Shown: piece after piece, positions 1 through 64,000 of the stretch | Numbering within the stretch: the first letter of the stretch is position 1 | Layout of the letters: each line of letters starts with the position of its first letter | Source of the DNA: Verrucomicrobiota bacterium | GTDB taxonomy: Bacteria > Verrucomicrobiota > Verrucomicrobiia > Opitutales > Seribacteraceae | Assembly (NCBI GenBank): GCA_027622665.1 | Contig: JAQBYT010000002.1 | Coordinates: 1 to 64,000, forward strand | Length of the DNA: 64,000 nt | Direction: 5' to 3' | The notes under the pieces: model-generated | The model's input: the letters and a program-made list of their open reading frames with translations, nothing else | What the model was told of the DNA's origin: nothing | The model's database searches: none | Position numbers and translations under genes: made by a program

Positions 1-1850
1 CTTTGAAGGATACAGACGCCGCCATAGCAAAAATTGAGATGATCGCCCGTACCAAGGTGTTGGCGGCTCGCAAGTCGGCACCCGATGCATCGCGTCCCAA
101 GCCACCTAAACCTTATGCCAGCTGGGAATTCGACGGCAATCTGCGCGACAGCACCGGCAAATTGCATGGCGAAGCGGTCGGTGCGGCACATGTGGGGAAC
201 GGCGCGTTGGTGCTCAACGGCAGGGATGCTTATGTAAAGACCGTGCCGCTTGACAAGGACATTGGGGAGAAGACCCTTGAGGCTTGGGCCGTGCTTCAAA
301 ACCTGAACCAGAGGGGTGGGGCACTGATTAGTCTCCAGACCCTTAACGGCAACGGTTTTGATGCAATCGTCTTTGGGGAGCGCACACCTCGCGCCTGGAT
401 GGCCGGGAGCGATGCATTTAGGCGCAGCATAGTTTTCGGAGGCCCTGTTGAGAGCGAGGCCGACAAGAAGCCGGTGCATATTGCTATTGTATATCGCAGC
501 GACGGTACCATTACACGTTACCGGAACGGGGTACCCTATGACAGAGTCTACAAGACGGGTTTTGTGAAATACGGCAAGGGTTCTTCCCATGTGATTTTTG
601 GTTTGCGTCATGGCACGAATGCTGGGGATGGGCGGATGCTTGAAGGTCGCATCCTTCGCGCCCAATTATATGATCGCGCCCTTTCCCCTGCGGCAGTAGC
701 GGCTTCAGCAGGTGTGGAGAGCGATTTTGTGTCTGAAGCGGAACTTGTCGCAGTTCTTGATGCCGGGAAATCCGGGGAACGGATCAAGCTTGTTGCCCAG
801 TCGGGCAGCTTGAGGGAAGAGGCCAATCGTTTCAATTCATCCGGCCTGCGCACCATTTACACAGTCGCTGCACGTGGAAACCCTGGAGTTACCCATGTTC
901 TTAACCGAGGTCATGCCTTGCAACCTAGGGAGGCGGTCAAACCTGGAGCGGTGGCGGCGGTTTCCGGACTGGTGTCTGACTTTGGCTTGAGCGAAAATCC
1001 CTCGGATGCAGACAGACGTAGGAAACTGGCTGAATGGATTACGCACCCGGAGAATCCATTGTTTCCCCGTGTGATCGTTAACAGACTTTGGCACCACCAC
1101 TTTGGCACCGGGTTGGTGGCGACTCCAAATGACCTTGGGTTTAACGGTGGACAGCCCAGTCATCCGGATCTTCTGGACTGGCTTGCCGGCGAATTGAAAA
1201 GGAACGGTTATCGGCTTAAGCATTTGCATCGTCTAATGGTCACCTCAAGTGCCTACCGGCAATCCTCCGTACCCAACGTCAGAGGTATGGCATCGGATGC
1301 GGACAACCGTCTCCTCTGGCGCAGGTCGCCTGTCCGTTTGGATGCCGAAAGCCTTCGGGATGCCATGCTGATGGTTTCCGGCAAACTCAACAGGCAAATG
1401 GGCGGCCCTGGTTTTCGCGACGTCAATATCCGACCGTTGGATGGAACAACCTATTACACGCCTTTCGACAAAGAGGACTCCGCCCTTAACCGCCGAACCG
1501 TCTATCGCTTCAGCCCGAGGGGCCGACGAAGCGCAATCCTAGATGCCTTCGACTGTCCGGATCCCTCAACCGCGGCACCAAGGCGTTCGGTTACCACCAC
1601 TCCGATCCAGGCCTTGGCTCTGCTGAACAATGCATTTGTACTGCGGATGGCGGAAGGTTTTGCCACCCGACTGGTGAGGGAGGCCGGACAGGACATTACC
1701 GGGCAGGTGAATCTTGCCTATGCGCTTGTCTACGGACGAAAGCCGGATGCGGAGGAAACGAAACTCGGAGCATCCCTTGCCTCCGGGCACGGGATGGACG
1801 CGCTTTGCCGTGTCCTGTTCAACAGTAATGAATTCGTTGTGATAGAATGA
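1..1850 (+). CDS. DUF1553 (PSCyt-type) protein with LamG-like domain, 5'-truncated by window edge
   Basis: LamG-like segment followed by NPLFPRVIVNRLWHHHFGTG...PSHPDLLDWLA...FDCPD...TTPIQALALLN motifs typical of DUF1553. Confidence 0.9.
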   Translation, partial: LKDTDAAIAKIEMIARTKVLAARKSAPDASRPKPPKPYASWEFDGNLRDSTGKLHGEAVGAAHVGNGALVLNGRDAYVKTVPLDKDIGEKTLEAWAVLQNLNQRGGALISLQTLNGNGFDAIVFGERTPRAWMAGSDAFRRSIVFGGPVESEADKKPVHIAIVYRSDGTITRYRNGVPYDRVYKTGFVKYGKGSSHVIFGLRHGTNAGDGRMLEGRILRAQLYDRALSPAAVAASAGVESDFVSEAELVAVLDAGKSGERIKLVAQSGSLREEANRFNSSGLRTIYTVAARGNPGVTHVLNRGHALQPREAVKPGAVAAVSGLVSDFGLSENPSDADRRRKLAEWITHPENPLFPRVIVNRLWHHHFGTGLVATPNDLGFNGGQPSHPDLLDWLAGELKRNGYRLKHLHRLMVTSSAYRQSSVPNVRGMASDADNRLLWRRSPVRLDAESLRDAMLMVSGKLNRQMGGPGFRDVNIRPLDGTTYYTPFDKEDSALNRRTVYRFSPRGRRSAILDAFDCPDPSTAAPRRSVTTTPIQALALLNNAFVLRMAEGFATRLVREAGQDITGQVNLAYALVYGRKPDAEETKLGASLASGHGMDALCRVLFNSNEFVVIE

Positions 1851-3277
1851 TGAAAACTCAACAAATGCTAGAGCGGCGTGAATTCTTGAACTGGGGGGTC
1901 CGTGGAATTGGTGCAACAGCCCTCACCAGCCTGTTGATCCATGATCACGCCCATGCCGCGACCGCTAGCCTCTTGCCGCATTATGCGCCCAAGGCAAAAC
2001 GGGCCATTCATATTTGCCTGGTTGGAGGTCTCAGCCATGTGGATTCCTTTGACCCTAAACCGGAGCTGACCAAGAATCACGGCAAGGCAGCCAATCTTTC
2101 CGAGAAGCCTGATATTTTCTTTGGCAAGGTCGGGCCGCTGCGTGGGGCCGATTGGGAGTTCAAGCCCCGAGGACGGAGTGGACTCATGATTTCCGAGATG
2201 TTTCCGAACATTGCCCGGCATGCCGATGATTTGACCGTGATCCGGTCAATGGTGTCCCAATCCGCCAACCATACACCGGCATTGTTTTTCCAGAACAGTG
2301 GATTCGAGTTCAATGGTTACCCATCCATGGGGAGCTGGGTTGCATTTGGGCTTGGGGCTGAATCAGAATCCCTTCCTGCCTACGTGGTGCTTCCGGATGG
2401 ACGTGGATCCCCGAACGGAGGTTCCTCCAATTGGACCAACGGCTTCCTTCCTTCACAGTTCCAAGGGACTCCCTTTAATGGTGGGGACCGCCCAATCCAA
2501 GATATTTTCCCGGCAAAAGAAATTTCCGATGCGGAAGAGGAGGCTTCACTCAAGCTGTTGAGCCGCCTCAACCAAAAGCATCAGGAGCGTACTCGCCTGG
2601 AAGATATGCTGTCCGCTCGCATCCGTAGTTATGAATTGGCAGCCCGCATGCAGCTTTCCGTGCCGGAAGTGACTGACGTGAGTGCCGAAAGCGATGCCAC
2701 CAGAGAAATGTATGGTATTGGGAAGAATCCAACCGACGATTGTGGCAGACGATGTCTTCTTGGACGTCGATTACTGGAGAAGGGGGTGCGTTTTGTGCAG
2801 GTTTTTTCCGGAGGCCCAATTGCAGGTAGTCCGCGCAAGAGTTGGGATGCGCATGAGAACGTAAAGCAAAACCATGGGGCCGAGGCGGCCCGGATTGACA
2901 AGCCGGTTGCGGCTCTGCTGGCAGATTTGAAGCAGCGCGGCATGCTCGATGAAACCCTTGTCCTCTTTACTACCGAGTTCGGGCGTACGCCCTTTGCCCA
3001 GTCGGGTCGGGGCACGGTGGGTCCCGGCCGGGATCACAACAAGGGCGGTTTTTCCATTTGGGCGGCCGGTGGTGGCTTGAAACCGGGCATTGCGTTCGGG
3101 GCCACCGATGAAATTGGCTGGAGGGCTTCGGACAACCCGGTTTCCTGGCACGATTTTCATGCCACGGTCCTTCACCTTCTGGGGATGAATCATGAACGCC
3201 TGACTTTCTACCATAATGGTATCGAGCGCAGGCTTACCAACGTGCACGGTGACCCGGTGAAGGGCATCCTGGCTTAA
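1847..3277 (+). CDS. DUF1501 domain protein (Tat signal)
   Basis: RREFL leader, GGLSHVDSFDPKP, WDAH, TEFGRTP, GRDH; overlaps upstream stop. Confidence 0.92.
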   Translation: MMKTQQMLERREFLNWGVRGIGATALTSLLIHDHAHAATASLLPHYAPKAKRAIHICLVGGLSHVDSFDPKPELTKNHGKAANLSEKPDIFFGKVGPLRGADWEFKPRGRSGLMISEMFPNIARHADDLTVIRSMVSQSANHTPALFFQNSGFEFNGYPSMGSWVAFGLGAESESLPAYVVLPDGRGSPNGGSSNWTNGFLPSQFQGTPFNGGDRPIQDIFPAKEISDAEEEASLKLLSRLNQKHQERTRLEDMLSARIRSYELAARMQLSVPEVTDVSAESDATREMYGIGKNPTDDCGRRCLLGRRLLEKGVRFVQVFSGGPIAGSPRKSWDAHENVKQNHGAEAARIDKPVAALLADLKQRGMLDETLVLFTTEFGRTPFAQSGRGTVGPGRDHNKGGFSIWAAGGGLKPGIAFGATDEIGWRASDNPVSWHDFHATVLHLLGMNHERLTFYHNGIERRLTNVHGDPVKGILA

Positions 3278-3336
3278 GATTCTGTCCCTAAGTATGGTGC
3301 GGTTGGGTACGAAACGAAACGCACTCCTGAACTGTT

Positions 3337-3684
3337 TTGGCACCGTCAACAATGAGTTGTGTGGCAGTTGACGCAGCCCAACCACAAGCAAAGGGCAAGG
3401 AAACTAGGCCGAACATCATCCTGATCATGGCGGACGATATCGGGTATGCGTGCTATGTGGCCTATGGCGGAACATCCTATGAAACTCCGCGCATTGATCG
3501 TCTGGCGGCTAACGGCATACGCTTCATGCATTGCTATTCCCAGCCGGTTTCCACCCCGAGCCGTATCAAGATTATGACTGGCGTCAGCAATGTGCGTAAC
3601 TATGCCGACTTCTCGATTCTCAAGAAAAACCAGCAGACCTTTGCCCACATGCCGAAGGGTGCCGGGGTCACCTTTGCCGCTTGA
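3337..3684 (+). pseudogene. sulfatase N-terminal fragment
   Basis: RPNIILIMADDIG...TPRIDRLA...STPSR; stops after ~115 aa. Confidence 0.8.
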
Positions 3685-3925
3685 AATCGGTCGGGGTACC
3701 AAAGAGTTCCAGTTGCGAAAGAGAAAAACCAGGAGGTCGGTTGAAATCCCTAAAGGTATTACTGTTTGGATTGAAACAGGAATAGATAACAATCCGAAAC
3801 CAAGGGCAGGCCATGGGCGGCACGGTGAAGTCAGCTTTTTTCACGGTGTCGTTTTTTAACTTTGCCCCGAGTTTTTTCAGATCTGCGGGATCGACTGAGC
3901 CGCCCATCGTGTCTGAGGTGAACGA

Positions 3926-3973
3926 AGTGAACGCCGCATTCAGCGGCTTGTCCGCTGCAATGCTTTGTTATAC
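3926..3973 (-). repeat. attC site (short)
   Basis: Minus strand GTATAAC-AAAGC-ATT(G)CAGCGG-ACAAG-CCGCTGAAT-GCGGC-GTTCACT; hairpin with an extrahelical base. Confidence 0.85.
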
Positions 3974-5707
3974 CTGTCGTACCGCCTGAACAAGTTCAAG
4001 AAGCCTAGTTGGAATATCATCATCACTGAGATGCTGTCCGATAGCATTGGCAAATATAGGCTTACTCATTTTCTTGCCTCGCTGATTTAGGCTTCTAATT
4101 TCTTTTGAGAATTTTTTCCCATTCTCTGCACATTCAGCACGTAATTTTCGAATTGATTCTACAGACCATGTTTCTGGTATTTCTTTCTCATATGACGTGA
4201 GATACGCCGCCCAAGCCGTATAAAGCGCTTCATCAGTAAATGCGTCTTCAAACTCTTTAGTTCCCACAATATACTTTCTGTCATCTGGGATTTGAAGTCG
4301 GTCTATCAATTCTGTTAATTCTGGCGATGCGTCATTATCAAAAAGTAAATGCACTTTCTCTGGGCTATGTATTTCAAGAAGGGCCTTTGCGAAACCTGGT
4401 ATATTTGGTATGCCCTTGCAATTAATTATTTTTACAAGTGACGATGAAAGCGTCTCGTCAAATGCTTTAATGAAATATGACGGGATAAACTGTTCTTCAG
4501 TTTCTCCTTCGACAATAATTATGTGCTTGGCGAAAAACAAGTATGTATTCTCAATTCCTAACGTCCTGAGAATCCTATCCGCGTATTCAGGGTCAGATTT
4601 TATGTACTTAATCTTGCTATGATTATTGTTATTTTCTAAGAGCCTCAACTTTTTCGGCTTAACGGAATTAATTATAAATGGCGAATGCGTTGTTAATATA
4701 ACCTGACTACCGTTTGCGGCAAATCCTTTAACCGTATCTAAAAACTCTAGTTGTGCTTTGACATGAAGGTGGGTATCTGGCTCATCCAACAAATAGATGG
4801 TGGAAGCATCATGTTCTATTAACGATTGCTCCTTTTTATACTCCAAAAGAGCCATTGTGATACGCCTCTTGGTGCCATCCCCTTTTTTATCAATAGACAC
4901 CTCTTTGCCATGTTCCAAAAACTTGACTTTTGCATCAATATTCAAATCTTTCTTCTGATATATTGGCTCAATCTTTACCTCAGTTAAGTCTTTTAAAAAC
5001 AACTGCATTCTACTTAGAACTCCAGTATCTTTAATGCTCTGCTCAACGTGAGCCGAATAACTGTTTATTTTATCTTTTACAAACTCCTCAATGGTTTGGT
5101 CTTTAGTGATTTTTTCATCCCATATTTCACTTTGCTTACCTTTTAAGAAGACCTCTTTGAAAAATCAAGAAACATTCTCAAAGTGCCTACCATCAAGCTG
5201 AATATTATTAAACGAAGGGAATGAAGCACCGGCTATTTCAATATCAGTACCATCAAATTTTTCTAATATGGAAGTTTTAAGATTGGTAACATTGGAATTA
5301 GATCTAACGGTTAAGCCGACCGTTTTAGCTGTTTGCCTGACTTTCTCTTGCTCGCCAATATCATCCAAGTTCAGATTTTCATCTGTAAGCCAATTTCTTA
5401 TTTTTTCGATATATTCTTCTGTTGGGGTTGCAGTTAGGTTAGCTTCGATAATAGCGTCTTCATTTAGGTCATAGACTTTTCCAAACTTAAACTCCTCAGT
5501 ACCTAAACATATTTTTATTTGGGTACGGTCATGATTGAAGTCGTCTTTCTCAACTTTTCTTCCTTGTGTTACCACCTTCAATCATTCAATTAATGAAGAT
5601 TTTCCCGCATCGTTTTCGCCTACAATCACCGTCAAGTCATCTTCGAATCTTACTTCAAAACCCAGTAAGCATCTAAAGCCATCCACAGTTAAATCTTTAA
5701 TCTTCAT
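3968..5707 (-). pseudogene. OLD/AAA_15-family ATP-dependent nuclease (ABC ATPase + Toprim), two in-frame TGA stops
   Basis: One 580-codon frame: MKIKDLTVDGFRC..IVGENDAGKSS, LLDEPDTHLH, TTHSP, IIVEGETE, FDND; TGA at 5582-5584 and 5165-5167. Confidence 0.88.
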
Positions 5708-5732
5708 AAGTCACATCCCTGCATGAATTGAG

Positions 5733-5802
5733 GTATAACGTCGAGGTGTATCACGGAGTGAAGCGTAGCGTAACGGAGTTGAATACCACCGACTGGTTAT
5801 GC
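5733..5802 (-). repeat. attC site
   Basis: GCATAAC-CAGTCGGTGGTATTCA...TGATACACCTCGAC-GTTATAC. Confidence 0.9.
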
Positions 5803-6465
5803 CTTCTCCCATGTTGTTTCGGTTAAGTCTTTTTTGTCACAAACGCTGACGAAGAAGCTCTCATCGCGATGACTCTTCTTCTCCTCGGCGTAATAAAGCC
5901 TGATGTATGGAAATCTATTCTTTTCCTTAAAATGGCAACATATCTGTGGCCACTCCCAATACTCATCGGCTTCCCATCTAATTCTATCGATGCTGCTGTA
6001 AGCGATTCTTCCGATGAGGTGAGTCATAACTGCGTCATCATCCCCCCTGTCACAATAAACCCATGTGTCTGCCTCTTTTCTTATGAATACAGGCCCTGCT
6101 ACGCCGTCTAAACGGAACTCTAAATAGTCTCTGTGGTAATCGATTAATGCCGCAATCGTGTAAGGGGAGTCTTCCCTGCTGTGCTGCTCATCTGTATTCG
6201 GCATTTTCCTGAGGACATCACGAAGTATAAACTCCCCTAGATGTGAATTGAAGTCCTGCCGCTCCGCAAAATCTTTGATTTCATTAAAAAGCTTAGTCGC
6301 GTGGTCAAAGCTTTCGATGGCTGATTCTCTTAATTCTTTTTCACTAGGCTTAATCTTCCTGTAGACTCTAAAGAGCAAGAAGAGGATGGGTGCGCCAATA
6401 AACAATGAAAGGAGTGACAAGAATCCTTCATTTTCATTCGACCACTGGATGATGCTTTCGATCAT
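5797..6465 (-). CDS. cassette-encoded hypothetical protein with N-terminal TM helix
   Basis: 222-aa ORF filling the cassette; stop lies in R''. Confidence 0.8.
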   Translation of the reverse strand: MIESIIQWSNENEGFLSLLSLFIGAPILFLLFRVYRKIKPSEKELRESAIESFDHATKLFNEIKDFAERQDFNSHLGEFILRDVLRKMPNTDEQHSREDSPYTIAALIDYHRDYLEFRLDGVAGPVFIRKEADTWVYCDRGDDDAVMTHLIGRIAYSSIDRIRWEADEYWEWPQICCHFKEKNRFPYIRLYYAEEKKSHRDESFFVSVCDKKDLTETTWEKA

Positions 6466-6473
6466 TTAATTCT

Positions 6474-6540
6474 GCATAACGTAGAAGGTAGGCATAGAGT
6501 AGCGCCAGCGAAATCTATTGTCTATCCTGACTGGATCTAC
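6474..6540 (-). repeat. attC site with non-canonical R'' GTAGATC
   Basis: GTAGATC-CAGTCAGGATAGACAATAGA...TCTATGCCTACCTTCTAC-GTTATGC. Confidence 0.85.
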
Positions 6541-7028
6541 CCTTCATTTGGTCGAGTGGTTAAGTATTGTTTCCAGTCGTTAGATTCTGCCATCGCTTTT
6601 ATTTCTGAGTTTCTCTGCTGTAGAAATGATTTCATGTATCTGGTTAAGAATAAATTTTCAGCGAGACGCCCTAATATTCCAAGTGGAGCCTCGAACTCGA
6701 ATCGATCAGACATGATCGTATGATTCTCTTGGGTTTGAAATGTGTGTGTATGTCTCAACTTAGAGAATGCTCCCGAAATCATTTCGTCTTCAAATTCTTT
6801 TGGTTTATTCAAATGTGTCATTTTCACAGTGAGCTTCTGCTTGACCCCAAAGTGTGTAGCTTCCCAAGTTACCGTTTCATTTTCCTCCATCAGTCCGCTG
6901 GTCCTTCCTGCCACAGCTCGTTCTTTCGATTGGGAAGTAGAAGCGGTGTGCGCATCGACGCTCCTAGCGAGGTCAAAAACTCGCTCAATTGGAGCCTTAA
7001 TGGAAGTTGTGAGTTCAATGACGGGCAT
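6537..7028 (-). CDS. SRPBCC (START-like) family protein
   Basis: IELTTSIKAPIERVFDLARSVDAH...GAFSKLRHTHTF...FEAPLGILG. Confidence 0.88.
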   Translation of the reverse strand: MPVIELTTSIKAPIERVFDLARSVDAHTASTSQSKERAVAGRTSGLMEENETVTWEATHFGVKQKLTVKMTHLNKPKEFEDEMISGAFSKLRHTHTFQTQENHTIMSDRFEFEAPLGILGRLAENLFLTRYMKSFLQQRNSEIKAMAESNDWKQYLTTRPNEG

Positions 7029-7037
7029 TTTCTTTCT

Positions 7038-7093
7038 GTAGATCGTTTAAGTGTGCCGGGGCGTTAGCCGTTGCCACAACTGACTTGTTCGGT
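7038..7093 (-). repeat. attC site with non-canonical R' GATCTAC
   Basis: ACCGAAC-AAGTCAGTTGTGGCAACGGCTAACGCCCCGGCACACTTAAAC-GATCTAC. Confidence 0.85.
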
Positions 7094-8020
7094 GGTTAGT
7101 TTGTCGATATAGCCGAGCCTTTCGACAATGAAATCGGCTCCAGTTGGTATCCAGCTACGCAGTTCTTCGCTACCTAAATGGTTTACGATGTTAATTTCAT
7201 TTATAAGATTAAAAACGTTCGTAAAATCAACTAAGCCTCCAAGGACTGCCTCGGTCTCGAAACGTGGTGATAAGAAAGTGTCAATGTCTCGATAATTCGA
7301 CTTTATCCGTTTTCGGTATAGCAGACAAAGCCATGAAGTCTTTCCTAAGGCTGAAGACACTCTCTCCCAGTCTTCATATCTAAACGATTTTTTCAGCTTC
7401 TTTCCGTCCTTGGTGCGAATCTTGAGATCTGGCTTCTTATCTTCAAGATGCATCTTCCTTGTGGATCGGAAGAAACTTCTTAAATGACGCTTCACTTCCT
7501 CGATGTCTGGACCGTTCCACCGTGATGGATGAAAATCTTGGATCGTTGATGATATCCCTTGGGTCTTGAGATCTTTAAGGCCTCCATCAATGACGACATT
7601 TAGCTCGCCAAGCAAAGCCCCATGACTTGCTAAATCCGAAACTTTTTTCCTTACTGCTGCGTGTGATCTTTCAGTAAACCCTAAAGCTGAGAAGGAAGCT
7701 AATGTCGAATTGAACGCTGCGTAATAAGACTGAGGGAAAGCCCATTGAGCCACAAAGCCTGATCCGGGTCCTGAGAAATTATTCGATGTCGAACGCAAGA
7801 GTCGCTCGGTATTCCATGAATTAATTAAGAGCTGCCGAATGCGGGGGATATCTAATTGATTCTTTGATCGAATGCGCAGCAATGCTCTGTAGCGACTCAA
7901 CGAGTCGGTTTGGCTATAACAATACTCTGCGTATAGACCAAGTGCCTTGAATTGATTGGCCGTAGTCAGAGCTGCCCAGTCATCTTCTGTCCGGTCTGGT
8001 TCTCTTCGAGGGATAAGCAT
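7064..8020 (-). CDS. cassette protein, HEPN-like
   Basis: SYYAAF...SH...LYRKRIKSNY resembles HEPN YY..H..Rx4Y pattern. Confidence 0.55.
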   Translation of the reverse strand: MLIPRREPDRTEDDWAALTTANQFKALGLYAEYCYSQTDSLSRYRALLRIRSKNQLDIPRIRQLLINSWNTERLLRSTSNNFSGPGSGFVAQWAFPQSYYAAFNSTLASFSALGFTERSHAAVRKKVSDLASHGALLGELNVVIDGGLKDLKTQGISSTIQDFHPSRWNGPDIEEVKRHLRSFFRSTRKMHLEDKKPDLKIRTKDGKKLKKSFRYEDWERVSSALGKTSWLCLLYRKRIKSNYRDIDTFLSPRFETEAVLGGLVDFTNVFNLINEINIVNHLGSEELRSWIPTGADFIVERLGYIDKLTTEQVSCGNG

Positions 8021-8050
8021 TATTTATCTATTTTACCGAACAATGTCGTC

Positions 8051-8655
8051 TCAATACGGGGGGGGTACCTGCAGCGGGCTCTTTGTTCGCTCTTTTGCAT
8101 CGCACTTGTAGATATCCACCCATTCATTATCCTTGCCAGTCATCGACCCTTGAATGGCCCAGGACTTGGGGTCTCTTCCGGGCATGTCCGGGGCAGTTGT
8201 TAGAGTAAAGTGGGTCAGGCTCGCAGGATTTTTGAGTTGAACAGCCAAATAGTAGGGTGCCTTGAGAGTTGGTCCTCCTTTGCCGCCGTCCTTGAACCCG
8301 ACGTACCACTTGCGAGTCTCAGGCTTGTTGAGAAATAAGCTGCATGCCGGGGCACCCTGCCAGCTTTGGAACGGATGGGTTTGGTGCGGTGGGCTGCGGG
8401 TGGTGAAACGGGTGACATCTTCATGTCAATCCATCCGAAATTCAGGGGGCGCATTTCGTCTTCACTTAGTGCCTGCCCATAATTGACTCCCTCCTTTTCT
8501 ACTATTGCATTAATCGGGTCAGTGAGGTCACCACCGAGCAAGCTGCTATTACCAGTATCGAGTTTGAGAGCAGCATTTGTACTGGGCCCAGATAGGATAA
8601 TACAGGTAAGTGCGAAAACGGGAATCAAGTGGGTTGAAGGCATGGTTGAATACAT
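8051..8655 (-). pseudogene. frameshifted, truncated exported protein (discoidin-like)
   Basis: Signal peptide, then pieces in three frames incl. RDPKSWAIQGS. Confidence 0.55.
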
Positions 8656-8812
8656 GTTGAATAAGTGAGGAAACCTTTAGGTAGAGCCGGTATTTTGGAA
8701 AACCGGTTAATTATTCCGTGAGGTGTTTTGAATCGTGGAATCATGGCTTTCGGGATTGGAGTCGGGCACTTTTGGGAATGTTCCCGTAACCCATGGATGC
8801 AAACATAATTCC

Positions 8813-9781
8813 TTAGCGAATCACTTCGCCTTGTACTCCCACCGTTGCGGATGCCGCAGTTGCATTGCCCAGATTCTTGAAGTCCTTGAAGCTCCAGACA
8901 AGTTTCTTGTCTTTGGTGACCTCAATCAGTTGCGGGTTGTCTGGACCGGCGTGACAATTTCCTACAACGATATTTCCGTTCGGCAACAGTTCCAAGGAGG
9001 TAACCCAAGCAAGAGTGACGCCGGGAATATCGTTTTGCTTGAGGTGCCAGACGATTACCTTCTTGGGAGTCACTTCGAGAACCGAGTGACCTGATCCAGT
9101 GGCAATCAAGGTGTTCCCGCTTGGCAGACGAATGGCGTTGAATACTTGGTTGCCCCAACCTTTCGGGCCATGGCCTCCTTTGCGTGGTTTGCCGAACAGC
9201 GAAACTTGGTAATCCCAGACGATCCTTCCGGTGGGTGAGTATTCCGTGACTCGTCCTTCACCTTCATGACAAAGAAGGTAGTTTCCGTTCTTTAGTTTGT
9301 GCCCCTGCCGAACGTCGCGATGGGCGTTGAGTTGTTTGACCTTGTACTTCAGTTCATGTTGAATTTCGCCCGCCTTGTTGATCTCGATGATCCGGCCGAT
9401 GCCGTTTTCCACGACCATGGTGTTGCCGTTTTCAAGTCTTTGAAAGGCGTGTACCTCGAGCCTCTTTCCTTCGTTCCCATTCCTGTTTTGGGCATCGTAA
9501 CTCCAGACCGTTTTGCCTTTCGGGTTGACCTCAATCAGTTTCTTCCAACCGGACTGGCAAAGAACGTTGCCGTTCTGTAATTGTTGAATGCGGTGAACCG
9601 AGCCGGTCCTGAATGTCAAGAGGACATTGCCCACTGCGTCGTACTTGACGACCTGGCCCTTGTCGCTTGCGAATACGCCGTGCCTTGTTGATGATACCTC
9701 TGCCTTTTCCGCTGCATTTGCAATACACGCAAGCAGCAAGAAACCCTGAAGGGCGGTAAGAATTGTTTTGTAGGTTCGCAT
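8813..9781 (-). CDS. exported beta-propeller repeat protein (PQQ-like)
   Basis: Signal peptide; repeated LxNGNxL...IEV...VW blades. Confidence 0.8.
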   Translation of the reverse strand: MRTYKTILTALQGFLLLACIANAAEKAEVSSTRHGVFASDKGQVVKYDAVGNVLLTFRTGSVHRIQQLQNGNVLCQSGWKKLIEVNPKGKTVWSYDAQNRNGNEGKRLEVHAFQRLENGNTMVVENGIGRIIEINKAGEIQHELKYKVKQLNAHRDVRQGHKLKNGNYLLCHEGEGRVTEYSPTGRIVWDYQVSLFGKPRKGGHGPKGWGNQVFNAIRLPSGNTLIATGSGHSVLEVTPKKVIVWHLKQNDIPGVTLAWVTSLELLPNGNIVVGNCHAGPDNPQLIEVTKDKKLVWSFKDFKNLGNATAASATVGVQGEVIR

Positions 9782-9975
9782 GTGAGTATTACCTTTGAAT
9801 TTGATGTTAGAAGGAGAAAATTTCTTTTAGCTAGATGGGTTTCCCACAACTGTTTTGAAGTTGTCAATTTCAGTAAAACAAACTCGTCCGCAATCTCTAA
9901 ATGATCGACTATTGAAATGAAACCTTAGTGACCGTCTCGAATTCCTTCCATTGATTCAATCTTACGGAGTATGAC

Positions 9976-10689
9976 ATGATCAAAAATAACATTCCCTGCA
10001 TGTTCACTGCGCTTACGGCTCTTATGACGCTCCCTGTCATTTCAGCCAAGCCTGGCAAAGATTTCATTAAAATTTTCGACGGTAAGACGCTCGATGGTTG
10101 GGAGGCGATGCCGGCCAAGACGGCTTTCGCCTGGACGGTTGAGGCTGGTATGATCGTGGGGAACGGTGCCAAGGCCCGCAGTTATATAGTCTACCAAAAC
10201 TCGGAGGTGGCAGACCTCGAATTGAAGTTCGCCTATCGCTTCCCGGGCAAAGGAAACAGCGGGGTAAGCATTCGGGCAATCGTCGACCCGACTGGCAAAC
10301 GTGGTTTCCAGAGTTATCACGCCGACATCGGTCATCTCGGCATCGGCCCTCAGGTGCTTGGGGCATGGGATTTTCATACACCGGGCCGCAAGGAGCATCG
10401 GTGTTTCCGTGGCGAACGGTTGGTGATCGACGAAAACGACAAGCCGACCTTAACTAAGCTCAAGGGAGCGGTGGCCAAGGATGATATCAACAAGAACGGT
10501 TGGAATGTCGTTCACGTTGTGGTCAAGGGCAACCAGTTCAAGTTTTCCATCAACGGCAAGCCGGCATCGGAATTCACCGAACACTTGCCCCAAAAGAAAC
10601 GCCTGAAGAGGGGCATGATCCAATTCCAGCTTCATGATCCGGGCATGATCGTCCATTTCAAGGACATGTACTTGAAGGTCTTGAAGTAG
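9976..10689 (+). CDS. DUF1080 (3-keto-disaccharide hydrolase-like) protein
   Basis: FDGKTLDGW, GNSGV, WN, GxIQFQLH, VHFKD motifs. Confidence 0.88.
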   Translation: MIKNNIPCMFTALTALMTLPVISAKPGKDFIKIFDGKTLDGWEAMPAKTAFAWTVEAGMIVGNGAKARSYIVYQNSEVADLELKFAYRFPGKGNSGVSIRAIVDPTGKRGFQSYHADIGHLGIGPQVLGAWDFHTPGRKEHRCFRGERLVIDENDKPTLTKLKGAVAKDDINKNGWNVVHVVVKGNQFKFSINGKPASEFTEHLPQKKRLKRGMIQFQLHDPGMIVHFKDMYLKVLK

Positions 10690-10811
10690 GTGCTTTCAGA
10701 ATAGTTCCGCGATTATTAAAAAAGTCCTTCTATACTTTCTCTTTTTTTTCCATCGGGTATGGTGCCTTAGCCGAGGAGGCCTACGAGATTACCGCCAAGG
10801 CATGGAGCGCA

Positions 10812-11956
10812 TTGGGAAGCAAGAATTGGGATGCGGCCATAGCCCATGCCAACAAGGCGATCCGGACTTGGGGTCCCCAAGCCAGAGAGACCAATCGTCG
10901 CCTCAAGGGCTATGCTTCCTCCAAGGAGGCCATTAAATACGGCAACCTCAACGAGGTGGGGACTTGCCTCATGCTGAAAGGGGATGCCCTTCGCCAGAAG
11001 GGAGACCTCAAGGGGGCAATCGCCACCTATGAGTTGCTCTTGAGGGATTATCAATACGCCCAGGTCTGGGATCCCAAGGGATGGTTTTGGAAACCGTCCG
11101 AATCGTCCCGCAAGAACCTCGTTTCGCTCAAGAAGGCTTCTGCACCTAACTTAAAGGTGGCCAAGCGGCATTTCACCGATGCTCAACTGAAGCTTCCCGG
11201 CAAGAAAGGGATTTGCCTGGCCATGCGCAAAACAGGTGAGCCCGGTTCGGTTCAGCAGAACATGTCCAAGCTCAAGAAGGTGAATCCCTACTGGAGTTAT
11301 TCCTGGAGTTGGGACCAAGTAGCCGGCCAGCCATCCAAGGTCGAGTTCATTCCCATGGCTTGGGGTGCCTGGTCCACCGATGGTTTGCGAAAGGGTCTTC
11401 AGATTGGCGTCATGCCTCACGTCAAGGCGGGCAAGGTAAAGCGTTTCCTCGGTTTCAACGAACCTGACAAATCGGACCAGGCCAACATGTCCTACAAGGC
11501 TGCCCTCAAGTACTGGCCGATACTCGAGACGCTTAAGGTTCCCTTGTGTAGCCCCGCCTGCGCCAATCCGGAGGGAGTGAACGACGACACCGTGCAGGGC
11601 GTCCGAGGTACTTGGATGCGTGACTTCATGACCGAGGCCGATCGTCTAGGTTACCGGGTCGACTACACCGGGGTGCATTGGTGCGGCGGCACCCACGTGG
11701 CCGACTTCAAGGCCAAGACCTTGGCCCAAAACCGGCACAAGCCGCACTTGGTATTGGCCTTCATGAAGGAGGTTCTCCCTTGGCTCGAGAGGCAGGACTA
11801 GGTGCCGGCTATGCTTGGTTCTCCTTCGGAATCAAAGAGGCGGTCGGGCATACTTCGGCCCTCTATGACAAGAACGGCAACCTTGCCGCTTGCGGTCGCT
11901 ACTACCGGAGCATCACTACTCAAAATCCCGATGGCGATCAATCTATCGGGAGGTGA
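10812..11956 (+). pseudogene. TPR + glycoside hydrolase (GH128-like), internally deleted with nonsense codon
   Basis: EFIPMAW, FLGFNEPD, GVHW, YAWF; second catalytic segment missing; TAG at 11799. Confidence 0.7.
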
Positions 11957-12078
11957 ACTTTTTCAAATCGGTCCTCTTAACCTTCCTGATCTCTTTGCTC
12001 ATACGGTTAGAAAAAATGTCGCGTCGAGTACGCCTGCCTGTAAACCTTTCCGTTTTTCTATTTAATATTGTCCATCTC

Positions 12079-15000
12079 ATGAAATGCCTTCGATTTGTCT
12101 TCGCCATCTTAGCTGCTTTCTTTGTCGCGACCAGCGCCTATGCCCAAAAAGGGCGGGCGGTCAACGTCACCGTGCCCGACGAACTGGAAGCTACCCTGTT
12201 CTCTCCCAATACCCTGACTCCCTGCGTCGCTTGCATCGGGGTGGCCCCCACTGGTGAGGTCTATGCCGGTGTCGACCGGATCGGCTCCCTCGGCAAGGGA
12301 GGCGGCAAGGGTTCAATCATACGCCTCATTGATGCCGATCACGATGGTATCTCCGAGGCACATACCGTGTATGCCGTCATTGATAACCCGCGCGGGATCG
12401 TGCCGGTTGGCGACAAGCTCTACGTCCTCCATACCAAATGGGGTGAAGGCAAGGATTTCGACGGCATGTTCCTTTCCGTGCTGACCGACGCCAATGGCGA
12501 TGGCAAGGCGGACGGGCCACCCAAGCATTTGGTCAAGGAGATCAGTACCCGCAAGTTCAACCAAGCCCGCGGCGTGGACCATACCACTAACGGGATCCGC
12601 ATGGGGATCGATGGCTGGATCTACGTCGCGATCGGCGATTTCGGTTTCGTCGACGCCGAGGGCACCGATGGCACCAAGCTCACCATGTACGGTGGGGGCG
12701 TGATACGCGTGCGTCCCGACGGCACGGAGCTCGAGACCTACGCCCATGGCTTACGCAACATCTACGACATCGCGATTGACCCCTTTATGAATATGTACAC
12801 CCGCGGTAACACCAATGACGGCGGTGGTTGGAACATGCGCTTTATCCACGAGATCCAGACCGGGCAATACGGATACCCGAAGCTCTTCAAGCGCTACACC
12901 AGCGAAATCATTCCGGCCCTCGTCGACGTGGGCGGGGGTTCCGGTACCGGGGCCATGTTCTTCGACGAACCGGGTTGGCCCGCCAAGTACAACGACGTTC
13001 CCATGATGTGCGACTGGGGCCGCGGCGAGTTATTCATTCATCGCATTACGCCGGATGGGCCGAGCTTTACCCAGGAGCAGGAAAGTTTCATCAAGTGCGG
13101 ACGCATCACCGACGTCGACTGCGACGGTTCCGGTCGCCTTTTCATCGGTAGCTGGAGTAATTCCGGTTTCAGCGGAGGCACCGGCGGATACGTCGCCCGA
13201 GTGGTTCCGAAAGGTTGGAAATACAAGGAGTTTCCCGATCTGCAAAAGCGCAATGCAGTCGACTTGGCCAATATGTTGAGCACTCCCAGCGCTAAGACCC
13301 GCCTCCATGCGCAACAGGAAATTTTGCGCCGAGGTGGAGCTGGCAAGGAGGTGCTTGCGGTGGCAGTCGACAAGAAGTTGGCTCGCAAGTCACGAGTGGC
13401 TGCGATCTACACCTTGAAGCAACTGCTCGGGGCGAAGTCGCACAAGGATCTCTTGAAGCTGGTTGACGATCCCGCCGTGGCCGAGCATGCCCTGCGTGCC
13501 TTGGGCGATCGCAAGACCCAATTGGACGGCATCCCTCAAGCCCCATTCGCCAATGCCCTCAAGAGCAAGGATCCGCGCGTGCAGGTGGCTGCTGCGGTTG
13601 CCCTCGGGCGCCTTGGCGACAAGTCGGCAGCCTCTGCTTTGCTATCCGTTTCAAATCCGCCGACAGTTGATCCCTTGCCGGCATTCGAAGCACCCCCCAA
13701 GCAGGATTCCGGTCCGCAAGACATTCACCAGAGTCCGGTCATAGATGGCAACAAGGCACACGCTTTCGATATCGATATCTCGGGCTGGAAGGAGCTGTAC
13801 TTGACCATCGGGGATGGGGGCAACGGCGACGGCAACGACCATGGTGGCTGGTTCGAGCCCTGGTTGGTGAAGAAGGATGGTACCACCGTAAAATTGACCG
13901 ACGTCAAGTGGTCCGAGACAACTCAGGGCTGGGGTAAAACCGGCGCCGGCATGAGTCCGACCGGCGCCAAACTGGGACGCTCGGACAAGAAAAAGATGGC
14001 CTTCGGGATTGGTTCCCACGCAGTCAGCGTGATCTCCTACAAGAAGTTGCCCGCCGATGTTGTACGGTTCAAGTGCGTTGTCGGTTTAGCGGACACTCAT
14101 CGTGGCGGCAGAGTGCGTTTTTACGTGAGCAACAAGGTGATCAAGCAATTTGCCGGCGGTGGAAAAAAGCAAATTGCCGAGGGGCCGCATGCCACCCCCA
14201 ATGCCTCCAGCATTCTTCCCCACGTGGCTCGCCAGGCATTGGTTGCCCTAGAAGCCAGCTCAGCCTGTGTCGATGCAATCGGCACACCCAACCAGAGCGG
14301 CGCCCTCATGGCTCTTCGCTATATGCACGTGCCGGATGCGGCGGATGCCTTGATCGGTCGCTTCAAGGGAACCACGGACTCGGATACAAAGCAGCGCATC
14401 GCCAGAAGCCTCGTTCGGTTGGTGAATATGGAGAAACCATACAAGGGAGACACTTGGTGGAGTACCCGCCCGGATACGCGTGGTCCATACTATTACCCAA
14501 CGGCATGGGAAAAGACAGAGCTCCTTTCAGCTGCCTTGTTGGAGGCGGCGAAAAAAGGCGACGCCGCCCTCCGCTACGTTATTTTGGAACTGGTCCAGAA
14601 GGACCGGGTCGTGATCGCCGGCTTGCCCAAGGTGGGCGACCCTGTGGTCGCCGCGGTGAATGACCCCACCATCGATCTCGAGAAGATCATGAAGAAGAAG
14701 GGGCAGGTGGGCAAGATGAGCGTCGAGGACATCGCCATCGCCCTGACCAAGATAAAGGGGAACCCCAAAAAAGGCCCCTCCCTGTTCACCGCCCAAGGAT
14801 GCTTTGCCTGCCACGCACTCAAAAAGAGTGAGGTTCAAAAAGGTCCGTATCTCGGCCAGATCGGTGGTATTATGAATGCGGAGAAGATCGCACTCAGCAT
14901 CCTTCGCCCGAATGCCGAGATTTCACAAGGCTTCAAGACCGTTTCAATCAGCACCAAGAAAGGTGCCGCCCACGTCGGTTTCGTGACCAAGCGCCTGAGC

Positions 15001-15171
15001 GACCAAATCGAGATACGCAACATCGCCGGCCAGGTGACGATATTGAATCCCGCCGAGGTGGCTTCCGAGACCTTGCTGCCGATCTCCATGATGCCCGCAG
15101 GCCTCGCCAACGGCATGTCGATCGAGGACTTCGCCTCACTCGTACATTTCCTCGCCCGCCAGAAACAGTAA
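12079..15171 (+). CDS. PVC-type heme-binding CxxCH protein (beta-propeller, HEAT repeats, NPCBM-like, cytochrome c)
   Basis: Signal peptide; GIDGWIY, GLRN; CFACH; SMMPAGL. Confidence 0.88.
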   Translation: MKCLRFVFAILAAFFVATSAYAQKGRAVNVTVPDELEATLFSPNTLTPCVACIGVAPTGEVYAGVDRIGSLGKGGGKGSIIRLIDADHDGISEAHTVYAVIDNPRGIVPVGDKLYVLHTKWGEGKDFDGMFLSVLTDANGDGKADGPPKHLVKEISTRKFNQARGVDHTTNGIRMGIDGWIYVAIGDFGFVDAEGTDGTKLTMYGGGVIRVRPDGTELETYAHGLRNIYDIAIDPFMNMYTRGNTNDGGGWNMRFIHEIQTGQYGYPKLFKRYTSEIIPALVDVGGGSGTGAMFFDEPGWPAKYNDVPMMCDWGRGELFIHRITPDGPSFTQEQESFIKCGRITDVDCDGSGRLFIGSWSNSGFSGGTGGYVARVVPKGWKYKEFPDLQKRNAVDLANMLSTPSAKTRLHAQQEILRRGGAGKEVLAVAVDKKLARKSRVAAIYTLKQLLGAKSHKDLLKLVDDPAVAEHALRALGDRKTQLDGIPQAPFANALKSKDPRVQVAAAVALGRLGDKSAASALLSVSNPPTVDPLPAFEAPPKQDSGPQDIHQSPVIDGNKAHAFDIDISGWKELYLTIGDGGNGDGNDHGGWFEPWLVKKDGTTVKLTDVKWSETTQGWGKTGAGMSPTGAKLGRSDKKKMAFGIGSHAVSVISYKKLPADVVRFKCVVGLADTHRGGRVRFYVSNKVIKQFAGGGKKQIAEGPHATPNASSILPHVARQALVALEASSACVDAIGTPNQSGALMALRYMHVPDAADALIGRFKGTTDSDTKQRIARSLVRLVNMEKPYKGDTWWSTRPDTRGPYYYPTAWEKTELLSAALLEAAKKGDAALRYVILELVQKDRVVIAGLPKVGDPVVAAVNDPTIDLEKIMKKKGQVGKMSVEDIAIALTKIKGNPKKGPSLFTAQGCFACHALKKSEVQKGPYLGQIGGIMNAEKIALSILRPNAEISQGFKTVSISTKKGAAHVGFVTKRLSDQIEIRNIAGQVTILNPAEVASETLLPISMMPAGLANGMSIEDFASLVHFLARQKQ

Positions 15172-15181
15172 GAAGAGGTTC

Positions 15182-16771
15182 TTATTCGTTCGTTTTTCCT
15201 AGGTTGGCCACATGGTAGGTTGGGTCATTGTCCAAAATAATCACATCTACCATGCTTCCTGCTTTTCGTAGAAGTTCTCGGCAATTACTGCTGATGTGCT
15301 GAAGCTTAAGGGTTTTTCCAGACATCCGGTATCTCGTTGCGAGTTTATGAATAGCCTCTAATCCGGAGTGGTCCCAAACCCTTGATTCAATCATATCTAC
15401 AATGACGACTTCGGGGTCTTCGTCTGGATTAAATCCGATGCTGAAATCCGTAGACGAACCAAAGAAAAGAGGACCGTGTAAAAAGTAAACTTTGACACCG
15501 TCTTCTCGAATCTCCGACTTCCTGTGTATGTGATGGGCGGATTTCCATGCAAAAGTTATCGCAGAGACAATCACTCCACTTATCACTGCCAGTGCAAGGT
15601 TATGAGTTATTACCGTTACGGCTGATACCAAAACAATGACAAAGGCATCCATTTTTGGGATTTTACGTAGAATCCTGAAACTTGACCATTCAAAGGTTCC
15701 AACCACGACCATGAACATGACCCCGGTAAGGGCAGCCAATGGAATCTTTTCGATGAGTCGATTTGCGAAAAGTATAAAGACAAGTAGGAATATTCCTGCG
15801 GAGATTCCCGAAAGACGACCACGACCACCAGAACCAATATTTATGATGCTTTGACCTATCATTGCGCATCCCCCCATGCCTCCGAAAAATCCTGTTACCA
15901 CATTTGCGAAGCCTTGCCCTAAGCATTCTTTAGTACTTTCCCCTCGAGTCTGCGTCAGTTCGTCAATCAAAGTCAGAGTCATTAAGGATTCTATTAACCC
16001 AACTGCAGCGAGAATAAAGGAGAAGGGTAAAATGAATTGAAGTGTGTCCCAATTCAAAGGAATTGAAAAGATTACAAGAGAGGGTAATTTTCCTCCGATT
16101 GAGGCCATGTCTCGAATTACTAAGGTGTCGAGATTCAAACCTATTACGATAAAGCTTACTGTGACAATCGCGACCAAGGAAGAAGGAATTTGCGTGGTCA
16201 GCTTGGGTAGGAAATAAATGATGGCCATAGTGAGAATCACTAGTCCAAGCATTAGATGGAACTCGTTGCCGGATAACCATGCCGATTCCGTAGTAGTTGG
16301 GCTTACCGTAAACATGGGGAACTGTGCTTCGAAAATGACGATGGCAAGCCCATTGACGAAGCCAAACATTACGGGCTGTGGAATGAGTCTTACGAATCGG
16401 CCTACCTTTAAGCATCCGCAGGTGATTTGAATGATGCCCATTAGGATGACGGCGGCAAATAGGTACTGGACTCCCATGTCATCCCCGAGACCCAGTCTTG
16501 CGCCGCGTTCATTTCCGATTGAAACCAGAGCAACCATGATTACAGCCAGGGCACCTGTTGCTCCGGATATCATGCCTGGTCGTCCACCTGCGACGGCAGT
16601 AATTAGGCAAACCATGAATGCTGCGTACAGTCCCACAATAGGCGGCACTCCTGCAATTATGGCAAAAGCTACTGCTTCAGGGACGAGTGCGAGAGCAACG
16701 GTAAGTCCAGAAAGGAGGTCGTCCTTGGCCTGGATTCTATTTCCGAACTTGCGATATATAAGTTTGAACAC
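15182..16771 (-). CDS. SulP family inorganic anion transporter with STAS domain
   Basis: DLLSGLTVALALVPEAVAF, GGRPGMISGATGA, GGCAMIGQS, GPLFFGS. Confidence 0.95.
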   Translation of the reverse strand: MFKLIYRKFGNRIQAKDDLLSGLTVALALVPEAVAFAIIAGVPPIVGLYAAFMVCLITAVAGGRPGMISGATGALAVIMVALVSIGNERGARLGLGDDMGVQYLFAAVILMGIIQITCGCLKVGRFVRLIPQPVMFGFVNGLAIVIFEAQFPMFTVSPTTTESAWLSGNEFHLMLGLVILTMAIIYFLPKLTTQIPSSLVAIVTVSFIVIGLNLDTLVIRDMASIGGKLPSLVIFSIPLNWDTLQFILPFSFILAAVGLIESLMTLTLIDELTQTRGESTKECLGQGFANVVTGFFGGMGGCAMIGQSIINIGSGGRGRLSGISAGIFLLVFILFANRLIEKIPLAALTGVMFMVVVGTFEWSSFRILRKIPKMDAFVIVLVSAVTVITHNLALAVISGVIVSAITFAWKSAHHIHRKSEIREDGVKVYFLHGPLFFGSSTDFSIGFNPDEDPEVVIVDMIESRVWDHSGLEAIHKLATRYRMSGKTLKLQHISSNCRELLRKAGSMVDVIILDNDPTYHVANLGKTNE

Positions 16772-17046
16772 AAAGATTTCAATTTATTGTTTGCGGTGCA
16801 TGCATGCTTGTGGTCGATGTGCTTTCAAACTGGAGTCAGGCGCCTCAGCGGATTTATCGCTAAATCCGAGTTACTGCCTAATTCTTCCCGCTACGCCCCC
16901 AAACCTGCCAAAGGATAACTCATAGATCATAGATCTTTTTTCTTCAAGCTGATCTATTAAAAAACTTTTGGCTTACCTCATGAATCATAGAGCCTTTGTT
17001 GCTTGGAATACTTTCTTAACAATGAATTTCAGATTATACTCATCCT

Positions 17047-18482
17047 TTGATTACTGCTATGACAATCGGAGCGTACTTCGTTTGTCTCTCTTCTTTTGCA
17101 GCCTTTGTGGTTGCTGGTCTCGCGGCCGCCGAGCCCATGCTGGCGATACCTGGCAAGGTGCTATACCAAAACAAGTTCGACAAGGCCCTCGGCAAACCAT
17201 GGAAAGCGGCCAAAATCAGAAACAATAGTGTTCACCACCCGGCCAAGGCCAAGCGGTGCATTTTTCTTATGATGGAAGAGGGGCCTTCCCCTCTCGATAC
17301 TTTTGACCCAAGCCCGAGCTGACCAAGCGCCACTTGCAGAAATTTTAGCGCAGTGGCGAACGGGAAAGCGCTATGTCTTCGGGCGAGCGCTACTTCGTCA
17401 AGAGCCCCTTCGATTTCATAAAGGCAGGCAAGTGCGGGGCCGATGTTTCTGCGGAATGGCAGCATCTCAAGGAACGGGTGGACGACATGTGCTTTTATCG
17501 CGGAGGCCAGGTTGAGTCGGTCAACCATCCGACCGCCTGCTATCATGTCAATACCGGCAACAGTTTCGGTGGCGATCCTGCGGTCGGAGCCTGGGTAACC
17601 TACGGGCTCGGTTCGCTGAATGACAACCTGCCCGGCTTCGTGGTTCTTCCCCGCACCAGTTATCCTGCGGTCGGAGCCTCCAACTGGTCCAACGGATTCC
17701 TGCCCGCCGATCACCAAGGCACACCCTTGCGCCCCGAAGGCTGCCCCATCCTCGACCTGCATGCTCCGACCGGGATGACCCGCAAGGACCAACGAAACAA
17801 TTTGGACCTGCTGGCCAAGCTCAACGGCAAGCATTTCAAGGCGCGTCCGCAACAGGGAGAGCTTGATGCCAGAATGTCATCCTACGAATTGGCTTACCGC
17901 ATGCAGATGGAAGTGCCCGGCATACTCGACATGAAAGGCGAAACCGAAAAGACTCGCGAGGCCTACGGAATCGACGACGCCAAGACCGATTCCTTCGGGC
18001 ACAAGTGCCTGCTCGCCCGACGCCTCATCGAGAAGGGGGTTCGCTTCGTGCAGGCCTATGCCGGCAACTGGGATAGCCACGATTACATCGCCCGGGCCCA
18101 CGGGTCTCTCATTCGCTCCGTCGACAAGCCCATCGCGGCGTTGCTTGGCGACCTCAAGGAACGCGGCCTGCTCAAGGATACTTTGGTGGTTTTTTGTGGA
18201 GAGTTCGGGCGTACCCCCGATAATGGGATCAGGGGAGGGGGCACAAGCTACGGGCGCGACCATAACGCCAAGGCCATGACGATGTGGTTTGCCGGCGGCG
18301 GTACCAAGGCGGGACCCGGCTACGAGCTGCCCTCCACTTTGCAGCCCTTGGCCAAGTTGAAGTCTGACTTCAACGTGTTTTCCAAGAGGGATAAGATCGT
18401 GTATTTTTTACCGCTGAAATTTGCAGAAAAGATATCCCGTATGAAAAAAAAGTATTTCTCTTCTGCATGTTTCTGCGTTTAA
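17047..18482 (+). pseudogene. chimeric remnant: exported-protein N-terminus, frameshifted DUF1501, short DUF1552 piece
   Basis: HHPAKAKRCIFLMME..DTFDP frameshifted to WDSH..GEFGRTP..GRDH; ends GPGYELPSTLQPLA. Confidence 0.75.
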
Positions 18483-18493
18483 TTCCATAAGGC

Positions 18494-20257
18494 ATGAATC
18501 GCTTCACCGCATGTTACTATTCTATCCTAACGGGCTTTTTATTGTTCCCGCTAAAATCCCATGCAGCAATAGAAAGCATCAAAGTCTCACCGCAAGTCGC
18601 CGGATTTATTGAAGCCAGGTGCGTGAAGTGCCACAATGAAAAGAAGCACAAGGGCGACACGCGTCACGACACTCTTCCAGGCAAAACCTTTGACGGTCTC
18701 ACAGCCCAGCGTTACCAGGATATTCTCGATGTGATCAACGCGGGTGAAATGCCGCCGGAAGATGTAAAGCAGCCATCGGACGAGGAAGTCACTGCCTTCC
18801 TTGATGCCCTGACCGTTAATCTTTCTGATGCGTGCAAGGCCTTGTCCGACACAGGGGGGCGTATGGTGATGAGACGGCTTAACCGTCGCGAGTACATGAA
18901 TACCATGCGTGAACTTCTGGGAACCGAGATCAAGGGCGATTCCGTACCTTCCGATGACAAATTCAAGGGCTTTGATACCGTGGGTTCCGCCCAGGAAATT
19001 TCATCCTTTCAACTGGAGAACTACCTGACCGAGGCACGCCTGACATTAAGAAGGGTTTTTGCCGCAGAAAAGGAATTTGTGCCATTAAAAATAACCCGTA
19101 ATGACCTCGGTCGCGCGAATGACACTCAACTGCTTGCTGACATACAAGGATGGAAGCGAGGCATTGCAGAGCTGGAACATATTCTGGCCACCACCACGAA
19201 AACCAAATTTGTGAAAAGCGACTTCAAGAATCTCAAAACTTATAATGTAAGCAGCCTCAACTCCTATCAGGAATACGGACTGGAAGAAGTCCGAAAATTG
19301 TTGAACGGTCATCAAGTCTACCTAAAGCGGGACACCGGATATCTCGAAGATGAATCGCTCAGAACAGGCTACGTCGCAAGAAGCAGCCACGCGATCAACA
19401 TTCCCTCCCATAAAATGCCGCACGGTAATTACTTATGCCGTATCGCTCTCGGTGCCGAAGGCGAGCAGACGGATGAAATGCTTGATGTCCGGGCATTCTT
19501 CGGTCGGCGAACCAACGGAGCACTATCTGACCCCGGCATGGGCGTGAATGATGAATATACTTTTAAAATCACAGGGCATGAAAAGTCACCACAGGTGATT
19601 GAAATACCGCTCACCATGTCGCCACATCACACCAGTCGAATGAGCATCAAGATCCGTGGAACTTTAGGCAAACATGCGCCGGTCAGCGGCCTTTCATCGT
19701 ACAAACAAATGTGGATCGACTGGATCGAATGGGAAGGCCCGATCGCCAATGTCGACGACTGGAATCCCGCCAAGGGCTACAATCTTATTTTCTTCAAGGA
19801 CTTTGGCGCGGATGAAAGTGATGACTACGCCCGCGAAATCTTGAAGCGCTTTGCCTTCGAGGCTTACCGTAGACAGGATGCCGATCAGGACTTTATAGAA
19901 AAACTTTTTGCTTTCTATAAACAAAGGCGCGAGCGCGGGATGAATTTTGAAAATGCACTCCTTGAACCGCTGACGGCGATTCTCGCATCACCCCGCTTCC
20001 TATATTTGTCGGAAAATGATATGGGAAGCGATTCCCGTGAACTAACTGATCGCGAACTGGCTATTCGACTGTCTTATTTTATCTGGAGCACACCGCCTGA
20101 TGAGGAACTCTACACCCTTGCAGCATCAGGCAAGCTGCGTGATGAAAAAATACTGACTGCCCAACTGGATCGCATGCTGGCATCACCCAAAACTGAAGCA
20201 TTTACTAACTCTTTCGTCGACCAATGGCTGGAACTGGAACGATTTGAGGGCATCTGA
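18494..20257 (+). pseudogene. DUF1592/DUF1587 protein, C-terminally truncated
   Basis: CVKCH, GEMPP, RRLNRREY, LAIRLSYFIWSTPPD; lacks DUF1588/DUF1585 tail. Confidence 0.75.
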
Positions 20258-20545
20258 GCCATGGGGAAAAACGCTCAATGAGCTGGGCTCGACTGTTGTA
20301 AACACGACCTTCCTCGAGGGAGCCAACCACGGATCAGCTCAAAAGGAGGCCAGAAAAGTCGAGAGGGTTTACGACTGGCTCTTTCTCCCGCGAGCTCCCC
20401 GGATAAGTCTTCGCTTTGTATGGGCAAAGCTAATAATATATTGCCGTGTTCCAATCATGGCACAGGCTTTTGTCCGATTATCCGAAATAAACTCTGTCCA
20501 AACCTCCTGCCTCTAGATAGTAATGACTTGGATTCAAAACATATT

Positions 20546-23215
20546 ATGAGACAATCGCTTATTATTCTACTTGCGGCATCCTGTACCCCCGCTTTCGCCC
20601 AGAGGAAAATCGACGCGGTGACGGAGGGCAAGTTGGCCTTTGGAACCTACGGCTGCATTGTCTGCCACTCGGTCGACAAGAAGGATGTCACCGTGCGCAC
20701 CGGGCCGAACCTGTACGGCCTCTTCCTGAACCAGCCACGGGAGCGCGAAGTGGCCCATCCGGAAACGGGAGATAAGCGCAAGATCAAGGCTGACAAAAAC
20801 TATTACACGACTTCCGTTCGCACTTCCTGGGACGCGCTCGCCGTTGCCGAGCGGGGCGCCGCCAAGGGACAGCCCTTTCCCAAGATCATGCCGATGTATG
20901 CCCTTGAGGTGATTCCCGATGCGTCCATCGAATATATCTGGCACTACCTCCGGACGCTGGCCGATGAAGGACAGGCCGGACCCGCCAAGGTTGAGCTGAA
21001 GGAAGCCAAGAAGAGCGTGCCGCGCACCCTTGTCGCCATCCCCAACGAAGTGCTCGTGACCAAGCGAACACGCGTCTTCCGCGCACCGTTGCGCGGATCG
21101 AGCGCCCGGGCACTCCACGTCGGCCAACCCAACGGATTCAACTATACCTTTGATGCGCGCGTTCTGGGCGTGCGAAACATCTGGAGTGGTGGATTCCTTA
21201 ACCTTTCCGAGGAACGCAAGGGCAGAGCTCGGCCCGGTTCCACGCGAGGCCAGGGTCACAAGGTGTTCCTTCAGGGCGGCGGCATTCTGCAGCCCTTGTT
21301 GCCTTCCGGTGAGCCGGTCGACTTCGAGTTCAAGGAACCCGACGTGTTGGACCATAAGGCGATCGAGCGTTGGTTGTGGGAAGATAGAGATTTCCCTGAA
21401 TTGTTGGCCACCACGGATGCCGAGTTCGAGGGCCATCGCCTCGACCTGAAAACCGGCGATCCCGTGTTTTCCTTTCGGGTCGGTCGCAACGCGATCCAGC
21501 AGGGGGTTAAGCTGACCGACGATGGACAAATTGTGATCACCCTGCTGGGTGGTCTGAAGGTCGCCCAGAAATTCAAGGTGTCGACGGACGGTTTGACCGA
21601 TGCCAAGGTGCAAGGTGGCGCCCTGAAAGACGGCGTCTGGACGGTGGGGCCAACCAAATCGGACGCGGTTTTCTCCGCCCGCTTGGCAGGCGGTATCGTG
21701 GCCCGCCTCAGTGCCGGCGCAGACGAGGATTGGAGCGAACAACCGCTGGTCGTCAATACCGAGCAACTGGGACGCAAGCCAATGGAAGTTCCTGCCGGGT
21801 ACCGGTCCGAAAACTGGGAACCGCCCAAGGATATTTATGGGCGCAAGCAACTGTTCGAGGCGACCGGGATTGCCGTGGCAAAGGATGGTACCATTGTGCT
21901 GGCCACGCGCACCGCTGGTATCTGGCGCATCCGCAAGGGCAAATGGTCGCTCTTCGCGGAAGGAACTTATGAATGCCTGGGCGTCTGGATCGAGGATGAC
22001 AAGGGTGACAGCTTTGTCGTTATGCAGAAGCCCGAACTGACGCGTATCACGGACACCAATGGAGACGGCAGGGCAGACCAGTTCGAAACCGTATGCGACG
22101 ACTACGGGTTCCACGGAAATTACCACGAGTTTGCCCACGGCCCGGTACGCGACAGCAAGGGAAACTATTATTTTACATTGAACCTCTCGCACGGTGGCAG
22201 CGCGCGCACCTCCTGGCGCGCCGGCGGACCCTACATGGGCTCGATGGGCGGCTACCGCGGATGGGCTTGCCGGGTCACTCCGGAAGGCAAGTTCGAACCG
22301 TTCGCCAACGGGTTGCGTAGCCCGGCCGGTCTGGGCACGGATCCCGATGGCCGTATCTGGTACTCCGAAAACCAGGGTGAGTACGTGGGGTCGTCCAAAG
22401 TCGTGCCCCTGGAACAGGACAAGTTCTACGGTCACCTGTCGGGCCTCGTTTCCCTTCCCGGAAAGAAAAATCCGGACTCTCCCGAATTGAAGTTTGACCT
22501 TTGGAAAGGAAAGATCCGCAAGGGAGCGGTCTGGCTTCCGCATGGCAAGATAGCGAATGCTCCCGGTCATCCTGTATGGGACACGACCGGCGGCAAGTTC
22601 GGTGTGTTTCAGGGACAAATGTTCATGGGCGACCAAACCATGTCCAATCTGTTTCGAGTAGTACCCGAGCGCGTCAAGGGCATCGATCAGGGAAGCGTTA
22701 CTCCCTTTGCCCGCTTTTTCGCATCCGGCGTCATGCGCCCGGTCTTCTTGGATGATGGCAGTATGTTGATCGGGCAAACCGGTCGGGGTTGGGGTGCCTG
22801 GGGTGGCCAGCAGGGCAGCCTGCAGCGCATTATTTATGATGGCAAAACGGTGGCCGCCGACATTCACCATTCCAGCGCCGACTCAAAGGGCTTTCGCTTG
22901 TTTTTCACCCATCCGATCAGCGGGGAAACGAAGGAGGATGAGCTGAAAAACAAGTTCAAGATACAATCCTGGTTCTATACCAATACGGGTCGCTACGGAT
23001 CGCCCGAGCACGACCGCCGCGACGACCTCGTCGAGCGGGTGGAGGTCCGCCTGAAAGACAAGTCCGTGCTCTTGGTGCTCAAGGATTTTGGGGAGGGTGA
23101 CACTTGGCTCGATCGCATCTACCATATCCGTGTCGAAAACATTGGCGGGCTGTTCGGGGATGCACCCACCAATACGGGCCTGGGGACTTACTTCACCCTG
23201 CGCGTGATTCCTTAG
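20546..23215 (+). CDS. cytochrome c + beta-propeller protein (PVC-type)
   Basis: Signal peptide, CIVCH, GPNLYG, NGLRSPAG, ENQG. Confidence 0.8.
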   Translation: MRQSLIILLAASCTPAFAQRKIDAVTEGKLAFGTYGCIVCHSVDKKDVTVRTGPNLYGLFLNQPREREVAHPETGDKRKIKADKNYYTTSVRTSWDALAVAERGAAKGQPFPKIMPMYALEVIPDASIEYIWHYLRTLADEGQAGPAKVELKEAKKSVPRTLVAIPNEVLVTKRTRVFRAPLRGSSARALHVGQPNGFNYTFDARVLGVRNIWSGGFLNLSEERKGRARPGSTRGQGHKVFLQGGGILQPLLPSGEPVDFEFKEPDVLDHKAIERWLWEDRDFPELLATTDAEFEGHRLDLKTGDPVFSFRVGRNAIQQGVKLTDDGQIVITLLGGLKVAQKFKVSTDGLTDAKVQGGALKDGVWTVGPTKSDAVFSARLAGGIVARLSAGADEDWSEQPLVVNTEQLGRKPMEVPAGYRSENWEPPKDIYGRKQLFEATGIAVAKDGTIVLATRTAGIWRIRKGKWSLFAEGTYECLGVWIEDDKGDSFVVMQKPELTRITDTNGDGRADQFETVCDDYGFHGNYHEFAHGPVRDSKGNYYFTLNLSHGGSARTSWRAGGPYMGSMGGYRGWACRVTPEGKFEPFANGLRSPAGLGTDPDGRIWYSENQGEYVGSSKVVPLEQDKFYGHLSGLVSLPGKKNPDSPELKFDLWKGKIRKGAVWLPHGKIANAPGHPVWDTTGGKFGVFQGQMFMGDQTMSNLFRVVPERVKGIDQGSVTPFARFFASGVMRPVFLDDGSMLIGQTGRGWGAWGGQQGSLQRIIYDGKTVAADIHHSSADSKGFRLFFTHPISGETKEDELKNKFKIQSWFYTNTGRYGSPEHDRRDDLVERVEVRLKDKSVLLVLKDFGEGDTWLDRIYHIRVENIGGLFGDAPTNTGLGTYFTLRVIP

Positions 23216-23454
23216 TCTCCACCCACTGTGGTCACTAGGTGAGGTGCAGAGTCGCAACATACCTTGAATCACCCCTTAGTCCATAAATAACAGTGCCATT
23301 CGGGGCAGTTAACATTTCTTGATTTTGAAAACCTTCCTCCCACGAAAATCTTATTAGCTATTAAATCTGATAATTTTACCTTTAAATGTTTATGCTGATA
23401 ACCTGCAGGCTGGGAGGACCGAGCTGGGGATCAATACTCTATTCGGAATCCACC

Positions 23455-23910
23455 CTCAGATGCTGCCCCTTGGGAGATCGGCATAGCAGCACTGCAGGCA
23501 AACCTGACCAATGTCCTGACTGTCGACTCCTGATGCGGTGAGTATTTCGGGGCATGGAAAGGATTGGGCGTTACTGGAACCGGACGCGGTCTGGGTCATG
23601 TGGAGCAACCGGGAAACACGACCTGGACCAAGATCCGGCAGTACAATTCTGAGATGCTGGTCAAGCTTATGAAAGCCCTCGAAGCCATTCCTGAAGGCTC
23701 GGGCTCGATGATGGATAACACCTAGATTGTGTATTCCAGCAATAATGGAGAAAAGCAGCATACCGACGGCTCAAACTGGCCTTTTGTGCTTCTTGGGAAC
23801 GGCGGCGGACATTTCAAGACCGGTCAATATACCCATGTGGATAACCGTCCTATCAACGACCTCTATACCAGGTTCCTTTAAGGTTTTGGCGAGCCGGTCG
23901 ATCGCTTGTT
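23455..23910 (+). pseudogene. DUF1552 C-terminal remnant
   Basis: Clear nucleotide similarity to 43890-44340 with stop and indels. Confidence 0.8.
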
Positions 23911-24063
23911 AGTCTAGTTGATCGTTCAATTTACGCATAGCATTCAACTCCACGGCGGGTCAGGTTTTGGGTGTAGCACCTTGTTCGTTTTCGTTCGTTT
24001 CGGATCGCGATCCACTGGCCATGTGACCAGAAGTGTCGCTCGACGAACACATCGGAAGATTTA

Positions 24064-24190
24064 GCCGAACGTTAAGCATGAGGTCCGGCTGACCGGGGCC
24101 GGGACTTCGTTGCAAGACAAGGGTTAGAATTCCGGTCAATCATTTGAACTCGGGGCGCGTCAGCCGTTGCTATTCATGCACTTGTTTCCG
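24064..24190 (-). repeat. attC site
   Basis: CGGAAAC-AAGTGCATGA..CAACGGCTGAC...GTCAGCCG..TCATGCTTAAC-GTTCGGC; similar to 33606-33730. Confidence 0.85.
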
Positions 24191-25456
24191 ATGGATGAGA
24201 TGACGAAAAGCCACGCTACCCGCCAAACCGGCGATCGCGAAACCAAAGACCACCAAAAAGACGTGTTGATGACCGGTCGGTCCCGGGGAACGATCTAGAA
24301 GGTATCCCATAACAGGCCCCATGAATATATCGGGGGTGTAGCCTACCACGGATACGAGACCGACCGTGCTTCCGGTAAACGCGACAGGGACTTTGCCCTC
24401 CTTCATGATCGCATAGTAGAGCCCGCGCAACGCGAAGATGCCCAGACTCGCGCAGATGATAGTCATCAGAAATATTCCGACCATTCCGGGATGGATGAGG
24501 TCGCAGCCCAGCACTAGGCTCCCAACCGCGAGTAGTGCAAAACTGACTACGGTCATCAATCCCGCACTCGTTCGATCGGCAAGATAGCCGGCCGCGATCG
24601 CGGCGATGGGTCGCATCCACAACGACACAGTGCCGGTTTTCGCAGCATCGACCTCATTCAACCCGAGAACGTCGCTGGCGTAGAGAGAAAAATCATCGGT
24701 TGCCTTGAATCCGACATACGCACAGATGATGATAAATGCTTGGAGCCAGACGGTAGGCATTGCAAAAACATGCGAGATGCCACGAAGATTGAAGTTCGAT
24801 GATTTGGACTGGCCGTGCCGCGTGCTGCTCGGCAAGGTAAACCAGACCAGCACTGCTGTGCCGCATGTCATAGCGGCCATAAGCAAGATGATTTGGCGGA
24901 GGGCTCCCGTTCGCTGTTCCACAGTCGCGGACGCCACATCCTCGGGGATCAGGGAGGCATAGATTGCCACCATCACCGAGCCGGTCACTGCCGTGAGCAG
25001 TCCTCTCCCGCCATCCAGTAACCCAAAAGCGGAGCCCTGCTTCATTTCACCGCCCCACTCGCGGGTCGCCCGCATCAGTGCGGCCCAGAATAGTGCAATG
25101 GTGGTCAACCCCCAATAGGCATACAGAAGCTTCAGCGAGGAAAGCGAAGGGATAACCGCAAGGACAAGACCTCCCGCTGCGGTTGTGATAAGGGCTGTGG
25201 CAATAAGTTTGCGCGGACTGAACGCGTCGGCCAGCGGTCCCCCGGGCAGGTAGGCGACCATCGCGACGACTCCGTAGAGTGAGAAGGCGATCCCCAGTTC
25301 GAAATTGGTGAGACCGAACACCTCCAGCAGTGTCGGCCTGAATATCCGGGCTAGGACGAAGGGCAGAAAGAAAATGGTCTCACCCGCCATGATCAAGACC
25401 ACAAGGCTCAACAGCCTGGGGAGTCTTGGGTCCCTATTGTGTTCTTCTGGCGTCAC
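24170..25456 (-). CDS. MFS transporter
   Basis: About 12 hydrophobic segments; GGPLADAFSPRK and GYLADR motif-A-like loops. Confidence 0.9.
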   Translation of the reverse strand: MTPEEHNRDPRLPRLLSLVVLIMAGETIFFLPFVLARIFRPTLLEVFGLTNFELGIAFSLYGVVAMVAYLPGGPLADAFSPRKLIATALITTAAGGLVLAVIPSLSSLKLLYAYWGLTTIALFWAALMRATREWGGEMKQGSAFGLLDGGRGLLTAVTGSVMVAIYASLIPEDVASATVEQRTGALRQIILLMAAMTCGTAVLVWFTLPSSTRHGQSKSSNFNLRGISHVFAMPTVWLQAFIIICAYVGFKATDDFSLYASDVLGLNEVDAAKTGTVSLWMRPIAAIAAGYLADRTSAGLMTVVSFALLAVGSLVLGCDLIHPGMVGIFLMTIICASLGIFALRGLYYAIMKEGKVPVAFTGSTVGLVSVVGYTPDIFMGPVMGYLLDRSPGPTGHQHVFLVVFGFAIAGLAGSVAFRHLIHRKQVHE

Positions 25457-25467
25457 AATGCCAGCAA

Positions 25468-26244
25468 CTATTCAATGCCACATGTATCGATGAAATTATC
25501 GGGAATCGGTGCCACGATGCGGCCAATGAGTGCGTAATATTTCAGCGGAACCCCCTCCATAGAGAAGCGATGCGTGTAACGCTCAAGCTGAAAAATGTCG
25601 AGATATTCGGAGAAGATCAGTTCACGGATAAACTTGGAAAACCCGGAGTCATCCGAGCGATCAAGGAAGGTCTCCTTGATGTTGAGGGCAACCCAGCCAT
25701 TCGTGGCAACCAGCTTCAGAGCCTCGAAAAATGCTCTGGGTGGGATGTCGCCGAAACCAAGGGCGGCCACCGAAGCCAGACAGTCGAAGTTCCAGTCTTT
25801 GAGGTCTTCCTTCTGCTCTGCGGACAACTTGGTGAAATCCGCGACGACATAGTCGTCATAGACGAACGGACGATCTCTAAAGGCCGCTTCTCTAGCTTCC
25901 GGAATGATGTCGACACCGACGACTCGGGACACTCCGGTCCCGCGCAGCCGTTCTGCCATCATTCCGTTGCCTGCTCCCAAATCAATGACACGGAGCTCAC
26001 TGCAGCTTATCAATTCTGAGGCGACACTCCGCTGCAGGAGTTCGGTGACCTTCTGTGGTGATGTGCACCTTAGGCGGTCGTAGAAAAGTTGCTCATATAG
26101 ACCTGGCCTTGCAAAAATGTCGTTGTAATCGTGAAAGCGCAATTTAACTGACTTTCCGTCTTCGATGAGGAAAAAATAAGCCTCAGCCTGTGAGAGTTCA
26201 TGCTCTCGTTCGGGTGGAAATTGAATCTGGTATCTTTTGGTCAT
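25468..26244 (-). CDS. class I SAM-dependent methyltransferase
   Basis: RVIDLGAGNG, VGVDI motifs. Confidence 0.88.
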   Translation of the reverse strand: MTKRYQIQFPPEREHELSQAEAYFFLIEDGKSVKLRFHDYNDIFARPGLYEQLFYDRLRCTSPQKVTELLQRSVASELISCSELRVIDLGAGNGMMAERLRGTGVSRVVGVDIIPEAREAAFRDRPFVYDDYVVADFTKLSAEQKEDLKDWNFDCLASVAALGFGDIPPRAFFEALKLVATNGWVALNIKETFLDRSDDSGFSKFIRELIFSEYLDIFQLERYTHRFSMEGVPLKYYALIGRIVAPIPDNFIDTCGIE

Positions 26245-26383
26245 AGCTTGTCGTCTTCGAAGTTCGTTGTGCTTTCAGTTCCTGCAGCCCGGCAAGCTTG
26301 TGCAGCCCGGCAGTAACAGGATGACCGTGCACGTAATCGATATTGAGAATAGATCTAGATCTTGCATAATTATTTAAGGTTTC

Positions 26384-26437
26384 GTTCAACGTTTGCGTTC
26401 ACGCACACGGTTTACCGCGTCGCTGTGCAACGCTTTG
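26384..26437 (-). repeat. attC of MarC cassette, split by group II intron (remainder 28269-28274)
   Basis: Removing the intron rebuilds ACCAAAC-AAAGCGTTGCACAGCGACGCG...CGTGTGCGTGAACGCAAAC-GTTGAAC. Confidence 0.8.
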
Positions 26438-28268
26438 GTACGCCCGGCACGGGCGTCAACTGATGTGGTTGAAGTCCAATGTACATGGAACCTGTAAGTT
26501 GAATTCAACAATGAAAGTAAGTTATGACAAAGTACTAGCCAATGGCAACTGCGAAGTCGCGAGGCGTAGGGTAAATGACGCGTTTGCGCGACGGAAGTTG
26601 GTGTTCTTATCCGGGGAGGCCTCGCGGCGATGGCTTAGATTTGCCGTACGGTCGTCGCGACCGTCGCAGCAATGCGACGGCGGACCGCGAGGAGTCAGCA
26701 GAGGGCATAGTAGCGCTATGAAACGAGCCGGAAGTAGTTGCCGACGGGATGCCCGTCCAGCGAAGAAGTCCGGAGGTCTCACTTGGCGCGAAGGCCTGAA
26801 CCGATACGACGGGTCCTGGTCCGTTTGCTCGCCCTGCGGGTATGCCTTGCCAGAGGTAGCGCGGGAGCGGCGCGAAGTGGAGAGCGAGAATCCTGGATGC
26901 TACCTGATGGAAGCGATTTTGGATGCGGACAACGTATCCGAAGCGTGGAAGCGGGTGAAGGCCAATAAAGGAGCGGCAGGAGTCGACGAAGTGTCCATCG
27001 AGGATTTTCCGATCTCTTCCGCGCCGCTTGGCCGAGACTGCGCGAGCGTTTGGGGTCGGGCTCGTACGAGCCTGCTCCAACGCTTCGCGTGGAGATAGAG
27101 AAGCCCGACGTCGGTAAGCGTCTGCTGGGCATACCGACGGTTCTGGATCGCGTGATTTAGCAATCGATGGTAAGAGTGTTGGGTCCGATTCTGGATCCGA
27201 CGTTCAGCGAGAGCAGCTTCGGGTTTCGCCCGAAGCGCTCGGCCAGACAGGCCGTCGAGCAAGTTCGCGACATTATAAAGTCAGGTCGTCGCGTTGCGGT
27301 GGATTTGGATTTGTCCAAGTGTTCCGGTTCCTTCGGCCCGGTCTTGTCGCAAGCTCGGAACTTCGACCGCGTGGACCACGATATGCTGATGTCGCGATTG
27401 GGGCGAAGGATCCGAGACAAGCGCGTTTTGCGTTTCATCGGCAAGTACCTCCGATCTGGCGTTCAAGTCCAAGGGCGCCACCAGCGAACGGTGGAGGGAG
27501 TGCCGCAAGGCGGTCCTCTGTCGCCGCTGCTGGCCAATGTGATGCTCGACGATCTAGACAAGGAACTGGAGGAGCGCGGACATCGGTTCGCCCGCTACGC
27601 GGATGACTTCGTCGTATTGGTGAAGAGCATAGGCCTGGGGAGCGAGTGATGTCGAGCGTGCGGAGGTTCTTGGAGGAAAGGCTCAAGCTGAAGGTGAACG
27701 AGGAGAAGAGCAAAGTCGTGAAAGCGGCCGATCTCGAGTTCCTCGGATTCGTCTTCAAGGGCGGCAAGATCGTATGGAGCGAGAAGTCGCTGCGTACGTT
27801 TCAGGCGAAGATTCGCGAGCTGACGAGGCGCAGCTGCGTACGTTTCCATGGAGTGGAGACTTATGAAGCTCGCGCAATACATGCGCGGGTGGATGGGTTA
27901 CTATGCGATTAGCAAGACCTTCAAGGAAGTGCGTCGCATGGACCACTGGATACGTCGCAGAATCCGCTGCTGCTATTGGAAGCAGTGGAAGACGCATCGC
28001 AATCGCGTCCGCAACCTGATGGCTCTGGGGGTGGGGCGCCGCAATGCGATCATAACCGGAGTCACGAACCTGGGACATTGGAAGATGTCCAAGACTCCAG
28101 GAGTGAATCAAGCTCTATCGAACGCCTATCTCAAAGAGCAAGGTCTGCTGTCTTTGGAGGCTCTTTGATATCCGGCTACGGCCCGATAACATATTGGAAC
28201 CGCCCAGTGCGGATCCGCAAGCTGGGTGGTGTGGGAGCCGGGGGAGTTAATGCCCCTGGCTACCCGAT
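26438..28268 (+). mobile_element. group IIC(-attC) intron
   Basis: 5' GTACGCCCGGCACGGGCG; DV/DVI GAACCGCC..GCGGATCCGC..GGTGGTGTGGGAG..CTACCCGAT; antisense to cassettes, inside R''. Confidence 0.88.
26907..28168 (+). pseudogene. ltrA: group II intron reverse transcriptase/maturase (frameshifts and stop)
   Basis: AWKRVKANKGAAGVD, LGIPTVLDR, SFGFRP, GVPQGGPLSPLLAN, RYADD, GWMGYY; no endonuclease domain. Confidence 0.9.
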
Positions 28269-28281
28269 TTTGGTATCCGTT

Positions 28282-28893
28282 TCAGAATTTGTGCGCCCAG
28301 GTCCTGAGCCCCTGCATGATCATTTCCACCGAGATTGTGCCGACGAACAGGGCCGTGATGCGACCTGCGATTTCAATATATCTGTGGATCAACGGTTCGC
28401 GTTTTGGGCGGACCAAATCGTGCAGAGCCTTGAGGCCAACCATGAGTATGATTGAAATCAAGACTGCGGCAAGGATCGCACCACAAGCTGGGACGGCGTC
28501 GTGTCGTTTCCCAATGATGACGCTCGCACTGATGGTGCCCGGTCCGATGAGAATAGGCATCGCGATCGCACCAGCAAGGTGCTCCGATTCGCCACGCAGG
28601 AGCTCGATGGCCATGGGGCCGCGGAAGACAAACTGCAGACCAATGAGCAGGAACACAATGCCTCCGAAGATCTGGAATGATGCGAAATCGGCCTGCATGA
28701 CATCCGAGAATACCGCGTCACCGAGAACGGCGAAAAGCCAGAACACTGCGGTGGCGATGAGTCCTGCCCGTACTAACACCCGGGTGAACTGAGCTCGATC
28801 GAGTTTCTGAACCACGTCGATCAGGTAGATGATCAGGAGAAAGGGGTTCAGCAGCACGAGCAACAAGGCTGAAGATATGATTAGGTCTGTCAT
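28282..28893 (-). CDS. MarC family membrane protein
   Basis: LLNPF, FQIFGGIVFL, MPILIGPGTIS. Confidence 0.9.
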   Translation of the reverse strand: MTDLIISSALLLVLLNPFLLIIYLIDVVQKLDRAQFTRVLVRAGLIATAVFWLFAVLGDAVFSDVMQADFASFQIFGGIVFLLIGLQFVFRGPMAIELLRGESEHLAGAIAMPILIGPGTISASVIIGKRHDAVPACGAILAAVLISIILMVGLKALHDLVRPKREPLIHRYIEIAGRITALFVGTISVEMIMQGLRTWAHKF

Positions 28894-28903
28894 CTGTTCT
28901 TAC

Positions 28904-28977
28904 ACCGAACGTTGCCATCACCTACCCGGATCGCAGCACAGCGAGATTTTGGGTTAGCGTGCATGGCTTTGTTGTGC
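28904..28977 (-). repeat. attC site
   Basis: GCACAAC-AAAGCCATGCAC..ACCC...GGGTAGGTGATGGCAAC-GTTCGGT. Confidence 0.88.
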
Positions 28978-28981
28978 AATC

Positions 28982-29554
28982 CTATTCCTTCTCGGTGATC
29001 TCTATGTCAACGGGGGGGAGGTCAATCTTTCCCTCCCATATTGTTGCTTTGCCCGGTCCGCCCATGAAGTCTGCAGCTCTGCCGGATGAGAATTCTCCAG
29101 AGATGCGATACGTACCGGGAGAGAGCTTCCAGATAAGCGTAGTGATGTCCAGATGCGAACCCTTTGCTCCATCTTGACTCTGTATACTTACCCGGAAACC
29201 GAGATACCCTCCGCGCGGAATTATACCCCAATGCGGCGATGACAGGATATCTGATCTCGTAAAAATGGTTTTCACCTGCTTGCCCGCGGCGTCAAATACC
29301 GTAACGCGGAAGATATGCGGGTTGTGGCACTGGACTGCGAGGGGAATATTGCCGCTATTGGATAACTCCAGAGCAAGCTCGAAGTACTCGTCGGTCGTGA
29401 TTGCCGATTTCGCGACACGCAAGCGCCCGGAAAGATTCGACACAGGATTGGACCAGGCGTTCTTCACAGGTGCAAGTGGGCCGGCTGCTGCTAAGACGCC
29501 GAACAATAATCCTGCGATCGCTGACGCAAGGGCCGCATTGCGTGTGTTCGTCAT
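28982..29554 (-). CDS. exported hypothetical protein (Ig-like)
   Basis: Start MTNTRNAALA inside cassette boundary; signal peptide; LELSN...PGTYRI. Confidence 0.7.
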   Translation of the reverse strand: MTNTRNAALASAIAGLLFGVLAAAGPLAPVKNAWSNPVSNLSGRLRVAKSAITTDEYFELALELSNSGNIPLAVQCHNPHIFRVTVFDAAGKQVKTIFTRSDILSSPHWGIIPRGGYLGFRVSIQSQDGAKGSHLDITTLIWKLSPGTYRISGEFSSGRAADFMGGPGKATIWEGKIDLPPVDIEITEKE

Positions 29555-29568
29555 GATTCCTCTGCTAT

Positions 29569-29628
29569 GCATAACGTCTAGGGTGTGGGATCGAGCTTGC
29601 GAGATTCCGCACGACCCTCTGGTTATAT
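29569..29628 (-). repeat. attC site
   Basis: ATATAAC-CAGAGGGTCGTGCGGAATC..GATCCCACACCCTAGAC-GTTATGC. Confidence 0.9.
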
Positions 29629-29650
29629 TGCGTTTCTCGGCGCTCACGGT

Positions 29651-30190
29651 TCACTTCATGCGTATGGTTATTGTATTGGACGGCGGAATTGCACTTGTCT
29701 TTCCATCCTTCGTCACGGGCGCCAGGCCTCTGAATTGCACAGTGTAAAGTCCGCGACGGCTGATGTCGTATTGTTCCTCGAGGATGAAGTCATAGAACAA
29801 TGGAAGGCTGTCTCCTGGTTGCAAGATGAGATCCCCTCCAATGGTGGAGCACCATTCAGCTCGATAAGGTACGATGTTACCTTTAGAATCCTTAACCAGC
29901 AATGAATCATTACATCCCGCGGCTTGCGCGTCGTAGTCAATCGGCTTGTCGCTTGTGTTGCTCAATGCAAGTGTCAAGAGAATCAACCGCCCTTTGGCAA
30001 GGCTGTTTTTTCGTTCCCATAATCCAGTTCTCAAACCGCCTTTTTCGCCCCCCACGGGATTGACTCCAACTGCGCAACTTTCGCGTCTTGTAAACGGCTT
30101 CCCGATCCGAAGGGACGGCATCCGAATGCAATTACACAAAGTGTGACCGGCAGGATTAGGCGCATTTGTATTCCAGTCATGATATAACAA
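29651..30190 (-). CDS. cassette hypothetical protein (Ig-like; N-terminus uncertain)
   Basis: GLRTGL..LALSNTSDKPI..GLYTVQF..SNTITI; fills cassette 29622-30188. Confidence 0.55.
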   Translation of the reverse strand: MLYHDWNTNAPNPAGHTLCNCIRMPSLRIGKPFTRRESCAVGVNPVGGEKGGLRTGLWERKNSLAKGRLILLTLALSNTSDKPIDYDAQAAGCNDSLLVKDSKGNIVPYRAEWCSTIGGDLILQPGDSLPLFYDFILEEQYDISRRGLYTVQFRGLAPVTKDGKTSAIPPSNTITIRMK

Positions 30191-30290
30191 TTAGAGTGTT
30201 AAACCTAGTTGCGGATTCATGGACAGAGGTTACCCGCAAAGGGAGGGTTTGAACCAACAAAAAGTGTCGATCGAGGGTGTCGCGGCAACG

Positions 30291-31015
30291 TCGTATAAAA
30301 CTTTGTTGGACTTGCCGGTGACCTATGGGGAAAAGTAAACGATTGCCGGTGGCTGAACGCTGTCCGGCGCACTCCATTTGAGCGCGGGCGAGCTATTCAA
30401 CGTACATTTCCCCTTGATCAGATGATGTGCAATGGCTGAATTTTCACTTGTCTGCTCCAGCGAGTGCACACCGCTGCATGCACGCGAAAAGGGCGTGTTT
30501 CGAAAGCGAGTATTTTCGTTGAGCAGGCGCATGGTTACGGAGGATCGTGGTTGCGAATAGGAGGGAGCTCACGCAGCTGTTCCATACGGCCGGTCTTACA
30601 ACGCCTGCACGCACACAGGTCGATGGCGTAGACGCGGGCGATGCGTTCGACGGGTGTTTCGTCGATGAGTTCGGGCGTGGGCTGTGCGATCAGTTGACGG
30701 ATAAGTGGGATGTTGGCTTTACGTACGGCGTTGCCCAAAAAACCGTAGTGGCGGATCCGCGTGAAGCCGTTGGGCAGGACGTGCATAAAGAACCGACGCA
30801 GGAACTCTGCACCATCAAGGCTGAGCGTTGTTTTCCTGGCCGCGTTCTTTGGGTCGCGGCAGGCGAAGGTGACGCCGTGTTCGTCTGCGTGATTGATGCG
30901 GGCGTTGGAGATGCCAACCCGGTGTGTATAGCGTCCGAGGTATTGCAACACCTGCTCGGGGCCGCCAAAGGGGCGCTTGCCGAAAACCACCCAGGGCTTT
31001 TTGTAGAGCGGATCC
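30291..31015 (-). mobile_element. IS91-family (Y2 transposase) 3' remnant with probable ori end
   Basis: PWVVFGKRPFGGPEQVLQYLGRYTHR..EFLRRFFMHVLP..RIRHYG..CxxC; downstream TCCCCATAG..GTCCAACAAAGTTTTATAC. Confidence 0.85.
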
Positions 31016-31034
31016 AGCGACTTGTTATGCTTTC

Positions 31035-31472
31035 CTAGTCGGAAATATGGCGCATGTGAGCGTTGTCAGCATAGTTTGGGCCTCTGACGAACAATCGGTC
31101 GGCCTCCTGATCATACTCGAGCTGACTACTCGATAATAGGAAGTGTGCTCCTTGCTCATCGCGAGTTTTAGTAAGTGTGAGCAGGAAGCTCCCATCATTC
31201 TTTTTCGTGAGCTGCCATGTGCCGTGATCGCGATACTCGAAGTCACTTGTCAGAACGAATTTGTAGCTGCCATCAGGGGAAAACTGATACGTCTTTGTTT
31301 CCTGGCTTGGCAGACCCTCTGATATGATAAACCGCCAGCGTCCAACAACTAGGACATTGGGAAGGCTTTGCTTAAGATCACTTGCCTCCCCTGCACGTGG
31401 CGGGACAGCCTTCTCCGTGCAAGAGATCGCAAGTAATCCGGCAAGCAATAGTGGCAGGGTGTGTTTATGCAT
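31035..31472 (-). CDS. cassette lipoprotein (lipocalin-like)
   Basis: LAISC lipobox, VVGRW..FSPDGSY..GTW; ATG within R' GTTATGC; truncated attC at 31010-31030. Confidence 0.75.
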   Translation of the reverse strand: MHKHTLPLLLAGLLAISCTEKAVPPRAGEASDLKQSLPNVLVVGRWRFIISEGLPSQETKTYQFSPDGSYKFVLTSDFEYRDHGTWQLTKKNDGSFLLTLTKTRDEQGAHFLLSSSQLEYDQEADRLFVRGPNYADNAHMRHISD

Positions 31473-31597
31473 AACGTCATAGCGCATGCACCCCTACCAG
31501 CGAGGGCGGGTGTTGAACGCGGGGTTAAGGTTGTATCTACGAGAACTCATCGAAACAAAACGGCTGGTAGGGGTTGTCGTGGCGCGTCTTGTTCGCT
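31469..31597 (-). repeat. attC site
   Basis: AGCGAAC-AAGACGCGCCA..ACCCCTACCAGC...GCTGGTAGGGGT..TGCGCTATGAC-GTTATGC. Confidence 0.9.
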
Positions 31598-31599
31598 TT

Positions 31600-31737
31600 C
31601 TTGTTTAGGCACACCGGCCCACTGCCATCCTGTCGTCGAGTCGCTTGGAAGCCCCTTGTAGATAGCAACGGCTTTCTGAACTCCTCACTATCCTCAATGG
31701 ACCGATGGTTTTGAACGCGGACTTTTGTGAGTTTCAT
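31600..31737 (-). pseudogene. N-terminal remnant of AAA/OLD-type ATPase cassette
   Basis: MKLTKVRVQNHRSIEDS with GGAG RBS, then abrupt loss of similarity. Confidence 0.6.
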
Positions 31738-31856
31738 TGAATCTCCATTCTTTGGCGAAATAGTAATTGATGCAACTGAAGTTCGGCGCTTGTCAGATAG
31801 GCGTTTAGAAAGAGGCCTCTCTTGAAAGCAAACTTCACCCTAGTCCCTTCGTCATG

Positions 31857-31932
31857 GCATAACGTCAAAATTCATCTGTAAGGTTCATGAGCGAAGCGAA
31901 TGGTTCTCATCAGGTGAAACTTTTTGTTATAG
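31857..31932 (-). repeat. attC site
   Basis: CTATAAC-AAAAAGTTTCACCTG...CAGATGAATTTTGAC-GTTATGC. Confidence 0.88.
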
Positions 31933-31955
31933 TTTTTTTAATACCTTTATCTAAA

Positions 31956-32600
31956 CTACTTATTTGTAGAGTTATACGTAACGTCATTGTACAAGTTATT
32001 CAGCATGTCGTTATTGTCTTTAGTATAGGAGTTAAAGATTTTTTCAGATATATTATCCGTCTCGTAAAGCATCTTATAAGCACTATATGAATAAAAGCAT
32101 TTGTCCGTTGTGTCCATGATCATTGCTTTACTTCGGGTAAACTTTTTTCCTTTCAGTTGAAGTAAAACATATAAAACAGTTCGCTCTTTAAGTTTTTTAA
32201 ATTCTTTTTTGATGATTTTAGGATTTTCAGTAGCCATTGTCGGAAGCATCAGCTCAACAAACAACTTTTCTAAATATGCTTGTCGCAGTTGTTCGTTTGC
32301 TAGTTCACCATTAAGTGCCGGCTCATAAAGTTGATAGTCTATTCGAGTTGTGTTGGATCTTGGCCAAAGAGGGTAAAACTGGACATATCCACCGCCCTTT
32401 GCTGTCATTTCGTCATACTCAGAATGGTCCGTTTCGAAATAGTGGTTATTATAGGAAAACATACCGTTAGGAGACGTATACGAACCACGACATGTACCTG
32501 TTTTTAGTGAATCTAAGTCGGGTTGAACCGGGAACGGCGTGGCAGTTTTACAGCCACTAAATAATGTTAATAATATCACTACAATTATTGCTTTGATCAT
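31956..32600 (-). CDS. AT-rich cassette lipoprotein
   Basis: LFSGC lipobox; R' GTTATAG matches R'' CTATAAC. Confidence 0.8.
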   Translation of the reverse strand: MIKAIIVVILLTLFSGCKTATPFPVQPDLDSLKTGTCRGSYTSPNGMFSYNNHYFETDHSEYDEMTAKGGGYVQFYPLWPRSNTTRIDYQLYEPALNGELANEQLRQAYLEKLFVELMLPTMATENPKIIKKEFKKLKERTVLYVLLQLKGKKFTRSKAMIMDTTDKCFYSYSAYKMLYETDNISEKIFNSYTKDNNDMLNNLYNDVTYNSTNK

Positions 32601-32666
32601 TTATTTTAAATTTTTCTTTTTTTGAATTGTGAATTGCTTTTTCGTGAGTTTTTATTTTCCTCTCAA

Positions 32667-32737
32667 CTATAACGTAGAGGCTACTCAGCTCTGAAGCGCG
32701 GAGCGCGAAAGGGCTTGAGTATACTGACTGGATCTAC
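32667..32737 (-). repeat. attC site with R'' GTAGATC
   Basis: GTAGATC-CAGTCAGTATACTCAAGC...GCTGAGTAGCCTCTAC-GTTATAG. Confidence 0.85.
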
Positions 32738-32804
32738 GCTTCATTTGGTTGAGTGGTTGTGGTTGTGGTTGGTCTTTGGTCCATTCGTCTTCTTTTCATT
32801 CTTT

Positions 32805-32996
32805 CTAGGAAAATCCAATCGTTCCCCCAAGGCCAAAGATCACACCAATTACGTATCCGATCAGATAACCGGAAAATCCTGAATCTATCGTGCTTCCAAG
32901 CATGATTGCTCCGAGAATTCCAAGTGCCTGCGAGATGATGAGTAAAATGGTGAGATTCGCGCGGATTCGTTCGAAGACTGTTTTTCTCTTTTCCAT
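32805..32996 (-). CDS. small two-TM membrane protein (cassette)
   Basis: 63-aa hydrophobic ORF starting just inside cassette boundary. Confidence 0.6.
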   Translation of the reverse strand: MEKRKTVFERIRANLTILLIISQALGILGAIMLGSTIDSGFSGYLIGYVIGVIFGLGGTIGFS

Positions 32997-33004
32997 TTTA
33001 TTCT

Positions 33005-33073
33005 GTAGATCACCGAAGTCACCGGATTTGAAGAGGGAAGGGATGAGAATTCCGGTGCACTGTTTTGTTATTT
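33005..33073 (-). repeat. attC site with R' GATCTAC
   Basis: AAATAAC-AAAACAGT(G)CACCGGA...TCCGGTGACTTCGGT-GATCTAC. Confidence 0.88.
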
Positions 33074-33153
33074 ATAAGAAGACGAAACTGAAATCATTCA
33101 GAATAATCGTCTTTATTTAGATTAAGAATTCAATTCCGCTCGTTTGTTATGCC

Positions 33154-33609
33154 TCACTTGAGTTTCCAAGTCACAGTCTTGAGTCCGTAGTAAACGCTGT
33201 CTTTCTCAATGTTGGTACCTGGAGGCATCGGCATACCCTGCGGAACGCCATCGGTGCCTTGCTTGTCCTAGTCCCAGATGAACATTGGCCATCGCATTTT
33301 TACCACCTTGCCAGTGACAACAATGACTTGGCCGACTTGGTCTAAGGGAATTGCCACCTTGTCGCCTAATAGAAAGATGGTTTCGTCGCCAACTTTCACA
33401 GCGGGATCGTTTTCCTTGATGTGAGGCGAACTCGAGGCAATACCTTCGAATTGATGTCGCGAGCCAACCAATCGCTCGAGTGTGGGGTTGCGAACATTAA
33501 CCGGGGCCGCTTCGGCTGCGCCAGAACCAGAAGAACTATCCGATGAACAGGAGGCTAGGAACAACACAATAACTGTGGACAGTATTCTCATAGGGATCTC
33601 GGTAGTCAT
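33154..33609 (-). pseudogene. cassette lipoprotein with in-frame TAG
   Basis: LASC lipobox; TAG at 33268; frame continues to TGA just before R'' GCATAAC (33146-33152, attC truncated). Confidence 0.72.
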
Positions 33610-33730
33610 AACGTCAAAGTGAGGCACGGCTGACCGGGAGCGTGCATCCGATGCGGGACAGGGGTTGCAATTACGGTGCATCTTTCGAGTCGGGGCGTGT
33701 CAGCCGTTGCTCTCCATGCACTTGTTTGAC
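33606..33730 (-). repeat. attC site
   Basis: GTCAAAC-AAGTGCATGGAGAGCAACGGCTGAC...GTCAGCCGTGCCTCACTTTGAC-GTTATGA. Confidence 0.85.
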
Positions 33731-34758
33731 CTTTGGGGTTCAACCTGCGCAATATCAGCAAACCACGCCTGTAGCTGAGCAAGATCCTCTGTTCGTGGTG
33801 GCTCAATATACTCGCATGCCTCGCCGTACAAGGAGGTGAGGCTCTTCCATTCAGTCGTCCGGCGAGGCCAACGGGCGACCGACGAATCCCAAAAATCAGT
33901 CTGTACAAGGCTGTGATGATGCGGAAAATACTCACGCCAGTTATCAACCAAATGATCATAGTCAGCCTTATCGATAATCTCGACATGGTTTATATCGTAA
34001 CTCGGAGACTCGTTCCAGCTGTCCAGAATGAGTTTCCGAGCGCGGAAATCCGTCCTGGGGCCGCCGTAGCCGAAAATCGTCAAGTGGAACGCAGAGGCTA
34101 ACGCGTTCGTCGTGGTGTTCCAATCGCGAATAATTATCTCATCACGGGTATAGTCCTTGTCGTCATCGGGAAAGAATAACCCGCTGCGCTCCAAAGCGCG
34201 GGAACATGTCGGACATCGTTCGCCGATCACTCCCATCACATCATGCTCTGGACACGTCGCAAAGTTTACTGACCCATGAAGAAATCGGATGTCGGGAAGT
34301 TCAGCTACATCTCGGTTCCTACGATGCGCTTCCATGAGAAATGGATCCCAATTGAATGTGGCAATGAGGTCCTTTCCTCTCAATCCAAGGACGAGATAAT
34401 CATAGATAGTTGCGCGGTCCGGGAGCTGTAGTCCTGAAAAATACTCTTCTATCTTCGCCTCGACAGCCCTCAGCTCGGCCTCATATGTACCAGTCGAGCG
34501 AATCCACGAAAACTGTGTTTCAAAGTTGCCTTGAGGCGGAGAAGCATTGGCGACCAAATCCGTTCAACACTCGCCTACGATCGTTGGAAGGTCGTTCATT
34601 CCGGGCAGAATGTTCCCATTACGGTCGCCTTCCGGAAAACTAGCCATGCTCGCACCGGCGCCAAGTAACACAACATGCGGTTTTGGTGGAGCAAAGGGCT
34701 TACCGACAAGGTGCTCGCGTGTACCTGTTGCGGGCGTTTGATGATCCGCTATCGGCAT
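33700..34758 (-). pseudogene. SIR2-like (SIR2_2) protein with one in-frame TGA
   Basis: VVLLGAGAS, TFNWD, FLHGS, two CxxH/CxxC, IFGYG in one frame; TGA at 34564-34566. Confidence 0.78.
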
Positions 34759-34768
34759 TACTTCTTTG

Positions 34769-34844
34769 GTCCAACGCTAAGCTGTGGGACTGGTTTGCGA
34801 GTGCTAGCGAGCAATACCAGTTCTACAAGAGCGTCTTGTTGGCT
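34769..34844 (-). repeat. attC site
   Basis: AGCCAAC-AAGACGCTCTTGTAGAACTGGT...ACCAGTCCCACAGCTTAGC-GTTGGAC. Confidence 0.9.
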
Positions 34845-35497
34845 CATTTTTTGAAGTTGATTCTAAGATCATCATGTGGGATGTCGCGCGCCTTGACCAA
34901 CTCTGAGTAGCGAAGGCCGCGCGTAAGTGATGAAATAAGTGAATCCCCAGCTGCCCGGAGGATACAATCATTATATAGAGTTTGAGAGTCGGTGAAGTAG
35001 AGCTCGATGTGATTCAGTACGCCTCGCAAAGACTCAAGTGCAGTCTCTATCTCTTCGCGCGAAGGTCCAGCGCATGATACGACCGATGTTTCTAGCTTTG
35101 TCGCGAGGTCGAGGTGTGCGATAGCCTTATTCCTCCGAGTGCGAACATTCTCTGTATGGCTCTCGAAAATATCAATCAATGGTTCCAACTCACTCGCAAG
35201 GGTCGCCTCGTTGACCTTTCGCACCTCAACCAAGAGTCTTCGAAGAGTGAGATTTTTGCGTGCACCGGATCCGGCAGGATCCCCGAGCCGACTTATCGAA
35301 AGTTGTATGTCGTTAAGCATCATGCCTTGAATCATTGAAAAGGCAGTAGATGCGGAACGATTCAATATGCTGACTCGGTGTTCATCGGTTCCAAACAATT
35401 GGCGATACAAAATCCACCGTCCATGGGTCCACATGACTTCGTCTTTGATGGATCTCCAGATTTCGCTAAGTTCGCTAGGGATTGTCTTTGTAGTCAT
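34844..35497 (-). CDS. AbiU2-like HEPN domain protein
   Basis: WILYRQLF, ISRLGDP..NLTL, RNKAIAH (Rx4-6H). Confidence 0.75.
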   Translation of the reverse strand: MTTKTIPSELSEIWRSIKDEVMWTHGRWILYRQLFGTDEHRVSILNRSASTAFSMIQGMMLNDIQLSISRLGDPAGSGARKNLTLRRLLVEVRKVNEATLASELEPLIDIFESHTENVRTRRNKAIAHLDLATKLETSVVSCAGPSREEIETALESLRGVLNHIELYFTDSQTLYNDCILRAAGDSLISSLTRGLRYSELVKARDIPHDDLRINFKK

Positions 35498-35502
35498 TGT
35501 CT

Positions 35503-35660
35503 AGCCAACAAGTTATTCTATGATGTTCATCTTTCACCCCTTTTGGCAGGATATTCAATCGCAATCATGGGGAATCAGTGGAATCCGTTTCGATATCACC
35601 TCATTTGGCAGGATATCCGATCCCCATGATCATTCCATTTGGGAGGATCATTGAACGCCT
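35503..35660 (-). promoter_or_regulatory. attI-like head of array 2 with direct and inverted repeats
   Basis: GTTGGCT crossover without attC stem; TTTGGCAGGATAT x2; ATCATGGGGA/TCCCCATGAT. Confidence 0.45.
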
Positions 35661-35826
35661 GTGCGCTCTTATTTGGTGGCCTGCCGGCCAAGCGTTCAAT
35701 TGTCGAATATCCGTTTTGGTAAGAATTCGACACCGACCTGATAAATCCATGCAGACAGACGCTCGTAAATCTCACTATTGTTAGCTAACGTTCAACCAAA
35801 TCAATTTTTAGTCACAAGAAAATCAA

Positions 35827-36933
35827 ATGCACACGTCGACCCCAAAGGTTTTATGCTTGGCAGTCCTAAGCTTGCTTGCTGTCGGTTCCTTGCTGGCCAA
35901 GCCCGATCCGTCTGATTCGGCTCCCTGGACTTTCGTCAGCATACCCGACTTCCTGAACTTCGACATCGAGTACCCGCAGAAAGGATGGGAGGGCGCCCTC
36001 GGGTTCATCGTGGGTTCCATGAAAAAGGAAGATCCGGCCTTCGCCCTGGTGGCGGGCGACCTCGTCATGGGGCACTGGGGAACCAAGAAGGAGGAGGTCG
36101 ATCAGTGGGCGAAGAAGTATTACCCAGGTTGGGTTCAACGCTTCAAGGACCACGGACTCAAGGTCTACGCTGCCCTCGGTGACCATGAGGTCGCCGACAA
36201 TCCCTGGCGGGGAGCGGTGGCCACCGCCGTGCCTTTTTACAAGGATGCCTTTCGGCGACATCTCAAGATGCCCTTGAACGGTCCCGACCACATGAAGGGG
36301 ACTGCCTTTTATTGGCTCCACAAGAATGCCTTGTTCGTCTCGGTCGACGTGTTCGAGAAGGGCAAGAGCAACCAAGGCGAGATTGCCGCCGGGGTGACCG
36401 GCAAGCAACTCGAGTGGTTTGAAAGGGTACTCAGAGAGCACGGACCCAAGGTGAACCATATCGTGGTTATGGGGCACACTCCCATTCTTCGCCCAGTCAG
36501 GACCTACAGTTCATCAGGGATGCTGACCGTCAAGGGACGTGACTCGGACTTTTGGAAGCTTATGGCCAAACATGGCGTCGACCTTTATCTTTGCGGGGAG
36601 GTGCATGCCGTGACCTGCACCCGGCGCGACGGTATCCAGCAAATCGCCCACGGTGGTCTGATCGGGCGCACGACCAAGCCCAACTACCTGCTTGTGACCG
36701 TGCATGAGGATAAGCTCGAGCTGGACCTCAAGGAGATCGACCTGATCAACGGCAAGGGACGGCTCTGGCAAAAAAACAAGAGCAAGGGGCCATGGGACAC
36801 GATAACCATTACCCGGGAACGCAAGAAGCGGGGTTTTACCTCGATCGGGAAGGTCTCCATAAACAAAGAGACGGACGCCAAGAAGTTCGAGGCCGCCACC
36901 GGCTTTTTCACCGAGAAAGACAACCCAAAATAG
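35827..36933 (+). CDS. exported calcineurin-like metallophosphoesterase
   Basis: SIPD, AGDLV, LGDHE, MGH, GEVH; signal peptide. Confidence 0.88.
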   Translation: MHTSTPKVLCLAVLSLLAVGSLLAKPDPSDSAPWTFVSIPDFLNFDIEYPQKGWEGALGFIVGSMKKEDPAFALVAGDLVMGHWGTKKEEVDQWAKKYYPGWVQRFKDHGLKVYAALGDHEVADNPWRGAVATAVPFYKDAFRRHLKMPLNGPDHMKGTAFYWLHKNALFVSVDVFEKGKSNQGEIAAGVTGKQLEWFERVLREHGPKVNHIVVMGHTPILRPVRTYSSSGMLTVKGRDSDFWKLMAKHGVDLYLCGEVHAVTCTRRDGIQQIAHGGLIGRTTKPNYLLVTVHEDKLELDLKEIDLINGKGRLWQKNKSKGPWDTITITRERKKRGFTSIGKVSINKETDAKKFEAATGFFTEKDNPK

Positions 36934-36957
36934 TACCTGCAAGCCTTGCAAGTGGAT
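36928..36957 (+). repeat. 30-bp direct repeat, copy 1
   Basis: AAATAGTACCTGCAAGCCTTGCAAGTGGAT. Confidence 0.85.
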
Positions 36958-37234
36958 GCTCATGACTTCAAGCCATCTTTACGGGTTTAATATTCGACAT
37001 AAATCCGTCCTGGAGGATCCTGAGTTGGTGCCAAGTCCTTCATGAAACACCAACTTGAAATAATAAAATTTGCATTTCAAAAGGGGCTTTTTGAAAATTC
37101 AATTGCTTATCACTAAAATTAAATTTCCCCCTTTTAACTACTATTGAATTATTCTTTTTTACATGTAAATAATGGATACTATAAGTTCTGCAAAATGAAA
37201 TGAACGAATCCAAAGCATTGAATGTCTAATCAAC

Positions 37235-37855
37235 TTGATGACTGAAAAATCGAATTCTACAATTGAAAGGCTTCGCAAGCCAATTTCACGACTAATCGCA
37301 TTCATGCTGATTCTTATGGCTCTGCTTACAGTGCCAATAAATTTTGAAGACGGAGTTCATGAAGCTTTGGAGATTTTCGGCTATTTTTTACTGCTTACGG
37401 CAGGACTTGGTAGAATTTGGTGCTCTATTTACATTGCTGGCAGGAAGGATAAAATATTATGCACAGATGGTCCGTATTCAATTTGCAGGAATCCACTTTA
37501 CCTTTTTTCCTTTATAGGGGTCATTGGTGCATTTTTGGCATTTCAAAGTATTTTGCTCACAGTCATGGCATCTGCTATCTACTTATTGTATTATCGATTC
37601 GTTATTAAGAGTGAAGAAATAAGGCTGCTCGATATTTTTAAAGTTTCGTTTTCAGAATATATCAGCACTACCCCCCGATTTTTCCCAAGATTTTCTTCAT
37701 ATCAGAGTAGTGTAGCCGAAAGAATTACCTCAACAAAAGTTATCGAAAGGGGCTTGAGAGAAGCCGTTTGGTTTTTTATAGCTATAGCATTGATTGACAC
37801 AATTGAAGTCATTCACCGCCAAGGTTTCATGATATTGGCGACACTGCCATTCTAA
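37235..37855 (+). CDS. isoprenylcysteine carboxylmethyltransferase/PEMT family protein
   Basis: GPYSICRNPLY, EE..L..F...Y..TPRFFP. Confidence 0.88.
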   Translation: MMTEKSNSTIERLRKPISRLIAFMLILMALLTVPINFEDGVHEALEIFGYFLLLTAGLGRIWCSIYIAGRKDKILCTDGPYSICRNPLYLFSFIGVIGAFLAFQSILLTVMASAIYLLYYRFVIKSEEIRLLDIFKVSFSEYISTTPRFFPRFSSYQSSVAERITSTKVIERGLREAVWFFIAIALIDTIEVIHRQGFMILATLPF

Positions 37856-37857
37856 AG

Positions 37858-37938
37858 GCAGAACAAGGCAGTGGAGGACAACTCCGTTACGCGCTCCGCA
37901 CTCCACGCTCCACTCCATGCCTACCTTTGACGTTATGT
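37858..37938 (+). repeat. attC site
   Basis: GCAGAAC-AAGGC...CCTTTGAC-GTTATGT; R'' matches GTTCTGC at 37185. Confidence 0.85.
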
Positions 37939-37989
37939 AAAAGTAAAAAATGAATTGTCTTATTTATGTTATTGTGTAAGTTCCTACAC

Positions 37990-38190
37990 ATGCCTACCAA
38001 TTTAGCAATAGACGATAATTTACTTGTAAAAGCCTTGAAGGTCAGTGGTCTTAAAACGAAAAAAGATACTGTAAATCAAGCCCTTAAGGAATTTGTTCTG
38101 AAAAGAGAGCAGAAGAAGATTTTAGACTTTTTTGGAGTTGTTGATTATTATGATGATTATGACCCGAAGGCAGATCGAAGGAAATCGTAA
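37990..38190 (+). CDS. vapB: VapB-family antitoxin
   Basis: MPTNLAIDDNLL..GLKTKKDTVNQAL; TGTGTA/TACACA palindrome upstream. Confidence 0.88.
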   Translation: MPTNLAIDDNLLVKALKVSGLKTKKDTVNQALKEFVLKREQKKILDFFGVVDYYDDYDPKADRRKS

Positions 38191-38588
38191 TGGTTATTGT
38201 AGATTCTGATGTGTGGTCAGAGGTATTTCGATCTAGGGCAGGGAAAGCGTCCAAGTATTTCGATAAGTTAGCGAAGTTAATTGAGGATGAAGACGTTGTT
38301 CTTTTGGGAGCGATACGCCAAGAGGTTTTATCAGGTATAAAGTCTAAAGAACAATTTGATTCCCTAAAAAAGGTTTTGAGATCATTTCCAGATGTTTCGT
38401 TACCTGAAGCAATTTATGAGATGGCAGCATCATTTTATAATATTTGCCGAAGTAATGGAGTTCCAGGATCGTATGCCGATTTCTTGATATGTGCTTGTAG
38501 TGTGTTTTATAAATTAGAGATTTTATCGAATGATAGAGAATATATTCATTATTCAAAACATATTCCTATCAAGGTTTGTAAGCTATAG
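38190..38588 (+). CDS. vapC: VapC PIN-domain toxin
   Basis: VIVDSDVW, QEVLSG, DFLI, LSND. Confidence 0.9.
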   Translation: MVIVDSDVWSEVFRSRAGKASKYFDKLAKLIEDEDVVLLGAIRQEVLSGIKSKEQFDSLKKVLRSFPDVSLPEAIYEMAASFYNICRSNGVPGSYADFLICACSVFYKLEILSNDREYIHYSKHIPIKVCKL

Positions 38589-38594
38589 GAATCA

Positions 38595-38725
38595 GCATAA
38601 CAATTGGATGGAGGGTAATCCCCAACACGGTTTTAATTATATTGAAGTATTGGTTCCCTATTACAGTTTTTGAAGATTTGAAGCGATGGAGTAAAGTTGG
38701 GGATACCTCATCCTGTGCGTCAGGT
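38595..38725 (+). repeat. attC site (R' GTCAGGT)
   Basis: GCATAAC-AATTGGATG(G)AGGGTAATCCCCAAC...GTTGGGGATACCTCATCC-TGTGC-GTCAGGT. Confidence 0.85.
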
Positions 38726-38774
38726 ACGAAAAAAAGTTTACAATGTGCTACATTTTGCTACATATCTTTATTGC

Positions 38775-38993
38775 ATGAGCACCGTAATAAGAATTTCCGA
38801 TCACTTGGCAAAAGAAGCGAAGACCAGATCAAAGGTAGAGCACCGCTCGATGACTTCACAATTGGAGTATTGGGCGACCATCGGCAAAACCGCAGAAGAA
38901 AACCCTGATTTACCGTTCAGTTTCATCAAGGAAACACTTCTGGCGATCGAGGAAATGAAGGAATGCCCAAAGGAGGAATATACCTTTGGGTGA
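38775..38993 (+). CDS. ParD-like antitoxin
   Basis: VIRISDHL..RSMTSQLEYWATIGKTAEENPDLP. Confidence 0.85.
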   Translation: MSTVIRISDHLAKEAKTRSKVEHRSMTSQLEYWATIGKTAEENPDLPFSFIKETLLAIEEMKECPKEEYTFG

Positions 38994-39273
38994 AAGGAAG
39001 ATTTTTGTCTCATCTGCCTTCGGGCGAAAAATTAAAAAGCTGAAGAAGCGGGAAAAGAAGGAACTTGATGACGCGGTTCTAGATCTTTCGAACGATCCAA
39101 GTGTTGCAGAAGAGAAAGTTGGCGATCTAGCAGGAGTTTCGGTCTATAAGTTTAAGATCAATAAACAGTCGGTTCTATTGCCTTATGCATACGACGAGAA
39201 TGAAATTAACCTCCTGACATTTGGATGCCATGAGAACTTCTATCGGAATCTGAAAAAATACAAAAAAGCCTAA
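38986..39273 (+). CDS. RelE/ParE family toxin
   Basis: F.RKIKKL..GDLAGV.VYKF..GCHENFY. Confidence 0.85.
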   Translation: MGERKIFVSSAFGRKIKKLKKREKKELDDAVLDLSNDPSVAEEKVGDLAGVSVYKFKINKQSVLLPYAYDENEINLLTFGCHENFYRNLKKYKKA

Positions 39274-39322
39274 CCAGACGGAGAGAGCAAAACCGTTGGC
39301 GCACTCATCCTCCACATTATGC
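39268..39322 (+). repeat. degenerate attC site
   Basis: GCCTAAC-CAGACGGAG...CTCCAC-ATTATGC. Confidence 0.6.
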
Positions 39323-39344
39323 GAGGGAAAAGAATCAAACTATA

Positions 39345-39887
39345 AGAAGAAGAAAGAAACACACGCTCTCAATCCTTGGGACGATGCTGATTTTTGTGCT
39401 ACTGTCCGGACTGCTCGTCGGATGTATGACATACCGAAAATAACAGTGGTTCGGCGGTATGACCACGATTCAACTGGAGGATGGAACGAAGGTTGGCTTG
39501 TGGTTTGACCCTGCCGACCGTCGACCGGACATACCTCTATTGGGTCGTTATTCGGTCAGTACACCACCCTATGCGCTACAGATTTATTTTCCGGATTTCG
39601 ACCCCGCTTGGGAATCCGCTGAGATTGATGAAGTGATCGTAGCATACAATGACGGCACCACGGATAAGCGAACGGACGGTGGCGTCGTGTGGCGGATAAG
39701 AAGTAAAGAGATGACGCTATATAGAGGACCACTTAAAGACCTCGTGACGCGTCACGAAAGCGGCAACATCACTGTAACGGGTAGTATTTCGGCGAAAACT
39801 GGCAAGAAAACTGGCTTTTCCTTCTCGCACAAATTTGAGGCAGAGCCTAAGGATTCTGGGATCGCACCTTACTGGTCTGGTGGGTGA
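39345..39887 (+). pseudogene. cassette lipoprotein with in-frame TAA
   Basis: LLSGLLVGCMTYRK*QWFGGMTTIQ in frame with the 142-aa ORF. Confidence 0.65.
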
Positions 39888-39907
39888 AAAGGCAAGAAGG
39901 GTAGCCC

Positions 39908-39965
39908 GCATAACGAGCAGGTGCTGCCGGACGGCTAATCGCCGCCGCAGACCTATGTGCTCACG
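39908..39965 (+). repeat. attC site (R' GCTCACG)
   Basis: GCATAAC-GAGCAGGT(G)CTGC..CGGC...GCCG..GCAGACCT-ATGT-GCTCACG. Confidence 0.78.
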
Positions 39966-40006
39966 GAAAAATTGACATTATGGCGTTTTAGCGTTTTGGT
40001 GTTTTA

Positions 40007-40228
40007 ATGAAAAGAGCAACCGTGTATTTTGAAGAAGATCTCCACAAGGCCCTAAAAATGAAGTCTGCGGAGATTTCGACGCCTGTCTCCGACCTCGTGA
40101 ATGATGCGGTGAGGTCGGCGCTATTTGAAGATGCAGAAGATCTCGAAGCATTTAAAGAAAGAGAGAAAGAGCCGGTGATCGATTTTGAGTCTTTCGTCAC
40201 GTCTCTGAAAGAAGATGGAAAGCTTTAG
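40007..40228 (+). CDS. CopG/RHH antitoxin
   Basis: KRATVYFEEDLHKALK..SDLVNDAVR..EDAEDL; TTGACA at 39971. Confidence 0.85.
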   Translation: MKRATVYFEEDLHKALKMKSAEISTPVSDLVNDAVRSALFEDAEDLEAFKEREKEPVIDFESFVTSLKEDGKL

Positions 40229-40475
40229 AATCGTAATCAAGAAGTCTGCGGCGAAGGAAATCGAAAGAATCGAAAAGAAAGATAGAATTCGCATCATCGA
40301 GAAGATCCGATGTTTGGCGAGTGATCCACGTCAATTCGGCAGCAAGAAACTTTCGGGCCAAGAAAAATACCGGATTCGCCAAGGGAATTACAGGATCTTG
40401 TATCAGGTTATTGATGACGAATTAATCATCAACGTCGTCAAGGTCGGGCATCGGCGAGACATCTACGATAATTAA
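40215..40475 (+). CDS. relE: RelE family toxin
   Basis: KSAAKEI..PRQFGSKKLSG..YRIRQGNYRILY..VGHRRDIY. Confidence 0.9.
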   Translation: MESFRIVIKKSAAKEIERIEKKDRIRIIEKIRCLASDPRQFGSKKLSGQEKYRIRQGNYRILYQVIDDELIINVVKVGHRRDIYDN

Positions 40476-40530
40476 TGTGGCCCAGTCTGAGGCGGCAACG
40501 GCTAACGTCCGCCACGTTTCTGCGTTGAAT
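40476..40530 (+). repeat. degenerate attC site
   Basis: TGTGGCC-CAGTC..GGCGGCAACGGCTAACGTCCGCC..CTGC-GTTGAAT. Confidence 0.6.
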
Positions 40531-40539
40531 GAAAAGAAT

Positions 40540-40576
40540 TTGACAGGGCGGGATATGCGTACATTATCCTGTACAT
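40540..40576 (+). promoter_or_regulatory. yefM-yoeB promoter/operator
   Basis: TTGACA; CGTACA and TGTACA 12 bp apart as in YefM operators; abuts ATG. Confidence 0.65.
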
Positions 40577-40834
40577 ATGAATGCAATCACTTACACTGCA
40601 GCAAGAGAAAATCTAGCATCCACGATGGATCAGGTTTGTCTCGATCGAGATCCTGTGATCATAACACGCAAGCGCGAGCAATCGGTCGTCATGATCTCGC
40701 TGGAAGACTACGAAGCACTTGAGGAAACCGCATACCTTCTACGCAGTCCTGCAAACGCGAAACGATTGATTGCCTCAATTGAAGCAGCCGAACAAGGAAA
40801 TGTAGTGGAAAAGGAAATCGAGCTCATCGAATGA
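40577..40834 (+). CDS. yefM: YefM/Phd antitoxin
   Basis: YTAARENLASTMDQV..PVIITR..EETAYLLRSPANAKRL. Confidence 0.93.
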   Translation: MNAITYTAARENLASTMDQVCLDRDPVIITRKREQSVVMISLEDYEALEETAYLLRSPANAKRLIASIEAAEQGNVVEKEIELIE

Positions 40835-41088
40835 ATTTCACATTCACTCCACAAGCTTGGGAGGATTACCAATTTTGGCAAAAGACTGATAAGAAAATAC
40901 TGAAAAGGATTCATTTACTGATTCAGGATATCCTGCGATCACCACAGGAAGGCATCGGCAAACCAGAGTCATTGAAACATAACCTAAGCGGATACTGGTC
41001 ACGACGTATCACGGAAGAACACAGAATCGTTTATAAGCAATTCGAGCACGGGATCACATTCGTCCAGATGCGATACCACTATAAATAA
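40831..41088 (+). CDS. yoeB: YoeB/Txe toxin
   Basis: AWEDYQFW..GIGKPESLKHNLSGYWSRRITEEHR..RYHY. Confidence 0.95.
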   Translation: MNFTFTPQAWEDYQFWQKTDKKILKRIHLLIQDILRSPQEGIGKPESLKHNLSGYWSRRITEEHRIVYKQFEHGITFVQMRYHYK

Positions 41089-41131
41089 TTGAGTCGAAGC
41101 AAGCGGAGTTTGCAACGGCTAGCATCGCGCC

Positions 41132-41161
41132 AAATAGTACTTGTAAGCCTTGCAAGTGGAT
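41132..41161 (+). repeat. 30-bp direct repeat, copy 2
   Basis: AAATAGTACTTGTAAGCCTTGCAAGTGGAT (2 mismatches to copy 1). Confidence 0.85.
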
Positions 41162-41198
41162 CCCTCTTTCTTTAATAAAGGGACAAGTTACCCAACCT

Positions 41199-41705
41199 GT
41201 GGTCGAAATGGAACCTAGATGGAAATATATTCTAATCACTGCGGCGTTTGTCAGCGTAGCGTTAGCCGTGCTTTACCCCATTCGCGGGTTTTTTCCGCCA
41301 TTCTACTACGAACAGTACAACGCCTTTAAAGACAGGCTGGAGACGATCGAAGACTTGCAGATTCGAGATTCTTGGCAACACAAGGATATCCGTCTGGAAG
41401 ACTGCGGATTCGATGTTGAAATCGATGACCGAAACGCCTCTTTGACGTTCACAGATCACCAAGACTGGGTTGCCCTGTTTTCCAAAATCGACGGAATCCG
41501 CATCTCAATGAAAGATCATCAACGTTTGGTTACTTGCAAAGAAATGAAATCCGCCGGCATGGAAATCGATGGCCTCCGGGACGTCCTTGAGAATCTTGGC
41601 TCAGTCATTGAATTTTGTTCGAATCAAAAGAACCCCATCCTTGTGCCCGATGCGGAATACGATTACTGGGATCACTTGAACTATGCTCAAATCCAATTCC
41701 AGTAA
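41199..41705 (+). CDS. hypothetical protein with N-terminal TM helix
   Basis: 168-aa ORF with hydrophobic anchor. Confidence 0.6.
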   Translation: MVEMEPRWKYILITAAFVSVALAVLYPIRGFFPPFYYEQYNAFKDRLETIEDLQIRDSWQHKDIRLEDCGFDVEIDDRNASLTFTDHQDWVALFSKIDGIRISMKDHQRLVTCKEMKSAGMEIDGLRDVLENLGSVIEFCSNQKNPILVPDAEYDYWDHLNYAQIQFQ

Positions 41706-41848
41706 TGTCGCCTTCGGTAGATGCGAAGGATCCTCAGCCCATTGCGCCGAAACGGCCCCCACCGGCTTCTTCATCGGGAAAGACAACCCTAGGTAGAAAT
41801 TGTCCGCCATTGCCAGGATAAGATAGAGTGCAAAAAGGAGTCGAGCTC

Positions 41849-42430
41849 CTAGGTAAGTATAAACTTCTCTAAATGACAGGACAATTTGTTCAAGGACCGG
41901 CAGCCATCGGCCGTCACAAGAACGTCATCTTCCAGGCGCACCCCGGCAAACCCTTTGATATACACACCTGGCTCGACTGTCATTATCATGTGCTTTCTAA
42001 GCACGGTATGATCCGTTTGATTGAAACGGACCGCTTCGTGAACTTCCATTCCGATGGCATGGCCGAGGCCATGGCGAAACTCTTCCTTGTACCCCCCCTG
42101 CATAATATGCTCGCGGGCTACCTTATCAATGGAAGATGCCTGGCGGCGTGGCTTGATCGCCTTGATCGCCAAGGAATGAGCCTCTTTGACCAAATGATAG
42201 ATATCCCTTAGTCGAGGATCAATTTTCCTGCCGGTAAATACAACGCGGGTAACGTCGCTGCAATAGCCGTCCACCAAGGCCCCGATGGTGAAGCGCGGTA
42301 GGCGATCGGCAACGGCTTCAGCGATTTGGGCGTCGATGGAGGCGAGCCGGAGTTGGCAGGCGATGAGGTCGGGCCGGTTCCTGAGCAGGTCGGAGGGGAT
42401 ACCTGAGGCGAGACCTGTCGGAGGTTTTAT
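41849..42430 (-). pseudogene. chimera: TolC/NodT fragment fused in frame to Xaa-Pro aminopeptidase (M24) C-terminus
   Basis: GIPSDLLRNRPDL..RLPRFTI/GALVDGYCSDVTR..HGLGHAIGMEVHE..TVEPG..RLED. Confidence 0.8.
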
Positions 42431-43081
42431 TCATTGCGCGTAGGGGCAATAAAACTGGCTTCATGGTTAGGGTCTGATGGATGGATGAATGCGATGGGAG
42501 GTCAGGCTTTACGGAACCTCGATTTTGACCGCCAACATGATTAATAGCGAGAGAAAGTATTTTATCTAGGGGATCAAAGACATCAAGCTAGTTTTTTTCG
42601 AATAGAGATTGCCTACGAGGTCGCGGATCTGCCTCTTATTTAAGTGAGCCTTTTATGTCGAAAAAAAACCTCTCCGAACAGCACCGTGACGTCGTCAAGG
42701 AATTGAGCGCCCGTTTCGACAAATGTCGATCAGCGATGGATCCAACTGCTGAGTAACCGGGGACTGGCAAAATGACATCTACTATGAAACACTCTGCATT
42801 CATCTACCGTGCTAATTCCAAGGAGTTAACAGGAACGAAATGAAACTAATCCATGAAACCTCTCTCTCTATTCCGAACAAGTTTACTTATGTTGGCCGCC
42901 TTCGGTGAAGATCATACGAGAGGGAAGAAGCTTTCCGGGCAAACCCCGGAAAAACGATCCTGTTGAAGAATGGAAGAAGGTCGAAGGATGGGCGGATTTT
43001 TAACCCGAGATCATTGGAATTATCGTAATAAAGTAGCCGTAATAAAGTAGCCGTTTTCTAGGAACTGAGCTTATTTAAGTT

Positions 43082-44410
43082 ATGATGAATCGCAGAGAGA
43101 TGATACAAGGAATGGCGACCGGCATTGGCTTAAGCCTGCTTCCCGGTGACGCCCAGGCAGCAAACAAGCCGGCAACCAAACCAATAATTAAGACAACCGT
43201 CGGCCCCAAGCGTATTGTTTTCTTTCTTCAAAACCATGGCTTCGACCCATTGACCTGCATTCCGAAAGGACTCAATGAAAGCTGTGCCCTAGACGGTGTG
43301 ACCCTTGAAGAACCCATGCAGGCCTTGGAGCCTTACAAGGACAGAATGCATGTCGTCACAGGTTTGCATGGGCGCCATACGAGCCCCGGGCACAGTGCTT
43401 ATTTCGGGGCCCTTGGCGGCTATCGTGGTAGTCAAGGTGTCCCGCCGGCTGGCCCCACCATTGATTACGCACTGAGCCAGTCCCTGCCCAAGACGATCCT
43501 TCCTCCGTTGTGCATCGGCATGGAATCAATTGAGAATATGAAAGCGCGACCAACCGTCGCCACTCTTACTGCTTCAGGGCCGAAGCAGCCGATCTTCATG
43601 CATTGCGACCCCAACATGCTGTACCGGATGCTCTTCGGCAGTATCGCCGACGGAGATATCAAGAAGCACTACCAAGCTCGTTCAAATGTCATGCTTGATG
43701 TCGAGCGTGTGGCAAATCTCAAAGCGAAAGGATTGCCTCAGAGCGAAAGTGCACGCTACGCGAATTATGTAAACGGATTTCGGGACATAAATGGATTGCG
43801 AGAGAAACTCTCCAAGATATCGGCGCAACTCAAGAAGCATGCGCCGAAACCTGATAAGCGGTACACCCAACCAAAATTCGAAACGGACTGGCACGACGCC
43901 CTATTGGAGATAGGTATCGCGGCTCTACAGGCAAACCTGACCAATGTCCTAACGATTGGCTCCGGATGCGGCGAGTATTTCGGCACCTGGAAAGGACTGG
44001 GGATTCCAAATGGCGGCCACGGTCTCGGTCATGTGGATCAACCCGACAATCCTATCTGGATAAAGATCCGTCAGTACAACTGCCAGATGCTGGTCAAGCT
44101 CATGAAATCCCTCGAAGCCATCCCCGAAGGGTCGGGCTCCATGATGGATAACACGTTGATCGTATACACCAGCAACAATGCGGACAAGCAACACACCGAC
44201 GGTTCAAACTGGCCGTTCGTGCTCCTTGGGGACGGCGGTGGACGCTTTAAGACTGGTCAACATACCCACATGAAAGAACGCCCGATCAACGACCTTTACA
44301 CCACCTTCCTTCACGGTGTTGGTTCGCCAGTTAACCGCTTCAATATGGATAAGGGCCTGGCCAAACTCCACCACAGCAAGGTGGGCCCGATCGAAGAACT
44401 GCTGGTTTAG
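43082..44410 (+). CDS. DUF1552 protein (Tat signal)
   Basis: NRREM leader; [28 protein letters not shown]. Confidence 0.88.
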
Positions 44411-44411
44411 C

Positions 44412-46859
44412 ATGCCTCATTACAGATCAATTTGTTGCGTTGTTTTATTCACCGTTTTGCTTTCTCCGTCGGCACGCGCTGGCGAGGCAACCTTCAAAAA
44501 ACTGGCCAAGCCTTTTCTTGAAAACTATTGCCTGGATTGTCATGACGTTGAGACGCAGAAAGGGAAAGTTTCCCTGGAAAATCTCAGCGATGTCACAGCA
44601 GCAAATGCCAGCATGTGGAAACGGGTATGGGAACAGGTCGCCTTAAAAGAAATGCCGCCCAGGAAGAAAAAGAACCAGCCGAAACCGATGCAGCGCCTGG
44701 AAATTTCCAAGTGGATTACGGATGGACTGGCCACTGCGCTGAAAGATAAAGGTGGCTACAGCGATCACCTTCGCCCGATCAAGGGCAACCATATTGATCA
44801 TGACCTTCTTTTTGGCGCCAATCACAAAAACCTCGAACCCGCATCCACATTAGCACGCATCTGGCGCATTCATCCCCAGGAACATCTGGTCCGTCTGAAT
44901 GATCTCATTACCCCCAAACGAAAATATGATCCAATGCGTCCAGGGCTGTGGACCCACGGGGATCATATCCCGCTGAATCTGGAAGGTCAGACCAGAGTCT
45001 ATTTCGGTTTGGATCGCTATATTGGCAGCGCCCAAGAGTATCTAGCTTACGTCAATGGCGTAGGCAGTTTTCAGTCTATGCTGTCGATGCTCACCGACCA
45101 TGGCCTGCGTAATTATCCCTTCCTTTACTCAGTCAACAGTTCAGAGGCGATGCAGATTTCCGGCGTCGCAGAAAAAATATTACGCTTCATGGCCTACGGC
45201 CCGAATGCAGAGCCCTACCAGTTTGTTGATCCACCCTTTAATATGAATGAAATCCCCGGGCAATATAGAAATCTGCATGTCATTTTCTATGGCAAAGAAA
45301 TCAAACGTCCGTTGACCCCGATGTATGAGTTGATGAAAACACCTGGGGTTAGCGACAAACGCCTTAGCACCGTCATTAATTTTATATTTGAAGCTCTGAC
45401 GCTGCGCCCGCCCAGTGCAGAAGAGACCGCTATTTATCTGGAGATTGTCAATAAGTCCATCAAGGAGCTCGGAAAGGAGGACGGGGTTTTCCTGGGTCTG
45501 ACCCCGATCTTCCTTGATCGCGACGCGCTCTTTCGCCCGGAACTTTGTGAGACTGGAAAACCCGACAAGTATGGACGTGTCATGCTGGGCGGAGACGAGC
45601 TGGCGCTAGCGATCAACGCGGCCTTCTCGTATGTCTTCCCGGAAACAGATCATCTGAGAACGGCGCTGGCCGAGGGACAACTGAAAACACGCCAAGACGT
45701 CAAACGGGAAGTCACCCGCATATTAAATGACGACAGCATCAGAAAACCCCGCGTACTGCAGTTCTTCAGAGAATATTTCGATTACGATCGCGCCGGCAGT
45801 ATCTGCAAGGATGAAAAGGCCCTTACAAAAAGCGGGGGTCATTTTGGTACGTACTACTCCGCCATGAACAGCATGATCGCCAATACCGATCGGCTGATAG
45901 AATTAATTTTGCACGAAGATGAAAATGTGTTGAAGGAATTATTGACCACTGACCGTGTGGTCTATCAGCCCTACACGTCTGGGCAGAATTTCAGGCATGG
46001 CATCTTGTTTCAAACCGATATCGCTTACTTCCTTGTCAGGGGCAAAAAATATATTCCCTTCAAGAAATATGAGGAAATAAAACCTACAAAAAACAATAAG
46101 CTAGTGATCGAAAGGGCGAAAAGACTAGTGCACGATCAGAACAAGCTCCATCATATATTCCCGAATCCCGTCAAGCCGATCTATGTGCGTCAGTCACAAT
46201 TCGACAGAGGGAGAGCCCCGCCTGCCAAAAATGCATTAAAGGCAATCACCACCGTCGACCCCAACGAGCGCCTCGGCATTCTCACGCATCCCGTTTGGCT
46301 GGCCTCTCACTCGGATGCGATGGACAACCATGCTATTTTGCGTGGGCGCTGGATCCGGGAACGTCTCTTGGGTGATGCCGTGCCAGATATCCCTATCACG
46401 GTTGATGCCATGTTGCCGGATGAGCCCAAGTCCACCCTTCGTCACCGGATGCGCGTCACCCGCGAGAAGGAATGCTGGCGATGCCATCAGAAAATGGATC
46501 CCCTCGGTCTGCCCTTTGAAATGTATAATCAGTTGGGAATTCTTCGTGATAAGGAGCAAGGCAAACCGGTTGACACCAGTGGAGAGATTATTCTCAGCGG
46601 CGATCCCGCTTTAGATGGCCCTGTTACAAACGCCATTGATATGATCAAAAAACTGGCGGCGAGTAAGCGGGTGGAGGAAGTATTCGTTCGACACGTCTTC
46701 CGTTTCTGGATGGGACGCAATGAAACGATCAACGACGCGCCGGTCCTCCAAGATGCTTACAGTGCTTATAAGAACAACGGGGGTAGCATGAAAGCGCTCC
46801 TCACCTCGTTGTTGACGTCCGACGCGTTTCTTTATCGGACCGTCGCACGGTCACGCTGA
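44412..46859 (+). CDS. DUF1588/DUF1585 protein with planctomycete cytochrome c domain
   Basis: CLDCH, EMPP, RGRWIRERLL, CWRCH..DPLG. Confidence 0.88.
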   Translation: MPHYRSICCVVLFTVLLSPSARAGEATFKKLAKPFLENYCLDCHDVETQKGKVSLENLSDVTAANASMWKRVWEQVALKEMPPRKKKNQPKPMQRLEISKWITDGLATALKDKGGYSDHLRPIKGNHIDHDLLFGANHKNLEPASTLARIWRIHPQEHLVRLNDLITPKRKYDPMRPGLWTHGDHIPLNLEGQTRVYFGLDRYIGSAQEYLAYVNGVGSFQSMLSMLTDHGLRNYPFLYSVNSSEAMQISGVAEKILRFMAYGPNAEPYQFVDPPFNMNEIPGQYRNLHVIFYGKEIKRPLTPMYELMKTPGVSDKRLSTVINFIFEALTLRPPSAEETAIYLEIVNKSIKELGKEDGVFLGLTPIFLDRDALFRPELCETGKPDKYGRVMLGGDELALAINAAFSYVFPETDHLRTALAEGQLKTRQDVKREVTRILNDDSIRKPRVLQFFREYFDYDRAGSICKDEKALTKSGGHFGTYYSAMNSMIANTDRLIELILHEDENVLKELLTTDRVVYQPYTSGQNFRHGILFQTDIAYFLVRGKKYIPFKKYEEIKPTKNNKLVIERAKRLVHDQNKLHHIFPNPVKPIYVRQSQFDRGRAPPAKNALKAITTVDPNERLGILTHPVWLASHSDAMDNHAILRGRWIRERLLGDAVPDIPITVDAMLPDEPKSTLRHRMRVTREKECWRCHQKMDPLGLPFEMYNQLGILRDKEQGKPVDTSGEIILSGDPALDGPVTNAIDMIKKLAASKRVEEVFVRHVFRFWMGRNETINDAPVLQDAYSAYKNNGGSMKALLTSLLTSDAFLYRTVARSR

Positions 46860-46955
46860 ATCAAATTTCCTATTGCAAGATAATTGACCTGACTCTGACC
46901 TGACCTCTAATCGGATGTGCGACAAAATCCAAATTTCTAGCAATAAGGATTATAG

Positions 46956-48524
46956 ATGAAACAGAATTCATATCTCATCCCACGTCGAACTTTTCTAAGA
47001 GGCGCTGGAGTGTCCATGGCGCTGCCTCTTCTCGACATCATGTCCCCCGCGATCAGCTACGCCATGCCGAAAGCCACTCCGGTAAGATTGTGTGTATTGT
47101 ACAAGGGATGCGGCGTTAATCCACATGCTTGGGACATTGTCGGAGGGACCGAAACGAAATTTGAACTGTCGAAAATCCTACAGCCGCTGGCGCCCGTTCA
47201 AAATGACATTCTGGTCGTAGGCAATCTGGACAACCAGGGAGAGTCTTCCCATATGGATGCGCCGGGAGCATTCATGAGTGCCGCAAAGCATAAGGATGAG
47301 AACCGATATTCATTTGATCAGAGGATCGCCGATCAGATTGGAAGTCAGACGCCCATGCAGTCGATGCAATTGACTGCAGACAACGTTTGGAAGCAGCATC
47401 CCTGGCTAAACATTCTGTCGTACGACAAAACCAATCAGCCCATGCGCGGCCAACATGATCCTCGGACTGCTTTCGACATGTTGTTCAACGATGGGGCCAA
47501 GGCGGCCCGCCAAAAAGAATTGGGCAGCGTACTGGATGGGGTAAAAGACGCCTCCTCGTCCTTGTCCAGAAAAGTCAGCATGCACGACAAGCAGGTTCTG
47601 CAGCAGTACTACGATTCGTTGCGGGATGTTGAAAAAAGCATCCAAATGGCCCGGGTCAACGGGCAGGTTGCGGCCACGGACAAGAAGCTGGCCGAAATCG
47701 ACCCCAGTCTGGACGTGGGCAATCTGGGCGAAAGAATCAAAGCCATGCTGGATTTGATCACACTTGCTTTTTGGACCGATTCGACGCGCGTCGCGTCATG
47801 CATGCTCGCCAATACCAACAGTCGCATCCATTACGACTTCATGGGTGTGAATGCTGAATTTCACTATGTTTCGCATCATGTTCGGAACCGAAAGGTTTTG
47901 CCTGCCTACGACAAAATCAATATCTGGCACACCGCACAACTGCGATATTTGATCGAGAAGATGAAAACGTTGGAGGACGGCAGCGGGACTTTGTTTGACA
48001 ACTCCCTGATCTTGTGGGGCTCGGGGATCAAACATGGTGACTATCACTCGCTGACGGACCTGCCGGTTGTCCTAGCCGGCGGTGGCGGGGGACAAGTGAA
48101 ATTGGGTCGGCATGTCCGCTATCCCGAGGCACGTCCCTTTGGCAACCTACTGCTCACCCTCATGCAAATCATGGGTGCGCAGACCGATGGCATTGGCGAT
48201 GCCACGGATCATCTCCCGGGCATTACGGAGATGGCCAATTTCAAGCCCACCAACCCAGATGATGGCAGTTGGAATATCACAGAAAGTGACGCCAAAACCC
48301 TCACGGCGAAGGGCTTGTTGCGAATCAGCATTAAAGGTGAAAAAGAATACTACCTGTTGCGCCTTTCAGACAAGAGCGACGTTGAAATCCGGATTCCTTT
48401 CATGAGCAACCACAAGTTGCAATTCGATCGGAACGTCGGAAAAGTTGTGACCGTGACGGGGTCATATAAGGTCATCAACGGGAAGAAAACAATCGTTTCT
48501 CTCAACACGGCCAATCCAGAATAG
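46956..48524 (+). CDS. DUF1552 protein with C-terminal extension
   Basis: RRTFLRGAGVSMALP; SFDQ; TDSTRV; GTLFDNS; LPVVLAG. Confidence 0.9.
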   Translation: MKQNSYLIPRRTFLRGAGVSMALPLLDIMSPAISYAMPKATPVRLCVLYKGCGVNPHAWDIVGGTETKFELSKILQPLAPVQNDILVVGNLDNQGESSHMDAPGAFMSAAKHKDENRYSFDQRIADQIGSQTPMQSMQLTADNVWKQHPWLNILSYDKTNQPMRGQHDPRTAFDMLFNDGAKAARQKELGSVLDGVKDASSSLSRKVSMHDKQVLQQYYDSLRDVEKSIQMARVNGQVAATDKKLAEIDPSLDVGNLGERIKAMLDLITLAFWTDSTRVASCMLANTNSRIHYDFMGVNAEFHYVSHHVRNRKVLPAYDKINIWHTAQLRYLIEKMKTLEDGSGTLFDNSLILWGSGIKHGDYHSLTDLPVVLAGGGGGQVKLGRHVRYPEARPFGNLLLTLMQIMGAQTDGIGDATDHLPGITEMANFKPTNPDDGSWNITESDAKTLTAKGLLRISIKGEKEYYLLRLSDKSDVEIRIPFMSNHKLQFDRNVGKVVTVTGSYKVINGKKTIVSLNTANPE

Positions 48525-48527
48525 CCC

Positions 48528-50528
48528 ATGATGAAAATACGGTGCTCAGGTCCAGCCGCATTTATGGCATGCGCTCTTGCGCTTGCCATGGGTACACGGC
48601 CGAGTCACGCTGCGGCCGTTGAGTTTACGGTCGCTGCCGAGGTGATTGACGACCGGTGCATGTCGTGCCACGACAGTGATACCAAAAAGGGTGGGATCGA
48701 TTTGACGCCACTGCTTCAGGAAGCCAATGGGGCCTACGGTCAATACACCAAGCTGTGGATCAAACTTGAGCACGCGGTGGCCGGTGGCGAAATGCCCCCC
48801 AAAAAGAAGAAGCCGCTGGAGCCCTTCGAAAAACATGCCCTCCAGCAATGGTTTCACCAATCCTTTGTTTTGCGCGATGGAATGCCGCACATCGGGCCAA
48901 CGCCCCTGCGGCGTTTGACGCGATACGAGTTTGAAAACACACTGGAAGATGTTTTGTCAATCAAGCTCAAGATGCCGTATCGGGATGTCATCGCAGGCAG
49001 TCTTGATGTGTCCAAAATCGAATCCATCGTGCCCTCGGATATTCCCGGGGAATCAGGATTCGACAACGATGCGCATCGCTTGGAAAAACTCAAGCCGCCG
49101 CTCCACGAGATTGCCAATGCGGTGAACTACGCGTTGGTGGAATTCCGCAAAGATGCGGCGGCAAAGAAAGCCGTCATGGGTCGGGCGGAGGTCCCTAAAA
49201 ATGCCAGTGCTGCTGAGATGAAACAGATCATCTCAAGATTTGTATTGCGTGCATATCGTGGCAATGGCGAAAGATTACCGGACTATACGACGGCCTATTA
49301 CGACCTGTATCAAAAGCATGTTCTGGTCTCAAAAGACAGCAGTGCGAGTCTCATGCATGTTTTTGAAATAATCTTGGTGTCACCGGAATTTCTGTACCGT
49401 TTCGAGCACAGCAAGAGTCAGAGCACGCCTTACCCGGTCACGGGTGTGGAGTTGGCGACTCGGCTGTCCTATTTTTTGTGGTCGACCGCGCCCGATCAAG
49501 AGCTTCTGGAGCTTGGCACGGACGAGAGCCTGCTCAGAGACGACGTGCTGAAGGCGCAAGTGGCCAGAATGTTGAATTCCCCTAAGCGGATTACTCTTTC
49601 CGAAAATTTTGTGGGGCAATGGCTTGGCTTTGGTGATCTATTGTCGAACAGTGAGTACTTCCTGAACGAAAGATGGAACCGGGAAACTTACGATGAAATC
49701 CTGTTTTTCTCCGATGAGATGATTCGATCGAATAGAAGTGTCTTGGAAATGGTTCAAAGCGATTGGGTGTACAAAAGATCATCAGCTTTAGAGTCGAAAC
49801 AGCATGGCTACCAGAAGATAGATCCCAAATCATTGACCAGGCAGTATGCGAACATCTTTTCGAGCAGGCAAAGCAAGAGCATGAACAAGGAGACGCGCTA
49901 TGCCCCGCCCGTCATCGTCAGAAGAAATAGGGATTGGGAAGGTGGCATCATCACCAGTGCGGCCATCATGCGCCTGACGGCCTCGAAAACCCGCACCAGC
50001 CCCATTCGGCGTGGCGTTTGGGTGTTGAATACCCTGATCGGAAGAACCATGGAGGCACCGGAGGACGTGCCTTCGCTAGAAGACGCGCGCCAGGCGCTGA
50101 AAATTAAGGAGAATCCTTCCGTCGCCGAGGTGATCAAACAGCACGTTTCCAAGGCGGCATGTGTTTCCTGTCACAAAGAAATTGATCCGCTGGGACTGGG
50201 TCTCGAGAACTTTGCTCCAAACGGCGGATGGCGGACACAATATCCGGACAAGGCGCCTGTTGTTTCATCGGGCGTGATGCCCAATGGGAAATCGTTTGAG
50301 ACTCCGCTGGAGATGAAGGCGCTGTTGCTGGAATTGTACAAGGATGACATTGCACAAAACTACGCGAAACAAATGTTTTCCTATGCCTTAGGCCGGAAGT
50401 TAGAGCCCTTTGACCGAGTGTCCTTGGAGCAAATTGTTAGCAAGGTCAAGCAAAGCGGTTACAAGACTAACACGGTCATAGAGCAAATTGTCTTGTCGAA
50501 ACAGTTCAGGTACAGGCAGGATCGCTGA
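48528..50528 (+). CDS. DUF1592/DUF1588 protein
   Basis: CMSCH, RRLTRYEF, LATRLSYFLWS, TSPIRRGVW, CVSCH..DPLG. Confidence 0.9.
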   Translation: MMKIRCSGPAAFMACALALAMGTRPSHAAAVEFTVAAEVIDDRCMSCHDSDTKKGGIDLTPLLQEANGAYGQYTKLWIKLEHAVAGGEMPPKKKKPLEPFEKHALQQWFHQSFVLRDGMPHIGPTPLRRLTRYEFENTLEDVLSIKLKMPYRDVIAGSLDVSKIESIVPSDIPGESGFDNDAHRLEKLKPPLHEIANAVNYALVEFRKDAAAKKAVMGRAEVPKNASAAEMKQIISRFVLRAYRGNGERLPDYTTAYYDLYQKHVLVSKDSSASLMHVFEIILVSPEFLYRFEHSKSQSTPYPVTGVELATRLSYFLWSTAPDQELLELGTDESLLRDDVLKAQVARMLNSPKRITLSENFVGQWLGFGDLLSNSEYFLNERWNRETYDEILFFSDEMIRSNRSVLEMVQSDWVYKRSSALESKQHGYQKIDPKSLTRQYANIFSSRQSKSMNKETRYAPPVIVRRNRDWEGGIITSAAIMRLTASKTRTSPIRRGVWVLNTLIGRTMEAPEDVPSLEDARQALKIKENPSVAEVIKQHVSKAACVSCHKEIDPLGLGLENFAPNGGWRTQYPDKAPVVSSGVMPNGKSFETPLEMKALLLELYKDDIAQNYAKQMFSYALGRKLEPFDRVSLEQIVSKVKQSGYKTNTVIEQIVLSKQFRYRQDR

Positions 50529-50693
50529 TGGCCTCGGGTCACGACTTGCCTACTCCAACCGGATGACAATCCTCTTTCTCCCCCACTCGCGGATATCAAC
50601 TAGGCCATGGCGAAGCAGTACGCGGCTGATCCTGCCGTTCGCCTCACGTACGACGGTGAGGGGTTTGGCCACCAGGGCGCGATCCTGATGGCG

Positions 50694-50835
50694 GAAACGC
50701 TGATGCGTGCAATGGGGCTTGACTCGCTGATCACTTCCAGACTTCGAAAGGTGTGGATTGCCCCGTAGTGTCCGAATATTCGAATCATCTCCAATCAGGC
50801 GGCGTCCCGGTGGTAGTAGCGCAACAATCCGCCCA
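50694..50835 (-). mobile_element. rve-type IS 3' end remnant, copy 1
   Basis: 142 bp near-identical to 61825-61966; encodes GGLLRYYHRDAA*. Confidence 0.8.
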
Positions 50836-51270
50836 TTTCTCGGGATCTTTCGGAGGGTGCACGTGACGTCTTTCCGGGGTGTGCTCAATGCTCTCGCCGA
50901 GGCGATACACGAAGCCGCTACCGGTTTTGACGATGCCGTCGATGTAGGCATCGGTGCGGCGGAAATCATAGTTGCCAGGTAGCGATGGGTCGGCATCGGC
51001 GTCCGGGAATACGGTGTGAATATCGACGACGTCGGGGTTGGGCCAGTGGCCGTCGTGGAGGCGGATCAGTGGCGCTCCCAGCTCCTTGAATTGCTTCGAA
51101 AAGTCGAGCACGCCGCCGTATTGCAGCGGGCCGCAGTTGCCGCCGTGGAGCGGGCGGATGGTGCCGATCGGCTTCGCTCAATCGATTTCGAACTCCCCCG
51201 CCGAACCATTCGTGAGGCAAATAAGGTAGCAGAATCCACTCACGAAAAAACCACCCCGGCAAAGCCTCAC
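50836..51270 (-). pseudogene. glycoside hydrolase (GH39-like) N-terminal remnant
   Basis: IRPLHGGN, IRLHD, VDIHTVFP, YDF..D, YRLGESIE; in-frame TGA; cut by IS remnant. Confidence 0.75.
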
Positions 51271-53780
51271 TTACGCGCCTCCCGATCTCGATCCACCACC
51301 TCACTCGGCAACAGCAGTTCGCACCCTCTGCGTGCTAGGTACGGAGGCACGGTCATGAGGAGGCGCTGTCCCTGAGACTTTTCAAACCGCCAGATCTTTC
51401 CGTCCATTCCATCGGGAACGGGGACGTTAAACCAACTTTCCTCGATGGTTCCAAAGTCGAGGGCGATCTCCCCATCCGGATTTACTAGCGTGCCTGAAAT
51501 GCGTGGCGCCCAGTTCGCGATGCGCGAGGCCCAACCGCCGATCACCTTGGTTCCTTTTGGGACGTAGAATACGAGCGTCCATTCGCCCCGGAAATGGCTC
51601 GTCACACCGGGGGAATCGATCCCCGATTCGATCGTAACCGGCATTCCTTCCGGCCAATTGATCCTCGTGTGATCCCCGCCGTCCACGGCCAGGATCCGGT
51701 GCAGGCCGGAGTAGGGCGTCTTCAGTTTCAAGGTGCGAGCCTTGCCGTCGGGCAGATAGCTTTCATCTTCGGCGACCGGTTTAAGCGAGACTTCTAACGG
51801 TGAGGACAGTGTCATCTTAGGATTGCGGTTTGCCCACACTTTCTGCACGGTAACTTCTAAGTCCAAAGCATTCGCCCCCTCCGCAATCCAGATGGCATAT
51901 TTTTGCTGGTCCTGGGGCGCCTGCGGAAATAAGCCGCCCGCCCCCGGCGCGAACTCGAGAGCCTCGGCGGCAGGGACCAATTCGTCACTAAACATCTTGC
52001 TAACGAAGCCCAGCTCCACCGGTTGATTGTTAGCGACGCCTTGCGCCAGGATCCGATCGAGATCTTTACGCAAAAATGGCGAGTCATCCTTGAGCGGGTG
52101 ATCCGCTGTCAAGGCGGCCTGCTGGTTGATGAGACGCGCCCAGAGCCCGTAGCTGTGAACCATCATCGTCCCGCGCATCCGATAGGCGTGCCGCGCCACG
52201 TCTTCGACCGATCCGTTCCCGGCGGCGAAGGCGTAATAGAGTTCGGCATGGCGGGTATATAAGATCAGGGCGTCGACCCTTTTCAAAACCGCCGGGTCAT
52301 CGGTCGCCGCACGCGCTTTCTCAAGTTGCCTATACATCCTGCCCAACAAGTCGGAAGGCGACCGGCGCTGCTGGTCCTCGGTAATCAGCGCATAGAAGAC
52401 TCCCATCGGCGCGCGGGCGCCTCCGAACGATTTGTCTAAGAAATCCGCCACGAGGAAGTCTACATCGCCGGCGTCGTCGATGTCCCAGAGCAGCCGGCTG
52501 GCGACGTGGTACCCGAGCCCACACGGCCCCCAACAATCACCGGATTCGGCGTCGTAAAAGCGCACGCCCTTCTTATAAATATGGGGTAAAAAACTCGCGA
52601 GGTAAGACGGGCGGGATGCTTTCCCTCCGCGCGGTAAATTCCAATCCCAGGCGACAACGGTCAAGTAATCGTAAACTCCCATGGTTGCACCCTGCGCCTG
52701 CCATCCATCGACGATCTGGTCAAAAGTGAAACCGCCGCGGATGAACGCAGTGGTGGCGCTAGGGATGACCTGCGAGTGGACATTGATGCTGGGCGGTGCG
52801 CTGTGCTCGTTGTAAGCATAGATGCCGACCGCTTTGGTTCCAAGATCGAGGTCATTGATAGCAGTGGCCACCTCATTTGCGAGGGTGACGACGCGGTCGC
52901 TCACGCTGCCGACGGCTTTGCATTTTTGGCACTCGCACCATCCGCCCCCGTCGCTGGGATCCATCGAAATGCTATCGAGCGCAGGCTGCGCCTTCATGGT
53001 GCGGACGGCGTGATCGACCACGAGCTTGCGTAGGTCGCCATTGCCAATACAGAATTTGGTATCACCCCCGCGGTACTCACGTTTCCCATTGACCTGGGCG
53101 TAGAATTCGGGATGGGCGTCGAAGGCGGCGCGGTTGGCGCTCCAGATGTTCCCATAGCTGTGCCCGCTGCTCAGCTCGAACCCTTTGACCGCCCGGTTGC
53201 GCCGGCACCATTGGTTGTAAGGTCCCTGGTTGTGATCCCAAAACCCCCAGTTGTACCAAATCCGACGGGCGTGGAATGAGGGCGACTCCCGGCGATCCAA
53301 CGCGATTCCGAGCTGCGGAGACTTTGGGACTATCTCCCAAGTTTCCCCAGGGAAATACTGCCGCACCCCGAGGCGGTAGAGCATGTCCCACACCGCATGA
53401 GAAACCGCAAGGTCGGTGGCTCCGATCAAAGTGACCCCGGCGGCATGGCTGCGGAGTATGTAGTCCTCACGCTCCAGGGCACCATCACCGAAGACGTCAG
53501 CTACCGGGGGCATTGGAAAGTCTGATGCGCACCCGACCGCGATGCCCGTTTTTCCATCGCCCACCGCTACCTCGAACTTCGCCCCTGAGATCCGTCCCAA
53601 AAAGTCGGCTAATTCCTTAGCCGATTCCTGATTCGCAGCGGATGCCACGGCCCCGATGATGACCTGCTGGAGCGCCACGCCGTCCCGCGCCAGTTCGCAG
53701 CGGGCGCCCTCTACTGCGTCTAACCCTGACACTCCGCCAAAACACCCGATCAGGCACGCAGTGAACGTTTTTAGAATCAC
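51267..53780 (-). CDS. DUF4838 domain protein
   Basis: ELADFLGRISG, LGVRQYFPG, HPEFYA..KFC, SMDPSDG..WCEC..C. Confidence 0.8.
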   Translation of the reverse strand: MILKTFTACLIGCFGGVSGLDAVEGARCELARDGVALQQVIIGAVASAANQESAKELADFLGRISGAKFEVAVGDGKTGIAVGCASDFPMPPVADVFGDGALEREDYILRSHAAGVTLIGATDLAVSHAVWDMLYRLGVRQYFPGETWEIVPKSPQLGIALDRRESPSFHARRIWYNWGFWDHNQGPYNQWCRRNRAVKGFELSSGHSYGNIWSANRAAFDAHPEFYAQVNGKREYRGGDTKFCIGNGDLRKLVVDHAVRTMKAQPALDSISMDPSDGGGWCECQKCKAVGSVSDRVVTLANEVATAINDLDLGTKAVGIYAYNEHSAPPSINVHSQVIPSATTAFIRGGFTFDQIVDGWQAQGATMGVYDYLTVVAWDWNLPRGGKASRPSYLASFLPHIYKKGVRFYDAESGDCWGPCGLGYHVASRLLWDIDDAGDVDFLVADFLDKSFGGARAPMGVFYALITEDQQRRSPSDLLGRMYRQLEKARAATDDPAVLKRVDALILYTRHAELYYAFAAGNGSVEDVARHAYRMRGTMMVHSYGLWARLINQQAALTADHPLKDDSPFLRKDLDRILAQGVANNQPVELGFVSKMFSDELVPAAEALEFAPGAGGLFPQAPQDQQKYAIWIAEGANALDLEVTVQKVWANRNPKMTLSSPLEVSLKPVAEDESYLPDGKARTLKLKTPYSGLHRILAVDGGDHTRINWPEGMPVTIESGIDSPGVTSHFRGEWTLVFYVPKGTKVIGGWASRIANWAPRISGTLVNPDGEIALDFGTIEESWFNVPVPDGMDGKIWRFEKSQGQRLLMTVPPYLARRGCELLLPSEVVDRDREARK

Positions 53781-53785
53781 AGTTT

Positions 53786-56149
53786 TTAATTTTTAATTTT
53801 CCGGTAAAGGAATGGTCGGCGGAAGATACCTCCAAAGTGGTGCGGGCAGTAGCCCCGCAGGGTAATGGTGTTTTTACCTGCTGTCAGCTTTCCGGTGAGA
53901 TCGACATCCCACTCGAATCTGTAGTCATTTCGCCACCACGGCTCGCTAAAATCGCGGTAGCCGATGAGCTGGCCGTTCACGTAGAGCCAGCACTCGTTGA
54001 ACAGGCCGGGGAACATCAGGTGGATCGGCCCTTCTGTCTGCGCCGCATTCAGCTCAAGCGGTGTCTGATACCAGTAGTGCCCAGTGTAGCTTTGATAGTC
54101 GGAATGCCTCACCCCTTGGCCTTGCAAGTAAATGTCGGTTCGGAGCATTTCCCAGACGGTCGGGTAATCCTTCCGCCCCGCCATAGATATCGCCGATCCC
54201 TGCTTCTCCCAATAGGACAGATCCGCCTCCTGGTAGCCCCAGCCGCGGGCGAGTCCGGTATCGTGCGGGTCGCGCCGGAACGCCCATTCGAGCGGCGTTT
54301 TGGCAACGAGCGTTCCGCTGGTCCCATCAGTCAGGGCGGCAAGCGATTTCATCTGCTCGACCTCGCCCGGCCACCACGCGGCGCCGTGCTCACCGATGTT
54401 CTTGTAAGTCGTGAAGGTTGCATTGATCGCGGTCAGTTTGTCCCTCGTGGCCAAGCCCATTCCTCCCGCTTGCGCGGCGGCCTGATAATCGCAATCACCG
54501 GCACCTTTGTGCACCATCGACATGTATTGCTCCAGCAACTCGAAGCAGAGACGGGTAAACTCGTTCCGCTCTAGAAACAGCTCATCGTTCCTTGTCGGAC
54601 CCTTCTTGCCGCGGAGCGGAGCGAGCCGTTTCTCCGCCTCGGCGAGCTGCACTTTGAGCTTGGCTAAGAGCTGCGGAGTATAAATCGCTGGAGCGACAAA
54701 GTATTCGTGCTCGGTCACGAGCGTCTCGTCCCAGGCGGCATAGATAGCGTTCCAATACTGCGTCATCGGCTCCGCCGCCGGGCCGTAGAACTTTGGATAG
54801 AACTCGGCGAGTAGGACATCGGTATCGGCGTCTGGATCCCACATCAGCTGTCCGCGGAAGAACAGATTGAGGAAGGTCGTCGCGGTAGCGCCACGGCTCT
54901 CGGTGCCTACGCCGAGAACGCCCGCCTTCCGGTAGTGCTTCACATCTTCGGCAAAGACCTGGTGCGATGGGTTCGGGATATCCCGCCAGACCAGCTGACC
55001 CTGATCGTAGTCGTAGATAGCCAACCGGCCATCGACGAGTTCCGCCCAACGATAGAGCATCTCCCGGAATTCCTGCCTCGGGGGCGAATTTGGGTCGTCC
55101 ATGTCGTGATTCGGATCGATATCGATCGGCGCGAGCCACATGACCACGTTGGGCTCAATGTTCGTCACCTGCTGCGGAGGGATCGTCACATTGGCGTAGG
55201 CCATCGCGCCGATCTTCGTCTTGCTCGCCGGATGCCTTTCACGGAGGATACGCGCCACATTGTTATAGAGCGTCATCATGGCGTCGGTGTTCGAGGGCTG
55301 GAGCGCGAACTTGTCATATATCCCCGCCTGCAGGGCGATGTCGCTAGCAGAGTCATTGACGTAGTTGCCATCTTCGATCGCGAGAGAGATGCCGGGTGTC
55401 GTCCCTTTGGCATATTCCTCGTCGAGTTGTTCCGCGATGGACTTGGCGGTGGCATCTTCGGCGAGGGGGACGTTGAAAATCGATCTCCCCTCGGGCCTTA
55501 GCTTTTCGGTGTATTTCGCGAGTGCGTGCCCCATCCCGGCGAAACTCGTTTCGGTCATGAAATTACGCCGGCGGAATTCGTTCGCCCCGGTGCTGTCGCC
55601 ATTCCAACTGAGCCAGTAGTGTCGGATCTCAAAGGGCGGGGCGTAGGCGAAATCAATATCTCCGAGTTTCAGTTCTGCGTGCGAAGGGATACACTCGCCG
55701 ATCTCGGTCGGAAGATACCAACGGCAGCCCCAGTCATGGAGCAGCCGGGCGACAGCGAAGTAGTGGGAATCGTCATTGGTCCCTGCAAGATAGACCGAGC
55801 GTCCGTCCCGCCGGACCACGATGGCATCCGCCCGGATCAAGGGGTCCGGTTTAGCCACTTTATTGAGCTCCAGTTGCAGTTTGGGATCGGCCGCCAATGC
55901 CGCCGCGCCCACAAAGAGGTTCGGCCCAGCGCCCGCCACTGCCGCCAGTTCTACTTTGGCCCCCGTCATCAATTCGATGTAATGCACGAGGTCTTCGCTC
56001 GCCCGTTTTTCCCATCGACCGGAATCGGCAGCGACGACGACGGTGGCCTCCGTCTTTGCGCCGGCAGCGATCACGAGGTCGGCGGCTCCTGCCAGCGGCG
56101 CTGACGCGAATAGCAAGAGAAGTAGAATCGGACAAATAGGAATTCGCAT
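53786..56149 (-). CDS. DUF4838 domain protein with C-terminal sugar-binding domain
   Basis: GCRWYLP, PPFEIR, YTGHYWY, LYVNG, GGIFRRP. Confidence 0.8.
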   Translation of the reverse strand: MRIPICPILLLLLFASAPLAGAADLVIAAGAKTEATVVVAADSGRWEKRASEDLVHYIELMTGAKVELAAVAGAGPNLFVGAAALAADPKLQLELNKVAKPDPLIRADAIVVRRDGRSVYLAGTNDDSHYFAVARLLHDWGCRWYLPTEIGECIPSHAELKLGDIDFAYAPPFEIRHYWLSWNGDSTGANEFRRRNFMTETSFAGMGHALAKYTEKLRPEGRSIFNVPLAEDATAKSIAEQLDEEYAKGTTPGISLAIEDGNYVNDSASDIALQAGIYDKFALQPSNTDAMMTLYNNVARILRERHPASKTKIGAMAYANVTIPPQQVTNIEPNVVMWLAPIDIDPNHDMDDPNSPPRQEFREMLYRWAELVDGRLAIYDYDQGQLVWRDIPNPSHQVFAEDVKHYRKAGVLGVGTESRGATATTFLNLFFRGQLMWDPDADTDVLLAEFYPKFYGPAAEPMTQYWNAIYAAWDETLVTEHEYFVAPAIYTPQLLAKLKVQLAEAEKRLAPLRGKKGPTRNDELFLERNEFTRLCFELLEQYMSMVHKGAGDCDYQAAAQAGGMGLATRDKLTAINATFTTYKNIGEHGAAWWPGEVEQMKSLAALTDGTSGTLVAKTPLEWAFRRDPHDTGLARGWGYQEADLSYWEKQGSAISMAGRKDYPTVWEMLRTDIYLQGQGVRHSDYQSYTGHYWYQTPLELNAAQTEGPIHLMFPGLFNECWLYVNGQLIGYRDFSEPWWRNDYRFEWDVDLTGKLTAGKNTITLRGYCPHHFGGIFRRPFLYRKIKN

Positions 56150-56163
56150 GTGGGGTGATTAAG

Positions 56164-57420
56164 GGCTCAATTCGGGTTTAGCAAAGCGAAAACAGGCGAT
56201 TTTGAGCAGGTGTAGAGTCCTGAGATGCAAAGCGTAAAGCCAGAAATCCACTAGCGGATCGGTTGCGAGAGCGTTGCCGACACCAGACCGGTGTCCCGGG
56301 AGAGGACTGCCTTGACACCCGCCGCTGGCGCTAGCGCAAACTTTGGGCGTTAGAGCCCGATGAGCTTCAAATCACCAGACAACAAACTACTGCACAGACT
56401 CCTCGGTTTCAAGAACCTCCGCATCACGGACCACCAATTGTGCCCCGGCAAGGGCGTGCTCAAGCTTCTAGTCAAGCCCTACAAAAACGGTGCGCAGTGC
56501 CCCCATTGCCAGCGCCGCTGCAAGGTGCTAAAGCGTAGCGCAAAGCAGGCCGCCCGCGACGCGAGAGTATGGCGCGATATCCCCGCCAGCGGCCTAGCTG
56601 TCACCCTCACCTACTGCCCGCGCGAGATCATCTTCCCGACCCACGGCCGCGACCAAGAAGACATCCTCTGGGCAGTCTCGCACAGCCGCAACACGCTGCG
56701 TTTCGACTTCAAAGTGATGCGGATGTGCAAAGTCATGACCCAGAAAGAAGCCGCCGCCCAGCTCGGCGTCCCCGCCTCGACCCTGTCCGACATGCTCCAC
56801 CACAGCGTCGCCCGCTACCGTAGCGGCCACAAGCTACGGGGCCTAAAAAACCTAGGAATCGACGAGATATCCTACAAGAAAGGCCACCGCTACCTAACAG
56901 TCGTCTACGACCTCGACCGGAGCCACGTCGTGTGGGTCGGGGAGGGCAAAGGGCGCAAGACTATCGACCGCTTCTTCACCGAGGTGATGAGCAAGGGGCA
57001 GCGCTCGCGGGTGGAGGGAGCCTGCTGCGACATGAGCCGCACCTACATCGGCGCCATCGAAGACCACCTGCCAAACGCCTTACTCGTACTCGACCGCTTC
57101 CACGTCGTCAAAGCCCTCAACGAGGCCGTCGACGAGGTGCGCGAAGAAGTGTGGAGGGCCGCGTCAAAAGCCGAGAGCAAAGGGATCAAAGGCCTGGGCT
57201 TCATCATCCTGAAAAACAAGAAGAACCGCAGCCGTCGCGAGCACAAGATCGTGGCAGAGCTCGGGCGCAGCCACCGCCGGATAGCCCGCGCCTGCGAGCT
57301 CAAAGACGAGCTCGCCCACTTATGGGAATACCGCCAGCTTGGTAGCGCGCTGAAGTTCCTGAAGGGGTGGAAGAAGCGCGTGAAGCTCAGCAGGATCGAG
57401 CCGTTGAGGAAGTTCGCCCG
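56164..57420 (+). mobile_element. ISL3-family element, 3'-truncated (transposase from 56360)
   Basis: GGCTC terminus; CPHC, LGIDEISYKKG, CDMS, DRFHVVK. Confidence 0.88.
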
Positions 57421-57860
57421 CATTCGCCAAACGGGCCCGCGAGGACATTCTTTCCTTCTCCGAAGGGGACAAACCATTCTTCCTTTATATTCCGCTCACC
57501 TCGCCGCATTCGCCGGTCGTTCCCAACAAGCCGTTCCAAGGAAAGACGAGCATTGGCAGCTATGGCGACTTCGTGGTCGAGACCGACTGGGTGGTCGGCC
57601 AAGTGATGAAGGCGGTCGACGACGCGAAGATAAAGGACAAGACCCTTTTCTTGTTCGCGACCGACAACGGAGCCGCCCAATTCAGTCGCAAGACCAAGGG
57701 CGGGAAAACGCATCTTTCCTCCGGACCGTACCGCGGACGCAAAAGGGATAACTGGGAAGGGGGCCATCGCGTCCCCTTCATCGCTCGTTGGCCCGGGTTG
57801 GTGGAGCCCAATACCTTTTCCTCCACCGTCCTTTGCCTGACCGACTTCACCCGCACCCTG
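57421..57860 (+). pseudogene. sulfatase internal fragment
   Basis: PFFLYIPLTSPHSP, YGDFVVETD, TDNG, YRGRK..WEGGHRVPFIARWPG. Confidence 0.75.
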
Positions 57861-58733
57861 GTGGCCGTCGCAGGGGGTGAAGTCGCCCGCCATGACGTGG
57901 CCGAGGCCCTGGTTCAGAGCGACCGCTTGAAGCTGCTGAGCAATGGTCACCTGATGAGGTCGATCCAGGAAGACAAACACGGAAATCTTACTGGGCTCAT
58001 CCCGGCGTCCGAACAACTCTCCGGCAGTGAAAAGGAGCGTCTTGCAACAATCCTCTACAACTCGTTCCGGCCGGCCTTGGTCACCCGTTGCAGCACACTT
58101 GACAAAGGAGCCACGGAACGCGCTCTTGAACAGATCGTTCAGTTGGCCCGCTTGAAGAATAAGAACATCGGCTGGCAGCCGATCGGCGGCCCTGAGCATG
58201 CCAAACGCCTCTGGCGCTTCCGATCGTTCAATCCTGAGAAGGAGGGACTTAGTTCCACGGATCTAAAGTCCGTCACGCTCCTCCCCGGACTGAAAGGATG
58301 GTTCAATCCGGAGTTTGACGACAGCCAATGGCCGATCGGCACGGCGTCGATCGGCAAAGGCTTCTTCAAGGCCTACGGGAGGCACCCGGGCAAATCCTAT
58401 CAGACGAACAACTCCAACTGGGGCGAGGGTGAGGTCCTGGCCACGCGCACGGAGACCACAATCGGTGAAGCTGAACTTGGACATGACACTTACCGCGTAC
58501 GCATCCTGTCGCCGCACGAATGTTTCGTCTATCTGAACGGCAGGGGCCTGGGCGGCTTCCGTGGAGCACAGCAGCCCCAGTACAGAAGCTTCACGATCAC
58601 CCCGAAGCTCTTCAGGAAGGGCAAGAACACTCTCGCAGTCTATGCAAGGACGATGCATTACAAGGGAAAGACATTCTGCCGGATGGACATCCATTTTGAA
58701 GGCTTGAGCAAGGAGGATATCGGCTTGGACTGA
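57861..58733 (+). pseudogene. C-terminal remnant of a large protein with galactose-binding-like domain
   Basis: WFNPEFDDSQW, VYLNG, GKNTLAV; no native start. Confidence 0.55.
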
Positions 58734-58741
58734 GATAATGT

Positions 58742-58776
58742 TAACGAATATAACGAATATAACGAATATAACGAAA
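58742..58776 (+). repeat. 9-bp tandem repeat TAACGAATA (~3.8 copies)
   Basis: Directly visible just upstream of the AAGGAG RBS. Confidence 0.9.
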
Positions 58777-58794
58777 GTAAAAGGAGAAGGAATA

Positions 58795-59817
58795 ATGAAC
58801 AGACCAGCACTTACAATCAGTTGTTTAATTGGGTTATTTTGCACAATCGGGACAAGCACCCAAGCCAAAGAAATCAAGGTCTTCATCCTGGCCGGCCAGT
58901 CGAACATGGTGGGCCACGGTAAAGTCGAACAGGGCAGGAGTCCCGATTACGACAAGAACGACAAGGAAACGCACCGCGAAGTCAAGGGCGGCATCGGTTC
59001 CCTGCGACATCTGGCGACCGACCCAAAGACGGCTCCCAAGTACAAACATCTACTGGACGCCAAAGGCAACTGGGTGGTCCGCGACGACACGTGGATCTAC
59101 TCGACCGCCACTGGCGGAGGGAACAAGGACCAGCAAGGTAAATTGACCGTTGGCTTCGGCGCCGGGGTCTGGTTTGGACCCGAGTTCGCATTTGGGCATG
59201 TCGTGGGCGACGCGTTGGACGAGCCCGTGCTGATCATCAAGACCTCGTGGGGCGGCCATTCGCTCGGCGTCAAGTTCCGGTCGCCGTCTTCCGGACAACC
59301 GACTTACACGAAGGGCAAATTCAAACCCGAAGACGTGGGGTCATCGTATCGTGAGATGTTGAAGGTTATCAAAGAGGTCTGCGGGAATATGGAAACGCAC
59401 TTCCCCGAGTTGAAGGGATACAAGCCTAAATTTGCCGGTTTCGGTTGGCACCAGGGCTGGAACGACGGCACCGAGGAAATGACCGCTGAATACGAAAAGA
59501 ACATGGCAAACTTCATCAAAGACGTGCGCAAAGATCTCAAAGCCAAGGACCTGCCCTTCGTGATCGCGACGTCCGGAATGATTGGCCTGAAAGCAACCGG
59601 AGTCAGGGCCAAACTTTGCGAGATTCAGATGGCGATGGGTGATCCGAAGAAACACCCGGAGTTCGCGGGAACCGTGGCGTCGGTGGAAACACGTAGTTTC
59701 AAAAGGGAGACCCCATCACACTTCGGCTACCACTGGAACCACAGCGGCGAAAGCCATTATCTGATCGGCGACGCCATGGGCACGGCAATGATCAACCTAT
59801 TAAAGGAACCCAAGTAG
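58795..59817 (+). CDS. sialate O-acetylesterase (SASA/DUF303)
   Basis: FILAGQSNM, GPEFAFG, WHQGWND, YHW. Confidence 0.88.
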   Translation: MNRPALTISCLIGLFCTIGTSTQAKEIKVFILAGQSNMVGHGKVEQGRSPDYDKNDKETHREVKGGIGSLRHLATDPKTAPKYKHLLDAKGNWVVRDDTWIYSTATGGGNKDQQGKLTVGFGAGVWFGPEFAFGHVVGDALDEPVLIIKTSWGGHSLGVKFRSPSSGQPTYTKGKFKPEDVGSSYREMLKVIKEVCGNMETHFPELKGYKPKFAGFGWHQGWNDGTEEMTAEYEKNMANFIKDVRKDLKAKDLPFVIATSGMIGLKATGVRAKLCEIQMAMGDPKKHPEFAGTVASVETRSFKRETPSHFGYHWNHSGESHYLIGDAMGTAMINLLKEPK

Positions 59818-59907
59818 GAAATGAACAAGACAAATATACCTGAATCGAGCAGAGTGACCATTGTTTTCCTAAAGGCAACCTTAACGAAATGGTAAGGAGA
59901 AGGAATA

Positions 59908-60882
59908 ATGAATAGAGTAGTAGTTACAATCAGTTGTTTGATTGCTTTGTTTTGCACAATCGAGACAAGCACCCACGCCAAGGAAGTCCCGGGCAAAGGT
60001 CCGGTCAAAGTCTTCATCATGGCAGGCCAGTCCAACATGGAGGGACATGGCAAGAGCATCCATATAAAGATGGCGGCCGAAGACGAGAAAACACGCGCGG
60101 AATTCTCCCCTCTCTTGAACGGAGAAGACTATGCCGTGCGCAAAGATGTTTGGATCACCTGGGGAAGCAAACGCCAAGGAGAACTATCCATTGGTTGGGG
60201 GGCGGAATATGGGCGAGACGGAAAGGGGAAAGTCGGAACAGAACTTGGTTTCGGCTGGCAAATGGGCGAGCTTCTCGATGAACAGGTGTTGTTGATCAAA
60301 TGGGCTGCAGGAGGGCATAGCCTCAAGAAGAATTTCCTGCCTCCCAGTGCGGGAGGTCCTTTAGAAAGTTACACTCTAATGGTCGATGAGGTCCACAGAG
60401 TTCTGGATAACTTGAAGACCATCTATCCTGACTACGACGAGAAGTTGGGCTATGAGATCGTGGGGCTTGTCTGGTTCCAGGCTTGGAATGACCTGTGTGA
60501 TGGTTCACAGTGGAAGGAGAAACCGCATTATAAGTCATACAATGAGAGGCAAGCAGCATTGTTGCGGGATCTGAGAAAAGAGTTCAAGGCTCCGGAGATG
60601 CTTATGGTTATTGGCGAACTCGGCGCAGGCAGCCCGACGCATCAGAAGCACGTGGCTTTTCGCGAAACTCAGCGAGCCATGACCCTTACAGATGAATTCG
60701 AAAATACCACCCGCTCCGTGCCAACGCTCCCATTTTGGGATATCGACCCACGTTTCAGATCAAACCAAGACTTTCATTACAGAGGCAATGGAAAGACATA
60801 CTACTTCATAGGGAAAGCCATGGCACTAGCGATGTCCGAACTACTGCAAACGCAGGCTAGTTGGACCCCGTCCGAACGTTAA
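59908..60882 (+). CDS. sialate O-acetylesterase (SASA/DUF303)
   Basis: FIMAGQSNM, GTELGFG, WFQAWND, DFHY. Confidence 0.88.
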   Translation: MNRVVVTISCLIALFCTIETSTHAKEVPGKGPVKVFIMAGQSNMEGHGKSIHIKMAAEDEKTRAEFSPLLNGEDYAVRKDVWITWGSKRQGELSIGWGAEYGRDGKGKVGTELGFGWQMGELLDEQVLLIKWAAGGHSLKKNFLPPSAGGPLESYTLMVDEVHRVLDNLKTIYPDYDEKLGYEIVGLVWFQAWNDLCDGSQWKEKPHYKSYNERQAALLRDLRKEFKAPEMLMVIGELGAGSPTHQKHVAFRETQRAMTLTDEFENTTRSVPTLPFWDIDPRFRSNQDFHYRGNGKTYYFIGKAMALAMSELLQTQASWTPSER

Positions 60883-60932
60883 GCGCACGGACGGAGACTA
60901 CCCGCAGTTCGTGTGGCGCGCCGTGGTTGGCA
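60871..60932 (-). repeat. solitary attC-like site
   Basis: TGCCAAC-CACGG-CGCGCCACACG...CGTGCGC-TTAAC-GTTCGGA. Confidence 0.65.
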
Positions 60933-60998
60933 TTCCTCTTTTGCGGCAACTGTGTTGCGCGTACCATGACGCAAAGGTCTCGCACCGTCAACTCCCGC

Positions 60999-61085
60999 AC
61001 CCCAACGGGGTAGCCCTACGATAGCCCAGGGTCAGTGCCTCACCGAAGCCCCTGGCGACGGCGACCGGCACGCAGCCCTGGGGGA
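60999..61085. repeat. REP-like palindromic element
   Basis: ACCCCAACGGGGT hairpin, then CCCAGGG...CCCTGGG. Confidence 0.6.
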
Positions 61086-61089
61086 AGGC

Positions 61090-61824
61090 CGGCGCGGCCA
61101 GTGCGTCCAAGGGCGCGGCGGTATTCAGCAAGGACAACGGCTACGTCAGCGTTATCCACATGGACGGTGCGCTGAAGAACGAGCTTGGCGCGGTTACGCT
61201 TGAGGACAAGGGCACGACGAAGGCCCCCGGGGCCATCGGCGAGGGGCGCAGCTTCACTCGCGGCAAGGGAATCGACTGCGGCAAGAAGATTACGAGCTAC
61301 CCCTACAGTGGCAACTCGTTCACATCGGAAGCCTGGTTCCGTGCCGAACCTGAAGCCGCTGGATCAAAGATTCTCTACTGGGGCAGATATGCGAAGAGGT
61401 ACAACGGTAAAACCGGTGACGGCAATGAGGTGGGCATAGGCATCGCTTCGCCGCCGGTCCTGGGTTGGGCTTCAGACGGTCCTGGAGGCACCCGGGCAGA
61501 GGATCCATACGTACTCGGCCCATGGACTCATGTGGCGGCCACCTACGAAAATGGAACCAGCCGTATATATGTGAATGGAAAGCTGAGCGGGAGCCGTAGC
61601 CGTTCCTCCAAAAGGGCGACGATGTCGATCGTGCAGAACATCTGCATGGATATCGGAGGCTAGCGCGGCCGAAACTACGCGTTTGTCGGCGACATTGACG
61701 AGGTCCGCGTATCCAGCGTCGCGCGTTCGGCCGATTGGATGAAGCTGCAGTATGAGAATCAGAATGGCCAGCAGACGCTGGTCGGGCCGTTGGTACAGAA
61801 GGGCACGACGTTCGCTGTCTCGCA
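61090..61824 (+). pseudogene. LamG-domain protein remnant
   Basis: WTHVAATY..IYVNG, TAG at 61661, GDIDEVRVS..RSADW..YENQ. Confidence 0.75.
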
Positions 61825-62090
61825 GAAACGCTGATGCGTGCAATGGGGCTTGACTCGCTGATCACTTCCAAACTTCGAAAGGTGTGGATTACCCCGTAGT
61901 GTCCGAATAATCGAATCATCACCAATCAGGCGGCGTCCCGGTGGTAGTAGCGCAACAATCCACCCAGCCGCTCGCGGCATTTTACGACGCCGCCACCGTC
62001 CGCCTCAAAGTCCGCCTCGATAATTTTGTTTCCGAGGCCCTGATGGTTCCTCTCCAAGCGGTAGTGCTCGCAGAAATGATGGACCGCCCG
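61825..62090 (-). mobile_element. rve-type IS transposase 3' remnant, copy 2
   Basis: ERNHQGLGN..CRERLGGLLRYYHRDAA. Confidence 0.82.
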
Positions 62091-62401
62091 CCTCAGGGAT
62101 CCCTTTCCGATCAAAGGGTAAAGGGGGCTCAGAGAAAAGGGGTCTGGACGAAATATTTGCAGAGCCAGCCTGACCCATTTCCCCATCAAACGAGGAGCCG
62201 AATTGATTGCGCTCGCAGATCTGAGACAAATCCCTTCAAGGGATCAGTGACGAGGAAGATCGAATTAACTTTATCACCCGGAGCCCGCTTTCTTCCTGCA
62301 AGTTAAACACCGAACAACCGCTTTCTCCCCCTCTCCGATCTCCTCAACAACGTTCTCAGAGACACCCCGCAAAAAGCAAATTCCTAGCAACGAGACTTTC
62401 C

Positions 62402-62680
62402 ATGAATTTCCGCCGCCTAACTCGATCGTTTTTCACAATCGCTACCTTGCCGCTAGTGCTGTTCGCCTTGCCTACCTTCGCCGCCGAGGTTCCCGATTTA
62501 CTTCCCGACCCGGATGGCAAGCCGACCGACATGCCCAAACCCGTGCAGGTGTACCTCCTCATGGGCCAGTCGAACATGGTAGGCGCCGGGAGAATTGCCG
62601 GAGACAAGGACGGAAGTGTCGAACATACGGTGAAAGCCAGGCAGAAATACCCCTACCTTGTGGATGACGCCGGCAAAGCC
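62402..62680 (+). pseudogene. SASA esterase N-terminal fragment
   Basis: Signal peptide, VYLLMGQSNMVG, YPYLVDDAG then similarity lost. Confidence 0.7.
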
Positions 62681-62788
62681 CAGCGCACGGTCATCGCCTC
62701 GGTCCAGAAGTCGAAATGCGAATTCTCCCGACGCATCGCCAGGTGCTTGACCGCCAAGTGGAGGTAGCGGTAAGGTTCTTACTTGATT

Positions 62789-64000
62789 ATGAAACTTTTC
62801 CTTTCATCCCTTCTCGCTCTCGTTTCCTTGGTCGCAGGAGGAGCGATGTCCAAGAGTCAGCCGAACCTTGTCTTTATTCTCGCCGACGACCTTGGCATCG
62901 GTGACGTCAACTGCTATGGCGGCGAACGTTGCCTGATCGAAACGCCGAACATCGATGCCCTGGCCAAGGGCGGTCTGCGCTTCACCGACGCCCACGTCAA
63001 CGCGTCCATCTGTGGACCCACTCGGCGGGCTCTCATGACTGGACGGTACCCGTGGCGGTTCGGGGCCACCATCAACAACGGGCCGTGGGGGTTCTGCGGA
63101 CCTCGCCCAAACACCGAGAAGTTCACCCTCGGGAAACTGTTCAAGAGGGCAGGGTACGGGACCGGATACGTCGGCAAATGGCACCTTGGCACAACCATGG
63201 CTACGGTGGACGGGAAAACTCAGGGCCTTACCAACGTCGATTTCAAGAAACCCCTGATTTACGGCCCGGCCCAGTTCGGGTTCGACCACAACTTCATTCT
63301 CCCCGGATCGCTCGACATGTATCCCTACGCCTATGCGCGCAACCATTTTTGGCAGGGGGAAGTCACTGCCCAAAAAGGCTGGAGCGCGTTCAACCGGGTA
63401 GGTCCGGCGGAAAAGGATTTTCAGGACCACGAAGTACTGGAAACCTTCTACACCGAAGCCGAGTCCTTCATCGCCAGGCAGAAAAAAGAGAAGCCCTTCT
63501 TTCTTTTCCTCGCTCTCACTGCCCCGCATACGCCGACGAGTCCAGGCGTGAAGTGGCGTGGCAAGAGCGAGCTCGGGGTCTACGGGGATTTCGTCATGGA
63601 GGTCGACCATTCGGTCGAGAGAGTCATGAATGCCTTGAAGGCAAGAGGACTGGACGGCAACACCTTGGTCTTGTTTTCATCGGATCACGGGCCGGCTCCC
63701 TATGCTGGTAATATCCTCGAGGCTACACCTGCCCAGATCAAAAAGTTGGAAGCCAAGGGGCACTTTCCCGGAGGACCTCACCGCGGATACAAATTCTCGC
63801 TCTACGAAGGTGGCCTGCGGGTTCCTCTGATCGCCCATTGGCCCAAGAGCATAAAATCGGGTGGTTCCTGCGATGCCCTTGTTGGCCTAAACGATTTCTC
63901 GGCGACCTTTGCCGAGCTGACGGGCGAGAAACTTGCAGATGACGAGGCCCCTGACTCGATAAGTTTCGCCAAGCTTTTGAAGAACCCGGGAGGGGAGGGG
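62789..64000 (+). CDS. arylsulfatase, runs off window end (not in ORF track)
   Basis: MKLFLSS..QPNLVFILADDLG..CGPTR..GKWHLG..SDHG..YEGGLRVP. Confidence 0.92.
   Translation, partial: MKLFLSSLLALVSLVAGGAMSKSQPNLVFILADDLGIGDVNCYGGERCLIETPNIDALAKGGLRFTDAHVNASICGPTRRALMTGRYPWRFGATINNGPWGFCGPRPNTEKFTLGKLFKRAGYGTGYVGKWHLGTTMATVDGKTQGLTNVDFKKPLIYGPAQFGFDHNFILPGSLDMYPYAYARNHFWQGEVTAQKGWSAFNRVGPAEKDFQDHEVLETFYTEAESFIARQKKEKPFFLFLALTAPHTPTSPGVKWRGKSELGVYGDFVMEVDHSVERVMNALKARGLDGNTLVLFSSDHGPAPYAGNILEATPAQIKKLEAKGHFPGGPHRGYKFSLYEGGLRVPLIAHWPKSIKSGGSCDALVGLNDFSATFAELTGEKLADDEAPDSISFAKLLKNPGGEG

Follow-up and report, generated by a model that had tools for sequence, protein, structure and literature searches.

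Integron gene cassettes of Opitutales with a paired GAT/ATC core site

The DNA analyzed in this study, referred to as the window, is a stretch of 64,000 nucleotides from a Verrucomicrobiota bacterium of the order Opitutales (family Seribacteraceae; assembly GCA_027622665.1, contig JAQBYT010000002.1, positions 1 to 64,000). An array of four gene cassettes, here called A, the SRPBCC cassette, C and D, occupies positions 8040-3932 of its minus strand (Table 1). All four cassettes (4/4) start with a 7-mer that is the reverse complement of their own R'' box at 7/7 positions. Three of the pairs are of the GTT/AAC type: GTTCGGT (8041) with ACCGAAC (7093) in cassette A, GTTATGC (6480) with GCATAAC (5802) in cassette C and GTTATAC (5739) with GTATAAC (3973) in cassette D. 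The remaining cassette, second in the array, encodes a protein of the SRPBCC fold, with matches to Pfam families PF10604 and PF03364 above the cut-off. Its start reads GATCTAC (7044-7038) and its R'' box reads GTAGATC (6540-6534), which are exact reverse complements on the minus strand. With the G-C pair taken as given, the chance of six further complementary positions is, by simple arithmetic, about 1 in 4,096.

Table 1. Cassettes, attC sites and interrupted gene identified in the window.
Feature	Position	Strand	Remarks
Interrupted chromosomal gene, 5' part	8041..8655	minus	F5/8-type-C-like domain, weak Pfam matches; target G|TT has its G at 8041
Cassette A, 318-aa ORF (8020-7064)	7044..8040	minus	GTT/AAC core; no Pfam, NCBIfam or PADLOC family
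attC of cassette A, 56 bp	7038..7093	minus	R'' ACCGAAC, R' G|ATCTAC; bottom-strand T.T mismatch in the middle of the triplet
Core site R', G|ATCTAC	7038..7044	minus	G contributed by cassette A, ATCTAC by the SRPBCC cassette
SRPBCC gene cassette, 564 bp	6480..7043	minus	Bounded by the crossover G (7044, excluded) and the G of its attC (6480, included)
SRPBCC-family ORF, 163 aa	6537..7028	minus	TAG stop inside R'' (GTAGATC)
attC of SRPBCC cassette, 67 bp	6474..6540	minus	R'' GTAGATC, R' G|TTATGC; in-array bottom-strand A.A mismatch in the middle of the triplet; joint of run X17 at its crossover
Cassette C, 222-aa ORF (6465-5797)	5739..6479	minus	70-bp attC (5802-5733); GTT/AAC core; no family match
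Cassette D, OLD/GajA-like ATPase-TOPRIM nuclease gene	3932..5738	minus	48-bp attC (3973-3926); GTT/AAC core; stops break the gene in this assembly
Interrupted chromosomal gene, 3' part	3668..3931	minus	Starts with the TT of the target site
Second GAT cassette, separate array	32667..33011	minus	G|ATCTAC at 33011; attC (32737-32667) opens with GTAGATC

The attC of the SRPBCC cassette was read with GTAGATC as R'', followed by a 5-nt spacer, L'', L', another 5-nt spacer and the G. L'' has one extra, extrahelical base at position 4, and the L boxes pair at 6.5 of 7 positions. The conserved AAC/GTT triplet is absent, as R'' ends with ATC and the cassette starts with GAT. This departure is limited to position 2, while G1, T3 and their partners are kept. 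The bottom strand of the excised attC, rebuilt from the two cassette ends, forms a hairpin with an R stem of 7 bp (-9.2 kcal/mol), compared with -6.4 kcal/mol for the site in the array, where only the inner three-base box partly pairs around the central A.A mismatch. The site also matches covariance model R1, of which it was itself a seed site. The original prediction was correct in its coordinates and in that G|ATCTAC and GTAGATC are perfectly complementary, that the three neighbors have matched GTT/AAC cores and that excision would rebuild a fully paired attC with GAT/ATC. It did not include that both attC sites flanking the SRPBCC cassette are mismatched at the middle base, its own by A.A and the upstream one by T.T. 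Given that the first bases of a cassette complete the attC upstream of it, the core letter decides whether that junction is paired or mismatched. The SRPBCC unit has the properties of a gene cassette, which are a single ORF with an attC, a start 7-mer complementary to its own R'' and variable neighbors. Apart from the AAC/GTT triplet, all structural features tested were found in its GAT site, which very probably works like an attC.

Cassette D is an OLD/GajA-like anti-phage nuclease gene. A contig of the public run X6 has other letters at two of its stop codons, and the breaks may therefore occur only in this assembly or strain. This 37,958-nt contig spans the array with four differing letters, none of them in either core, and X6, being a possible source of the assembly, is not independent of it. 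The attC of cassette D (3926-3973, minus strand) is only 48 bp long, with 9 nt between the L boxes and a rebuilt fold of -14.4 kcal/mol; the minimum length of attC sites is about 55-57 bp. As contigs of runs X18 and X20 match positions 3930-3970 with other flanks, the 48-bp attC looks like a natural short family and not like a local deletion. The second GAT cassette of the window has ends similar to those of the SRPBCC cassette over 15-20 bases past the cores. It belongs to two more cassette-rich stretches, at 30500-35500 on the minus strand and 37185-39900 on the plus strand, which also contain toxin-antitoxin pairs and no integrase. Further attC pairs were found in contigs C26 and C38 of the same genome, in which a scan with model R2 for long attC sites revealed nothing new.

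Both flanks of the four-cassette array align to one paralogous gene on contig C51, contiguously over the junction, with 0 bases gained or lost and with the break at G|TT. The G + C content is 41% in the array vs. 54-55% in the flanks. A search of the host genome (93.5% complete) with profile TIGR02249 found no IntI above the cut-off, and the best match scored 105 bits vs. a cut-off of 265. This match is a short XerD-like fragment and was rejected as the cognate IntI. The intI and attI that stand beside the array of a complete integron are missing, and the array begins inside a chromosomal gene. It has instead the characters of a CALIN formed through attG: an attC cluster without intI, split GWT edges and no duplication or loss. 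This array without integrase, at a G|TT in a chromosomal gene, exemplifies the attG route described by Loot et al. (bioRxiv 10.1101/2022.09.11.507474).

Contigs of four of the 21 public runs listed were compared with positions 3000-9200. Only contigs joining across the array were counted, as array parts left uncovered in X17, X18 and X20 are uninformative. In X18 and X20, which come from two studies, exactly 4,109 bp are skipped, which corresponds to the empty site. An extra base at 8058 that causes a frameshift in the window is also missing from these two runs. The host-gene frameshifts, present in the window and absent from the empty-site contigs, appear to be decay after insertion. A further joint is represented in X17 by a single contig of 264 nt (depth 3.8), whose shorter side measures 123 nt. 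This joint skips 2,548 bp, placing the chromosomal TT right behind the G of the SRPBCC attC, and thereby lacks cassettes C and D. It may reflect either gain or loss of these two cassettes. The locus is a clean natural cassette insertion into a chromosomal gene, with empty, two- and four-cassette alleles in public seawater data.

Scans for SRPBCC homologs yielded 52 loci, 16 genomic and 36 metagenomic. One of them (L022) was identical to the window, and five more had DNA identities of 77-90%. R'' GTAGATC is kept in L023 and L038, whose downstream neighbors differ. The start GATCTAC is kept in L054, after three extra bases and with the attC past the contig end, and in L024, where the attC is lost. 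The start of L023 has one extra base, and both ends are lost in L006. Comparison of L023, L038, L054 and L024 shows that the neighbors of the SRPBCC cassette vary, differing in L023, L038 and L054, while close relatives keep GAT. Distant homologs with protein identities of 53-61%, such as L010 and L030, lie in what by eye are GTT-type cassettes. In 121 related genomes, the SRPBCC search found only two matches besides the own copy, with identities of 55-58%. Beside the SRPBCC homologs, small insertions or a deletion were observed exactly at the crossover (L023:586-593, L023:1146-1152 and L054:1421-1430), which may result from imprecise recombination, secondary use of GAT or assembly error. In L024, the SRPBCC copy is chromosomal and lacks an attC; in front of it lies a degenerate GTAGATC...GATCTAC stretch (L024:2934-3000), possibly what is left of an upstream GAT-type attC.

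Further signs of mobility came from other GAT cassettes. In genome G153, a metagenome-type assembly in which a duplicate could be an assembly error, an identical GAT cassette occurs twice in one array with different neighbors on both sides, and the divergence begins exactly at the crossovers. Natural breakpoints at the G|WT crossover were thus found at the X17 joint, the G153 duplicate and the attI junctions described below. Moreover, a GNAT cassette was identified in a GATCTAC/GTAGATC form, together with a 77% identical homolog bounded by GTTCTAC/GTAGAAC, which shows that the core letter can flip at both ends. Such a flip could arise through selection for pairing in the circle or through templated copying between the hairpin arms. 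The GNAT cassette is the only switch seen; comparison of 205 distinct cassettes all against all gave 10 homologous pairs and no full GAT-to-GTT switch among them.

To estimate how common the GAT core is, a covariance model was built from 11 sites with the middle base left unpaired. It had matches in 46 of 151 genomes (150 of the order and the own genome). Sixty regions from 26 matching genomes were rescanned with weight matrices in which six positions of each 7-base R box were ignored, and 248 sites were found vs. two in a reversed control (1.53 Mb). Their R'' triplets were AAC in 187, ATC in 43 and others in 18, and their R' triplets were GTT in 201, GAT in 37 and others in 10. Among the 174 intervals between adjacent sites, 37 in which fewer than three of the four outer bases matched were discarded. 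The remaining 137 confident cassettes comprised 109 GTT/AAC, 21 GAT/ATC (one cassette counted twice), four A/T-discordant and three other cassettes. GAT cassettes were found in 7 of 20 genomes and carried unrelated genes. When an A was present at either end of a cassette, both ends were changed in 21 of 25 cases. The ratio of 21/137 may be high, as the survey model was seeded partly on GAT sites (R'' ATC in 3/11 and R' GAT in 5/11 seed sites). The count was therefore repeated on integrase-chosen regions with a family-independent structural scan, whose controls gave 0, 2 and 1. In these Opitutales arrays, 5 of 30 cassettes were GAT/ATC and 25 were GTT/AAC, with 7 of 20 regions yielding cassettes. 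Thus, GAT/ATC accounts for about 15-18%, or about one in six, of Opitutales cassettes, a frequency and not a test because related genomes are not independent, and the integrons of this order use a GWT and not a GTT core.

The same scan detected no GAT/ATC among 66 cassettes (23/40 regions) of the class of the record titled Betaproteobacteria and none among 33 cassettes (7/20 regions) of the class of the record titled Pirellula, where one GAT/AAC pair was seen; the outside comparison covers these two classes, and the integrase-anchored sets are small. A looser scan (L score 6.0) was rejected for its noise, as the nulls rose to 3, 7 and 10, and the one GAT/ATC cassette of 169 in a gammaproteobacterial set was not attC-like by eye. 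The original prediction also proposed searching for GTAGATC-type hairpins elsewhere. A pattern scan of genome contigs, covering 80 of at least 121 loci, gave 82 matches, of which 61 without L-box pairing were discarded as chance. Among the matches listed, the other 21 (19 distinct) came without exception from records titled Verrucomicrobiota, with a pattern that is tuned to the attC family of the SRPBCC cassette and is no test of other phyla. Two cultured species, represented by Cerasicoccus arenae KCTC 12870 and Thalassobacterium maritimum SDUM461003, carry such GAT sites. A GATC methylation motif was rejected as a driver, as the fourth-base G was not enriched (92/187 AAC vs. 22/43 ATC sites). 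Eight R'' boxes in the 248-site tally read CAC (L162, L163 and L165), several of these matches have one extra R'' base, and they are possibly another small variant group. In a Planctomycete array (L450), three intervals pair GCTAGGC with GCCTAAC at the looser threshold, and their GCT starts are candidate junctions.

An attI motif, W-W-A-Y-A-C-T-G|W-T, was found upstream of intI at 28 of 58 loci as well as in 16 of another 20 regions, 11 of these 16 being new. Of the resulting 39 attI junctions, 32 had G|TT and seven had G|AT; for five of the latter, an R'' with the corresponding ATC was located. Across Opitutales, the ACTG|WT motif lies 170-1,060 bp upstream of intI (L179, L181-L183, L206-L270 and L464-L483). 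Compared with IntI1, the Opitutales IntI is extended at its N terminus by about 120 residues. Residues corresponding to K171, Y37, H281, T33 and G172 of IntI1 and the catalytic set are invariant in the 5/5 Opitutales integrases aligned, and no special residues were seen at their triplet-contacting positions. Among 33 sampled genomes of the same family as the window, none matched an Opitutales IntI query at 1e-90.

Previous results with IntI1, as given in the available text of Frumerie et al. (PMC2811028), showed that IntI cuts the bottom strand before the C and that the partners need to share only the first base. An engineered, paired GAT attC recombined with IntI1 at 1.9 times the wild-type level with attI1 and at 3.2 times with a GAT attI1 (their Table 4), while the uncompensated site, in which GTT faces ATC, dropped from 2.2e-3 to 6e-6 with attI1, about 370-fold lower. 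We consider it probable, at roughly 85%, that the SRPBCC unit is an ordinary integron cassette whose cleavage triplet has a naturally occurring A for T at its middle base, with compensation in R'', and that GAT is a common form of this triplet in Opitutales integrons. In the free circle, the bottom strand would fold with a fully paired 7-bp R box (ATC/GAT), IntI would make its usual cut in front of the C, and a match to the partner would be needed at the G alone. The GAT circle could then insert at attI, attC or a chromosomal GWT. After insertion at attI, the latter would read G|AT and would accept a next cassette of either kind, so that GAT and GTT cassettes would use the same arrays and integrases. 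The direct basis of this reading is the sequence anatomy, the frequency, the lineage contrast and the precise natural breakpoints; the activity of GAT sites with the integrase of the host lineage and the order of events, we infer. We conclude that the GAT core exists, recurs and is enriched in this lineage, and that it very probably functions.

The two kinds of cassette are randomly mixed within genomes. GAT-GAT junctions numbered 13 vs. 11.6 expected (P = 0.33), and segregation of GAT from GTT cassettes was rejected. As a result of the mixing, 50 of 222 attC sites (about 23%) are mismatched at the middle base in their arrays. By the IntI1 figures, such sites would be nearly silent, yet some of them seem to be used, judging from the G153 duplicate and perhaps from the X17 allele. 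Mixed junctions would mean either slowed shuffling, an integrase lineage that tolerates mismatches or the use of these sites as double-stranded GWT targets. Tentatively, the two-letter core may leave about one quarter of attC sites damped by their neighbors, which would be an order-dependent control of shuffling, or the integrase lineage may have evolved to tolerate the mismatch. One proposal is that the mismatch acts as a brake or lock: GAT circles would integrate well, but beside GTT cassettes both flanking attC sites would be mismatched and the cassette rarely excised, so that the W letter would set movable blocks. This proposal is compatible with the ordinary-cassette reading, as it concerns its consequence only. 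The low recombination of mismatched sites (PMC2811028) and their abundance in the arrays are consistent with it, and so is the closest integrase clade (L243, L213, L211, L186, L212 and L235), where the second cassette is GAT in five of the six visible arrays and the first in 1 of 11, as a lock on the first cassette would give; this excess is small and was noticed after the fact. However, GAT-GAT junctions are neither clustered nor avoided, the G153 duplicate most simply needs excision via a mismatched upstream attC, the X17 joint, if it reflects loss of cassettes C and D, used the mismatched SRPBCC attC, and the IntI1 figure covers only attC x attI recombination and the T.T type. We regard the brake as rather unlikely.

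The original prediction viewed the GAT site as a functional non-canonical attC class. What stands is that the site is real, recurrent and mobile, given its varied neighbors and the breakpoints at the crossover; what does not is a class of its own, since the two kinds of cassette are randomly interspersed and one cassette family is found with either core. GAT is a variant letter within one attC family. The prediction had named constant neighbors and homologs with GTT/AAC as evidence against it, of which the former was not observed and the latter applies to the distant homologs only. It had also placed the known tolerance of IntI at genomic attG sites, where GWT is indeed the consensus; this tolerance is not limited to attG, because the paired GAT attC is active with IntI1 (PMC2811028). 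A stronger form of the class idea, a separate GAT-specific system with a distinct integrase or attC class preferring GAT partners, is very improbable. Although GAT/ATC is concentrated in Verrucomicrobiota, whose IntI has the N-terminal extension, the arrays, attI motif, spacers and extrahelical bases are common to ATC and AAC sites, the mixing is random, the IntI1 key residues are invariant, and IntI1 itself accepts the paired site. Least probable is that the GAT core marks either a footprint of insertion at a chromosomal GAT or a site inactivated by mutation, for while the array sits at an attG and the genomic insertion consensus is GWT (bioRxiv 10.1101/2022.09.11.507474), such an insertion alters only the R' downstream of the last attC and leaves the cassette's own R'' ATC unexplained, both ends are changed together in most cassettes with an A, and the matched R'' and the GAT cassettes placed first at attI contradict it.

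GTT/AAC has been the one sequence constant of attC and is built into cassette-finding tools. Frumerie et al. (PMC2811028) refer to the 'absolute conservation' of GTT in all characterized integrons, Cury et al. describe GTT as the conserved triplet, and a 2026 paper (PMC12901181) gives RYYYAAC and GTTRRRY, in the text available for each. Natural GAT attC sites are absent from the available parts of PMC7439510, PMC8352920, PMC8876359, PMC3146285 and PMC8618304. Our literature search found no report of a natural GAT attC; older subscription papers and bioRxiv supplements lay outside its scope, and an earlier mention is possible. The function of a paired GAT site is biochemically unsurprising in view of the reported IntI1 data (PMC2811028); it is natural GAT cassettes for which we found no published report. 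Their frequency in Opitutales means that the position-2 tolerance known from the laboratory is used in nature, and it suggests that cassettes may be undercounted in Verrucomicrobiota. It also raises the question of how arrays are shuffled when nearly a quarter of their attC sites are centrally mismatched. If true, the concerted change of both ends would be a marker for templating of cassette ends when cassettes are made or corrected.

Similar to canonical attC sites (PMC12901181 and PMC4889954, as far as their available text describes them), the GAT site forms a bottom-strand hairpin of R'', 5 nt, L'' with the extra base at position 4, loop, L', 5 nt and R'. Similar to canonical cassettes, GAT cassettes have a stop codon in or near R'', a start complementary to R'' and, in relatives, arrays behind intI and attI. 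Different from canonical attC sites, their triplet is GAT/ATC, whereas all sites of the IntegronFinder seed alignment (96/96; supplementary file 7 of Cury et al.) have AAC/GTT. Models of this kind may miss GAT sites, as the original prediction proposed. The closest known counterpart is attCaadA7-GAT of Frumerie et al. (PMC2811028), which has the same compensated T2-to-A change and is reported to recombine with IntI1 at or above the wild-type level; unlike this laboratory construct, the GAT sites of Opitutales are natural and frequent. The locus also resembles the attG insertions, SALINs and CALINs of Loot et al. (bioRxiv 10.1101/2022.09.11.507474), whose available text describes cassettes at chromosomal GWT sites with no integrase nearby and a disrupted gene. 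In that work, however, GWT is the genomic target, whereas here GAT is in the cassette's own attC. Beyond this likeness, a natural four-cassette insertion is seen here together with its empty and two-cassette alleles in public runs.

Follow-up and report, generated by a model that had tools for sequence, protein, structure and literature searches.

An end module with a conserved tail and a predicted bridge frame in GAT-core integron cassettes of Opitutales

We analyzed a 64,000-nucleotide window (positions 1 to 64,000 of contig JAQBYT010000002.1, GenBank assembly GCA_027622665.1) from a Verrucomicrobiota bacterium, in which two cassettes, A and B, carry unrelated genes on the same end sequences. 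Both belong to a family in which a conserved tail can precede a GAT-core attC site. The tail carries an ATG whose predicted reading frame runs through the attC hairpin and stops in the L' region, and this bridge frame is, with a probability of roughly 0.6 as judged from sequence comparison, the reason that the tail is kept. B keeps the full frame; in A it is cut short.

Tolerance of GAT cores in engineered sites, and short open reading frames (ORFs) at attI1 and in attC of class 1 integrons, have been published. In the marine lineage described here, a triplet usually taken as near-invariant has two natural values, and tools that demand AAC/GTT may therefore undercount GAT cassettes. The bridge frame is a natural, frame-locked candidate for translation across attC, which bears on the expression of long arrays regardless of cassette order. 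The recurrence of a single end module across 31 clusters of unrelated cargo, together with a homolog of the A protein on another scaffold, provides a handle on cassette genesis.

Two cassettes with unrelated genes and a common end

The preliminary description of the window had reported that A and B share their start and nearly all of their end, carry different genes and lie behind different attC sites, and all of this was borne out. The heads (33001-33011 and 7034-7044) are identical, and the 11-mer is absent elsewhere from the 4.52-Mb genome. The ends (32724-32758 and 6527-6561) differ at 2 of 35 positions, and this 35-mer occurs at two places only in the genome, even when 7 mismatches are allowed. 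The shared stretch of about 20 bp upstream of attC corresponds to 21 of the 35 bases, which precede R''; the remaining 14 comprise R'', the spacer and the start of L''. As the shared head consists of the 7-base R' box and an A-rich leader common among the cassettes of the lineage, its sharing is less surprising than that of the tail. No BLASTP alignment was obtained between the 63-aa ORF of B, which has no Pfam match, and the 163-aa ORF of A, which matches PF10604 (SRPBCC-type) and has a homolog in genome G608 that equals a protein named from Coraliomargarita; the source genome belongs to the same order as G608, likely Opitutales. The AAC-core attC sites upstream of A (at 7093) and of B (at 33073) differ.

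Table 1. Positions of the features of cassettes A and B in the window
Feature	Positions	Strand	Description
Cassette B	32673..33010	-	338 bp; head, 63-aa gene, tail, GAT-core attC to crossover G
Head of B	33001..33011	-	G of upstream attC, rest of R' (GAT core), A-rich leader
Cargo of B	32805..32996	-	63-aa predicted membrane protein, without Pfam match
Predicted frame in B	32734..32799	-	21 codons; start 5 nt past cargo stop, end = TAG in R''
Tail of B	32738..32768	-	conserved, A/C-rich; ATG at -7 from R''
Predicted bridge ORF over attC of B	32685..32744	-	19 codons; stop in L' region
attC of B	32667..32737	-	R'' 32737-32731 (ATC core), 5-nt spacer, L'' 32725-32718, L' 32685-32679, 5-nt spacer, G at 32673, then GTT head of next cassette
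attC upstream of B	33005..33073	-	AAC core
Cassette A	6480..7043	-	564 bp
Head of A	7034..7044	-
Cargo of A	6537..7028	-	163-aa SRPBCC-type protein (PF10604); frame runs through tail to TAG in R''
Tail of A	6541..6561	-	conserved
Tail-started frame of A	6515..6547	-	10 codons; early stop inside stem
attC of A	6474..6540	-	R'' 6540-6534, L'' 6528-6521, L' 6492-6486, G at 6480
attC upstream of A	7038..7093	-	AAC core

Read on the minus strand, both cassette ends have an R'' of 7 bases in which ATC replaces AAC, a 5-base spacer, an L'' of 8 bases, a variable stem, an L' of 7 bases, a second 5-base spacer and the crossover G. In A and B, ATC/GAT stands in place of the conserved AAC/GTT triplet, and each head is fully complementary to the R'' of its own cassette. 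In the array, each of the two has an AAC-core site before it and a GTT-head cassette after it. The GC content of the cassettes is 43-45%, versus 52% for the genome. Homologs of the B protein with 48-60% identity have the same end codon. A frameshift in B, without which the 63-aa ORF would continue as far as the TAG in R'', was rejected, because four homologs share the stop codon. Upstream of B (window 33005-33160, minus strand), a truncated attC-like start lies at about 33150, and after it come a short AT-rich piece and a second attC, which is complete; this stretch is a fused or partly deleted cassette.

A and B are almost certainly integron gene cassettes. In 61 of 73 distinct unfiltered GTAGATC-type hits, the L boxes pair at no fewer than 6 of 7 pattern-free positions (bottom-strand G.T wobbles counted), compared with at most 9/73 for slid partners and a mean of 16.7 (maximum 26) for shuffled partners. 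These 61 sites contain 25 different L'' sequences, with seven pairs around one unpaired, extrahelical base, which on the top strand is G in 31, C in 15, A in 11 and T in 4. The cognate head was present in 37 of 40 sites with 700 nt of flank. When the 5' end of a cassette was compared with its own R'', the combinations were GAT/ATC in 64, GTT/AAC in 60 and mixed in 7 of 131 cassettes (agreement 124/131). The attC sites of A and B, folded singly, were no better than shuffles (z -1.36 and -0.49).

The layout R''-spacer-L''...L'-spacer-R' with one unpaired L'' base, crossover after G, a head that complements its own R'' and arrays without a nearby integrase are features of integrons and CALIN elements (IntegronFinder, PMC4889954). 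The present cassettes differ from that description in that many of them have ATC/GAT where the "conserved triplet" AAC/GTT is expected, so that a central-base mismatch occurs at about half of the junctions, and in that one core type has a conserved upstream tail. In Delta-attI-type cassettes the attC is replaced by an attI fragment (PMC12901181), whereas A and B keep a full attC; by inspection, the tail is not similar to attI-like sites.

Comparison of arrays indicates that the GAT-core family moves as a unit, with the predicted crossover after the G. The same 351-nt GAT cassette, identical in both copies, was found in an array and as the first cassette behind an attI-like site beside intI (G400), and five near-identical cassette pairs lie behind different upstream sites. 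For B itself, movement is suggested only by a low-depth contig joint in run X16 (depth 3.6, 90% threshold, possibly from another organism), where its head lies behind a different attC arm. Reads of run X7 span the stretch but may be its source, and two X7 joints with a side shorter than 30 letters were left out of account.

The source genome (G000, 93.5% complete) yielded no TIGR02249 match above the cut-off, and tblastn for an integrase gave partial matches only (27-34%). No complete integron, with intI beside attI and an array, is present in it, and the arrays of A and B, with a minimum of two attC sites but no intI nearby, are therefore of the CALIN type. Complete integrons are present in relatives, e.g., at L129 and L318. 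Since no intI was found in the source genome, IntI would act in trans or would have acted before the arrays reached it. The best integrase-like match there (L001, G000:C5:58101-58613) is a 205-codon N-terminal piece with 33% identity, below the IntI cut-off.

A widespread cassette family and its two core types

The preliminary description had further proposed independent insertions of a fixed scaffold with varied cargo, built in a donor lineage, and wider searches agreed with this. The GTAGATC core with its head was found on 73 cassettes in 62 cargo clusters (BLASTP, one link added by hand; one row of the table, L186_2429, has a mis-assigned head), and the tail, called as a match at 9/11 or better, on 37 of these cassettes in 31 clusters. 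None of 85 AAC sites and none of 38 other ATC sites carries the tail. Cargo Pfam matches include SRPBCC, DUF4177, DUF6804, DUF6694 and DUF6869; with A set apart, 6 of 50 cargo proteins match at E 0.001 or better, so BLASTP is the basis for calling the cargoes unrelated, and too few of the short membrane proteins may have been merged.

A tail-free pattern matched 13 times among 185,579 species genomes, and metagenomes yielded 90 stretches with it. Nine of the 13 are real sites, all titled Verrucomicrobiota and eight of them Opitutales; the four that failed the L-box check came from other phyla. A 26-mer had no match in 75 other genomes of the source genome's own family. Viral contigs gave at least 120 matches to a 14-mer, none of which, among the matches listed, has the tail or the right spacer. 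Searching 101 genomes with the tail alone returned 17 matches, versus 5 for a reversed control; these matches are followed by GTAGATC in 14 cases, by one-base variants in 2, by an unrelated sequence in 1 and by an AAC core in none.

A and B are the only two copies in their genome and both lie on one contig, as expected if they were related by local duplication or conversion. This relation is nevertheless extremely improbable: their hairpins come from different families, homologs of B with the same head and tail occur in other genomes, and homologs of A elsewhere (P0002, P0115) end in the same tail-encoded residues. An unbiased search of the 101 genomes for homologs of B found five, of which three lie in GTAGATC cassettes, one has its tail fused to the next gene and one is a relic. 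In the fused case (L354:1690-1760), the tail adjoins the start of the next gene directly and the attC is lost.

The VCRs of Vibrio are a taxon-specific attC family. The present family resembles such families in that, within one lineage, unrelated genes carry attC sites of uniform sequence (Ghaly et al., PMC8352920); it differs from them in that the conserved part reaches outside attC and in that GAT and GTT cassettes have hairpin bodies in common. Verrucomicrobia are not mentioned in the text of Ghaly et al. (PMC8352920).

Among 312 de-duplicated cassettes, the core is AAC in 165, ATC in 146 and ACC in 1. In a less biased set of 116 cassettes, from regions not picked by GTAGATC, the counts are 69 AAC and 47 ATC, and GTAGATC is the commonest single core (8, 4 of them tailed). 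Identical hairpin bodies were found with both GAT and GTT cores.

An integrase of altered specificity had been suggested for the GAT scaffold. Such an enzyme is very probably not needed, and several observations speak against it. One array of a large G408 contig holds 7 GAT cassettes interspersed with 7 GTT cassettes. Junctions between neighbors are random, with 147 matched versus 157 expected and a central mismatch in 164/311. The lysine equivalent to K160 of VchIntIA, counted on an alignment with 2A3V, is kept in 18 of 18 integrases of carrier genomes; the lysine of this type makes the only base-specific contact of the triplet (PMC2811028). Published tolerance of GAT points the same way. With IntI1, triplet position 2 was dispensable when matched, and an engineered attC-GAT recombined with attI1 at 1.9 times the wild-type level (s.d. 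0.9; PMC2811028, Table 4), whereas a mismatched GTT/ATC site gave 6e-6 versus 2.2e-3 (PMC2811028). The natural cores share with the engineered attCaadA7-GAT (Frumerie et al., PMC2811028) the matched T-to-A change at triplet position 2, with which that site recombines at or above wild type; they differ in being natural, abundant and present in mismatched junctions, which were poor with IntI1 there.

Given that drop with IntI1 (PMC2811028), the 164 mismatched junctions suggest that the enzymes may differ from IntI1, and the integrases of carrier genomes are long, with open frames of 434-485 codons. A separate GAT-specific integrase, or a tail-binding host factor, is still very unlikely: in addition to the points above, a cassette with a GTT head and an ATC R'' has been duplicated at an attI-like site (1485/1486 nt identical), and half of the GTAGATC cassettes have no tail. 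From the mismatched junctions and this duplicated cassette we infer tolerance rather than a new specificity, and relaxed tolerance of the central mismatch in these integrases is possible. GAT cassettes are likely to be moved by ordinary integron integrases. A literature search that covered a minority of subscription journals returned no report of a natural GAT/ATC attC family.

The two copies of the duplicated 1486-nt cassette lie at L308:15187-16672 and 18356-19841 and contain a 397-codon frame, transposase-like by eye. The idea that mismatched junctions act as a brake on excision was unsupported, given random junctions and the duplication of a mismatched cassette. A shared attI-like motif, picked by eye, precedes first cassettes both beside and far from intI and ends in AT-rich bases, ACT or ACTT, and then G (L129, L130, L134, L140, L141, L219, L233, L237, L300, L302, L305, L307-L309, L312, L314, L318, L323, L324), which suggests dispersed attI-like sites served in trans.

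The start codon of the tail and the frame across the hairpin

The tail is far more conserved than the silent sites of the gene to which it is attached. Between B and three homologs, fourfold sites were identical at 7/17, 9/21 and 9/21 (41-43%), compared with 20, 22 and 23 of the last 25 tail bases (80-92%); a fourth homolog has lost the tail. An ATG lies at -7 from the core in 35 of 36 tail sites versus 1 of 124 AAC sites. By start-context score, 20 of the 35 tail ATGs lie above the 95th percentile of internal ATGs, as do 66% of real starts; the tail ATG of A scores 1.41, below the threshold of 2.07. In the source genome, starts show no enrichment of Shine-Dalgarno motifs.

The frame of this ATG is open across the hairpin to a stop in L' in 31/36 tailed sites and 21/38 tail-less GTAGATC sites, compared with 7/47 other ATC sites and 4/124 AAC sites. 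Where any L' stop is present, it is in the ATG frame in 31 of 31 tailed sites versus 4 of 23 AAC sites. The stop of the tail-started frames lies 9-15 bases before the G, and 11 L-box and length classes are represented among the bridge-frame sites. Early stops interrupt the frame in 3 of 36 sites, A among them. The distance from the bridge stop to the next start is 16-28 nt in 27 of 34 cases; the gaps of A and B themselves are about 50 and 85 nt.

To separate the frame from the core, we used a set defined by one hairpin family only, which has 93 matches in 28 of 101 genomes; 69 passed a geometry and flank filter and 62 remained after removal of near-duplicates, with one chance-looking match omitted. 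Where the hairpin body measures 54, 57 or 60 nt, an ATG stands in the fitting frame in 39/47 sites, versus 4/15 for other bodies (52 or 59 nt), and in the shifted frame in 1/47 versus 9/15. Without the GTAGATC sites, the fitting-frame counts are 24/30 versus 4/15. The ATGs lie at -1, -4, -7, -10, -16 and -19. In 13 of the 15 sites of other length, an ATG or the cargo frame enters the frame that fits the L' stop, with an earlier stop intervening in one. In this set, the ATG frame follows hairpin length modulo 3.

Across all 312 cassettes, L' stops were commoner, whatever the class, in frames that are entered than in frames that are not: 27/32 versus 3/64 in tailed cassettes, 17/134 versus 11/361 in AAC cassettes, and 16/26 versus 10/79 and 28/70 versus 16/167 in two further classes. 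These comparisons mark the bridge as a putative lineage-wide tendency, of which the tail appears to be the most conserved start module. Part of the frame signal is explained by inheritance of hairpins, because the frame fits in 16/32 GTAGATC sites that lack both the tail and the -7 ATG, versus 31/36 for tailed sites (p 0.002, a value that, like the Fisher values in general, is overstated since the sites are related).

The same data bear on another explanation, in which the TGA at -6, the TAG in R'' and the L' stop together close all three frames for genes without a stop of their own, and the ATG is a by-product of an A before TGA. Fifteen cargo clusters do end at -6 (9) or in R'' (6), and the ATG overlaps TGA in 29 of 47 cases, so that such ATGs could be stop-codon by-products. 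Frame openness as such is not enriched, early stops falling in 4/32 entered versus 12/64 non-entered frames; the enriched feature is stopping in L'. However, none of 37 tailed cargoes is read in the third frame, and the L' stop would therefore stop nothing without the ATG. At sites picked by the upstream half of the tail, the ATG is invariant (20/20) and the TGA is lost in one, and 16 tailed clusters with their own stop further upstream still keep the tail. We therefore regard the stop function as an improbable reason for retention of the tail and favor the bridge frame.

In the mechanism that we propose for the bridge frame, ribosomes that leave the cargo gene, or load on the unstructured A/C-rich tail, would restart at the tail ATG, read 17-30 codons through the attC hairpin and stop before the crossover point, to be released about 16-28 nt from the next start. 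Untranslated mRNA would be shorter, and polarity on downstream cassettes would be reduced, in whatever order they stand. Short ORFs in attC can relieve a hairpin block on ribosomes (review PMC8876359), and longer untranslated stretches lower downstream expression (PMC11511950); in E. coli, removal of attC mattered for a minority of cassettes only (PMC11511950). RNA run X18 has essentially no cover over B and carries no weight either way on expression.

The predicted frame resembles ORF-11, ORF-17 and ORF-18 of attI1 and the short ORFs of attC (Hanau-Bercot 2002 and Jacquier 2009, via PMC8876359) in being short and in ending close upstream of the next gene; as with ORF-11-type frames (PMC8876359), it is translation, not the peptide, that would benefit the gene that follows, through termination and re-initiation. 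It differs from them (PMC8876359) in that it sits in a mobile cassette end, is conserved over many cargoes, lacks a Shine-Dalgarno motif, stops in L' before the crossover and co-varies with hairpin length, and in that it is known from sequence alone. No natural ORF crossing attC and no frame-locked bridge was reported in the literature search, in which a minority of subscription journals was covered.

Two structural explanations of the tail were rejected. As the left arm of a second attC it does not fit, because its AAC is unconserved (G at -13 in 16/20) and the spacing is unfit. Pairing of R'' with the TCTAC spacer as a lock, found in the lowest-energy folds of A and B, was dropped since the search patterns had demanded that spacer; where the tail alone served to find a site, the spacer is a different one. 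Pairing of the tail with the hairpin or the head was seen by eye in A and B only. At window position 32753, the run X16 version of the B tail is 6 bases (one repeat unit) shorter, with all frames kept.

Possible origin of the tail, and other elements of the arrays

The preliminary description had taken the tail as a trace of cassette making. A passive trace would not account for the conservation of the tail or its frame lock to the L' stop; a step of building or swapping is still needed for the graded tail lengths on unrelated genes. Unrelated cargoes share the tail to graded depths of about 16 to 100 nt, and a tail-sharing score of 10 or more against a non-homologous cassette was obtained for 38/73 GTAGATC cassettes versus 6/79 AAC controls; two of these six are one duplicated cassette and four are borderline A-rich ends. 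In 17 of 37 tailed cassettes, the cargo frame has no stop of its own and ends in the tail or in R''. A 75% homolog of the A protein lies on a tail-less GTT scaffold (L344), and several of its homologs have no visible cassette ends. Graded tails, frames ending inside the tail and an A homolog elsewhere thus argue for some step that joins genes to an existing end module.

These observations would also suit a building scar, in which genes were grafted onto an existing GTAGATC cassette end and the tail is functionless founder DNA kept uniform by conversion, and so would the tie of the tail to one core (14 of the 17 tail-only matches). Such a scar does not predict an ATG frame that tracks hairpin length, at six positions and in tail-less cassettes as well, and the B family, with protein identities of 41-71%, has retained its scaffold, in keeping with inheritance under selection. 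A functionless scar is therefore unlikely as the whole explanation. Grafting and the bridge frame can both hold, the one as origin and the other as the reason for retention.

A broader proposal combines the two: in Opitutales, new cassettes would arise by grafting of genes into a ready-made terminus, made up of tail, GAT-core attC and head, which would supply a ribosome bridge along with the recombination site; graded tail lengths would record the capture junctions, and integrases indifferent to the central base would allow the two core types to exist side by side. We consider this rather unlikely; if true, end-module grafting would be a readable record of cassette making. Short GTAGATC cassettes of 225-256 nt with no convincing gene and with an inverted repeat inside were found at L201, L237 and L133, and motifs of their 3' parts recur in L226 and L131, in the long tails.

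Further elements were noted in and around the arrays. A group II intron with an RVT_1 match (window 26438-28268, plus strand) lies antisense in the R'' box of an attC; its removal restores an AAC-core attC as the empty site, and its reverse transcriptase frame is in several pieces. We take it to resemble the group IIC-attC introns. At L129:4578-4631, at a contig end, a group II intron-like 3' end adjoins the R'' of a GAT cassette whose L140 homolog is intact. Defence-type cargo includes a fragmented OLD-like ATPase/TOPRIM gene with which the first array ends (3968-5581, minus strand) and an AbiU2 (HEPN) gene that heads the second (34844-35497, minus strand). Two related long attC sites of the second array (families D6 and D10) lie at 24079-24187 and 33620-33727. 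A third cassette array (37166-41705, plus strand) contains small gene pairs, toxin-antitoxin-like by eye, and several degenerate attC sites.
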